64,000 nt of DNA from Octopus vulgaris (taxonomy: Eukaryota). Under the pieces are notes generated by a model. It was not told the DNA's origin, did not search any database, and saw only the letters and a program-made list of their open reading frames with translations. The position numbers and the translations under genes are program-made. Position 1 is the first letter of the stretch. Every line of letters begins with the position of its first letter. The stretch spans positions 49,104,001 through 49,168,000 of the forward strand of contig OX597835.1 in the NCBI GenBank assembly GCA_951406725.2, in the 5' to 3' direction. Shown here piece after piece: positions 1 through 64,000 of the stretch.

Positions 1-64
1 ATAATAAAAAACGAATGGCTTATACTTGGCAGCTCACAGTGTTCGTTATATATTTGGTTAATGA

Positions 65-280
65 GAGTTGGAAGATGGAAGACACAAGAATTTCTATTAA
101 TCACGAATCGAGAAGACACATTGCAGAGCTGCTATTCTAATGAGTTATATCTAGTATCGCCCGAAGAGACACATCTGCACCAACGGATGCTACTGAACCA
201 GTTGTTAAGTATCCAACCCGTGCGGGATCTCGTCTAGATGGCTAAAAATTGTTGTATTTCCATCTTCCGTCTGTCGCTAA
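65..280 (+). mobile_element. Penelope-like pLTR remnant with partial hammerhead (5' half) and an inverted terminal piece
   Basis: ATCGC-CCGAAGA-GACACATCTGCA HHR 5' half near 156-180; homologous to 4630-4825 (minus); ends ~71-99 and ~244-268 are imperfect inverted repeats. Confidence 0.55.
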
Positions 281-331
<51 letters not shown>

Positions 332-414
332 CATATATACATATATGGCAAATGAAAGTTGGATTATGGAATATACGAGAATGTATTATATATATATATA
401 TATATGTATGTGTG

Positions 415-461
<47 letters not shown>

Positions 462-1245
462 CAGCGGTGGTTTTGTATCGGAGTATCCTTATCCTAGAGA
501 GAGTGCCTTCCAAGAGTCTGACGAACTCAATTTAACCGTAAGCAACGGGATTTTGAGCGACAGAAACACTCCTTTGCCCTTTCTCCTGTCCGTATGAAGC
601 ACTACAGCCACGCTAATATCTAGCTGTCGAGCAGGCCAGGGGCTGGACTCGGTGTGTCCGAGGCTATTTAAGAGGGTCGCCTTATGAAAATATTTTCGAA
701 GTAGTGAGAGCTTACCACTAACGTTCCTTGGCACGAACAAGGCGGATCTTGATTATATCAGAGACATCCGGCACCCTAACATGATTCACCATATCGCGAA
801 CATTAGCGTTGCCACTTGTGAAAGGATGGTAGCCAAATGCGTGGGCCTTGTGATCGAAATACATGATTCCTTCCAAACAAAGTTACGTGAAGGCCATTTG
901 CGGTTTGAACAACGAGTTTTACCGCTCCTTTGTGAAAGTATATGTGTATATGTATGTTTGTGCGTGTGTGTGTACATTGTGTGTATGTGTGTGTGCGTGT
1001 ACATTGTGCGTATGTCATATAGATGCTGTATATATATTATATATATCGCATAAGCGTATGATGAAGAGGCTCAGTCACTTGCTACAGATCTACTACTCGG
1101 AGAGAGTTAACGCTGACTGTATATATATATATATGCATATTGTTATGTTTCGGGGAGGTCATTCTTTCTTTGCCAAATAAATGCACGCACTATATGTTCG
1201 TTCTTCACTCGTTTATGATAGTTCATAATTTATTTTATGTGCATT

Positions 1246-1289
1246 GTCTGGAAATCTTTCGTCACACATCTGTGACCTCTTCAGCGACT
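1246..1289 (-). ncRNA. Minimal type I hammerhead ribozyme motif (slightly degenerate)
   Basis: Minus strand GTCG-CTGAAGA-G-GTCACA(gatg)TGTGAC-GAAA-GATT-TC-CAGAC: intact core, perfect 6-bp stem II, near-palindromic stem III, bulged stem I, AATAAA shortly downstream. Confidence 0.65.
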
Positions 1290-1499
1290 TTCCATCGACG
1301 TGTTTCCTCCGATTCTGTTTAGTCCATGTTTATATATGTTCTTCTTGAAAGAATTCAAACCGATCGCTAATAAAGCGACAAGACCTTTTTTTGAGTTAAG
1401 TGAATCCCCGGTGTTTGTGAATATATGGTTTGAGTTGGTGTGTTGCTTGAGCTGTCGATGCGTACACCCAAGTGTATGCATCTGTTCACCAAAAGGACC

Positions 1500-1680
1500 T
1501 CAGGTGGAGAATTTTGGGAATGTCTCACAAATCTTCACTGTGCCACAAATAAATTAGATTTGGAGGATCCACGTCAGTTTCTTTTGCTCTTTCTCAATAA
1601 AACCAAGAATTTTTTGGGTTTTGTGCAAATGTTGTTGGTACATAACCTAATGTACCTAGGAAGATACGTACAAATGAGTA
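1500..1680 (-). pseudogene. C-terminus of an RLE-type (R4/Dong/NeSL-like) non-LTR retrotransposon ORF, degraded
   Basis: Manual translation YSFVRIFLGTLGYVPTT / KILGFIEKEQKKLTWILQI*FICGTVKICETFPKFST* aligns with the C-terminus at 53220-53408 (FIPVITGALGYV..LGF..LQIQSVIGTVEICNTFPKFII*). Confidence 0.65.
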
Positions 1681-2991
1681 TTGTATGTATTTATGTATGT
1701 GCAAAATATACCCAGAACCGTGCCTCGGTTTATGAAATACACCCCAAATAATCTCACAGACACCAATACATTCTTCATCGCAACGTAACCTAAACCACTT
1801 CTAAGACCGTAATCACCAATAGTACCACTACAATAATTTCTGTCTCAACTACCACCGCTACTACAATCAGAACTAACACAACCATCATCATCGCAACCAC
1901 AGTCGCCAAGACCACCACCACAACAACCATCACCATAACGACCATTACCATAACAACCATTACCTGAACAAACACCACTGCATAGACATACAACACAAAA
2001 TACACATCACCAGTATGAAGAACATCACAACTAGTGCACACAACATCAGAGGGCGCACACCTTCACAACACAAAATACATATTCACAGCACCATCAACAG
2101 ACAGACAACAGCACAGTAAACACACACACTCACACAAACACACACACACACACACACACACACATACGCACCATCAGTATCATCATTACTATTACCATCA
2201 ACAAAAACGGCATTAAACTCGTCAATAACAGGAACAACACCAAAACACACATCCCCATACACATACACGCACACATACACGCACACACACAATTATCATC
2301 ATCATCATCATCGTCATCATCACCATCATCATCATCAGCAGCAGCAGCAGCAACAGCGGCCTCAATCACACCAATAACAGGAACGGAACGAAAACACACA
2401 CCCGCCATACACACACACAGAAGCACACAGTCGTCAGACAATAAACACACCACACAAATACACACACAACTATGGAGGCTGCTTTTCAAAATATCCGGTT
2501 CGTCTTTCATTAAATATTAACGGCGGCAACAGACAAATTGGCATTCGATATATTTGATAGTATCGTTGTTCGCTTGAAATAGAGGTTACTGGTGTATTAT
2601 CATCACTCACACACACACACACAGACATGCATGTGTGTGTGTATGGTGTGTAGTGTGTATGTATGAGTCCGTGTGCATTCACACAGCTACATGTAAATGC
2701 TGTTACACACATGCGTTGGTTTCCAAAATGTTCACGTGCAAACATGCAGGTGTTCGCTTTTAGGAATGCATATTCACAATATGATATGCATATAAATAGC
2801 CATATATGTGTGGGTGTGTGGGTATGGGTGTGTGTGTTCGTGTGTGTGAATATATATGTATGTATATACGCATGTATATGTATAAATACATGCATATATA
2901 CACATATATATTAATGTAGTTACATATATACTTACATATGTATTTGTGAATATACATATATATGTAGATATGTATTATATATGCACATATG

Positions 2992-3037
<46 letters not shown>

Positions 3038-3559
3038 TATACGTAGATATGTATGAGTATATAAAATTACATGCATCTATATGTATATTTTATAAACTTA
3101 TATATAAGTCTTACTTTCAAAGTTGCTTTCATACTTTTCTACCTACGTACCTGTATACAACCATGCATGCACACACACACACACTCACACACACACACAC
3201 ACACACGCGCGCACACACATACACATAGTGGAATTTTTCAAATATATTGCATACCCAGCCTCAAATCCCAGGGGTTACTTTATGATGTAGGGCAAAAAGT
3301 CTTCGAAAATGTCTAAAATTTAAAATATTTGCCATTGTAAATATATGGAATTATTTATTGCATTCCTTAAAGTTTTCAAAACAGAAATGTTTTTGTTCGG
3401 TGATTCTGCTGTCTGATTTTATCTTCTTTGAATGCAAAGGGTCGTCGGTTCGAATTCAACAGTAACGTTGTCTTCAGAATTCATTATTGTGTTTGTTGTT
3501 GTTGTGTTGCTGATGATGTTGTTAGTCTTAGGTCAGTTTTGATTTAGCGGACTCTCTAC

Positions 3560-3860
3560 ATGCGCGTGGTCAAGTGGTTAGCATGCTGTACTCACGACCC
3601 TAAGGCCGGGGTTTCGATTTCGAGACCTGGAGATACGTTGCATTCTTGAGCGAAACACTTCATTTTAATGCTGCTTCAGTTCACTCAGTTTCGCTGCGGA
3701 GTTAATCCCGTGACGGGCTGGCATCTCGCTTGCTGGAGAGTGTCATCATTTCAGTTGCTTATGGGCCACGCAAAAAACTGGCACTCCGTCGGCTGCGACG
3801 ATGCAGATTGCAGTTGATTCCATCAACGGAACGGCCTACTCGTGGAATTAACGTGGATCG
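3560..3860 (+). mobile_element. tRNA-derived SINE, degraded (family D-like)
   Basis: A-box TGGTCAAGTGG, B-box-like GTTTCGATTTC, then CTTGAGCGAAACACTTCATTTT as in the 11250 and 46090 copies. Confidence 0.6.
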
Positions 3861-4027
3861 CGAAATTAACGATTATAAAAACCTGATCTTAGAACTCAAT
3901 ATGTGTGTCTGTGTGTATAAATATATATGTATGTACATATAAATATATATATGTGTGTGTGTGTATGTGTCTGTGTGTGTGTGCGCGTGTGTATAATTAT
4001 ATATGTATGTACATATATATATGTGTG

Positions 4028-4072
<45 letters not shown>

Positions 4073-4094
4073 GTGTGTGTGCCTGTGTCTGTGT

Positions 4095-4300
4095 CTTTGT
4101 TTGTCCCCCAACCATCGCTTGACAACCGATGTTGGTGTGTTCACGTCCCCATAACTTGGCAGTTCGGCAAAAGAGGCCGATAGAATAAGTACTAGGCTTA
4201 CAAAAAATATGTCCTGGGATCGATTTCTTCGACTAAAGGCGGTGCTCCAGCGTAGCCGCAGCCAAATGACCGAAACAAAGAAACGAATAAAATAATAAAA
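4095..4300 (+). mobile_element. SINE family A, 3' half
   Basis: Matches 16150-16345 (GCTTGACAACCGATG...GGCGGTGCTCCAGC...GAAAC, A-rich tail). Confidence 0.85.
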
Positions 4301-4580
4301 GAATACACACACACACACATACATAAATGAAACACGCATTGAGTCGAAACAGGTGCAGCTGAAGAAGGGGAATGTTCCTTGTGTTGTTTGTCTTGTACTC
4401 TGTTTTTTCGTTGTTAAAAAAAGTCTGTTTCCTTGTTTGATTTTATGTTTTCGTTTCTCGTATTGTTCTACGTTTATTTGTGGTGTCCTGTACTCATATA
4501 TGCATGTATATATACATATAGATGTAGGTAAGTACATATATGTATGTATGTATGCATATGTTTTATTTATAAATTGTTAT

Positions 4581-4617
<37 letters not shown>

Positions 4618-4629
4618 GCATATATATGC

Positions 4630-4825
4630 TTAATGACAGACGGAAGAAGGAAGATACGAGAATTTTTATTAATCACTACAATCGTTTCGACCCATCTAGC
4701 ATCGATCCCTCACGCTTGGCATACTTCAGTAGCACCCGACGATGCAGATGTGTCTCTTCGAGTTGTAAATAGACACAACTCGTTAAAATAACAGTTTCGC
4801 AATGTCTCTTCTCAGATCACGTAAA
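4630..4825 (-). mobile_element. Penelope-like pLTR remnant with long-stem-II hammerhead-like motif (~4672-4766)
   Basis: Minus: TCGAAGA-GACACATCTGCATCG...CGATGCTAGATGGGTC-GAAA-CGATTG-TA-GTGAT-TAATAAA; homologous to 65-280. Confidence 0.55.
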
Positions 4826-4885
4826 GAAAAGCAGCAAATTAAAGAAACGAATACGCAATACAGCAAAAAAGTTTTAAATATAACC

Positions 4886-5052
4886 TATTTCTTTATTACC
4901 CACAAGGGGCTAAACACAGAGGGGACAAACAAGGACAGACATAGGTATTAAGTCGATTACATCGACCCCAGTGCGTAACTGGTACTTAATTTATCGACCC
5001 CGAAAGGATGAAAGGCAAAGTCGACCTCGGCGGAATTTGAACTCACCTACGT
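4886..5052 (-). mobile_element. SINE family B, 5'-truncated, Tx1-type tail, 20-bp TSD
   Basis: Core GCCTTTCATCCTTTCGGGGTCGATAAATTAAGTACCAG; TSD AAAAAGT(T/A)TTAAATATAACC at 4866-4885 and 5053-5072. Confidence 0.85.
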
Positions 5053-5214
5053 AAAAAGTATTAAATATAACCGTTAACGGATATGAATGTATAAACGCCA
5101 TCATGCAGGTTGTATAACGCATGTACACTCGCTCATACAAGAATCCACGAAGATGTAATCACACGCACACCTGTGGTTTAGCACACATTCTTTCACAGAG
5201 CGAATTAAATATGT

Positions 5215-5368
5215 ACTAGGGGATGTTGTAAAGTTTCTGGCTTTGGTTAAAAGAATATGCAGAAGGATCAGTTAATTCTGATTTTATTCAACATATTCGC
5301 CAATTAGAGTCACACGCTTATGGTAGCAGTTTTGCGCTTCGATTTTTCTAAGCCGTGCAAAAGAGCTC
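5215..5368 (-). mobile_element. mariner 3'-terminal fragment
   Basis: Translates to ...CYHKRVTLIGEYVE* (mariner C-terminal G[DE]YVE end), followed by TIR-like TACTAGGGGATGTTGTAAAGTTTCTGGC on the + strand. Confidence 0.6.
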
Positions 5369-5381
5369 AGATTGTGTATAT

Positions 5382-5386
<5 letters not shown>

Positions 5387-5463
<77 letters not shown>

Positions 5464-5470
5464 TAGATAG
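5387..5470. repeat. (ATAG)n microsatellite
   Basis: Direct reading. Confidence 0.95.
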
Positions 5471-5743
5471 ATATCGATATACATATATACAAAGAGAGAG
5501 AGAGAGACAGAGAGAAAACAATCAGTGAGGGATTATCAGTCCGAGAAACCCTTTCTATAATGGCTACTGAAAAACAGCTGTAAGCCAAATTTGCTATTAT
5601 AAAGGAATTATATTTTATAAACATTATTTTAACTTGTCTATTACAATATATATAAACTCCAATTATACATTATTTTTTATAATAAAGTTATATATGCCCC
5701 AATTAAAGCGAGTAAATCTAAGCAATTGACTGAAAGAAGAAGG

Positions 5744-5816
5744 GCCGAACCACTGGGAATCGAACACGACATCAATGCTTACAGAGCTCCCTACGCATCC
5801 AATTCAGCCAGATAGC
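5744..5816 (-). repeat. tRNA-like (Pol III A/B box) repeat head, degenerate
   Basis: Minus: TGGCTGAATTGG (A box) ... GTTCGATTCCC (B box); no complete cloverleaf. Confidence 0.4.
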
Positions 5817-5930
5817 ATATATTATTATTGTGACAATAATATATAATTCGTTATTTATTGAAAGGCCTATGTGGTCGCTCTTCTCCGTATTTACACCCTT
5901 CGGGCTTGTTTACAAATTAAATATATATAA

Positions 5931-5934
<4 letters not shown>

Positions 5935-5963
<29 letters not shown>

Positions 5964-6612
5964 TGTATATGTATGTATGCATGCATGCATGTATGTATGT
6001 ATGTATGCATGTATGAATGTATGTATGCATGCATGTATGTATGTATGTATGTATGTTTGTATGTATGTATGTATGTATGTATGTATGTATGTATGTATGC
6101 ATGCATGCATGTATGTATGTATGTATGTATGTATGTATGCATGCATGCATGTATGTATGTATGTATGTATGTATGTATGCATGTATGCATGTATGTATGT
6201 ATGTATGTATGTATGTATGTATGCATGCATGCATGTATGTATGTATGTATGTATGTTTGTATGTATGCATGTATGTAGGTATGTATGTATGTATGTATGT
6301 ATGTATTACGTATGCATGCATGTATGTATGTATGTATGTATGTATGCATGCATGCATGTATGTATGCATGTATGTATGTATGTATGTATGTATGTATGTA
6401 TGTATGTATGTATGCATGTATGTAGGTATGCATGTATGTATGTATGTATGCATGCATGCATGCATGTATGTATGTATGTATGTATGCATGTATGTAGGTA
6501 TGTATGTATGTATGTATGTTTGTATGTATGCATGTATGTAGGTATGTATGTATGTATGTTTATATGTATGTATGTATGCATGTATGCATGCACGTAATAT
6601 GTATGTATGTAT
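5935..6612. repeat. Long (TATG)n/(CATG) compound microsatellite, ~680 bp
   Basis: Direct reading; source of the MYVC/HTYI pseudo-ORFs. Confidence 0.97.
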
Positions 6613-6950
6613 GCTGCAAGAGACTGCACCACTTCCTTCATTCCTTCACTCTTCCCCTTCCTCTTGCCATACAGCTTTGGAAGACCAGTTCTACCCTGTG
6701 CCAATAAATCGAACTCTTCCTTGAGGATATTAGCCTATACCATAACCGGTATCGAACCCCCCACCCACCCACCCACCCTCAACTGAGTCGTACTCCAGTA
6801 ACAACGCAACCATCAAATTTAAACGTGGAAACATATTTCACTTATCTCCAGTTGTTCACCTGCTTCTATTTCTTATTATGTCTGTGCGTGTGTGTGTGTT
6901 TGTATGTGTATTTGTGTGTGTGTGCCTGTGCGTGTGTGTGTGTATGCGCG

Positions 6951-7023
<73 letters not shown>

Positions 7024-7182
7024 CTGTGTCTGTGTGTGTACATAAGCTAAATGGATATGATTTCCTGCTCCAAAGTTTTTGAAATTTGCTTTCTCATTTT
7101 GGTATTTCAAAACATTTTTAACGCGCACTCGCAAGCACGCACACGCACATGCATATACACACAGAGAGAAGCATATCCATAC

Positions 7183-7303
<121 letters not shown>

Positions 7304-7789
7304 TATACATATACACGTACACATCTGTGTGTGTAATGCACCAATTTCTATCAGATGTGTGGTGTGTAGAGGTGCGAAGATCAAAGGAGGACGAATTAAT
7401 TGCAGCTTCCATTCTAAAAGAATATTGTCTCAGTTTTGGTTTAAATCCCAGACAGGGTTTTGTTTCTGCAAGAGATGGATGGAACTATAGAAACGGTCGT
7501 ACGGATATACGTATATACACACACACACACACAGACACACATATTCAGAGAATAAGAAGGGAAGGGAGAGAGGTAAAGAGAGTGAGAATGTTTCGCATAC
7601 GCTTGGAGACATCCCCATCCAGTTTCTTAGATTTGGTGACCCGTTAAGTATTTGGCGGACTTTCGTAGATTAAGCGAATAATGGTTTTAACAGCGATATA
7701 AACTATAGATATTCTACACACTTAATTCGGTGTGCACTTAAGCTTCTGAAGATTCACACACATATTCTATACATACATTTAAGTGGGTG

Positions 7790-7830
<41 letters not shown>

Positions 7831-7963
7831 GTATATATGTATATATCTATATGTGTGATTAACGGTGAAGAAATAATATATTCTAAAAAGAAATAATGAA
7901 TATATTCACGAACGATTTAACGATCAACAGTTTATAGCTAGATAAGTAGTTATACCAACATAT

Positions 7964-8019
<56 letters not shown>

Positions 8020-8047
8020 GTAGGTAGATAGATAGGTAGATAGAAAG

Positions 8048-8146
<99 letters not shown>

Positions 8147-8176
8147 CATACATACATACATACATACATACATAAC

Positions 8177-9003
8177 TTTCTTTATTGGCCACACAGGGCT
8201 GAACACAGAGAGGACAAAGAGCTTTCCTTTCCGAAAAAGAAACAGGAAAAGGGAAAAATACAGAAAAAAAAGTAAAATTCCGATAAAAAGGGTCGGGAAA
8301 AAAATAGAAAAGAAAAGAAAGGCGATCAAAAGGGATCATGTATCACAGAAGAAATTTTTAAAATGTAGGAAACAAGATTAGATTTATCCATGGAAAGAAA
8401 AGCCAACGGAAATGACCACGGTAACCTCAGGCTAGGAGGGAATAAACACATGAGAGCAAAGTGCTCTCTCTCTCTCTTTTCGATTTACAGGACCTAGGGG
8501 TTTCTTCACTCGCACGCACCATCTTTGCTACATTCACCCACCTTTTTGAAACTTTCACGAGACAAAACCTGCCTCTCCATTCTCACCTCCCTTTTCAAGT
8601 GGTACTTGAAAAAGTTGATGAGCGATTGGCCAGAGAGGTAAGTGTTTGTCTCTAATCCTTTTGCTCGAGTCCACCACACACATTCTTTCACCATGGCCAC
8701 CACCAGTACGATGAAGACTGCCTAGCCTTCCCGGTTGAGGGAAGGTGATGGAGCAATTGTCACGATAGACTCGGCCGACAGGTGCACTTGTCCCACACGT
8801 GACAGCAGCCGTTCGTCATAAGCTCACAGGTCCGAAATGCTTGGACACTGCACGAGTGCGTGCAGAACTGTTTCGTCGCTCTGACCGCATCTCGGACAAG
8901 TCGATCCAGTGTGTCTCGAACTGTGCCTGTAGAGCTTATCCCGAGCAGGTAATGCTTCTCGATAGCACTGCCAGGCCAGGGATCTTTGGTGATTGTCCAT
9001 AGG
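8177..9003 (-). mobile_element. L1/Tx1-clade LINE 3' fragment (zf-RVT CCHC region and 3' UTR)
   Basis: Manual minus-strand translation MDNHQRSLAWQCYREALPARDKLYRH...TCPRCGQSDETVLHALVQCPSI...KECVWWTR...FFKYHLKREVRMER with in-frame stops; ends in AATAAAGAAA. Confidence 0.75.
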
Positions 9004-9129
9004 TAAGGAAGTTACACAAGTTATATATATATATATATATATATATAATAATAATAAATATTAGGGAATAAATCCAAACTTACAGGGAAAAATCATTTTA
9101 GGATTGAATCCAATTTTATAGTAAAATAT

Positions 9130-9297
9130 TATATTATATTAAATTAGAGACAAAACCACTATTAGGCAAATTAATTATATTTTTTTAATAATTTTGTTAT
9201 ATATTTAAATAATATAAATTAATCATATGTCTTGGCTTAAGTTTTTCATTGTTTGATTTGCCTAATAGTGGTTTTGTCTCTAATTTAATATAATATA
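9130..9297. repeat. Perfect 42-bp inverted repeat, 84-bp spacer
   Basis: 9130-9171 TATATTATATTAAATTAGAGACAAAACCACTATTAGGCAAAT is the exact reverse complement of 9256-9297. Confidence 0.92.
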
Positions 9298-9339
9298 TAT
9301 ATAGTGGAAACAATACGGAAGATAGAGTGTAATCGAAAC

Positions 9340-9443
9340 TTTATTTGTCACAGCGATCGTTTCGACATATCGTACACCGCTCCCTCGTGGGTTGCAAACT
9401 ATACAATGAATTCCCGCAGCGCAGAAGCATCTCTTCAGTTAAT
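9340..9443 (-). ncRNA. Degenerate hammerhead-like motif (PLE pLTR-type)
   Basis: Minus: CTGAAGA-GATG...ATGTC-GAAA-CGATCG-CT-GTGAC-AAATAAA; stem I and cleavage triplet damaged. Confidence 0.4.
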
Positions 9444-9659
9444 ATAATTTGCTTTCTCGTTATATGAGTGACGTTTCGCTCTTCGCTCTGGAGCTTAAAT
9501 ACGCATCCCTATGTGTATATATACATGTTTGTTACACCATTAACTTGCTACATGTTGTCCAAATGTTGCTGAAGTGCTTAACCGTTATTTTCATGCATAA
9601 CATAGACATTAACTGTTTATTCTTTATCATATAGCTTTGATAATGAGTGGTTAAAAAAA

Positions 9660-10130
9660 AAATTGCAGTTATAGGCATTTTACGTTCCCTGTGGAAAAAC
9701 GGACTGAGTAGAAGTACAGCAATAAAAGAAATTAATGGGGTGGAAATTCGAGGAAATGTCAATGAACGTGTGGCAGAAAATTGGTTCAGACATTTCAAGG
9801 GAATATTTTGAGGCATACCAGCCTCAAAGACAAACCAATTGTGGAAGATGAGGCATCGTTTGGAATGCTTGAGGTAACACCAAGCACAATCACTCGTACA
9901 TTTTCGGCAGAACTTGGTCCTTGACAAAGCACAAGAAATCGACACTTCCATAAGCTCGGCTTGTGAACAGACGCTGTAGACATGTGTCTCATGGAGTGAC
10001 CAATGACCAAGCTCAACGACTTGTAAATATATGCAAACATCTGCAAACAAATCCTCAAGAAACCCGGTTTTTTTTTGGCGTCGATTTGTAACTGAGATGA
10101 TGTCTCTTCGTAATCCTAAAACGAAAGAAA
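9660..10130 (+). mobile_element. mariner transposase N-terminal remnant
   Basis: ILRSLWKNGLSRSTAIKEINGVEIRGNVNERVAENWFRHFKG...AELG...RHFHKLGLVNRRCRHVSH; HTH-type N-terminus with frameshifts and stops. Confidence 0.65.
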
Positions 10131-10465
10131 TCAGTGTCTTCGCTTTAAATTCAGGGACAATGCAACTTATAATCAGTGCATTAGCAAAGAATCATATTTT
10201 ATCGCAAAATATACACCCCTTTTGAATGCTTCCACCTCAGATGACGCTACTACAAGGGCCTTAGAATAATACCCACGCAAATATTAAAAACGATATATTT
10301 AGAACAGTCACTACTCATGAATTTATTCAGAACAATTCCAATCACTACTGCTATAACCACAACAAATCGCTTTTAGGTCACTTGACCAATTATGAAGACT
10401 TTACCAACAGTCTACTGCTGTCATACAACTACCGTCTTTTTCTTCTTTCTCTACTTTTCCTACTG

Positions 10466-10543
10466 CTTCTTCTTCTTCTTCTTCTTCTTCTTCTTCTTCT
10501 TCTTCTTCTTCTTCTTCTTCTTCTTCTTCTTCTTCTTCTTCTT
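10466..10543. repeat. (CTT)n microsatellite
   Basis: Direct reading. Confidence 0.95.
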
Positions 10544-11126
10544 CGGCTACTGCTGCTTAAACAATTAATTTTTCCACAATTTAATTGTTTTTCATGCTTT
10601 ACGCTAAGTTGAAAAAGTCGCAAAGGCTGAAACCGGTACTAAAATGTTCTTCATGATAAAATTATTTTAGCATTTCCTACCTTGTCTTATTTTCCTTATA
10701 CATATCAACTCGTGTGCTTCTTTTCAACCTTCTACACCCACACACACACGTATGCATGTATGTAATATATATATATCTGTATGTATGTGTATGTGTAAAT
10801 AAATATACGTATGTGTGTGCTAAAAGGCAAATACAGTGCAGTTACAATGGAGAAAATATCTCTCTTTGTTACATCTTTGTTACATCTTTGTTACATCTCA
10901 TTGACAAGAGTCAATAAACTCGAAACAACGATGTCTGGGATTCCTCATAGATGGCGACCTTGGACAAATAGATGGCGACCTTGGACACACCGTTTTACCA
11001 TAAGAGAGATATTTTCTCCACGGAACCAGAAGTGTATTTGCCTTTTAGTAGTTTTTGAAATGCCACTCACAAATTTTAACTAACCTATATTTTGCTTCTT
11101 CCTAAACACTGCTTGACGCTAACACT

Positions 11127-11197
<71 letters not shown>

Positions 11198-11249
11198 TTG
11201 TGTGTGTGTGTGTGTGTGTATGTCTGTGTCTGTGTGTATATGTGTGGTG

Positions 11250-11510
11250 GTGGTGCATGGCTCAGTAGTTCGAGTATTGCACTCATGATTCCTAGACAGG
11301 GTGGTACGTTATGTTCTTGAACAAAACACTTCATCTGTCGCTGCTCAGCGATCACTTCGACTCCTGACCGCGCGTAGTACTCCGAGTACCTATTCAGACA
11401 ACGTCGAATTGATGGAGAGAATGAACTAATGTACGGCGCATACATTTGATTGGACGTTTGGCAAAAAAACTGAAAGACCATACGTCGTCTTCAACAGAGG
11501 TGTCCATTAC
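11250..11510 (+). mobile_element. tRNA-derived SINE (family D-like)
   Basis: TGGCTCAGTAGTT A box; TGTTCTTGAACAAAACACTTCA shared with 45790-45820. Confidence 0.6.
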
Positions 11511-11788
11511 ATGCATACATACATACATACATACATACATACATACACGTATGCATGCATTCATACATACATATATACATGCATACTTACATACATACAT
11601 GCGTGTGTGTGTGTGTGTGTGTGTGTGTAGCAAGCGATAACCACCATCTCGACAATTGTAACATCTCTTACTATAACCCATCACATTTCCATTCACTCAA
11701 CCTCGCTCAGTACTTGCATGATTGCTACCACCGCAGGCAGTCTGATAAGACCTCATCCTTCTACTCACCTTTTAATTTTACTGCTACC

Positions 11789-12019
11789 TATTTCTTTATT
11801 ACCCCCGAGGGGCTAAACACAGAGGGGACAAACAAGGACAGACAAACAGATTAAGTCGATTACATCGGCCTCCAGTGCGTTACTGGTACTTAATTTATCG
11901 ACCCCGAGAGGATGAAAGGCAAAGTCGACCTCGGCGGAATTTGAACTCACAACGTAACGCAGACGAAATACCGCTAAGCATTTCGCCCGGCGTGCTAACG
12001 GTTCTGCCAGCTCGCCGCC
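11789..12019 (-). mobile_element. SINE family B, full length, Tx1-type tail, 16-bp TSD
   Basis: Head GGCGGCGAGCTGGCAGAACCGTTAGC, B box GAGTTCAAATTCC, core, tail ...GTAATAAAGAAATA; TSD TAATTTTACT(G/A)CTACC at 11773-11788 and 12020-12035. Confidence 0.9.
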
Positions 12020-12954
12020 TAATTTTACTACTACCGCCCACAGAATGTCTGTTTGTCGTATTGAAGTCTCCTGTTTCTACGGCCGTTGGCGTGGCGAGTG
12101 TACGCCATCAAATACGGTACATATTAGCGTTTGAGTAAAGGGAATATGACAGCTATTTCTTGCAGGTCGTACGAACCCATAAAGGATTCTTCGTTGCGGT
12201 GATTGTGGCAATGACGGTGATGGTGACTTGTTGCGATGGTGGTGGTTGTGAGATGGGTTATGAGGGGGGGGGGTTGTAATGGTGGTGTAGCTGATAGGTT
12301 TGAAGATTGTAGGAATGGTGGCAGTGGTGTATGATGGCGACCATGACAACTAGGACGACGACGGCAATGATGGCGACAACAGAGGTGGCGGCGGAGGCAG
12401 TGTCAATGGTGATGATAATGATGATGATGACGATGACGACGATGATGACGAGGATCGAAACAATTAATGCTAATATTTCCTGTGCTGTGAGTACATGTTT
12501 TTGTGTGTGTGTATGTATTGCGTCTCTACGTGTATATGTGTGACTATGTGTTCTTAATGTTTTGTATATGTGTGCTTACATGCGGGTGTACTTGTATATG
12601 TTTTTATATAGCTTTTATACATGTACTTTCATGTGTGTGTGTGTGCGTGTGTGTGTGCGTGTGTGTGTGTGTGCGTGCTAGTGACAGCATGGTGTGAAAT
12701 TCTTAAACATTATTTTGCTCCGGTTTGTGATAAAGGCAAAATAGTGTATAAACGTTATATATGGATGTAAGGCGGTGGTGGTGGTGATGGTGGTGGTGGT
12801 GGTGATGGCGGTGGTGATGGCGGTGATGGTGGTAGTGGTGGTGGTGGTGGTGCAAGTGGTGATAGAAGGGGTGGGGTGCAAGTGGTGATAGAAGGCTAGA
12901 CAAGAATGGTAGACAGAAGAGAAACGAAATGTATGTACGTATGTGTGTGTGCGC

Positions 12955-12998
<44 letters not shown>

Positions 12999-13533
12999 CT
13001 ACATGCGCGTGACTATATGTCTGTGAATATGTGTGTGTGTCAGTATACGAACTCCTGTTTCCAGTTACAACCCGTCGCGGTTGACTGACAGCAATTTTGC
13101 CACTTAATCCTTAAATTGCGTTTAACTGGATCCAATTAACTTAAAAATCAAATGATTTTCGGGGAAGAAGACGAGGAGGAGGACGAGAGGAGGGAGGAAG
13201 AGGAGCAAGGCAGGGTGTATTAAATTTAAGTTTTTTCTTTCTTTTTATGGTTATTTTACGATTTCTTTTTAATATATTATTTTTTTAATTTTACTTGTTT
13301 ATAGTTTGATTTTTATCATTTTCAGTTCAGTTCACAGTTTAAGATATTCTTAATACAGTTATCATACAATCTGATCGAGTAACCGTGGAAAATGGCGGAC
13401 GAAGAGGAGGAGGAGGAGGAAGAGGACAAAGAAGACGCTTTAGCGAGAAATACATAGACACACAGACACACACAGAAACATTAATGGGTGCGTATGTATA
13501 TAATATATATGTATATGTACTTATGTATCATAT

Positions 13534-13606
<73 letters not shown>

Positions 13607-13892
13607 TGTATGTATGTATGTATGTATGTATGTGTGTCTGTGTGTAAATATACACTTCACACAAATATTCCGAACGACCAAACTTATCTCGAATTTAATT
13701 GTAGCTGACGTTACAAGAGAATTTTATCGTTAGCATACAAAACACACCCCCCCACCACACACACACGTATATAAGCACTCACAGAAATCACTTGTTTATA
13801 TGTGGATGTATTATACTAATAACTAATATTTTAATATTTGTGCGTATGCTTATCCATTGCGCTTCGTTTTTGTATATACATACATACATACA

Positions 13893-13938
<46 letters not shown>

Positions 13939-13987
13939 CAAACATACATACATACATATGTATGTATGCATACACACACACACACAC

Positions 13988-14049
<62 letters not shown>

Positions 14050-14090
14050 ATATATATATATTTACACACACACATATACGAGAGAGTATA

Positions 14091-14124
<34 letters not shown>

Positions 14125-14802
14125 TGTCTCCATTTATCTCCCATTTTAAAATTATTTCATTTCATTCATTTGGTTTCCATCGTTTCGTTTCTGACTTTTG
14201 TCTTTTGTTTTTTGTGATTGTCCGATCCGGTGTCTGAGAATATACGCCAAAGCAAGTTATTCCTCCTCCACTCACCCCACCAGCACTATCAACAGGACGC
14301 CACCCCTATTCCACCGCCACACTCACCACCTCACACCAACCACCCCACACCCGTCACACCGTCACCGCTACTTTTTATAATTATTCATCGTTTTATCTTT
14401 ATTTTCATTTTTTTATTTATATTTATTTATGTATATATGTATATATTTGTTGTTTTCATAGCTAAAGATTTTGGATATAAATTTTCATAAAATGATGGAA
14501 TAAGTCTGTGAGAGGACAGAAAAACAATATCAAAGAAATTCCGTTTTCTTCACGTCACATAAAACTTTTTTCTACCCCATTTGGTGAGAATTAGAATAAG
14601 GAACTCATTTATTTACTTATTTAGTTTTATTTTATTGTATTTTATTTATTATATTCGTTGCTTCTTTGCGTACGGAAGACCACCTTGGACTTTAAGCAAT
14701 TTGGTTTGGATATATGTTGAGGTCGGTAGGGAAAGTGAGATGAGTCCGATGTAAAAATAAAAATAAAAAACAAACGAAATTAAAATCAAAATTGAACTGA
14801 AA

Positions 14803-14910
14803 TGGTGGCCAACGCTGGCGTCATCCATTACAGCATCATGAGACCTGATAAGTCAATTACAGCTGATGGATGAAATGATGAGTGAACTTGCGATTAAACA
14901 ACTGAGACTG
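14803..14910 (+). mobile_element. Short mariner fragment, inverted relative to the adjacent copy
   Basis: Reverse-complement homologue of ~15240-15367 with an internal deletion. Confidence 0.75.
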
Positions 14911-14913
14911 CAG

Positions 14914-15920
14914 TTAATCAAAGTATGCACCTAAATTAACAACAAATTTTTCCATTTATCGGTAGCTTATTTATGTCAGCAGCGAGGAATTCTGGAGAGC
15001 AAGAGGTGGTGAAATCACAAAAGGTTGTTTTTGGCATCTTCTTCAGATCTGAAGTGTTTTTTTTTCCTTGCAAAGAGTTGTCTAATGCCCGGAAAACGTG
15101 ATAGGCAGTTGGTACAAGATCTGGTGAATATGGTGGATAACAGAGTATTTCCAAGTTTAGTTCCTGTAACTTGAGTAGTATTCTTTGTGCAACATGTGGT
15201 CAAGCATTGTATTGCAAGAGAATTGACCTGTCTCTATTGACCAATCTCAGTTGTTTAATTACAAGTTCACTCATCGTTTCATACAATTGGTTGGTGTGTA
15301 CATCCGCTGTAATTGACTTACCAGGTCTTATGAAGTTATAGTGGATGACACCAGTACAGGACCACCAAACAGACACCATTAGCATTTTTAAGTGAATATT
15401 CTTTTGGGGATTGTGTTTTGACGCTGTGCAGTAGAACGCTTGCTATTGTTGAAAAGAATCCATTTTTCATCACCTTTAACAATACGATGCAAAACTGGTT
15501 TGTTTTTGTGCCATGACAGCAAAGAACAACAAGTTTCAAGATGACGAGTCATTTGATACTCGTTCAATTCATGTGGTATCCACTTGTCCAGCTTCTCTCT
15601 CTTGTCGATTTTTTCCAGATGGTCCAATGCAGTTGGAATCGAAACATCAAACCTTACTGATTATTCACGGGTAGTTTGAGATGTATCCCCCTTCCACTAG
15701 CTTCCAGCTCATCATGATCCACTTTGGTCTCAGATCTATCACGGGGCTGATTTTCAAGAGTAAAGTCACCAGACCGGAACTTCTCTAGCCATCGATTATC
15801 ACTGTGCTCATTCGCCACATCTTCACCAAACACATCATTGATGTTTTGAGCTGTCTGGAATGCACTGGTTCCACGATGGAACTCATATTCATAAACAACA
15901 CGAATTTTTATCTATCAATG
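14914..15920 (-). pseudogene. mariner (Hsmar1/SETMAR-like) transposase pseudogene
   Basis: IRVVYEYEFHRGT..RWLEKFRSGD; KLDKWIPHEL; IVKGDEKWILFNN; VWWSCTGVIHY; PPYSPDLVPTAYHVFRALDN; multiple frameshifts. Confidence 0.9.
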
Positions 15921-15951
15921 GATTTACAAGAGAAAACTCAAAATATAATCA

Positions 15952-16350
15952 GCTGTGTGGTAAGTAGCTTGTTTACTAGCCACATGGTTCCGGGTTCAGT
16001 CCCACTGCGTGGCACCTTGGGCAAGTATCTTCTACTATAGCCTCGGGCCGACTAATGCCTTGTGAGTGGATTTGGTAGACGGAAACTGAAAGAAGCCTAT
16101 CCTATATATGTATATATATATGTGTGTGTGTATATGTTTGTGTGCCTGTGTTTGTCCCCCTAGCATTGCTTGACAACCGATGCTGGTGTGTTTACGTCCC
16201 CATCACTTAGCGGTTCGGCAAAAGAGACCGATAGAATAAGTACTAGACTTACAATAAGTCCCGGGGTTGATTTGCTCCACTAAAAAGGCGGTGCTCCAGC
16301 ATGGCCGCAGTCAAATGACTGAAACAAGTAAAAAAGAGAAAAAGAAAAAA
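15952..16350 (+). mobile_element. SINE family A, full length with internal microsatellite
   Basis: GTGGTAAGTAGCTTG...GGGTTCAGTCCC B box...GGATTTGGTAGACGGAAACTGAAAGAAGCC-(TA/TG)n-...GGCGGTGCTCCAGCATGGCCGCAGTCAAATGACTGAAAC; many copies in the window. Confidence 0.9.
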
Positions 16351-16618
16351 GAGTATATCACGAATTGCACTTCAAGAAGTGATGACGTAACTCTTCAATG
16401 TTGTAAAACAAAGAATTGTCAGGATAAAACATTAGCGTTCACGACTATCAAAGTTGGTGCAAAAGAAAATTGCACATTTCGTCCTTTTCTTCCTGTCCCT
16501 CTAATTGTTGTTTTTCCGGTCCGCCTTTGTATCGTCTCCGAATGTTTATTGTTCTCTATTGCGTTTTTCTTCCACATTATATACATAGAGCGGCGTACGT
16601 ACACACTTGTGCTCACAG

Positions 16619-16652
<34 letters not shown>

Positions 16653-17024
16653 ATACACACATATATATATATATATACACACACAAATAGGTATGTAGCA
16701 ACACGGTTTTTCATTCATATTTGTGGAGATAATATGTAGTAATCTAATGTATCTTTCTCTTTTTAAGACGTTAGGGTATGACTTGGCGGAAATTTAGCTG
16801 CTTATTCTAACCGCCCGAGCGACTGCATACATTCGGGCGCCTTAGTTGGTTCGTTTACAACCTATGTCGCATAATGTCTGCTGTGTTTGTCTACGTGTGC
16901 AACAACTCGTTTCAAGTTACCGCCATTTTGCACTGACTGGAACGGTGGATAGTCACGATATATGAGAAGGTCAGAAGAGCATTAGGCACTCCAGTAGCAG
17001 TAGAAGATTAGATTAAACCAAAAG

Positions 17025-17350
<326 letters not shown>

Positions 17351-18719
17351 TACATGCATAAAAGAACGACATTTTATCACAAATAAGCTTCGGCTGTTTA
17401 GCGATTCGCCATCAACCTGCCACAAAATGTTGTTGATCTCTTTTTGTTTTGACGGGGTTTTATTGCTTGTTTGTTTTGTTATTTTGTTGTTGTTGTTTTT
17501 TCTGCCTGTCCCTTCCATATACTTCTGTGAACCTAACCAACGGCAAACCTTCATAAGGGGAAGCTTCTAACTCAGTGTTTCTCGAGCGATGCTCCACAAA
17601 AGGTATTTAGGTGCACCATGGAAGTTCTAAATATAATTCAGAATTTTACAAAATGTCTACCAACGCTTCTTTATCGTAGCAAACGCGTAATTAATATTTT
17701 TGTTAGCGAATTCACGAGAAAAAGTAGTTTTCAATATTTTTTCTATATTTTTCAATTTAAAACTATCAGTTCTTTTTTTTTTTTTTTTCTAGTAGAGCAG
17801 AATCAGACACGCCGCATTTTGCCTTTGTGTAAGATACCCAGGCTAATATTTTCCGGTGAATAACATTTTTAAAACGGTGAATCTGGTGTAGGAGACTTCC
17901 CTTCCTGTCTCTGGATTCAGATTCCGTGATCTTGTGAAAATGAAATCCCGGAACTAAAATTTTTCCATTCGAAGTTGGCCAGTAATTTGGTTGTTTGATC
18001 ATGAGCGTGACAAGAGCTGAAAAAGACTGAGAACTACTACCCTATGTGAATATTAATTCTGCTAGAAATAGAAGCCAAATCCCAATTGTGTTACACCTTG
18101 CTGTCTCAACAAAAGGAAGAACATTTATCCTAATTTCCCTTTAGGTTCTGCGTCTGTTTTGGCAGTTAAATCTGTCAATATATCATAATCGAATGGCTAA
18201 CAAGATTGCTTTGCTATCACGGGGACACGGGGTGGATCCCACCGTATTAGCATCTACGGTAAGTGACTTTCATCAATAATTCGAGTGAATTTGTGAGTGA
18301 AATTGGGTCGGAAGAAACTAGTACTGGAGGAGCGAGTTGTATGGATTGAATCTATACTTTTAATGGCCAGCTTTCATATTTACGTGAAGCCTGTACGAGA
18401 ACAGCCATTACACCCTACTTTAATGAACCTGCGAGGGAGCTCAGTTGATAGTTAATGTTCAGCATTAATCTATCTTTTCGTTGTATCTCGCTTTCCTTAC
18501 GTTGAAGGTAATGTTATTTCTTTTGTGGAAACAACTTGGTGGCTATACCAGAATAAGGAGCTATTTCTAGCACTAGAGTTAACCACTTAACGGTAACTCT
18601 CTTTTATTTACGTATAAATTTGTATTGTCTCCCTGGTTTTTATGTGCTAGGCCACTTGGTGTTAAACTGATGGTATTATTAAATTAATATCTAATTTTTC
18701 ACCCTCATTTATGAATGTA

Positions 18720-18759
<40 letters not shown>

Positions 18760-18760
<1 letters not shown>

Positions 18761-18925
18761 GGTCCCGGGTTGATTCGGGTTAACCACAGTAAGTAAGGTA
18801 CTCAATACATAGCAGAGTAAAATTAATTTATTATATAGAAGGAGCTTCTACAGGATATATTTTCATTCAAGAGAAATCTTCAGGAACTCGGAGCTTCTGA
18901 ATTCTCTTGAATGACACTATCTTAA
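18760..18925 (-). mobile_element. Penelope-like pLTR pieces with hammerhead motif (18841-18889)
   Basis: Minus: GAGTTC-CTGAAGA-TTTCTCTTGAAT-GAAA...CCTG-TA-GAAGCTCC-TTCTATATAATAAA; inverted partial copy at ~18890-18915; related to 27695-27770. Confidence 0.55.
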
Positions 18926-18938
18926 CTCCCTATATAAT

Positions 18939-18982
<44 letters not shown>

Positions 18983-19682
18983 TACATACGATTACACATA
19001 CATATAGTCAAACAAACAGACAGACAGATTTTGTACCACACGGAGAAAGAAAAGGAGTGAAATAAATCAAAATATTTAAGCACGTAAATATCCTGAAACA
19101 GGAAATTATAAGAAAGAAAAATATTGCTTATTAACTTTCGAAATGCAACAGAAAATATTGTGAATCCGAACAAACCGCTCGGCAGCATATTGACCGCTCA
19201 TCCAAAGATATGTACTTCATTCCCTTCATCAATCAATAGCACACACACACACACGTATGTATGTATGTATGTATGTATGTATGTATGTATGTATGTATGT
19301 ATGTGTGTATGTATGTACGCCCTATGTATGTATACGTGTTTATTCCAAACGATTTAATCATCGTAGTAGCCATATTGTATTGCAACAACGATGCCAACGA
19401 TAGATGTAAACATTTTGTTGCATACATATATGTGTATATATATGTGTGTACATAGTATACATACATATACACATAAACACACACACACACATATATATGT
19501 GTGTGTGTTTGTGTGCTTGTGTGAGTGTGTATTTGTGTGTGCGTATGTGTGTGGATGTATGTATGCCATGTATACATATACATATATATACATATATACA
19601 CATTCATAAATATATCTAGGCACATATATATATGTGTGTGTGTGTGTGTGTGTACTTACATGTGGGTGTATGCATACGCTTA

Positions 19683-19713
<31 letters not shown>

Positions 19714-20011
19714 TTGATTATGTGTGTGAGTGGATGGGTGTGTATCTTTGGAGAAAAGTTCCAAGATGTGAAGAACAGCCTTTCGTTTATACTTCCAAGC
19801 GCGTGTGCGTGACAGAATGCGTGTGAGTGCGTGTGTGTGTGTGCGTGTGTGTGTGTGTGTGTGCATGTGTGTAAGAAGGTGAGAGAGAGGGAGAGAAAGA
19901 AAGAAATGTTTCATTATTTCCGGTTTTCAATACAGTTTATAAATATTATCAATGTCTTCCGTATTGCAACTTAAATTCCATATGTCATAACGTACTTAAC
20001 ACTACGCAGCT

Positions 20012-20077
<66 letters not shown>

Positions 20078-20268
20078 CCCCTCTCTCTCTCCCTTTCTCA
20101 ATATGATTATATCAAGCGCATACAGTGGTTTCAACTTGGGTAGCACTTCATGCGTACATACATACACACACATATGGAAATGTATTCAAATGTATATGTG
20201 TGTATGCATACATATGTATATGTATGTACATACATGTGCGTGTGTATGTAAATATATATACGTGTGTG

Positions 20269-20310
<42 letters not shown>

Positions 20311-20311
20311 G

Positions 20312-20388
<77 letters not shown>

Positions 20389-20535
20389 CATTTCCTTTTA
20401 AATATGGATTTCGTTTGATTAATATATAAAATTGTGAGTGCATAATTCTGGATTAGAAACACAGATTCCCCCATCACATAAGCATTATATACCGTATATG
20501 TATGCCTGGGTACACACACACACGCACACACACAT

Positions 20536-20604
<69 letters not shown>

Positions 20605-20904
20605 TATATGTATTATGTATGTATTAATATATGTGTGCGTATGTATGTATACGATGTATGAAGACACGCTCGCGCGGGCGGGCACGGCTTCTTGCAATTA
20701 ATACACTCCAATTCATTAATTAGTATGTTGTGTATTAATTGCAAACTCATTTAATTCTAAAAAAAATTGATCATATTCGCAGATTTCTTTTTTTTTTTTT
20801 TGTATATGTTGAAATATATATTTATATTGGTTGCTTCTGTGTGTGTGGATGTTAAAGCGCGAGCATTGGTATGTCTGTGGCTGGAAGTAACACAGTGAAA
20901 AGCG

Positions 20905-20973
<69 letters not shown>

Positions 20974-21049
20974 ATGCACAGACACGCACACATACACACA
21001 GGTATACACACAGAGGTATACACACACACACACACACACATATAATACC

Positions 21050-21220
21050 CGAAGTGTACTGCATTACATATCCATCACGACTGAAAAATACCTTAGGAAT
21101 GAGAACCCAGGTTCGAAATTTCCCTAAGACACCTGATGAAGGCTGGAGGGTATATCAGCCGAAACGTTGTGTTAACAACAAACAAGATGAGGACAAATAT
21201 CTGTCAAATGTAAATAATGT
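21050..21220 (+). mobile_element. Penelope-like pLTR remnant
   Basis: Contains a minimal hammerhead at 21128-21173. Confidence 0.55.
21128..21173 (+). ncRNA. Minimal type I hammerhead ribozyme motif
   Basis: GACAC-CTGATGA-A-GGCTG(gagggtatat)CAGCC-GAAA-CG-TT-GTGTT: intact core, 5-bp stems I and II, loopless palindromic stem III, GUU triplet. Confidence 0.75.
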
Positions 21221-21447
21221 GATTTAAAGTGAAAATATCTATTAAATCGATAACTAGGCAATTGTCCAGAGTCAAAGGATGAAGATATTGTTAATGAGGA
21301 TGTTGTTGCAGACTAATGCCGCTCTGTGGTCAAATACATCGTCTTCCATCGGACGAATTTTGGCAACAATGGTTCTGCCTGTTCTGGCTGACACACCACC
21401 AACATGACAGGATAAACCGTTTTGCTATATGCAGCACTGTCCACTGT

Positions 21448-21521
21448 ATCTTCTTCTTCTTCTTCTTCTTCTTCTTCTTCTTCTTCTTCTTCTTCTTCTT
21501 CTTCTTCTTCTTCTTCTTCTT

Positions 21522-21552
<31 letters not shown>

Positions 21553-21622
21553 TTATTCTTCTTCTTCTTCTTCTTCTTCTTCTTCTTCTTCTTCTTCCCT
21601 TCCTACTTCTTCTTCTTCTTCT
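21448..21622. repeat. (CTT)n microsatellite
   Basis: Direct reading. Confidence 0.95.
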
Positions 21623-22189
21623 TCCCTTCCTACTTCTCTTTCGCTTTCTTCTATTCGTTTTCCTCTCCCTCCTTTCCTTTCTCCCTCCTTTCCTTTCTCC
21701 CTCCTATCATTATACGCATCCACCCTCTTGATCCCCCTCTCCCCGCCCACATAATATCTTCCCCACAGAGGAAGTGCATCTCCAATACCTAAAACCGCAA
21801 AAATTACGTGATTTTCTTTTGAAAATGGAGATTGTGCGGAAACATTTGTAATTTCTAATTAAAGATGTGTTAAAGAATTTTCTTTGTCTCCTTTTCATTT
21901 GGGTTATTTAACATCTGACGTTTGATTCTCTACACCAGATGTACTTTCGGACTTCACGAGAAAATATTTGGAAGATATCATGGACTCTAATGTTATCTAG
22001 AGTAACAATTTAAAAATGATAATAACAGAATCAATAATATAGGCGATTGCAAGCCCCCAAAAAGCATTATATATATATATATACACACAGACACAGCAAA
22101 TGGCTAAGTTCAGTTGGGTATGAAGTTGGGGTATTTCCAGAGAAGCACTCAACCCGAATATTGGGCTATCAACACTGTCAGGATCCAAT

Positions 22190-22608
22190 ACCCTCAAGAG
22201 TTTCAGACCCCACTTCTCTGATTTCTCTATTGATGTTCTCTTTCAGTTGCACCAGGGACTCCGGTTTGTTGACATAAACCCCCTCTTTCAGGCATTCATG
22301 ACTGAAACCGTTTTGCGCCTGGCCATTCAGAGTAGACTTGGCACATGGCCCCAGCAAGATGGGGCAACTGCTCATACCGCAAGAGAAACAATGCAGTTGC
22401 TATGGCAACGCTTTGGAGAGAGAGAATAATCTCCTGCTACGGCAATGTCATCTGGCCTTCATGTTCCCCAGACTTGACTAGCCCGGATTTTTTCTTGTGG
22501 GGATACCTGAAAGAGAGGGTCTACATTAACGAACCGGAGTCCCTGGTGCAACTGAAGGAGAGCATCAATAGAGAAATCAGAGAAGTGGGGTCTGAAACTC
22601 TTGAGGGT
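22190..22608. repeat. 103-bp inverted duplication (22190-22292 vs 22506-22608)
   Basis: Manual alignment 95/103 identical; all 8 differences are transitions. Confidence 0.92.
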
Positions 22609-22834
22609 GTTATGGTTCAAGTTTTGGAAAGAGCACGGGCGTGCGAAGCCGAAATTGGCTGCCATTTAAGCGATGTCATTTTCCATATGTGATGTAGTGG
22701 CGTTGCAAAATTTGACTTGTGCATATTAATTTCCATTATGTCCTTTATATTGCATCAAAATTTCCTGCATTCATTTGTAAAGTTAAGGAAGTTATTGAAA
22801 ATTGAAACCCATCAGTGACTTTTGGGACACCCTG
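22293..22834 (+). mobile_element. Tc1/mariner-superfamily DD41D-type element, 3' half with TIR
   Basis: QQDGATAHTA...WPSCSPDLTSPDFFLWGYLK; 41 residues between the 2nd and 3rd D after correcting a 2-bp AG slip; stop at 22692; TIR ...TTTTGGGACACCCTG then TA. Confidence 0.85.
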
Positions 22835-22844
22835 TATATGTATA

Positions 22845-23357
22845 TCTATATATATAAAACTGTAGTTGTGTGAGTGTCTGTCCCCTTCGATTTAGATTCC
22901 TAACTACTCCCACATTTTGCGGTGCAGTTTAACCAAATTCGGGTATCTTATAGTCGTGATTCATATCGAGCCCGTCTGGGTATTAGCGCGCGTCAACGAT
23001 GAGTCTACGATTTTTAAAATAATTTAACATCATTTTTTATTCCATTTTAATGCATATTTTTTCGTGTGTCGATGGCGGCGGAGTTGGCGTCCATGCTCAC
23101 ATCTGCACCTGTGTTGCTTCTCCCCCTTCTTCCCTCCCTCGTGAAGCTGTGGGGAAGGGAGTGTAAGGAAATCAACGTCGTAAAGCGTTGTCAAGGAGAC
23201 CAGCGTTCTTTTAGAACAACGACTTCATGGCTTGAAGACACCAAAACAGAAATGGCTAAGAAAGCCCGAATTGGCATCTATAAGGGAAGTAACTCTCTAA
23301 AAATGCTTATATAGTTATTTCCTTTACAAACCCGAGCAACGCCGGGAGATACTGCTA

Positions 23358-23358
<1 letters not shown>
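22845..23358 (+). mobile_element. Non-autonomous Helitron
   Basis: A|TCTATATATATAAAAC 5' end; subterminal hairpin CCCGAGCAACGCCGGG; 3' CTAG|T; inserted between A and T. Confidence 0.8.
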
Positions 23359-23407
<49 letters not shown>

Positions 23408-24077
23408 ATATATATATATACGTGCACGCGCACACAGACACACACACTTATAGGCATACATACATGAGCATATACCTACACACCCATATTGATAAAGAAA
23501 TAAAACAAAGAAGATGAAAATGAAATTATAAAACTAGAGAAGGAAAGGAATGGGTAAATTCATAAATTAGAGAGAGGGGGGAAAGAGGGGGGAAGAGAGA
23601 ACGGGAAAGTAAGAGAAAGGGGGAAAGTGTGAGAGAAAAGGTGAGAGAGAGAGAGAGAGAGAGGAATTTCGAAGTCTATTGAGGGGCGGAGAGAAGAGAG
23701 TGAAAGGAAAAAAGGTGAATGGGGTGGGGGTGAAATTCAGAAAATGATTTTAAAAGGTAAACTCGTTAATGAGACGAAGAAGGAAAAGAGTTCTTGAGGA
23801 GTTTTAAAAGAACCAGTTTTAATATCCGAGAGAGGCTGAGACGGCTTTTAGAAATAATTGCTCAAGGAGATGGAAAGATCTTAACAAGAGATATTCTTCG
23901 TTTCGCTCTTTTGTCGCGTTTTGGTGGGGGTTTTTTTTTTTTAATAATTTTGTTGTATTGTTTGCGTGTTTTTGTTTTTGCGGTGTTTTTGTTTTATTAT
24001 TGATGTCGACTTCAGTTTTTGAGTTGTGTGAAATACTTTACAGTTCTTGGAAACACTTTGTTTCTGGTGATATATAG

Positions 24078-24124
<47 letters not shown>

Positions 24125-24263
24125 AGTGCATAAGTGATAATGTGTGTGTTTGTGTGTATGTGTGTGAAAGTTTACATATATGTGAATTTATATATTAATA
24201 CCTATATATATTCATATATATATATAGGTACATAATATATAAATACATATTATGTATATATAC

Positions 24264-24314
<51 letters not shown>

Positions 24315-24437
24315 CATGTATACATACACACGTACATATATGTATGCGTGTATCTGTAGTATGAATGTGATTACATACATTTTTGGATGAATGTGTATTT
24401 GAATTCGTGTATGTGTGTGCATATAAGTATATGTAAG

Positions 24438-24470
<33 letters not shown>

Positions 24471-24539
24471 ATGTATATATATATATACATGTATATATAT
24501 GTATGTGTGTATCTATATATATATGTATGTATCTATCTA

Positions 24540-24643
<104 letters not shown>

Positions 24644-25328
24644 GCTCTTAAATACATATGGGGACGTTTAAGAAAATAACAAAAAATCAACCTGACCTCT
24701 GTTATAACAAGCAGCGTGTGAGTTTTCCCAATCTGTTGTTCCGAAAGAAATTTAACATAAAATTTTATAAAGAAACACGAGCTTCTGTTACTAAAATATA
24801 TCAATATGTGTTCTCATGGGATGAAGTACATAAATAAAATGATGCAGTATTATTATGTGTTGAAGGGAGTGATAAATAGGAGGATATTATAGTAATGTTG
24901 CCAGTGAAGTCTTTCGTTGGAGAGAAACATTCTACGTAAAGGGTATCAAGCTTGCAGCCCGCAGACTGGATCCTTCTCGTCATAATATTTAGTCATTTTT
25001 TATAAGCAAAAATTATTATTTTCTCATTATGAAATATAATGAAGAATCAACTCAATATAGGCAACGGAAATAGTCTCAGATTAAAATTCCGGTGTGTATA
25101 AGATTTACAGTGTAACATGGAAGGGTTCTTGGTGTAATATTTTCTCTCTGAGAAAATTTCACCAAGAGACCTCTGAGTTGAAAACTCAGGGTTTCGCCCA
25201 GAAGAATAAAGGTGGATCGACAGGCACGGCGGCGTTTCGGCTTGGTTTGGTCTTCTCAGTGACGAATATCAGAGACTTTCTGAGCTAAGCCAAAGAAACG
25301 CTTGTTTCAGTATAGAACCCAATAAACA

Positions 25329-25705
25329 GGCGCCAGCGTGACTGTGTGGTAAAAAGCTTGCCTCCCAACCACATGGATTTCGGTTCAGTGTGTGTCTTTG
25401 TGTCTGCGTTTGGCCATGCAGTATTTCAGCTGCAAGACAATTGGTCACCTCAAGAGCTATATTCGTTCATCTCGACGTTTACTGTCTATGCTCTTACTCC
25501 TCTAAGAGTACTTTCTAAATACAATTGTATATATGCGCTAGGGCACCGCCTGGAAGCGGGGGGGTGTCAAACAAATCGACCCAGGAATTTTTTTAAGCCT
25601 TGTTCTTACTTATTCTACTGATCTTTTGCTGAACCGCTAAGTTACGGGAACGTAAACACTAAACACCGGTTGTCAAGCGATGATGGCGGACAAACACAGA
25701 AACAC
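25329..25705. mobile_element. SINE family A fragments (5' piece on + at 25329-25415; 3' part on - at 25540-25705)
   Basis: GTGGTAAAAAGCTTGCCTCCCAACCACATGG; GCTGAACCGCTAAGTTACGGGAACGTAAACAC...GGTTGTCAAGCG. Confidence 0.7.
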
Positions 25706-25947
25706 ACTCACACCACCTCGATGCTACTTAGACTATGGAAAATATGAACAGAAAATGAGTCAACGAAGGAGCCATTATGTAGTTACCCAAGCATTTTGAA
25801 CGTATATTCATGAAGGAGAGAAAGAGAGAGAACATCGTTGAGACGAAGAGAGAGTGTATGCGCAATCACGATCTGCTAGAAATAGTTGTTAATTCTCCTT
25901 CAAATGACACTCATCATCTGTTTTGCAATCATAAAATTCTTGCAACT

Positions 25948-25979
<32 letters not shown>

Positions 25980-27245
25980 TACATACACATATGTATGCAC
26001 ACGCACGCAGACACATTCTTGTACAGAGAACTTTCCCACTGTTTCCATCAATCGTCAACGCTGTGACTGTGGTAGACTACAATTGTTCGGAAAGCAGCGA
26101 AGTGGGTTCGAATCCTGAATCTACTTTACTACGTTGATTGTCAAGTGCACTTCTGAACGATGTTACCATAACTGCAACCAGGCCCCTGGGTAATTTTTCC
26201 TCTCCAACAATAGAAGAAAGTGAATTTAATTAGCATTTCGTATCAATGACTGATTTGCAAGTTATATTGCGATTCTCTTACTCAAGTGCACGATTTTTCC
26301 GCGGTACAAGAACACAAGAACTGATATAAACGATTACTTATTTTTTGTCTTCTATTTCTTAATTGCTTCTCTCTGGAAAACAAATTCTGCTTTTGTGACC
26401 TGGGCCTCAATATTTCGAAGCTGACCTATTTTCCATTACATTTCAAACAGATCCAGCGCTGAGTTGCTGAAGCAGAAATATCGTTATAGCAAATATTCTG
26501 CTCAATTCCACAGATTTACTTGTCAGTTGTTTGACCGTAAGCATTTGAGTTTGTCCCTTAATGGCTGATGGCATGTGTATCTCTGATCATAGCTATGTGT
26601 TGAGAGGGATTCTTTGGCATTTCAATAAATATAACAAAGGCAAAGTTCAAAGGAAATATTAACCATTTTTCATACTTTCTAGGGATCAGCAAACAGAAAA
26701 TATCAGTCGCTACCCAAAGGCGGCAAAAATTGTGTTAGTCAGTGTTCTATTACTTCCAACAAACTTACTCATGTCATAGACTGGAATTCTTCTCTAGTTT
26801 TCTAAAAGATTTTGAGAGGTTTGGCATTTAAAGGATAAGTAGTTTGCTGGCTGAAAGGAGCATATAACGTTGCAGTAGCGGTACAAATAACCGAGAGGAG
26901 AATCTGTGAGACTGTGAGCCTGTAGATGTAGCATATTGCTGAGTGAGCTTTTAATAGAAGTCAGAGAGCTTAGGTGAGGGTGATAGTGATGGGGGGGGGG
27001 GGAGTAGATTCTGAAATATTTGTTCTGTTGATGTTAAGATTTTCAAAAGAGATATTGTTGTATGATTTAAGGCCCATCGTATTAGGACTGGAAACACTTT
27101 GTTTCGTGTGAGTAAGGATATATATATACACACACACATATATGTATGTGTGTATGTGTGTGGGTGTGTGGGTGTTTGTGTGTGGGTGTGTGGGTGTTTG
27201 TGTGTGTACGTTTGTAAATATGCATAAGTGTATGTATTTATATAC

Positions 27246-27276
<31 letters not shown>

Positions 27277-27694
27277 AGTATTTATATGTATAAGTATGTG
27301 TGTGTGTGTGTTGTCATGCTAGTGGTTGTGTCCACATATGGCCCTATTTAAAAAATAAAGAAGTGAATTGATGAAAAAGACACCGTGTGATTATAAATAA
27401 ATATGTGCAATATGTGGGGGTACGGGGGTGGGTTAGTGGCGAAGTGGAGGAGTGTTGAGTGTGAGTGCCAGTGAGAAGAGAACTATGTGTGTGGGTGGGG
27501 AGAGCTGTGAGTGTGTGTGTGTCTGTGTCTGTGTGTGTGTGTGCGTGTGCGTGTGTGTGCGTGTGTGTAAAGTTAAAAGAACATTGTATTTCAATCAACG
27601 ACTCTGGTCAGATATAATTCGCGCGCGCACATATGTGTGTACATGTATGTGTGCGTGTGTACATATATGTGTGTGTGTGACATGTGTGTGTGTG

Positions 27695-27768
27695 TAACCA
27701 CAGTAAATAAGGTACTCAATACATGTGAAACAGTTCTAGTCCTGTAGAAGCTCCTTCTATATAATAAA

Positions 27769-27770
<2 letters not shown>
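27695..27770 (+). mobile_element. Penelope-like pLTR piece with hammerhead 3' half (27727-27754)
   Basis: GAAA-CAG(ttctagtc)CTG-TA-GAAGCTCC...AATAAA; shares TAACCACAGTAA.TAAGGTACTCAATACAT with 18781. Confidence 0.55.
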
Positions 27771-27821
<51 letters not shown>

Positions 27822-27844
27822 GCGTGTATGTGTAGATACATATC

Positions 27845-28050
27845 TTTTATTTGTTTGTTTCAGTCATTAGACTACGGCCATGCTGGGGCACCGCCTTGTA
27901 GAATTTCTGTCGAAACGAATCGATCCCAGTGCTTTTGTTTTCTCCCCTTCAGTCGTGTAATCGGTTTCATTTTCCGAACCACTAACTTACAGGGACGTAA
28001 AAGCACTAACGCCGGTTGTCACACGGTAATGGTGGGGGACAAGCACACAC
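27845..28050 (-). mobile_element. SINE family A, 3' half
   Basis: GTTTCAGTCATTAGACTACGGCCATGCTGGGGCACCGCC and onward. Confidence 0.8.
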
Positions 28051-28408
28051 ACAAAGACGCACACACACACACACACGCTCACACATGCACACACACACAC
28101 GCACCCACTCACCCCCCCCCACACACACACACACACGCTCACATGCGCACACATACACGCACACACCCACTCACCCCCCCTCCCACACACACACACATAT
28201 ATATAATACCAAAACATTATATATATTAACTGGCGGTGCCCCCAGCATGGCCGCAGCCTCAAGGTGAAACATAAAAGAATAAAAGGATCTGTTCAATTTG
28301 GCTCACAGGTTTTGGAACTTCGTATACTGGTGGAATGTCTCACGCAGAACACGGTTTACTTTGAACATTTTTGACAAAATTTGGTATCTTAGAAGTTATT
28401 TCGTTTTA

Positions 28409-31064
28409 AAGTTGTCGTATTTGGGTAATTTCAACCAATCAACGACGTGTATTCAGTTGAACAAAGCTACTGCTGTTTGCGATTGTAATCGAAGAGGAAC
28501 ACCTTCCGGGTCATTTCCACTAAATGTCACCATTATGTTCTGTTTTATTTTTTGTTTACTGTTTACTGCATATTACACGCTTTTCGGAGTAACCAGTAAA
28601 CATCGAAGAATCAATATCAAGAAGGAAGAAATATAATTTACATATATTTATTCGCGCGCCCGACATTGATGTTTTATCCACACATAAAGCGCACCGGTGT
28701 TTAAAAAACCTATACATCTACGAGTCCGCGGCTATCTTTTTTGTTGTTGACGTGTTTGTACTTTCAAAATGCCTTATCTTACAACTATGAGATGTATTGT
28801 TATTGTTATGATTTTATCTTACTATTTTTATTTTTATTTTATTTTTATTTTATCTAGTTTCAGCTCACGAGCTGTGGCCATGCTGGGGCACCGCCATTTG
28901 GTGTTGCTACATGATTTTACTTCACGAATGCTTTTTAGCAACTGCTATTTGGTGCATGAGAGAGTTTGATGCAGCTGCCTTCATCTGCACCTCCTGCCGT
29001 GAAGTTAGTTCATCTGGGATACCTGACAGGAAGAGATCCAGTTTTATTTTAAAAACATCTGCATCCACCCCATGCAGGTCTCTTAGGTTCTTCGGGAGGA
29101 TATTGAAGAGCTGTGGTCCTCGGAAGCCCAGGCTATCATAGTATCTTGTCCTACATCTTGATGGCAAATTTGGAGTCCTTGGCACTATGCAGTGGCGCCC
29201 AGTTCTACCATTTGTGTAACTCTCGATGCCAAAGTTTGGGACAAGTCCTTTTAGGATCTTCCAGATGTATATTATGGCATATCTTTCTCGCCTACGCTCT
29301 AAGGAATAGAGTCTTAATTCTTGAGTCTTTCCCAGTAGCTTATATGCTGCATAGAGGCTATCTTCTTCGTGTAGCTTCGTTGGATCGCCTCAAGTTCTGT
29401 GATTAATTTGACACTGGTTGGTGACCATAGCTGAGAGCAATAGTCAAAGTGGCTTAGGATAAGTGTCCTCCAGAGGACCATCATGGTTTCCTGGTCTCTT
29501 GTTCTAAAGGTTCTAAGAATCCATCTGGTCAGCCGCCTACATTTCATTTCCAATTTAGCAACATGCACACGAACGGTTGCATCATCACTCATGTAAATAC
29601 CCAGGTCTCGCACTGATTGTGCTTCTGGGATTGCAATCCCTCCAGGTCCCGTGTATTTATTGGGTATTGCATTTAGTTTTGCATGCTGATAGCATAAAGC
29701 TTGAAACTTTTCAGCATTGAACTGCATGCTATTCTTTTCAGCCCACTTGTATACTTTATCCAGCTCACATTGCAGGTGCATAGTGTCTTCAGGGTTCTGT
29801 ATTGCCTGTGAAACTTTTGTATCATCTGTATAACTTGTGATCGTGGCTCTCTGCGAGCTGAGGGCATGTCTGAGAGGGCCATTATAAACAGTAGTGGTCC
29901 CAAAACAGTGCCCTGCGGAACACCGCTCACTATTTGCGTGTTATTGGAGTTGGCCCCATTGGCTACTACCACCTGACTTCTATCCTTCAGAAAGTCATGA
30001 AGCCATGCTCCCAATTTTCCAACTATACCAAGATCACGCAGTTTGTCACATATCATTCAATGATCGACTTTATCAAAGGCCTTTGCAAAGTCGAGATATA
30101 TGACTTCCAGATTTGAGTGGTTGAGCAGTCGTTTCAGCACCCAGTCATAGTGTTGTAGGAGCTGAATTAGGCAGCTTCTTCCTGGTCGGAAACCATGTTG
30201 GGTGTCAGGCAGCAAGTCATTTTCATCAAGGAAGATGATTAGTTTCCTTCTGACTATTCGTTTCATGACCTTGCTGATGTGTGAGGTCAGAGCGATAGGT
30301 CTGTAGTTCTTGGCCTCCGCTCTGCTACCTCCTTTATGAATAGGGCATATTTAACCTTCCTTCAGTTTTCTTGGAAGTTTGCCAGTTGCAAGGAAGCTCT
30401 GAAAGAGGAACTGCAGTGGTCTTGCTAGGACTCTCTTACATACTTTTAGAAGGATTGCTGGGAATCCATCGGGGCCAGTAGGTGAGTTTGTTTTCATTTC
30501 ATCTATAGCCTTTATTACATCGTCTTCCTTTATATTGATGTAATCAATCATCGCTGCCTCTGATTTTACATCTGCAGTGGTAAAGAAGTCAGTTGGATTG
30601 CTGACTTGAAAATGCCCTAGGGGTAGAGTGAAAATACTCTTGAATTTCTCATTTAGTATTTTAATTATCCTCATTGGATAATCAACAACAAACACATTTC
30701 GTCAATATAAAAGTTTTTAATTGATTAAAAATAACATTATCAAAACATGAAGATAAAGTAAAACAAATAGCGGTTTATACACCGGAAAATGCGGTAACTG
30801 TAGTGGCAGTAACAACTTCGCTCGCTGGTTGCTAGTTAATAGTGTAGGAGAGAGGGAAAGAGTGAGGAATGCACGGTGCTGACTAGAAAGGAAGAAAGGA
30901 TAAAGGTGGCATCGTCTTCGCTCGACATACGAATAGAACAGAGTGCTGACATTTAGTAGAGATGACCCGGAAGTTGTTCCTCTTCGATTACTATCGCAAA
31001 CAGCAGTAGCTTTCTTCAACTGAATATACTTCGTTGATTGGTTGAAATTACCCAAATACAACTT
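28409..31064. repeat. ~120-bp inverted repeats (28409-28529 and 30947-31064) bracketing the CR1-like LINE; probable old TIR element
   Basis: GTATTTGGGTAATTTCAACCAATCAACGA...TTCCGGGTCAT...CTAAATGTCA versus its reverse complement; also visible as matching ORF text in 28298+ and 30717-. Confidence 0.8.
28823..30680 (-). mobile_element. CR1-group LINE, 5'-truncated, reverse transcriptase pseudogene
   Basis: GPDGFP; QHGFRPGRSCLIQLL; YLDFAKAFDKVDH; SGVPQGTVLGPLLF; SYTDDTK; FNAEK; DYCSQLWSP; LEAIQR; frameshifts; short 3' UTR and (TAAAA)-type tail. Confidence 0.93.
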
Positions 31065-31346
31065 GGGTAATACATACATACATACCTGTTTACGGTCACC
31101 TCGATCCCATTGGTCTTATATGTCTAAGAGAAGACTTGGTATGGCCATGGCTGAGAGCTTTCCTGCAGACAAACCTATTTAAAACAGAAAGAGAGAGAAT
31201 GTGAGAGAAATGACAAGAAAGAGTGAGAAGGGAGAAGGAGACAGACGTTAAGGGAGAGATGTTGAGTATCTACTGAGGGAGAGGGAGAGGTAGACAGCTA
31301 TATTCACAGACCGAGAGACGGACAGACAGATATATATATATATATA

Positions 31347-31645
31347 TCACGTGATCACGTGACCGACCAGACCATCAGATGTTGTTACACATCGCTGGTC
31401 ACAATGCGTTCGCATTGTTTTAGCCTTCGAACGACGCCACCCCGCTGGCTAAGCGAGCAGGCCAACAGAAGAAAGAGTGGTGAAAGAGTACAGCAGGGAT
31501 CACCCCACCACCCCCTGCCGGAGCCTCGTGGAGCTTTTAGGTGTTTTCGCTCAATAAACACTCACAACGCCCGGTCTGGGAATCGAAACCGCGATCCTGC
31601 GACCGCGAGTCCGCTGCCCTAACCACTAGGCCATTGCGCCTCCAC
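31347..31645 (-). mobile_element. SINE family C (tRNA-derived), full length
   Basis: GGAGGCGCAATGGCCTAGTGGTTAGGGCAG...GGTTTCGATTCCC; 3' end (CACGTGAT)2; copies at 34051 and 42250. Confidence 0.9.
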
Positions 31646-31652
31646 ATATATA

Positions 31653-32935
31653 CGAGGAACGTTCAGTAAGTAATGCCCCTGACCCATTTGTAATTGTTTG
31701 ATCTTGCTGAAATTTTGCATGTGCAATTGTTGATATCTCTATAGATTAAGTGGCAAATTACAGCTAATTATGGTTTCTGATTTACAGGTGTTTGAACTGA
31801 GTCAAGTGTGAAATGGAGCCTGTTGAGTGTCGAGCAGTGATCCGGGTTTTGTATTTGAAAGGACGCACACCACGGGAGACTTGTGATGAAATGAAAGTAA
31901 CTTATGGTAATGATGCCCCATCATATGACCTTGTAAAACGCTGGCATCGTGAATTCAAACATGGTCGGAACTCTGTGGAAACAGCCCCCAGATCTGGTCA
32001 CCCTCCTTCTGCCATTGATGAGGCATCTGTCCGTCAAGTTGAGGCTGCCATTTTGGAAGATCGACGCATAACTATTCGCCAAATAGCCCATGAGGTCAAG
32101 ATTAGTACCGGGTCTGTGGAAACTCATTCATGACCATTTGCATATGCAAAAGGTGTGTGCCAGATGGATTCCCATGTTGCTCACACCTTTCCAGAAGCAA
32201 GAACGCGTCGAGTGCTCGAGGATGAATTTGGAGATGTCCCATGAAGATGAGTCAAAATTTTTCAAAAGAATGATTACACAGGATGAAACCTGGGTCCATC
32301 ACGAAGATCCAGAGACCAAAGCCCAGTCAATGCAGTGGAAGCACCGTGACTCACCTCCTCCAAATAAGGCAAGGGTGCAGCCCTCCGCTGGCAAGGTCAT
32401 GCTCACAGTCTTCTGGGACCAGGACGGAGTAGTGATGACAGATTTCCTGGCAAAGGGTACCACAATTACAGGAGCCTATTATGCTTCACTTTTGAGGAAA
32501 TTAAGAGAAGCTATCAAAATCAAGAGGCGGGGCAAGATCAGCAAAGGCATCCTCCTCCTGCAGGACAACGCTCCGGTCCACAACTCGATGGTCGCCAGAT
32601 CAAAAGCACAGGCGTGCGGCTATGAACTCCTCCCCCAACACCTTTCTCTCCTGACCTTGCACCCTCGGATTTTCACCTCTTCCCACCCATGAAGTTGTTT
32701 TTGAAAGGAAAGCGTTTCCCAGATGATGCAGCCTTGATTTCTGAAGTCAGGTCGTGGTTGGAGGACCAAGCTGGGGTCTTCTACAAAAACAGTCTCTAGA
32801 GCTGCATCAAACGATGGGAGAAATGCGTAACTCTGGGTGGTTCCTATGTAAAAGAAGACTAATAACTGTGCCAAGTGTCGTTGCTCTACTGCTATGGGAA
32901 GTGGGTCAGGGGCATTACTTATTGAATGCCCCTCG
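31653..32935 (+). mobile_element. Near-complete mariner (DD34D) transposon, 1283 bp, with TIRs and TA flanks
   Basis: TIRs CGAGGAACGTTCAGTAAGTAATGCCCCTGACCCA and CGAGGGGCATTCAATAAGTAATGCCCCTGACCCA (30/34); TA on both sides. Confidence 0.95.
31813..32862 (+). pseudogene. mariner transposase pseudogene
   Basis: HTH N-terminus, WIPMLL, TQDETW, LLQDNAPVH, FSPDLAPSDFHLF, ...GSYVKED*; two frameshifts (~32125, ~32640) and one premature stop (~32798). Confidence 0.93.
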
Positions 32936-32975
32936 TATATATATATTTATATATATATATATATATATATATGTG

Positions 32976-33012
<37 letters not shown>

Positions 33013-33022
33013 GCACACATTC

Positions 33023-33121
<99 letters not shown>

Positions 33122-33152
33122 GAGAGAGAAAGGCAGACAAAAGGACAGGCAA

Positions 33153-33232
<80 letters not shown>

Positions 33233-33581
33233 GATTCATAGATTCATTCATTCAATCATTCATTCATTCATTGTAATCTTGATTATGGATTACTATCGAC
33301 TGTGACGGTTTAAAATTAGGAAGCAGGGAACCTCATATTCACATTTTATCGTCCCATCGCTCGGTGATTCAGATATTCTAATAAGTCGACAGAGCGCGGA
33401 ATTTATTGAGAGGAGGAGTTAGTAATTTGCAAAATTATCGACGATCAGAGAAATTGACAAATGATCTAATCACACTTTAAAGCCATTTAACGTTAAAGTT
33501 AAAGGAAAGACAAACTACAAAGCAGTCGATTTCTTAAAGCTGAATTTTAGAGGGAAAATTCCAACCAGTCAACTTACTATG

Positions 33582-33735
33582 ATTGTGTAAAGAAGCTTGC
33601 TTCCCAACAACAGGGTTCTGGGTTCAGTCCCACTGTGTGATACCTTGGGCAGGTGTCTTCTACTATAGCCATGAATCGGTCAAAGCCTTGTGAGTGAATT
33701 TCGTATACAGAAACTGAAAGAAGCCCGTCGTTAAT
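33582..33735 (+). mobile_element. SINE family A, 5' half
   Basis: AAGAAGCTTGCTTCCCAAC...GGGTTCAGTCCCACTG...GAAACTGAAAGAAGCCCGTCG. Confidence 0.85.
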
Positions 33736-34050
33736 ATAGCTATGTGTGTGTGTGAGATCTAACCTGGAAGCTAAAACTTTCTTTAATATAAGTGCATTAC
33801 GTAAACTACATTAACATTCTATAAAATGAGTTACTTTCCCCATGTTCACATGAAAAATATCACTTCTAAGATATTATATTGATATTCTACTTCGAGATCA
33901 AGAGATCCGGAAATACCATGGTGCCGTATCTTTATATCGTCCACTCTCAATATTTCATTCTAACGAGAAGGTCAATTTCTTGAAATTATATATGTGTATG
34001 CGAGTATGTGGCTTTAAGCTTGTGTATATATACATATATATATATATATA

Positions 34051-34309
34051 TCACTTGATCACTTGACCGGCCAGACCATCAGATGTTGTTACACATCGCT
34101 GGTCACAATGCCTTCGCATTGTTTTAGCCTTCGAATGACCAACAGACGAGAGAGTGAGAGTACAGCAGGGATCACCCCTCCCCTGCCGGAGCCTCGTGGA
34201 GCTTTTAGGTGTTTTTGAGCAATAAACACTCACAACGCCCGGTCTGGGAATCGAAATCGCGATCCTACGACCGCGAGTCCGCTGCCCTAACCACTGGGCC
34301 ATTGCGCCT

Positions 34310-34313
<4 letters not shown>
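34051..34313 (-). mobile_element. SINE family C
   Basis: Homologous to 31347-31645 with an internal deletion. Confidence 0.88.
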
Positions 34314-34355
<42 letters not shown>

Positions 34356-34358
34356 GTG

Positions 34359-34458
<100 letters not shown>

Positions 34459-34718
34459 AGATAAGAAAATGGAGAAATACATCTAAATCAAATATCAATT
34501 ACCAGATAATACTCAATCACATACTTTATTAAACCACCACATAAGAGACTGTAGGGTTAAATATAAAAAGCAGAACAAATCAGTGTACATAAAGGAATGT
34601 ACATAAAAAAGTATACATAAAAGAGTAATGTTGTATAATAAGTAGAGTATATATAAAAGAGAATATAAATATAAGTATAAATTACATCGTACAGCAGTTT
34701 CGGCCATGTCGATAAGTA

Positions 34719-34759
<41 letters not shown>

Positions 34760-35125
34760 ATATAATTGAACGCCACACATCCATTTTCAAGTAAGTTAAC
34801 TTAACCTTTTTTATAGGAGTCTACTCTATACTGTTTTCTCCCCCTCCTTTTCTACTTCCCTTTTTCTCCCCTTCGCCGTTTTCTATCTGTCTCTCTCTTC
34901 ATCCCCACTTTCTCTTTCTATCTCTATCAATGCTCACACGTGATATCGTCCACCTTTTCCTCACATGACCATCATTCTTTGCCTGAACTGACGTTCTAAG
35001 GACTGGGCGTCTTCTATCGCTCTCTTCTATTTTTTCTATTTTTCACAGAAAACATTTCTTCCGGCGTTCACTATCTTTCCTCTCGTTCTGGTCTCATGAC
35101 CCTTGTTGTTTGCTTCTCTCTCCTG

Positions 35126-35160
<35 letters not shown>

Positions 35161-35199
35161 TTTTGTTCTCTCCCTTCTCTCTCTCTCTCTCTCTCTCTC

Positions 35200-36430
35200 T
35201 GTCCTTCCCTGTACATTGGTCAAACGGGAGGCCGCTTGGCTGACTGGTTCTTGGAACACCTTCGAGACATCAGACTCAGCAATAACACCTCGGTCTCGCA
35301 CCACTTCTGCTCTACCAGTAATTCGCTACATCTGTCTGTTTTCGAACTGTCTCTGCACAGGGACCACCCGGACGCCCACCTTCGCCGTGAACAGGAATTT
35401 ATCTTCTCTCTTCTTTCCTTTGTGCCATATGGGCTCAACGCCCCTCCTCTCTTCCTCTGACACCAACCCCACACGGGTTCCCACATTCAACTGACCCTCT
35501 CCACCTACACACCTATATACCGCCCACCTCCGTACCCTCACCACACACGCACCACTATACGCACACTCATACACACTGTTCAACTCATCACTCAGTTCGT
35601 ACCAATACACACCCACAACACCTTCCCACTCAACACACACTAGCACCAACCACTTCTCAGCACCCACACCACACACCATTATCCACGCACCCACATACAA
35701 TCTTTACTAGTGTCACCACACATACCACTATACGAGAAGCCACACACACACTGCTTGCTTAACTCAGTACACACACCACACACCATCATGCACACTCCCA
35801 CACGTAATATCTGAACACAGACAATATATGCCCCCACACACAAACAAGCACATGATGCCTCAACACAGACAATACACACACACACACACATACACATGCA
35901 ACACACATAGACAAAGATAACTTTTTCCCACAAACATACCCCATCCATATGCACACTATTTGGTCACAGACACACACACATACACACGTGCACATACCAC
36001 TTGAAAAAGCACACATCAACTGTTACACACAAGGCACACACACACACACACACACACACGCATTCACACGCGTCAGACTCACTCGCCACCATTCATAGAT
36101 ATACACATAGACACTCACACACACACCTTTCTCACACACACGCGCTTGCGCACCTTATTTCGTTCGGATCTCCATTATAATCTTCCTTTCATTCAACTTT
36201 TGTTGGTTTTTTTTGCCAGTCATATCGCCATGTTGGACCGCTGAATTTTACACAGTTTTCCTCACTCCGGTTTTATTTTTTATTCTCTCTATTTTTTCCT
36301 CTTATTCCTTTCTGTCAAAGAGCGTAAGCTCGAAACGTAGTAGACTTTTCACTTTTCCCCCAGCGTGAAACTAATAAACCTGCTTGTTGTTCATACACCT
36401 GTCTTCGTCTTTTGGTTTTCCCTAAATTTG
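35200..36430 (+). mobile_element. Penelope-like element 3' remnant: GIY-YIG endonuclease C-part, CA-rich UTR and pLTR
   Basis: CPSLYIGQTGGRLADWFLEHLRDIRL...HHF...REQEFIFSL...PYGLN (stop at 35460); degenerate HHR CTGTCAAA-GAGC(gtaa)GCTC-GAAA-CG-TA at 36312-36339, then AATAAA. Confidence 0.8.
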
Positions 36431-36894
36431 AATTATATGTGTGTGTGTATACACACACACACACACGCGCACACACATCACAGATATACATAATGTACAT
36501 TGTTGTGTATACATTCGTATATATATATATATATATATACATATATACATATATATAAATCCATATATATATGCATATACATATATATATACATATATAC
36601 ATATACATATATATAAATCCATATATATATATATGCATATACATATATATATACATATATACATTAACATATATATATATATATTTATATATATATATAT
36701 ATATAAGGGTAAACCTATATCTAATTTGTCCTCCAAACAGGCAGCGTTTATTTTGGTGAAATTTCTACTAGTTGGAACAATTTCAATGGTCACCACCCGT
36801 CATCTTGGATTACACAGACAGATTATATTAGACTAGCAACAATTGAGATGGCGGCGGCGGTGATGGTGGTGGTGGTGATGATGATGATGATGAT

Positions 36895-36925
<31 letters not shown>

Positions 36926-37859
36926 AGGAGGAGGATAAATGGTGATGGTGATGAATATGAGGTTGATGGTGAGGATTTCTTATATACGTCACAGCAATAC
37001 AGTTGAGCATTTATATACACTCGCTTTGACACTATATATAACTCGGTGTATTGAAAATGGCACCGGAATTTAAAATATGTAATACAAGATATGCACGCAA
37101 GATTTGCATATAGACATGCGAGAGCGTGTGTGTGTGTGTAGATATAGATAGGTCTACATATAAGCATGTACACTCACATACACACACATGTATAAATGTA
37201 CATAAATACACACATTCAAGCATACACGACTACATTCGTTGAAAAGTATATAAACATACTTCCATGCTTACATCCATGCATACATACATGATTATATATA
37301 TGCATCTATGCATCTATGCATATATGCATACATATATACATATATACATGTGAGTGTGAATACATACATACAGACACGCGTACGTACATACATACATGCA
37401 CGCATACATGCATTCATATACACAAGCATATACACGCATGTATGTATATTAATATATGCAGCCATCCTGGTTTACGTAATATTGGAAGTGGAACAGCACA
37501 GCCTTTGTCACAGCTTTTAATTGAAAGCTAAATAATAAAACTCTTTTTCGTCTTTTTTTTTTGTTACCTGGTACCAGTAATTGGGCCGTGACCATGCAGG
37601 GGCACTGCTTTTGAGGGTTTCAACTCATTATATCTTAATACTTTGTTTTATTTACTACTACTACTACTACTACTACTAGTAGTAGTAGTAGTAATAATAA
37701 TATTAATAATAATAATAATATTAATAATGATGATGTTGATGATAATAATAATAATAATAATAATGATGATGATGATAATAATAATAATAATAATAACTGT
37801 TTTCTTTTTTAGTTTTTGATACTTTTTTTTGCTTACACATATATATAGTAGATGTATGT

Positions 37860-37938
<79 letters not shown>

Positions 37939-37941
<3 letters not shown>

Positions 37942-38069
37942 GGTGTCCCTAAAAAATGTATACACACCTTAAATAATTGTAAATTTGTTATTCTTTGTAA
38001 GCCTAGTACTTATTCTATCGCTCTCTTTTGCCGAACAACTATGTGCATACATTTTTTTGGGACACCCTG
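37939..38069. mobile_element. Tc1/mariner-type MITE, 131 bp
   Basis: TA|CAGGGTGTCCCTAAAAAATGTATACACA ... TGTGCATACATTTTTTTGGGACACCCTG|TA. Confidence 0.88.
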
Positions 38070-38404
38070 TATATACGTGCGCGCGCGTGCGCCAGTGAGT
38101 AGGTAGTTGCTGATAATTTTTGGTGTCGTTTCATCCGTATCATTTTTAGATTTTAAACAATCCTAGAGGGAGTTTTTCTTTCCTAACCGCAAGAACTGAT
38201 CTCAAATGATAGAACTCGTTCAAGTCACTATATCACACACGTCCGATTCTTCTGCATTCGCAGCTGAACCTGCAGAATTCCCACCCCGTCACCATAAGGG
38301 TATATTCTCTGCAGCCCATTGATGGATATTGGCTCAGTAACCAGTCTTCTATTTAACAAAAACAACAATAACAACAGCAACAGTAACAACAATAATAATA
38401 ATGA

Positions 38405-38600
38405 TAAGGCCTGAAATTTGGGGGAAAGAGGCCAGACGATTAGATCTACCCTAGTACAACACTGGTACTTAATTTCTCGATCCCAAAAGGATGAAATACA
38501 AAGTCGACTTTGGCGGAATTTGAACTCAGAACGTCAAGATAGACGAAATGCTGCCAAGCAGTTTGTCCGACGCACTAACAATTCTGCTAACACGCCACCG
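38405..38600 (-). mobile_element. SINE family B, (TTA)-tail type, degraded
   Basis: CTGGTACTTAATTT...AAAGGATGAAA...GGCGGAATTTGAACTCAGAACG. Confidence 0.8.
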
Positions 38601-39280
38601 TATTATAGTGGTTTTAAAATTTTTTCCCAAGGCCAGCCATTTTGAGGAATGTAACGGAAAGCCTCAAGCTCGAACTTCACTGAAATTTTATTTTATTGAC
38701 CGCGAAAGAAGGAAAACAGAGTTGACCTCAGCGAGATTTGAACTCAGAACGTGAAGTGCATAAGAAATGGTGGCTTCTGATTTAAGTACAAGGCCAACAG
38801 TTTTGATTGGAGGAAATAGTCGCCCCCATCGCCCCAGTATTTGATCTTATCGAGATTTGCACACAGGACGAAATAGACCCGAAACAAATCCTGAAATGCG
38901 TTGGTGACAGTTGGTCTGGCCCTTTTGTCTGGCCCTTAGGCTTGGCCCTTAGGTCTGAAATACCAGAGAAGAAAATACTTGATTGAAGGGACTTTATTTC
39001 ATCGATCTTCAATGGAGATTTGAAATCAGAAGGTAGGAACCCAGAAGAAATATTGGTTTCACATTTTGGCACAAGGCCAGCACTTTCGTGGGAGGGAGTA
39101 AGTCACCTTAGACCTGGAAGAAATATTGCAAATAATTTTGCTTGAAGGTCTAAAGCGGTGTTCTCAACCATTTTTTTTTCTTTTGGACCCTTTCCATTCC
39201 TATCTTACTCGTTTGATTCCTCTGCGTCATTCGAAATTAGAAAATCTTATATTTTTTATTTTATTATTAGGAATTATAAA

Positions 39281-39497
39281 AGCGGTGAGCTGGCAGAATC
39301 GTTAGCACGCTCGACGAAATGTTTAGCGGTGTTTCGCCCGTCACCACGTTCTGAGTTCAAATTCCTCCGAGGTTGACTTTGCCTTTCATCCTCTCAGGGT
39401 CGAAAAACCAAGTACCAGTGAAACACTAGGGTTGATATAATCGACTAGTCCCCTTCCCGCAAATTTTAGGCCTTGTAGCTATAGTAGAAAATATTAT
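39281..39497 (+). mobile_element. SINE family B, (TTA)-tail type, full length
   Basis: GCGGTGAGCTGGCAGAATCGTTAGC...GAGTTCAAATTCC...GCCTTTCATCC...AGGCCTTGTAGCTATAGTAGAAAATATTATT. Confidence 0.88.
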
Positions 39498-39579
39498 TTA
39501 GGAGTTATATATAAAAAATTGGTTGAAATATTTTCTGCTGCAGAATTATAACCGATTTATTGAACATAAATTTTAACAA

Positions 39580-39912
39580 CGGGCGTAACTGTATGGGAAG
39601 AAGCTTGCTTCCCAACCACATGGTTCTGGGTTCAGTTCCACTGCGCAGACTTCTACTGTAGCCTCGGGTTGACCAAAGCCTTATGAGTGGATTTGGTAGA
39701 CGAACACTGAAAGAAGCCCGTTGTGTGTGTCTTTGTGTCTCCCCACCACCGCTTGTCAACCGGTGTTGGTGTGTTTACGTCCCCGTATTCTAGCGGCTCA
39801 GTGCAAGAGATCGATAGAATAAGTACCATGCTTAAGAAAAAAGTACTAGGATACTTCAAGGAGGTGCTCCAGGATGGCCGCAGTCTAATAACTGAAACAA
39901 GCAAAAGATAAA
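39580..39912 (+). mobile_element. SINE family A, near full length
   Basis: Homologous to 15952-16350. Confidence 0.85.
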
Positions 39913-40445
39913 TGGTAACAAAATCTTATGTGGAGCAGCAAGAAGCCGGGTTGAGAGCCATTGCTCTGAAGAGCACATCTACCACCCACCCCACGTAATT
40001 GTTTCTGACAGGGACACAGCGATAGCAACTCGGAGGGTGGCAATGAGTAGTTTAGTCTTTAAATCCACTCCGGTACTGGAATGATACTTTATGTATATTA
40101 TCAACCCTGAAGGGATGAAAGGCGAAGTTGGCCTCGACGTGATTTGAACTCTAAATACAAAGGGGCGTAACACAACACCGCCAAACATTTATTTAATCTG
40201 TTGCTTTACTGAGCCTGCCGTCAGCCACCCTTAAATAAGAGCAACAGTGTCGTCAATGACATCCGATTCCACATACAGATGTCGCCACCACCCTGTCGCA
40301 CGACACGCCCCGAAACCAACACCACCACCTCCGCCAGCCACAGATGTTGTTTATATATATTTTATTTTAGGACTAAACATTATATTATTTCACTAATAAA
40401 TAATTTGGTGATTATTTTTAGAGCTACAAACTATATACATATATA

Positions 40446-40490
<45 letters not shown>

Positions 40491-40561
40491 CTATATCTAT
40501 GCATGTATATATATGTGTGTATATACGCACACACATACACACACATATACACACATACATA

Positions 40562-40619
<58 letters not shown>

Positions 40620-41005
40620 TATACACACACACACACATATACACATACACACATATATATATACACACAGATGGCAAGAGAAAGAAATATATGTATGTTT
40701 CTTATTGTGCACGCATGCGCGTGTATATGCGTCTATGCATATTGATATGCGCATGAGGGTGCTACCATAGTATTGGTATGTGCGTGTGTGTGTATGTGTG
40801 TGTGTGTGTGTATGTGCATGTGTGTGTATGTGTGTGTCTGTGTGTGTGTATGTGCGTGTGTGTGTGTGTGTGCGTGTGTGTGTGCGCGTGCGTGTTTCTG
40901 TGCGTGGTTCTCTTGATCTGACGTTTTTATGTTTGACACTTTTCCTTCAAAATATGTCCTCGTGCCGCGCCTTTTGTTTCATTCAAACCACCGCCACCGC
41001 CTCGT

Positions 41006-41067
<62 letters not shown>

Positions 41068-42077
41068 TCTCACCCTCTCTCTCTCTCCCTCTCTCTGTAT
41101 GCTTACTCTTTATTTTTCTCTCTGTTTCTCTTTCTCACTACCATGACTATTACGTCCACCACACACAATAAAACACCCACCGCTTATACAACTGTACCCT
41201 CTTCTACCTGCGCGAAATCCTTATTAGGCACACTGTCAGTTTCCTCCTCCTCCTCATCATCATCATCATCATCAAAACCATCATCAAATCGTCATCATCA
41301 TCATCTTCATCACTATCAAAAACAACAGCAACATCATCATCAGAATGAATGCAAAGCTTAAATTCTTTGCCAGAGCATTTGGGAGTCGATGGCGTCAGAT
41401 TAAAGAAAGCTTAAAAAAGATAAAAGTGAATCAGGAACATGTTCAAGGTGCTTTGAGTTCGAATCTCGCTGGAGTGAACTTTGTCTTTCATTCTGTTTGC
41501 ATTACTATTTAAAGGCGGCGAGCTGGCAGAGTTGTCCATCGTTGCGTTCTGAGTTCAAATTCTGCGCAGGGTTGACTTTCATCCTTTCGGGGTCGATAAA
41601 TCGCCTCTGCCCCGTAATCTCTGATTTCAACCAAAATTTAAAACCATCTAAAAATTAACTAAAGGCGATTCCACCATCACCACTACCACAACCTTCTCTC
41701 TCTCTTTCTTTCTCTCTCTCTTTCTCTTATTCTTTCTCTGTCTGCCTCTCTTTATCTCTGTCACTCTCTCTCTCCCTCCCTTTATCTCTTTCTCGCAGAA
41801 TTGGTTGAGTTATCCTGTCAAAAGAACCTGAAAGATCAGTTATCTCCAAGCAGAAATATAATCTTAACACTCCTGGAACAATATATATAACTTTTCAGAT
41901 AGACATATCTCACATTAAATCTCTGACCGAAGACAATTTTTTTTTTCTTTTGTGATACAGAAATGCTAAATTAACGATTGACGAATGGGATTTTCGAATT
42001 TTACAGGAGTTTCTCGTTGGGCTCCCAAGTTTTCCGTTATCGCTTTTTGACCCTAGTAAAGTGTAGTTTTACCAGGG

Positions 42078-42122
<45 letters not shown>

Positions 42123-42249
42123 GATATTATATCTGTGTGTGTGTGTGTAGATAGACAGAGAGGCAGATAGATAGATACATACATACACATATACATACAT
42201 ACATACATGCACACATACACACATACATATATACATATATACATATATA

Positions 42250-42533
42250 GTGCAGGCGCAATGGCCCAGTAGTTAGGGCAGCGGACTTGCGGTCGTAGGA
42301 TCGCGGTTTCGATTCCCAGACCGGGCGTTGTGTGTGTTTATTAAGCGAAAACACCTAAAAGCTCCACGAGGCTACGGCAGGGGGTGGTGATCCCTGCTGT
42401 ACTCCTTCACCACTCTTTCTCTCACTCTTTCTTCAGTTGGCCTGCTCGCTTAGCCAGCGGGGTGACGTCATTCGAAGGCTAAAACAATGCGAACGCATTG
42501 TGACCAGCGATGTGTAACAACATCTGATGGTCT
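42250..42533 (+). mobile_element. SINE family C
   Basis: Reverse complement of the 31347-31645 type. Confidence 0.88.
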
Positions 42534-42802
42534 TAAAAAACATATATACATACATGCATACATAGATCCGTATATGACATGTTAGAAAGTAAGTGATCAA
42601 ATCCGCATTGAAGATTGGGTAATTTTTGTAATAGTAGACTACAGTGAATACGATACCAATGATTGCATGCGAACAAATTTGCAGTTGTTCAAACATACTT
42701 CGAATGGTACTAGCATCCGCCCCCCCCCGAGTGAAAACATGGTCGCCAAGATTTCATGGTACACATACATGCGCGTGTGTGTGTTTGTGCGTGTGTGTGT
42801 GC

Positions 42803-42859
<57 letters not shown>

Positions 42860-42914
42860 TATGTGTGTATGTGTGTGTGTGTGTGTGTGTGCTGTGTGTG
42901 TGTGTTTATAACCA

Positions 42915-43205
42915 ACTAACCGGCTTGTCAACCGGTTTTCGTGGGTTTTCGTCCCTATGACTTAGCGAGAGACCGATGAAATAAGCACCAGGTTTTACAC
43001 AAAAAAAGTGCTGGGATCGATTCGTTCGATTCAAGTTGATGCTCCAGCAGGGTTGCAGTTCTATGTTCAAATTCCGCCGAGGTCGAATTTGCCTTTCATC
43101 CTTTCGGGGTCGATAAATTAAGTTCTAGTTCCTTACTGGGGTCGATATAATCGACTGATCCCCTCCCCAAACATTTTGGGCCTTGTGTCTAGAGTTAAAA
43201 AAGAA
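42915..43205 (+). mobile_element. SINE A 3' half directly followed by SINE B core and tail
   Basis: ...GATGCTCCAGCAGGGTTGCAGTTCTAT|GTTCAAATTCCGCCGAGGTCGAATTTGCCTTTCATCCTTTCGGGGTCG. Confidence 0.8.
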
Positions 43206-43585
43206 TATCTATTTATTCAGGAGAAACTCGCGTCCATCTTTTTTAATTGCTTGCTAATGAAGGCCTCGTTTGCACAAACAGTAAATCAATGTGATGATGT
43301 AATCCCTTTGTTACAGTAATTGATGAGGATTGCTCTTATGTTAACTTTTGTCAGCATAATATATAAGTCTGCGTATTCGTATAAATATACACACACACAC
43401 ACACACAAACGCACAAACACATATAAATACATAGGTATTTATGACATATACATACAAGCATTATATATATGCAAACATATATATTATATACTACATATAT
43501 TTATATATATATTATACATAGACGTTTACATATATAAATATATATATACAGACATATACACATATATACATACATACATACATAA

Positions 43586-43667
<82 letters not shown>

Positions 43668-43975
43668 CTTTTTGTCTGGGTGAAGTTATGTGGGTTTCTA
43701 ATGTGCGCACTCAGAGAAATGTAGTATAAGAGTGTATATGTGCGTATACATATGTATGTATGCATATATGTATATGATTACATGCCTTTGTATGTCTTTG
43801 ACATACATACAAATATCTGTTGTGTGATCATTTGCCCGATTTTTTTTATTCATATATATATATATATATATATACGCACACACGTCACTTCGCCTTTTTT
43901 GTCGTTGTTTTAAGCAATATTGCTTCTTTATTTCTTTATTTATACGTTTATTTAATTATATATATGTGTGCGTAT

Positions 43976-44039
<64 letters not shown>

Positions 44040-44335
44040 AACACGTTTGTTTATTTATTTGTTATCCAACGTTATGTGGGTTATTTCTTGCTAATGTCAC
44101 GAATTATGAAACTGGCTTTCAAGGATTCAATTTCAAATACAGAACCATTTCATTGTCGCCAATGTCTCCAAGACTTCTCCTCCACCTCTTTTACTCTCCT
44201 TCTCTTTCTTCCTCTCTCTCTCTCTCTCTCTCTTTCTCTATCTATATCGTCCTTTGACTCTTTGACTCTTCCTCTTTTACTCCCATTTCCTTTCTCTTGA
44301 TATCTCTCGCCGCTCATTTATATATATATACATAC

Positions 44336-44375
<40 letters not shown>

Positions 44376-44459
44376 ACGTATTTATATATATAATTGTATA
44401 TATATATATTAAACATTCATTTATAGAAACATATATGTACATACACATGCATAGATCAA

Positions 44460-44538
44460 TGCATACATACGTACATACACATACACACATACATACATAC
44501 ACACACACACATACATACATACACACATCATACATAAT

Positions 44539-44571
<33 letters not shown>

Positions 44572-44810
44572 TACACACACATGTATATACATACATACAT
44601 ACATACATACATGCATACATACATGCATAGATACATACATACATACATACATACATACATACATACATACATACATACATACATACATACTTATATACAT
44701 ACATACATACATACATACATACTTATATACATACATACATACATACATACATACATACATACATACATACATACATACATACATACTTATATACATACAT
44801 ACATACATAT
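44460..44810. repeat. (CATA)n compound microsatellite
   Basis: Direct reading. Confidence 0.95.
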
Positions 44811-44913
44811 CCAAGGCGAATTCCTTTGGAAAGTCTTGTGAAACGACGGCAGCAGCTCTGCTATATTTATCAGGACCACCATGCTTGGAATCAAAAATTA
44901 CGAGACAGACAGC

Positions 44914-44980
<67 letters not shown>

Positions 44981-45227
44981 ATCACTAGCACTTGGGGACG
45001 AGCACAGCACCCACATAATTATACACACTTACATACATCTACACATACACACGCGAGCAAACACCTCTTCATACATATACGCATGCAGTCAAACGTACAT
45101 ACATATTCTCACTATCTCCGTCGTACACATAAACACACAGACACGCGCGCACATTAGTATCCCTGATACTAATATCACCACCACCACTACTACTGCTGCT
45201 GCTACTGCTGCGACTACTACAACAACA

Positions 45228-45260
<33 letters not shown>

Positions 45261-45399
45261 GTAATTATTATTAGTATTATATTTTATTAGGCGAAGCAGT
45301 GAGATAAGTACGGGCCTAGTTCAAATCGCCCCCAGGGATTTTGCTGTTGTCGTCGTTATGCTGTTGTTTCTGTCGTAGTTTTGTGTGAGGGTGAAGGAC

Positions 45400-45444
45400 C
45401 TGCTGGTCAGGGCGTTGCACTCACGATCCTGCGCCCGATGGTCG

Positions 45445-45500
<56 letters not shown>

Positions 45501-45960
45501 CATGCATGCATGCACGTATGTGTAAATGTAATTAGGCAGGTAGATAGGTACGCAGGTGGGTAGGTAGGTAGGTAGGTAGGTAGGTAGGTAAGTAGGTAGG
45601 TAGGTAGGTAGGTATGTAGGTAGGTGGGTGGGTGTGTAGGTAGGTAGGTAGGTGGGTGGGTGGGATTTTAGGTGGGTGGGTAGGTAGGTGGGTAGGTAGG
45701 CAGGTGGGTGGGTGGGTGTGTAGGTAGGTGGGTGGTTTTGGGGTGGGTGGGGTTTTAGGTGGGTGTTTAGTTATTCCTGCGCCGTGTGGTGCGTTGTGTT
45801 CTTGAGCAAAACACTTCACCCCTCCTGTTGCTCCGCCATCACTTCCGACACCTGACGCGTCGCACATCGTGCCACCTGATTGTAGGACTGAGCCAGTGTG
45901 TGAAACATACCTTTGATCACTATAAGCGAATCCTTGGTGCAGGTCATTCAACCTGGAACT
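45400..45960 (+). mobile_element. Family D-like SINE split by a ~330-bp compound microsatellite ((TG)n, (GGTA)/(GGGT)n)
   Basis: Head GGTCAGGGCGTTGCACTCACGATC ends ~45443 and resumes ~45772 ATTCCTGCGCCG...TGTTCTTGAGCAAAACACTTCA. Confidence 0.55.
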
Positions 45961-46089
45961 ACCACACAGAACAGTTATTGCTGTTGTTATTGTTGTTGTT
46001 GTTGTAACTGTTGCTGTGGTGATTGTTATTTTTGTTGTTGTTGCTGTTGTTGTTCGTAGCGTTGTTATTGTTTAGCCCAGGTCAACCAC

Positions 46090-46412
46090 TGCAGGCACGT
46101 GGCTTAGTGGTTAAGGGCATTCGGATCGCGACTGTATAGTCATGAGTTCGATTCCTGCTGGCGCGTCGTGTCCTTCAGCAGGACACTTTATTTTCACGCT
46201 GCTCCAGTCCACTCACACCTGGCAAAAAAAATAATAAGCTGTACCTGTAACTCAAAAGGGGCCAGCCTAATCACAACTGGGCTACGCCGAATCTCCCTGA
46301 GATTAATGTTGCGCGTGTCTGTGGAGTACTCAACCACTTGCACGTTAATTTCCCGAGCAAGCTGTTCCGTTGATCGAATCAGCTGGGAGCCTCGTTGTCG
46401 TAAGCGACGGAG
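46090..46412 (+). mobile_element. tRNA-derived SINE
   Basis: TGGCTTAGTGGTTAAG A box, GAGTTCGATTCC B box, TGTCCTTCAGCAGGACACTTTATTTTCAC. Confidence 0.75.
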
Positions 46413-46957
46413 ACCCAGTACTCGTATCCATCAATACAGGACCATTGAACCGAAAGCATACAGAGGCACCTGTCTTGATAAACGAAGCAGATGAGTCAAC
46501 GGGAAACAGTAGAGATGATCAAGAAAATACGTGATAACAGAAGCTTTGCTGCTGTGGGTCGCGAGTTTGGTGTCAATGAATCTAAACATTCGTTTCATTT
46601 ACAAAGTGCGTGGAGATATTTCATTTATCGCTGATTCGTTTATCACTGTTTCTTTACCAAATCCCCGTGATAAACAAAGATAATGTAGATTATGCCACTA
46701 ATTAAATTGTTCCTCCCTTGTCATTGAGTGTAACCCTGGTCCCGCCTGACGATTGCCTCAACACTACAAACCTCCTTGCATCGGATAGAGCAATTCTTTC
46801 ATACCTGTTTTTTCTTCTTTCCCCCTGTCTCTCTCTCTCCTTCACTCACACACACACACACATACCGAGAAGGAAATCATTCGTTTCCTTCTTTTAGCTA
46901 TTTATATTTTTGCTTCTCGGGCCTTCCTTCCCCCGCTCGCTCTTTCTCTTTCGGTCT

Positions 46958-47017
<60 letters not shown>

Positions 47018-47412
47018 ATATTTTTTTCAGTTTATTTATCTTCTAAGTATTAAAAGACAAAAATCTCCGACCTTATCTCATCAAGTGCCATGTCCGAAAC
47101 ATATCCCATTTCTTTCTCGCCGTTCAACACTCCTCACTCCATAATTCTTTCTCTCTCTGCCTCTGTGCCTGTACGTATTTATATATTCATACGTGTGTGT
47201 ATGTGTGTATGAGACAGACAGACAGACTGGATGTTACTTTGCCAATATATGATATGACACTTTAGAAAACATATAAAATATATGTAAGCGGTCAACCATT
47301 GAATACTAAATGGGCTAAAGGAAAATTGATGGGAACATATACGTATATATGCTGAATACACACACACACACAAACGCAGAGTATATGTATGTGTGTGTGT
47401 GTGTGTGCATAC

Positions 47413-47504
<92 letters not shown>

Positions 47505-47507
<3 letters not shown>

Positions 47508-47672
47508 CGACAAGATTTTACTTTCAGTTTCCGTCTACCAAATCCATCCACAAAGCTTTGGTCGGCCCGGATCTATGGTAGAGAACACTTACCCAAGGTG
47601 CCACACAGTGGGACTGGACCCAGATCAGTGCGGATGGAAAGCAAGCTTCTTCCTACACACCCACGCCTGCGC
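47505..47672 (-). mobile_element. SINE family A, 5' half
   Basis: CTTTCAGTTTCCGTCTACCAAATCC...CCCAAGGTGCCACACAGTGGGACTG. Confidence 0.82.
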
Positions 47673-48694
47673 CTATATCTACTGTAATCGATAATGTAAT
47701 GTTATAGGCAATGGATAGAAAGAATTACAAGAGGGTTATGGTATCGATTCCGGTACTTTGTGATCTGAGTTGAAATCCCTCAGACGTCAACTATACCGTT
47801 TATCTCTTTAGGGTTCTTAAACGATCCGAGCACTGACATCGTTGGTATTGACAAACGCCCGGTTCTACCCCTAAAATTGCTGGCCTTGAACTTAAACTGG
47901 AAACTACCACGAATAAAATGGTAACAATGGTTTGTTGGTAGAGTCGCTACAGCAGCGGATAAAATGTGTTTCTTATGGTTGCTCTTCACGTCTTGAATTC
48001 AAATCCCGCGCAAGCTAATTTTGATGCTCATTCATCTCTTCAGGGTACATAAAATAAAGCATCGACCAAATACGAGTGCAGGGGTGACGTAATCGACTAG
48101 AATCCCTACCGCACATGCAGATGCGCATACACATACAATCTGGACTCGTGCCTATACATACACAAAAGGCAAAACCGACCTAAATCTGTAGTAATAAACG
48201 GCTAACTTCTAGGCTTCAAATGCATCTTCATATTGGCTGAAGTGGAAAAGTTTTGCTGATCTGGAAATGCTTCCAAGCTGAGTTGAAAGTCCAAGAATTG
48301 GTAGATGCGTTTCTTATACGAAAAACACACGATATATATATATATATATATACAAAATGGGACAAGAACGCAAAACATCCAGATAGCCTTTAATCTTCAG
48401 TCAAGAACTGGATCATCCTCGCAATTTCGGTTGATTAATCTTGAGATTGCTCCAATCTGGCCAGCCCCAAGGAAAAACTAATCTAAGAGCATTAGATTCC
48501 TTGGAAAAAGGATCGAATGTATACGAAACAAGGACGGAAAAATGGACGATGTTGCACTAATATAAAAACAAAAATAATAAAAAAAACAATAATAATAATA
48601 TATATGTATATGTATATGTATGTGTATATATATATATATATCTATAGATATATATATGTGTGTGTGTGTGTGTGTATATGTATGTATATATATA

Positions 48695-48746
<52 letters not shown>

Positions 48747-49932
48747 CATATATTAGAGATGATTGTTGTAACTGTGGGTGGTCATGAGTTACATAGGCCG
48801 TATGTATATGAATGTGTATACTATATATATATATAGATATAGATATAGAGTGTGAAGGTGAAAGAGAGATAGATACATACATATATACATACATACGTAT
48901 ATGCATGAATACATACATATCTGTGCGTGTGTAAAGATAGACATATGAAATTATATAAACACACTTTTATCACACATATGTATATATACGTATATTATTC
49001 AGTATTAAACATAATGAATTTCCCCCTGTTAAAATCAGACCACCACTGACGACTGGTGCCTTTGGAATATTTCGTGATTAGTTTTGACACTCCTGTCACC
49101 TCCAACAAGATTATGAACACCATCCAATCAACACTATCATCATCATCATTGTCATTATCATCACCATCATCATCAACATCGTCATCATCATCAACGTCAT
49201 TATCATCACCATCATCATCAACATCGTCATCATCATCATCGTCATTGTCATCACCATTATCATTTAACTGTTTGCGCTTTCTCTTCTTCATCTTTTTTTC
49301 TTATATTCACCTAATGTAATGCGGAGAAACTTCTAAAATATTTCGTGTTGATAACATTAAACAGATTCTTCACATTATGAAGAGAGAAAAAATAATTACC
49401 ATAAGCCGAAGCATGATGACTGAGTGGTTCCAAAGCTCATTTTGCAACCAAGTGGTTGCCAGTTTAGTTTCACTGCGCGACACGATGCACAGGAGTCTTC
49501 TGCCATAGCCTCCGGCCGACCAGGGGTCTTTTGTGTGTGTCACCCACACACAGTTACCACCATATGCACACATGCTACTACGCGGACGCACACACACATA
49601 CATACACACACATGTCACCATACACACACAGATACCAACCATTCTTCACACTCTTTTGTCCCAGAAAGCACTTTCTTTTTGTTCATCTACTTCCGGTCAT
49701 TTCAAAAATGTAACTACACGTGGACTGTAGGCCATCATTTTTTCCCTCCTTCTTCCTTTTCTATTGGACTTTCCTGTCTCCTGTTTCCGAAGACGAGCTT
49801 GAAATGTAAAACAACCTTTCTTTCCTTCCCTGAGCGTCTTATTAAATATTTTGCATGCACCTGCCCTCGTGTTGTTGTTTTATTCTTGTGGTCTTTTTCC
49901 TCCTTTTCTTTTGTTAATTACACACACACACA

Positions 49933-50054
<122 letters not shown>

Positions 50055-50137
50055 TCTTTTATTCTTTTGTTTCATTCATTTGACTGCAGCCATTCCAAGT
50101 AATTTCATATATATATATATATGTATGTATACACTCA

Positions 50138-50201
<64 letters not shown>

Positions 50202-50339
50202 AAAAAGTCAGGCGAAATGAGAAGTGAATATTTTAGCCACTCGATATCCTTAGCATTACGGCCGTTTCGCACCCTTCGTCATATAGTAAAAATTTCAGTG
50301 TATAATAAATGATCTTACATGTCTACACCAATATGTACG

Positions 50340-50680
50340 CTACACGTTGGACAGTACAATTGCACAAAATCAATATTTTCCTTGATAGTGGAAGTTGCAA
50401 GACGTCCAGAACTTTGGTCATTTCGAAGACCCCGTTCCCCTCCTAAATTCAGGTACCTACTTTTGCAGTTGATAAAACTGGATAAAACTGCAGTTGATAA
50501 AATTCATTTATCTATCAACCTGGTCAGCATGAATGTGTACGGGGGCTAAATCCCATTTTTGGCAGCAAGTAGCACCACGATGCCAAATCCTGTGCATTTT
50601 CAAGAGAAATATCTACAAGTTACTTTTGAAGTTTTCTTTGAACAATCAGACGTCGGTTGTTAATAAGATGAGTTGAAATT
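50340..50680 (-). mobile_element. mariner transposase N-terminal remnant
   Basis: MHRIWHRG...LAPVHIHAD...LST...EFRRG...NDQSSGRLATSTIKENID (degenerate HTH and RSGRP region). Confidence 0.6.
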
Positions 50681-52484
50681 TGAAATTAAGGAATAGATTT
50701 TGCAGCTCTAGCATCATTCCTTCATAGTCAATCAATGAACTTTTCAGCCCATTTTCGTCTTAAAATATTAACAGACTGACTGACAGGCAGACAAACAGAG
50801 ATGAAGAGGAAGGAGAAAGAGAGAGAGAGAGAAATGGAAAGAGCGTAACTACACAAGGAATGTGAAAGATAGGTTTGTATAAATAACTTGTTTCAGATCT
50901 ATTCGGTTTGGCTACCAGCATCAATTTCTGTTCGAATTGATTTCATATTCCGTGTAATGATAGACTTTTATAGTCTAATGAATGACGTGAAAATTATTTT
51001 CGATATAAACAAATAAATAAAGAGTTATTAGCAATTAAAGTTTCAAAATTTTGGGTAACTTTAGCCAATCGTGAGCTACATTCATGCCTGTTTCCATAAT
51101 AAGCCAAACATGAGAACTCTTTTGTCAACTCGTGTTGACAAATATATTCTACGCGATGCAACGTGCGTTGACCCTGTGTTCTGGTGCTTGTGTCCATCAG
51201 TTGCTTGTACCCTGGTCATGAGATGTGCTAAAAATAACAGCTAAATAGGCCTTAAATCAGCTCCGCCCCCATTAAAAATTTTTTGCATAATCGTATGAAT
51301 TCTCAGGTGTAGAATACAAATTCGCGAAAATTTTCTGAAAATTCCAAATTTAAAAAAAAATTATGAGGGGTTACAAGTCGTACGTAAAGCAGAATTTGAT
51401 TTGTTTACAATTTCATATAAAAATATGTGCTATTTTCGGAATGTTAACAACACGTTCACTCACACACAAAATGACAGCTTCCAATCTCTGTTTCTTGACT
51501 GGGTGAATATAATCAAACTTTGAATCGCTACATTTTTAAAAACATTTTTCTGAAATAAATCCAGCAATTCAGCTTGGAAACGTATATTAATGTGCCAAAT
51601 TTAAAACTTTTCGATAAACTTTAATTTTTGAAATGCTGGCAGCCAAACCAACTATTTCAATCATTAGACTGCGGCCATGCTGAGGCACCACCTCCAAGAA
51701 TTTTTAGTCGAATGAATCCACTCCAGTACTATTCTTTTATTAAGCCTGGGGTCTATCGGTCACTTTATCAGTCACACACACACACACATTGTCGGGGGTC
51801 GGCCCAAGGTTATAGTAGAAGACATTTGCTCAAAGTTGAGTAACGCTTCCACGCTTAGATTTGTAAGCTATGATAAGAATAACACTGGTCAACAAAGAAT
51901 TTATCTCAAGGAAAAGAATACCTTTATCTGGTATGTTTTGGCATGCAGAATTCAAAAATAATGTCAAATTATCTGTATCACCCACAGTTTCTCTGTTCCA
52001 TGATATCCCTCTCAGTTCCTGTTATGTGGGCTAAATTTCAATTAAGCTGTTGAAATGTAAAGCTAACGGTTTAATAAATACTCCTAATTAAAATTTTTAT
52101 GAATAGAATTAACCTAGTAAAATCATAAATCCAGCTATTTGAGTCAATGAGTCCCAAAAATATATGAAATGAAAAATATGTAAAAACACTAACACACAAA
52201 AAAATTAAAGCAAAAGAATTTCGTGGTGTGAAGAATAAAGTGTGAAAAATCAACAAAGACAATAGCGGCACAAACAACATTGAACCACAGTGTGTGGTTG
52301 CCATGCTAACGAGCTGCTAATACCATTCTATCTGTTGATTGGCTAAAATTACCCAAATTTCCCAAATAAAATAATTGGTTGATCGTAACCAAAATTCAGA
52401 GTTGTATCGATAGACCAAAATTGAAAAGAATCTGAGCAAAATTAAGTGGGGGGCTGATTTTGCGAATGAGAAAGACTAGATCCA

Positions 52485-52514
52485 GCAAGAAATCTTGAAA
52501 TAATCTGAATAATG
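52485..52514 (+). mobile_element. Extreme 3' end of the RLE-type LINE family
   Basis: GCAAGAAATCTTGAAATAATCTGAATAATG then (ACAT)n, same end as 53590-53620 and 58992-59022. Confidence 0.7.
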
Positions 52515-52730
52515 ACATACATACATACATACATACATACATACATACATACATACATACATACACATACATACATACATACATACATACATACATACAT
52601 ACATACATACATACATACATACATACATACATACATACATACATACATACATACATACATGCATGCATACATACATACACATACATACATACATACATAC
52701 ATACATACATACATACATACACACACACAT

Positions 52731-52761
<31 letters not shown>

Positions 52762-52836
52762 TACATACATACATACATACATACATACATACATACATAC
52801 ATACATACATACACACATACATACATACATACATAT

Positions 52837-52867
<31 letters not shown>

Positions 52868-52970
52868 CATACATACATACATACATACATACATACATAC
52901 ATACATACATACATACATACATACATACATACATACATACATACATACATACATACATACATACATACAT
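52515..52970. repeat. (ACAT)n microsatellite
   Basis: Direct reading. Confidence 0.97.
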
Positions 52971-53620
52971 CATAAAAGAAATAAAAACCCACAGTATGGT
53001 AGAAGCCATTGTCCCTCATAATAAAAAGGAGTACTGGTGGAATGTCCCAGTGAAGATCTCAATAAAATGTAAGCACAACAGACCTGATATAATGATTTGG
53101 GATTGAGAAGAGAAACTGTGCACAGTTGAGGAAATTAACTGCTCAGTGAATGTTAACATAAAACTGAAGATCAGTGAAAAAGAAAATACCTACGCTGAAC
53201 TATCTGCAGTCACTCTATCCAGATTACAAGCTCAGGTTTATACCTGTAATTACTGGAGCCTTGGGATATGTAACACTGCCTAAATACCAATGTTGAGAAA
53301 CTAGGCTTCTCAAAACCAGAAAAGAGGAAGCTAAATGGAAGACTACAGATTCAATCCGTCATTGGAACTGTAGAGATCTGTAATACTTTCCCGAAGTTTA
53401 TCATTTAAAAATATAAGAGCATGTCTATATATGCAACTACATGCATGAGAATACATAGATAAAGCAAAACATACAAATCCACACATATACATACATGCAT
53501 ACATACAAACAAAAATACCCAGTTGTTGATGTTGAAATTCCAATGAAGGAGCCTTGAATCTAGGTTAGAAACCGGTTCTTTCTCTATTGGCAAGAAATCT
53601 TGAAATAAAACTGAACAAGG
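52971..53620 (+). mobile_element. RLE-type (R4/Dong/NeSL-like) non-LTR retrotransposon, 3' fragment
   Basis: YWWNVPV..KCKHNRPDIMIWD*EEKLCTVEEI..EKENTYAEL..FIPVITGALGYV..GTVEICNTFPKFII* (PD-(D/E)xK endonuclease, stop 53406-53408) plus 3' UTR. Confidence 0.8.
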
Positions 53621-54518
53621 ACATACATGCATGCAAAACATTTACACACACATACACACAAAAAACATACATGTAAGCATACATACATACATACATACAT
53701 ACACATACATACATAAACACACACATACATACATATATACACACACACATAATACATACATACATACACACATAATACATACATATATACACACACACAT
53801 AATACATACATACATACATACATACATACACACATAATACATACATATATACATACACACATAATACATACATATATACACACACATATAATACATACAT
53901 ACACACATACATAATACATACATACATACATACACACACATACATACATACATACATACACACATAATACATACATATATACACACACACATAATACATA
54001 CATACACACATAATACATACATATATATACATACACACATAATACATACATATATACACACACATATAATACATACATACACACATACATAATACATACA
54101 TACATACACACACATACATACATACATACATACATACATACACACACATACATACATACATATATACACACACATAATACATACATATATACACACACAC
54201 ATATAATACATACATATATACACACACACATACATACATACACACACATAATACATACATACATACACACACATACATACATACTTACATACATATATAC
54301 ACACACACATACATACACACACATACATACATACTTACATACATATATACACACACACATAATACATACATGCATACATACATACACACACACATACATA
54401 CATACATATATACACACACACATATACATACATACATACACATACATACATACATACATACATACATACATACATACATACATACATACATACATACATA
54501 CATACATACATACATACA
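53621..54518. repeat. Complex (ACAT)/(AC)/(ATA) array with recurring ~25-bp higher-order units
   Basis: Recurring CACATAATACATACATATATACAC-like blocks. Confidence 0.9.
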
Positions 54519-55929
54519 TTATTTCTTGTCTCATTCACACCCTGAACACAGAGTTATTAGTCTGTCAACGCCCTGCGGCCCGTCAAAAGGACACGCCAAA
54601 AATAACAAATGTTTTGGTGATTTCGCTCCGGCCTTTTTGACCTTTGACACAGCTCGACGCTAAAGAAACATGTAAAATGACAGACGGACACACAGACAGA
54701 CGGACGGACGGACACGGTTGTCAGACAAAACAACAAGTGTTATGATGACCACCGGAAATGTAACGAACGCCGCCGATATTTCACAGCTACATGAAGGAGA
54801 GGGTGCTGAGGGAGGTGTGGGAAGAGGAGGTAAAGCGCGGGAGGCGTGGAGAGAGGAGGCGGAGGGGAAGTAGTAGCAAGATTGGGAATGTGTGGGGGGA
54901 GGGGAGTTGAGAGGAAATTGCGAGAATGAAGTAGAAAGGGGTGAGGAGTTGGTTGATGGGTGGTGGTGGTGGTGGTGATGATAATGGAGGGGGATGCAGA
55001 GAAAAATGATGAGAAGTGCTGTAGGTGTGGGGGGGAGGAGTGACGGGTAATAGGTGAAGGGGTAGGAGGTAAAGGGGAGGTGCGAGAGAGATGCGGCAGG
55101 AGTAGGAAATAAACAACAACCCCGACCGCACCCCGAAAATCTGCCGCAGTTGTCTTTGGTAGGGGAAGACGGTGAGGGTTAGAGAGAATAAAAAGCACTG
55201 CCATAGTCTCCATCTACCCGTTTCGTCACCCGCTACCACCCCACACTCCCACCCCACCATGTCACCCAATTGGTAAATCCATTAAAAGGTCAAATAGAGA
55301 CAAATTTTTTTTTAAAGAATGACCGAGTAGTTGAGGGAGGGAAACGCAAAGGTGGGGGGGGTATAATTTCGCACCCTATAAACACAGCCACACACACTCG
55401 CGCGCGCGTGCGCGCAAATACATACACACATGCGCGCACACACAAAAGCATGTACGCACGAACACCCGCCTAATTTTCCCGACTGTCTTTCAGATCCCGA
55501 CAACAAGAGCAGAGATAAAGACCACTAACCACCGCCAACACCAGCACAATCCATCAAACCTATCTCTATGTGTGAGTGCAAAGATCTGCTAAAAACAACA
55601 GCCAAGAACCTTGATATTTTTTGGTTATCTCAACCCCATTAAAAATTGGGTTATTTCCCTCGTTTTTCGAGAGATATCGGTACTTTTGGTCATGTCCCTC
55701 ATCTAAAAAAATGTTTAACCCTCAATTAAAAAAAAAATTTAATTAATAAGCATGAAAACGGAAAAAAATTAAACATCTTATTGAAATCTAATAACATTTT
55801 CATAACAAATCATAGCATATCTATTGAGCGGGGGGGGGCAAAAGTCAACAATGTGTTGAAGTATTGAATCAAAAGGCTCCAACTCTTTTAATCCAATCTC
55901 TTGTCAAAATCTCCTTTACTGTGTCGAGA

Positions 55930-56219
55930 ACGATGAAAACTTTTTAAAAACTTTGCGTAGGGCTCTGAGCAGACATTGCCAAGCTTTATGCAAAATTTGA
56001 TGCAGGTCCTCTGCTCAACTTTCTCTGCCATGGTCAATGCGACTATCAAACGCTACACACGTTCCTTCCAAGCATTGCTGTAAACAGCGGAAGGAAGCTA
56101 GAACGTTAAAACTTAGTGCGCATGCACGGCAGAGTTGAAGGTCAATCTGCACGAAGTAGCTTCACTCTCCGTGCTTTGTGACTATAGCAACAGACCGAAT
56201 ACTTATTGATCAGACCACG
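55930..56219 (-). mobile_element. mariner 5' end (TIR and transposase start)
   Basis: TA|CGTGGTCTGATCAATAAGTATTCGG TIR-like end; ATG at 56031: MAEKVEQRTCIKFCIKLGN. Confidence 0.75.
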
Positions 56220-56444
56220 TATATATGCATACATGTAGGAAGAATCAAACTTTCATGTGACCCCGCCTCCAGACTTGACGCCGTTCCATCTCAGGATTGC
56301 TTGTGAAATAAAGTGTCTTGCTCAAGAACACAGCGCATCATCCGGTCCAGGAATCAAAACCACAATCTTACGATCAGGAATGCACACACATACGACCCGC
56401 TTTGATATATGTATATATATATTAAGTATAGGAAAGAATGGAGC

Positions 56445-56690
56445 TGAACGAAGATTTAACAAAATTCCTTTATTTTATTTTCTACATATGTTTCGAAGTC
56501 TGCAAAGTCCTTAATTCCGATTGAATAAGGAATCCATTTTGCAGCTTTCTCTTCAGGAAAATCCAGGAACTTAATTCTCCAACAAAATGCACAACAAGCT
56601 TTTCGACAAACGCTCACGAGGTTGTGATTTTTGCTACCCAGGTATCGGTTATCTTTTGAATTATCCGTAATAAGATAATTCATTTATCTA
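56445..56690 (-). mobile_element. Penelope-like 3' end / pLTR
   Basis: NYLITDNSKDNRYLGSKNHNLVSVCRK resembles the LN.R.E.VS.CRH end of some PLE endonucleases; HHR and AATAAA follow. Confidence 0.5.
56477..56562 (-). ncRNA. Type I hammerhead ribozyme, apparently intact
   Basis: ATTTTC-CTGAAGA-[GAAAGCTGCAAA...TCCTTA...TAAGGA.TTTGCAGACTTC]-GAAA-CATATG-TA-GAAAAT: 6-bp stem I, long stem II, palindromic stem III, GUA triplet, AATAAA immediately after. Confidence 0.85.
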
Positions 56691-56693
56691 CTT

Positions 56694-56747
<54 letters not shown>

Positions 56748-56749
<2 letters not shown>

Positions 56750-56918
56750 TACGACGGGCTTCTTCCGGTTTCCGTCTACCAAATCCACTCACAAGGGGCT
56801 TTGGTCGTCCCACGGCTATAGCAGAAGACACCACCTGCCCAAGGTGCCGCGCAGTGAGACTGAACCCGGATCCATGTGGTTGAGAAGCAAACTTTCTACC
56901 ACACAACCACACCCCCGC
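56748..56918 (-). mobile_element. SINE family A, 5' half
   Basis: ACGACGGGCTTCTTCCGGTTTCCGTCTACCAAATCCACTCACAAGG. Confidence 0.85.
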
Positions 56919-57279
56919 CTCTGCGTACTTCTATTTTTTAACGATGATGCTATTCGATGAACATCTTTTTGCTATTTCTATGAGATGAAGATGCGCCTGG
57001 CATGCTTTTTGTAGTGATGTACTTTATTACTGTTGTTGTTGCCCGCCCCTTGATAAACATTCAGTATCTCAAACGACCTATAATCATCAGTATTCCAGCT
57101 TTGACCATCCTGTCCATTTTAATATTCTCAACTACACTATCCAACAATTCTTCAATTCTTCAATTTTTTTAAGATTGTACAATGTCATTTAACTACTATT
57201 TTCGGCTGATCAATCCATCAAATAGCGGCTTCCCCTTTAAATATCGTTCTGGTGTTGCTGTTATTGTTGCTGTTGTTTA

Positions 57280-57465
57280 TGTTTATTCCCAGGCCAGCAC
57301 TATCCAGTACTATTATGATCAAAGGCATTCCAACCGTGACCATTCTCGGTCTTTCGGCATATCCAAGACTAAATAACGCAATGCCCTGCGCTCTTTTCTA
57401 GGCATTATGGTGCGAACTGAGATTTAGCAGTTACTTCTAGCAGGTCAAGCGACCACGTTAGGCTT
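57280..57465 (+). repeat. Unclassified interspersed repeat (related pieces at 16760-16830, 18020-18115 minus, 59468-59640)
   Basis: CCCAGGCCAGC...TATGATCAAAGGCATTCC...GATTTAGCAGTTACTTCTAGCAGGTCAAGCGACC recurs in degenerate form. Confidence 0.5.
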
Positions 57466-58032
57466 CGCTCTTTAACTCGTCCACCGGGGTTGGGTGGGGT
57501 GGAAGCTGGATGTCCATACAGGAGGGAAGGACTGTTTATATGTATATATGTTGAGTAGTGGTAATTACGTTGTACATAAAAACACGAGATGGATTTGGTG
57601 AGAGAGGAGGGGCGATTGTGACGACAGTGAGTCGACGTCGAAGGGAGCGTATGTGCTATCACTGGTTGTACGTATGTATGTATGAATGTTGTTATGTATG
57701 CGCGTATGTGTGTATGAATGTTGTGTATGCTGGTCATATGTTCACAGACAAATGTGTTTATGCTGAAATATTAGGGAGACGCCATTTTGATACTGGCGGA
57801 AATGTGTGTGTAGCGGTGTGGTGCTGTGGTATTAATGATGGTGATAGTTTGAATGTGTGTGTGTGTGTGTGTGTTAGTCCGTGTACATACACACACGTAT
57901 GCGCAGACACACACATACACACGTGCGTGACGGTGTTTCAAAAGTTTTGAATCTATGATACTTTACGAAATGATCATTTAAGATCTTTTTTTTTTTTGTC
58001 TTATAATTAATTACATTTAAAGGTAAAGGTAA

Positions 58033-58490
58033 GGAGTGTGTGTGGTAAGAAGCTTGCTTACCAACTATGTGGCTCTGGGTTCAGTCCCAGTGCATAGCAC
58101 CTTGGGCAAATGTCTTCTGCTATAGCCTCAGGCCGGTTAAAGTCTTGTGAGTGGATTTGGTAGGTGGAAACTGAAAGAAGCCCATCGTGTATATGTATAT
58201 ATATATATATATATATACATGAATGTATTTATGTATGTATTTATATGTGTGTGTGTGTGTCTGTCTGTCTGTTTTTGTCCCACCACCACCACCACCACGA
58301 CTTGCTAATCAGTTTTAGTATGTTAACGTCTCCGTAAATTAATGGTTCGGCAAAGACATCAATAGAATAAGTACCAGGCGTTCAAAACTAAATGTACTGG
58401 AATCGATTCTTTCGACTAAAAATTCTTCAAAGTGGTGCCCCAGGATGGCCGCAATCACATGACTGAAAGAGGTAAAAAAGATAAAAAGAT
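58033..58490 (+). mobile_element. SINE family A, full length
   Basis: Homologous to 15952-16350 including the internal microsatellite. Confidence 0.87.
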
Positions 58491-58716
58491 ATATATAAAG
58501 AGAACACGTGTGTGCGTGGGGGGGTGAGTTTATATATTGTACTCTCTTTTCATACTTACGCCATACCCGGGGCCAACACTAGAGTTGGATCCACGATTTA
58601 AAGTGGATTTGTAGCTCACAATATATTGCCAACACGTGGCACCGTCATTGTCGTTGACCTTATTGTGAGCTCTGTGCTATTTCACACCTAGCTAACTCTG
58701 CTTCCTACCTGTTGAT

Positions 58717-59022
58717 TAGGCTTCTCAAAACCAGAAAGGAGAAAGGTAACAGATCCAATCCATCACTGGAGCTCTAAAAGTCTGTACATCTTTCCAGAAG
58801 TTTATCATTTAAATATATTCATGAGCATGTCTAGACATGCATGAGAAAGCATGCAGAAAACATATCTGCGCATCCACTGACTCGAAATATTGCACATATA
58901 CTTGCATACATGCAAAAATACCTTTTTGATGCTGTTGAAATTGCAGTGAATGACCTTGGATCTAGGTTAGAAACCGGTTCTTTCTCTGATGGCAAGAAAT
59001 CTTTAAATAAAACTGAATAATG
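58717..59022 (+). mobile_element. RLE-type LINE 3' fragment (same family as 52971-53620), followed by (ACAT)n to ~59210
   Basis: TAGGCTTCTCAAAACCAGAAA...AAGTTTATCATTTAA...TCTAGGTTAGAAACCGGTTCTTTCTCT...GGCAAGAAATCTT.AAATAAAACTGAATAATG. Confidence 0.82.
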
Positions 59023-60119
59023 ACATACATACAAACATACATAAATGCACGCATGCATAATACATACATACATACATGGATGCATACATACATACATACA
59101 AACATACATGCATACATACATACATACATACATACATACATACATACATACATACATACATACATACATACATACATACATACATACATACATACATACA
59201 CTCACACATACATAAGCTTTCTTCACTTAGGAATGTTTACAAAATGCTTCATCCGCCAAGTGCTTCTGTTCAGAATAACTGAACTGTCTACATTTGTTTA
59301 TATATATACATTTAGCACAGTTTATTTTGATACACCTAGTATTTATGTATTCAGAGCGTATACTAGCGGTGTGTATAATTTATACAACAGTGTACTCACC
59401 ACATACAGCAAACCAAGCATGGGGTGGCGGGCATAAAGGGTTTGGATGATGTTGGTGGCGTTGTTATTTAGCCCCAGGCCGGCAATGATCGAGAAGACTC
59501 GTGAACGAAGACATAGTCATCTCATCTTTTTGATCCAGAACTATTCTATCCTCTTAAATGTCTTTTCTATTTTAAGACGGTACGGAACGATTTGGGGAGG
59601 TTTTAGCTGTCATTTTTAGCATATCAAGTGATCAGGTAGACAGACGTTTCATCCGTCGACACGTTGGGGTTGTGAATGGTACAAGCAGTGGTGGTTAATG
59701 GGGCGATGGTTGATGTTAGCTGTGTAGTGTGGTGATGGTGGTGGTGGTGGTGGTGGCGATGGTACAAGAATAATTTTTAAAATACTCAGCACAAGATGGT
59801 GCCGCTGAAATGCTTCATCTGTGTATAATAATGTGTATGTGTGATTGTATGTATGCATGTATGTATGTATGTATATATGCATGTATGTATAAGTCTGTAT
59901 GTATATGTGTGTGATTATGTATGTGAGCTCAAGCCTACTCAGCTAAAGGTGGGTCAGCAGAATCGTCAGCCAATCTGGTAAACTGCTCGGCAGCCTTGTG
60001 TTCGAGCTCTTTATACTCTGGGTTCAAATGCCACCGAGATCAATTGTTGCCTTTAATCCCCACCAGTCTGCCAGTTGAATGCCTTAAGAAGGAGGAGGAG
60101 GAGGTAGAGGGGGGATAAA

Positions 60120-60330
60120 AAGAAGAAGAAGAAGAAGAAGAAGAAGAAGAAGAAGAAGAAGAAGAAGAAGGAGAAGAAGAAGAAGAAGAAGAAGAAGAAG
60201 AAGAAGAAGAAGGAGAAGGAGAAGGAGAAGAAGAAGAAGAAGAAGAAGAAGAAGAAGAAGAAGAAGAAGAAGAAGAAGAAGAAGAAGAAGAAGAAGAAGA
60301 AGAAGAAGAAGAAGAAGAAGAAGAAGAAGG
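60120..60330. repeat. (GAA)n microsatellite
   Basis: Direct reading. Confidence 0.97.
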
Positions 60331-60350
60331 AAGGAGGAGGAGGGGGAGGA

Positions 60351-61363
<1,013 letters not shown>

Positions 61364-61772
61364 CCCTTCGAAATTTTGGGGAGTGGGGGATTAGTCGATT
61401 ACATTGACCCCAGTGTTTCACTGGTACTTGATTTATCGACCCCGAAAGGATGAAAGGCAAAGTCGAACTGGCGGAATTTGAACTTAGAACGTAACGACCA
61501 GCACGTTAACGATTCTGCAACTTCGCCAATAATAATATTATTAATGATAATAATAATCCTTTCTATTATAGGCGCAAGGCTTGAAATTTTGTGGGAGGGG
61601 ACCAGTTCATTACATCGACCCCCATTGCATAACTGGTACTTAATTTATCGTCCCCGAAAGGATCAAAGGCAAAGTCGACCCCGACGGAATTTGAACTCAA
61701 AGTACGAAGACAGACGAAATACCGCTAAGCATTTAGCAAGGAGTGCTAACGATTCTGCCAGCTCGCCGCCTT
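61364..61772 (-). mobile_element. Two tandem SINE family B copies, (TTA)-tail type (61364-61528; 61555-61772)
   Basis: CTGGTACTT.ATTTATCG.CCCCGAAAGGAT.AAAGGCAAAGTCG...GGAATTTGAACT occurs twice; head GATTCTGCCAGCTCGCCGCC. Confidence 0.87.
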
Positions 61773-61830
61773 AATAGTAATAGTAATAATAATGATTATA
61801 AATAATAATGATAATGATAATAATAATAAC

Positions 61831-61897
<67 letters not shown>

Positions 61898-62020
61898 CAA
61901 AACTTCCTTTTTTTATTTGTCACAAGGGTACACATACACAAAGATTGCAAAACTATATACAATCAGTACAGCACAATACAATAACAGAGAAATAAAATAG
62001 ATTAACAATAATAATAATAA

Positions 62021-62067
<47 letters not shown>

Positions 62068-62560
62068 CGAAATGACAACAACTACAGTAGCACATTGTAG
62101 AGTGTGTGCGTGTATGTGTGTGTGCGTGCGTGCGTGTAAGCTTGTGTGTGCGCGCGTGTGTATTTGTGAGTGTGCGTGTGTGTGTGTGTGTACATCGGCA
62201 AAACGAATGTCAATAAATGTTAATAAATCTTAATAAAAGTTGCAAAGAATTTGTATACACATAAATATGATGTATAAGAAAGAATAAGCGTGTATATAGC
62301 AGAATCATGTATGCACACACGCACCCACCGACACAGACACACACTCGCGTGCGTGCAGAGAGGCACAAACACTCACACATATACACACACAACCCGTACA
62401 GATAACGAATAATTCGCATCGAATAACACGGTGGACAAATCCATTGAAAATTGTTCATTCGAAATATATATATTTAAGTAATTTCATCAAATATATATCA
62501 TATGGTTTTTCCCCCCGCATAATATATTTATACATACATATATATGAATGTGTATGTGTG

Positions 62561-62631
<71 letters not shown>

Positions 62632-62827
62632 ATGTATATATGTATGTATGTAGTTGTTCTTCCTCCTTCTTTCTGTTTTCCTTTTCCATTTTCCTTCTTT
62701 TTTTGCGTTATTATTCCCCGCTTTTCTTTGCTATTATATATTTTTCTTTCTTCGTTTCGTTTCGGCTTCCATTTATATTTTTGTCCATCACAACGTCTGA
62801 CTTCTTTTGTCAGCCATTACATTTCAT

Positions 62828-62882
62828 ATATTATATTATATTATATTATATTATATTATATTATATTATGTTATATTATATC
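62828..62882. repeat. (TATTA)n pentanucleotide repeat
   Basis: Direct reading. Confidence 0.9.
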
Positions 62883-63031
62883 CTATTATACTCTATTCTA
62901 TTCTGCGTTCAATATTTGGCAATACGTGGCATCTATAAGCGGCAGTTATTGACCCGGGTTTGGGGGTATTCAAATATATGCGCATTTGTGTGTTTGTGTG
63001 AGAGTGCATGTATCTCTATACACACACACAC

Positions 63032-63112
<81 letters not shown>

Positions 63113-63131
63113 TATGTATGTATGTATGTAT

Positions 63132-63176
<45 letters not shown>

Positions 63177-63488
63177 ATATATATATAAGTATATATATAT
63201 ATATATATATATGCGTGTATATGTATATGTACATGCCGGCATGTGGAAGAGGAACATGAATCTTTGTTGAGGTAATTTGACGTTAAAACATATTTAGTAA
63301 AAGAAAACACATTCACACACACACACGCTCACACACATACACACGCGCACGTACACACATGCAACACACACACACACACCCACCAGTCGCATATACACAA
63401 TAACGAACAACACAATACGGAAGATAGTTGAATGCTATTAAAATATAACATACATACATATAAACACATAGTCAAACACAAACGCATA

Positions 63489-63550
<62 letters not shown>

Positions 63551-64000
63551 TCTATACATGTACGTGCGTATGTTTATAAGTATATACCTATGTACATATC
63601 GATAAATACTCACACATATACGCATACATACCTATGTACGTTACATACATGATAAAATGTTATCAATGTGCTTGTCGGTTTTTTAGAGTGTTTTTGCGCA
63701 TGTCGTTTTCTCTGTTGCTCGGTAAGTTTCGGAGTGTGTACAGTGTGTGTGAGTGTGTGTGTGTGTGTGTGTGTACAGTGTGTGTGGGAGAGAGATGGTG
63801 TGTGCTTTGGTGAAATCTCTTAAGAATCTCATAACTGTGCTTTTGGATTGGCACTCAAATGTTTTAAGTTTGTCTTTTTCTCTCAATAAATGTTTATAAA
63901 AATTTCAACGTTCAAATGACGAGGACATATATGTACATTAGTAGTCATAAACGTAGGTTTTCTTATGTATGTGTGCGTGCGCGCGCACGTGTATTTATGT

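Follow-up and report, generated by a model that had tools for sequence, protein, structure and literature searches.

A restriction-like endonuclease retrotransposon family tied to (ACAT)n microsatellites in Octopus vulgaris

A lineage of R4/Dong-like non-LTR retrotransposons with a restriction-like endonuclease (RLE) probably targets tetranucleotide microsatellites, and one of its families probably inserts by preference into (ACAT)n arrays. Copies of this family are found in a 64,000-nucleotide stretch of the Octopus vulgaris genome (contig OX597835.1, positions 49,104,001 to 49,168,000), here called the window. An earlier note, made from the letters of the window, had proposed either a tetranucleotide-targeting or an ACAT-tail-generating RLE element. 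Targeting is favoured over pure tail-making because 5′ junctions to ACAT occur at many truncation points and because complete relatives lie between arrays of the same repeat. The identification of an RLE element and its tie to (ACAT)n, also made in that note, are supported well beyond the window, both by contigs from public sequencing runs and by relatives in metagenomes.

Family copies and ACAT arrays in the window

The features of the window to which the text refers are as follows, with strand.

1506-1698, minus: fragment of coding sequence from a diverged member of the wider lineage, 5′ limit uncertain (1677-1698), E 1.7e-15 over 1677-1506
52485-52514, plus: copy 1, very short and 5′-truncated, the final 30 bp of the element, E 1.6e-6
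52515-52974, plus: (ACAT)n array, 95% pure, the 3′ flank of copy 1 and the 5′ flank of copy 2
52975-53411, plus: copy 2, broken C-terminal coding part from the RLE domain to the frame end, with an RPD..E..K pattern
53412-53620, plus: copy 2, 3′ UTR, containing an ACAT-like tract (about 53479-53519)
53552-53575, plus: conserved motif CCTTG-N15-CCGG with a hairpin core, in the 3′ UTR of copy 2
53621-54519, plus: ACAT-rich array after copy 2, degenerate at first, with a 27-bp period midway and pure at the distal end
58717-59022, plus: copy 3, 5′-truncated, frame end and 3′ UTR, with a unique 5′ flank and the hairpin motif at 58954
59023-59214, plus: (ACAT)n array after copy 3, 88% pure
60353-61253, plus: fragment of a second RLE LINE, not a family member and used as a control, with a long (GAA)n array on its 5′ side and about 110 bp of (AAT)n on its 3′ side

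The three family pieces (52485-52514, 52975-53620 and 58717-59022) share one 3′ end base, and ACAT units follow directly after each. Coordinates and arrays thus bear out the common 3′ end with direct ACAT continuation that the earlier note had described for copies at 52485, 52971 and 58717. The pieces are dead, 5′-truncated copies of an RLE non-LTR retrotransposon. The frame of copy 2 matches full-length non-LTR proteins in their C-terminal RLE region (E 1.5e-24 to protein P0004) and is broken by one in-frame stop and two frameshifts; a Pfam search with this coding piece gave no match. The 30-bp piece of copy 1 is real family sequence: its local score is 41, whereas the best of 3,447 other segments of the window scores 27. 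Copies 2 and 3, the long ones, are identical at 253 of 300 aligned columns (84%), with 35 gap columns, and are therefore old. No target-site duplication was found around the two copies that have unique 5′ flanks.

Copy 2 has (ACAT)n on both sides, as had been stated, but its start is at 52975 and not at 52971. The array ends at 52974, and the overhanging ends of run contigs before 52975 give upstream family sequence, which places the truncation point of copy 2 at 52975. The copies at 52485 and 58717 both lack a 5′ repeat, as was claimed for two copies. A sense ACAT 20-mer with up to two mismatches lies on one given side of about 1.6% of window positions. The probability by chance of ACAT tails on all three copies is about 4e-6, and that of a 5′ array on one of the three is about 0.03-0.06. 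The 5′ association is therefore borderline, and the window alone cannot separate target from tail. Three of its 12 ACAT arrays follow a family 3′ end and hold 1,526 of 3,120 bp (49%), in a window that was chosen for this feature. The suggestion of the earlier note that the element could help explain how common the repeat is here is a conjecture. Tandem repeats mask 26% of the window (Tandem Repeats Finder).

Some features of the repeats themselves should be mentioned. The 27-bp higher-order period in the ACAT array runs over 53650-54440, with about 32 copies. The ACAT-like tract at 53479-53519 in the 3′ UTR varies strongly between copies and resembles a proto-microsatellite carried by the element.

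The earlier note also pointed to a diverged relative at 1680 with an ACAT-like 5′ flank. The relative is a genuine diverged fragment (1506-1698), but the flank was not confirmed; it falls inside the envelope of the coding alignment, which extends to 1698, and may be coding sequence. No 3′ UTR match, family motif or ACAT tail accompanies the fragment. On these grounds it was dropped as evidence for an ACAT association.

Junctions and relatives beyond the window

Parts of the segment 50500-59100 are present in 20 of 24 listed public runs, under five organism labels. Contigs of four runs (organisms A, B, D and E) were aligned to 52951-53670 at 80% likeness. The matching contigs number 31,295, 27,023, 16,811 and 14,944, which is not a copy number, but the family is very abundant. 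In all four runs, contig ends past 53609 and 53632 continue from the element end into ACAT units (among the best 24 of 2,778 rows), with 157 and 186 contigs in run X1, 154 and 214 in X4, 165 in X8, and 80 and 124 in X14. Agreement in these best 24 of 2,778 rows is 0.44-0.70 and drops as the arrays diverge.

On the 5′ side, an ACAT piece is the starting side in 13 of the best 15 of 442 joints, where the joints have a 20-letter side at 80% likeness, a setting flagged as weak by the method. Seven ACAT joints among these best 15 lie upstream of the internal ACAT-like tract, and are represented by 24, 35, 17 and 25 contigs across the four runs. Two further ACAT joints, at 53070 and 53233, are among the best 12 of 755 rows of a second joint listing. 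Not counted were two joints in the tail and four at 53530-53577, because the tail or the ACAT-like tract of the element itself can explain them, and two similar rows of the second listing. At least nine different truncation points are thereby joined directly to ACAT across the four runs, some of them merged at small deletions of the window copy; junctions to ACAT are favoured by a reference that included the repeat, and the counts have no denominator of 5′ junctions to unique DNA. The run contigs do not reach what precedes each 5′ array. A single A stands between the joint sides in five of the best 12 of 755 rows, which fits an array broken behind ...ACATA, as is seen at 52974. In several joints, read by eye, one or two bases are shared with the repeat.

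Metagenome contigs were scanned with a profile, and 13 of the 70 candidates were kept as loci, with about 50% identity to protein P0003. In ten of these loci an end of the element borders on (ACAT)n or (ACTT)n, and in none of the 13 does it border on (TAA)n. The loci are divided as follows.

ACAT-flanked: L007, L009, L012
ACTT-flanked: L001, L002, L003, L004, L006, L008, L013 (L002 and L003 are one family)
No element end shown: L005, L010, L011

The natural 5′ end is reached in five loci, and an array is present there in all five. All three complete elements, L004, L007 and L009, have open frames (1153, 1179 and 1217 aa, stop to stop) and carry the same tetranucleotide on the same strand on both sides, which is (ACAT)n in two and (ACTT)n in one. 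It should be noted that these metagenome contigs are assemblies of multi-copy elements, and that those of L004, L006, L007 and L009 stop inside arrays. In L013, whose truncation point lies within the RLE, an ACTT array is present 5′ of the element and no more than about one unit 3′ of it, and the 400 bp before the 5′ array of L001 contain no family 3′ motif. Thus insertion into existing arrays fits the flanks of L013 and the upstream DNA of L001 better than does tail-making. From GC content and divergence, the hosts of the metagenome loci are probably other animals.

A 22-base 3′ UTR pattern had no match in metagenome or prokaryote genome contigs, protein scans gave no relatives among 26 candidates in viral contigs and 19 in genome contigs, and the ESM Atlas returned generic reverse transcriptase clusters only, mostly without taxa.

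Both long window copies carry the motif CCTTG-N15-CCGG 35-70 bases upstream of the 3′ end, as do all eight loci in which the 3′ end is reached. Its six-pair stem, in a model that was read from the same sequences used to score pairing, is paired in 50 of 54 cells and displays 15 compensatory changes. None of 500 shuffles scored as high, and with slid partners the value was 22-48%. Two of the six pairs are broken in the window copies, and single-sequence folding of the hairpin was no better than that of shuffles. The hairpin marks the ACAT/ACTT lineage and, by analogy, is likely an RNA signal bound by the element protein.

The following observations concern the metagenome loci individually. The ACTT-linked loci (L001, L002, L003, L004, L006, L008 and L013) represent several distinct families, with about 65-70% DNA identity. 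An ATA run of L008 falls where L001 and L004 encode an Asn-rich linker. The 5′ ends of the loci align poorly. A short motif, GGAYGTG, is common to the 5′ ends of L007 (117-240), L009 (100-235), L004 and L006, and L007 and L009 also have in common, at their 5′ ends, blocks of complementarity that might fold into a pseudoknot, with no Rfam match. At the 5′ junction of the complete element L009, positions 78-109 contain a 16-bp direct duplication like that of a restarted second-strand priming.

Protein anatomy, lineage placement and known elements

The proteins of L004, L007 and L009 are encoded in a single frame with RVT_1 above cut-off, a weak zf-RVT and a C-terminal RLE, and of these the window copies retain the RLE end only. 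No APE domain was found in the three by Pfam; the RLE pattern is present at the C terminus instead. The N terminus of L007, the one locus modelled, forms three helices with a pLDDT of about 95 over residues 21-70. In a structural comparison, SANT/Myb folds come first among the matches to this model, with a middling best Z of 7.3 (rmsd 2.0 over 72 residues), and a Foldseek search with the model gave no match under E 0.001.

In a tree of the RLE region, the window copy falls with L007, L009 and L012 in a clade of ten rows (90/94). This ACAT clade, which is not starred in any tree, is nested in a 100/99 clade with ACTT loci. A second RLE-region tree agrees more weakly, with the window copy and the ACAT loci in a wider group at 83/92. 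A 100/100 branch separates the ACAT/ACTT lineage from named arthropod proteins and from the second RLE LINE of the window at 60353-61253. The latter groups with arthropod R4/Dong-like proteins, and the genome thus contains two RLE lineages that differ in their repeat. In the reverse transcriptase tree, with two of 33 rows skipped, Argonauta hians protein P0198 is placed with L007 and L009 (SH-aLRT 95), apart from the ACTT loci (89); P0198 lacks the C terminus, and its connection to the window family is indirect. All trees were midpoint-rooted and contain no reference elements or outgroups, and rows known as proteins alone carry no flank information. Outside the lineage, the nearest named matches come from arthropods (Pediculus, Tribolium, Colias), and identity between the lineage and the arthropod R4/Dong-like group is about 30-34%. 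The ACAT family would likely be a formal member of the R4 clade.

R2 elements target 28S rDNA and have N-terminal zinc fingers. R2 proteins are the best solved-structure matches of L007 (E 3.6e-27), and R2 is the model for nicking, priming and template jumping. Unlike R2, no N-terminal zinc fingers are evident by eye in L007 or L009.

Dong inserts in (TAA)n (PMC7998251; PMC3812793). R4/Dong elements have an N-terminal SANT/Myb-like domain and no N-terminal zinc fingers, and it is argued, though no more than argued, that the Myb-like domain sets the target (PMC7998251). The family described here, with its relatives, resembles Dong in its microsatellite site, in having one frame that encodes a reverse transcriptase, a zinc knuckle and a C-terminal RLE, and perhaps in a predicted N-terminal SANT/Myb-like domain. 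It differs in the repeat, which is (ACAT)n or (ACTT)n and not (TAA)n; ACAT follows the 3′ end in all three window copies and in the run contigs. The Dong/R4 5′ end carries a self-cleaving HDV-like ribozyme (PMC3774820). An Rfam search of six of the 13 loci detected no ribozyme and just repeat-driven matches below gathering scores. Dong-R4 elements are nearly confined to cephalopods among surveyed molluscs (PMC10294476), and in Octopus vulgaris they comprise 51 families and 92.7 Mb, with five recently active families (PMC13282606); the part of the latter paper that was covered does not name their target.

Other elements also use microsatellites. The APE-type elements WaldoAg1, WaldoAg2 and WaldoFs1 target ACAY repeats, and further targets are AC for Mino, TC for Kibi and TTC for Koshi (PMC3812793). 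The RLE element Togen is specific for (TG)n, and some HERO families are microsatellite-specific (PMC4640811). Togen and these HERO families, compared by description alone, are like the present family in being RLE elements with microsatellite specificity, but have a different repeat. The ACAT family shares with Waldo only a position in ACAY repeats; Waldo uses an APE endonuclease, whereas the ACAT family has a C-terminal RLE, and the common ACAT target would be convergent. Thus the family works like Dong and has the target of Waldo, yet is neither Dong proper nor Waldo.

The author of the earlier note knew of no ACAT-specific family. ACAY targeting is already described for APE-type Waldo (PMC3812793). 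The literature covered (including PMC8967140, PMC9115989, PMC5786205, PMC3124438 and PMC5035012, with Repbase and Dfam outside its scope) yielded no RLE elements for which ACAT or ACTT is given as the target. The ACAT target is already known, from Waldo, and its use by an RLE element may be new. No report of (ACTT)n as a target was found in the same literature, and neither the 3′ UTR motif nor the word Dong had a match in four supplementary files of PMC9115989.

Target or tail

If ACAT arrays are the target, the steps of insertion can be proposed from R2 and Dong biology. The element protein would bind its own RNA at the 3′ UTR hairpin, and the N-terminal SANT/Myb-like domain together with the RLE would recognise the array and cut its ATGT strand. 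Reverse transcription would start from this nick, and ACAT units added to the RNA by read-through might assist the priming. Microhomologies of one or two bases would then serve to join the end of the cDNA to the upstream repeat. Copies without a 5′ repeat could be insertions at an array edge or at a short ACAT seed, or could have lost the upstream target at the 5′ join. Slippage would afterwards lengthen or erode the arrays. The stack at 52485-54519 would represent two events, with copy 2 inserted later into the array behind copy 1.

Counting against targeting, two of the three window copies have no 5′ ACAT, and the remaining one sits behind the 3′ end of another copy. Another explanation is that ACAT is merely a tail, a copy of the RNA end or a product of reverse transcriptase stutter, that insertion sites are not ACAT-specific, and that stacks result from template jumping in one event. 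It has in its favour the unique 5′ flanks of two of the three window copies and a 3′ tie to ACAT that, in the window, is far stronger than the 5′ tie. The lone stacked case also has the exact layout of a jump product, and R2 proteins do jump templates to give head-to-tail tandems (PMC11371274). However, jumping would have to be very frequent to produce 5′ ACAT junctions at nine or more places in four runs, and an array precedes all five of the natural 5′ ends. L013 has the array 5′ and almost none 3′, and no family 3′ motif lies before the 5′ array of L001. Tail-making with jumping is thus considered rather unlikely.

It is also conceivable that insertion is random, with an ACAT tail, and that copies have built up passively in repeat-rich DNA, with later deletion or conversion between arrays. 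Passive build-up has been proposed for Drosophila Waldo-A and -B near CA repeats (PMC3812793), and the window, with 26% tandem repeat and old copies (84% alike), would be a suitable place for it. Nevertheless the flanks consist of one matching repeat on the matching strand and not of the commoner AT or AC repeats, intact and presumably young relatives are already found between arrays, and separate families among the loci keep either ACAT or ACTT. This explanation seems improbable, more so than that of a tail with jumping. Targeting of ACAT arrays remains the preferred reading. A mixed mode, in which short seeds are targeted and then extended, is compatible with all data, and in this way the family could raise the ACAT content of the genome.

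A wider proposal is put forward only tentatively, and is rather doubtful as a whole. The elements could represent an undescribed RLE lineage, present in several animals, in which one SANT/Myb domain reads tetranucleotides and the target has switched by a single base (ACTT versus ACAT), with an ACAT branch that not only uses arrays but also seeds new ones, and to which much of the (ACAT)n of the host would be due.

What lets a site-specific retrotransposon switch from one target to another is still to be explained. The present lineage offers sister families, about 45-50% alike, whose four-base repeats differ at a single base. Since several of these families have intact frames and defined ends, domain swaps and nicking assays would be simple. 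RLE proteins are being mined as gene-insertion tools (PMC13580325), for which multi-copy non-coding targets are useful. For cephalopod genomics, if the targeting is true, one abundant Dong-R4 family would gain a target and be linked to ACAT microsatellites.

Minor observations were made on the sequences at and near the family copies. The last family bases (53611-53620, 52505-52514 and 59013-59022) include two AAT units before the ACAT run, which, as a speculation, may have been left from a time when the target was TAA. Immediately upstream of the 30-bp copy, at 52437-52479 on the plus strand, a hairpin followed by CTAG may resemble a Helitron 3′ end. Elsewhere in the window there are a broken APE-type LINE with reverse transcriptase similarity at 28922-30701 on the minus strand, two plus-strand segments (22124-22692 and 31801-32946) whose frames, by eye, resemble mariner transposases, and several SINE-like families that recur across the window.
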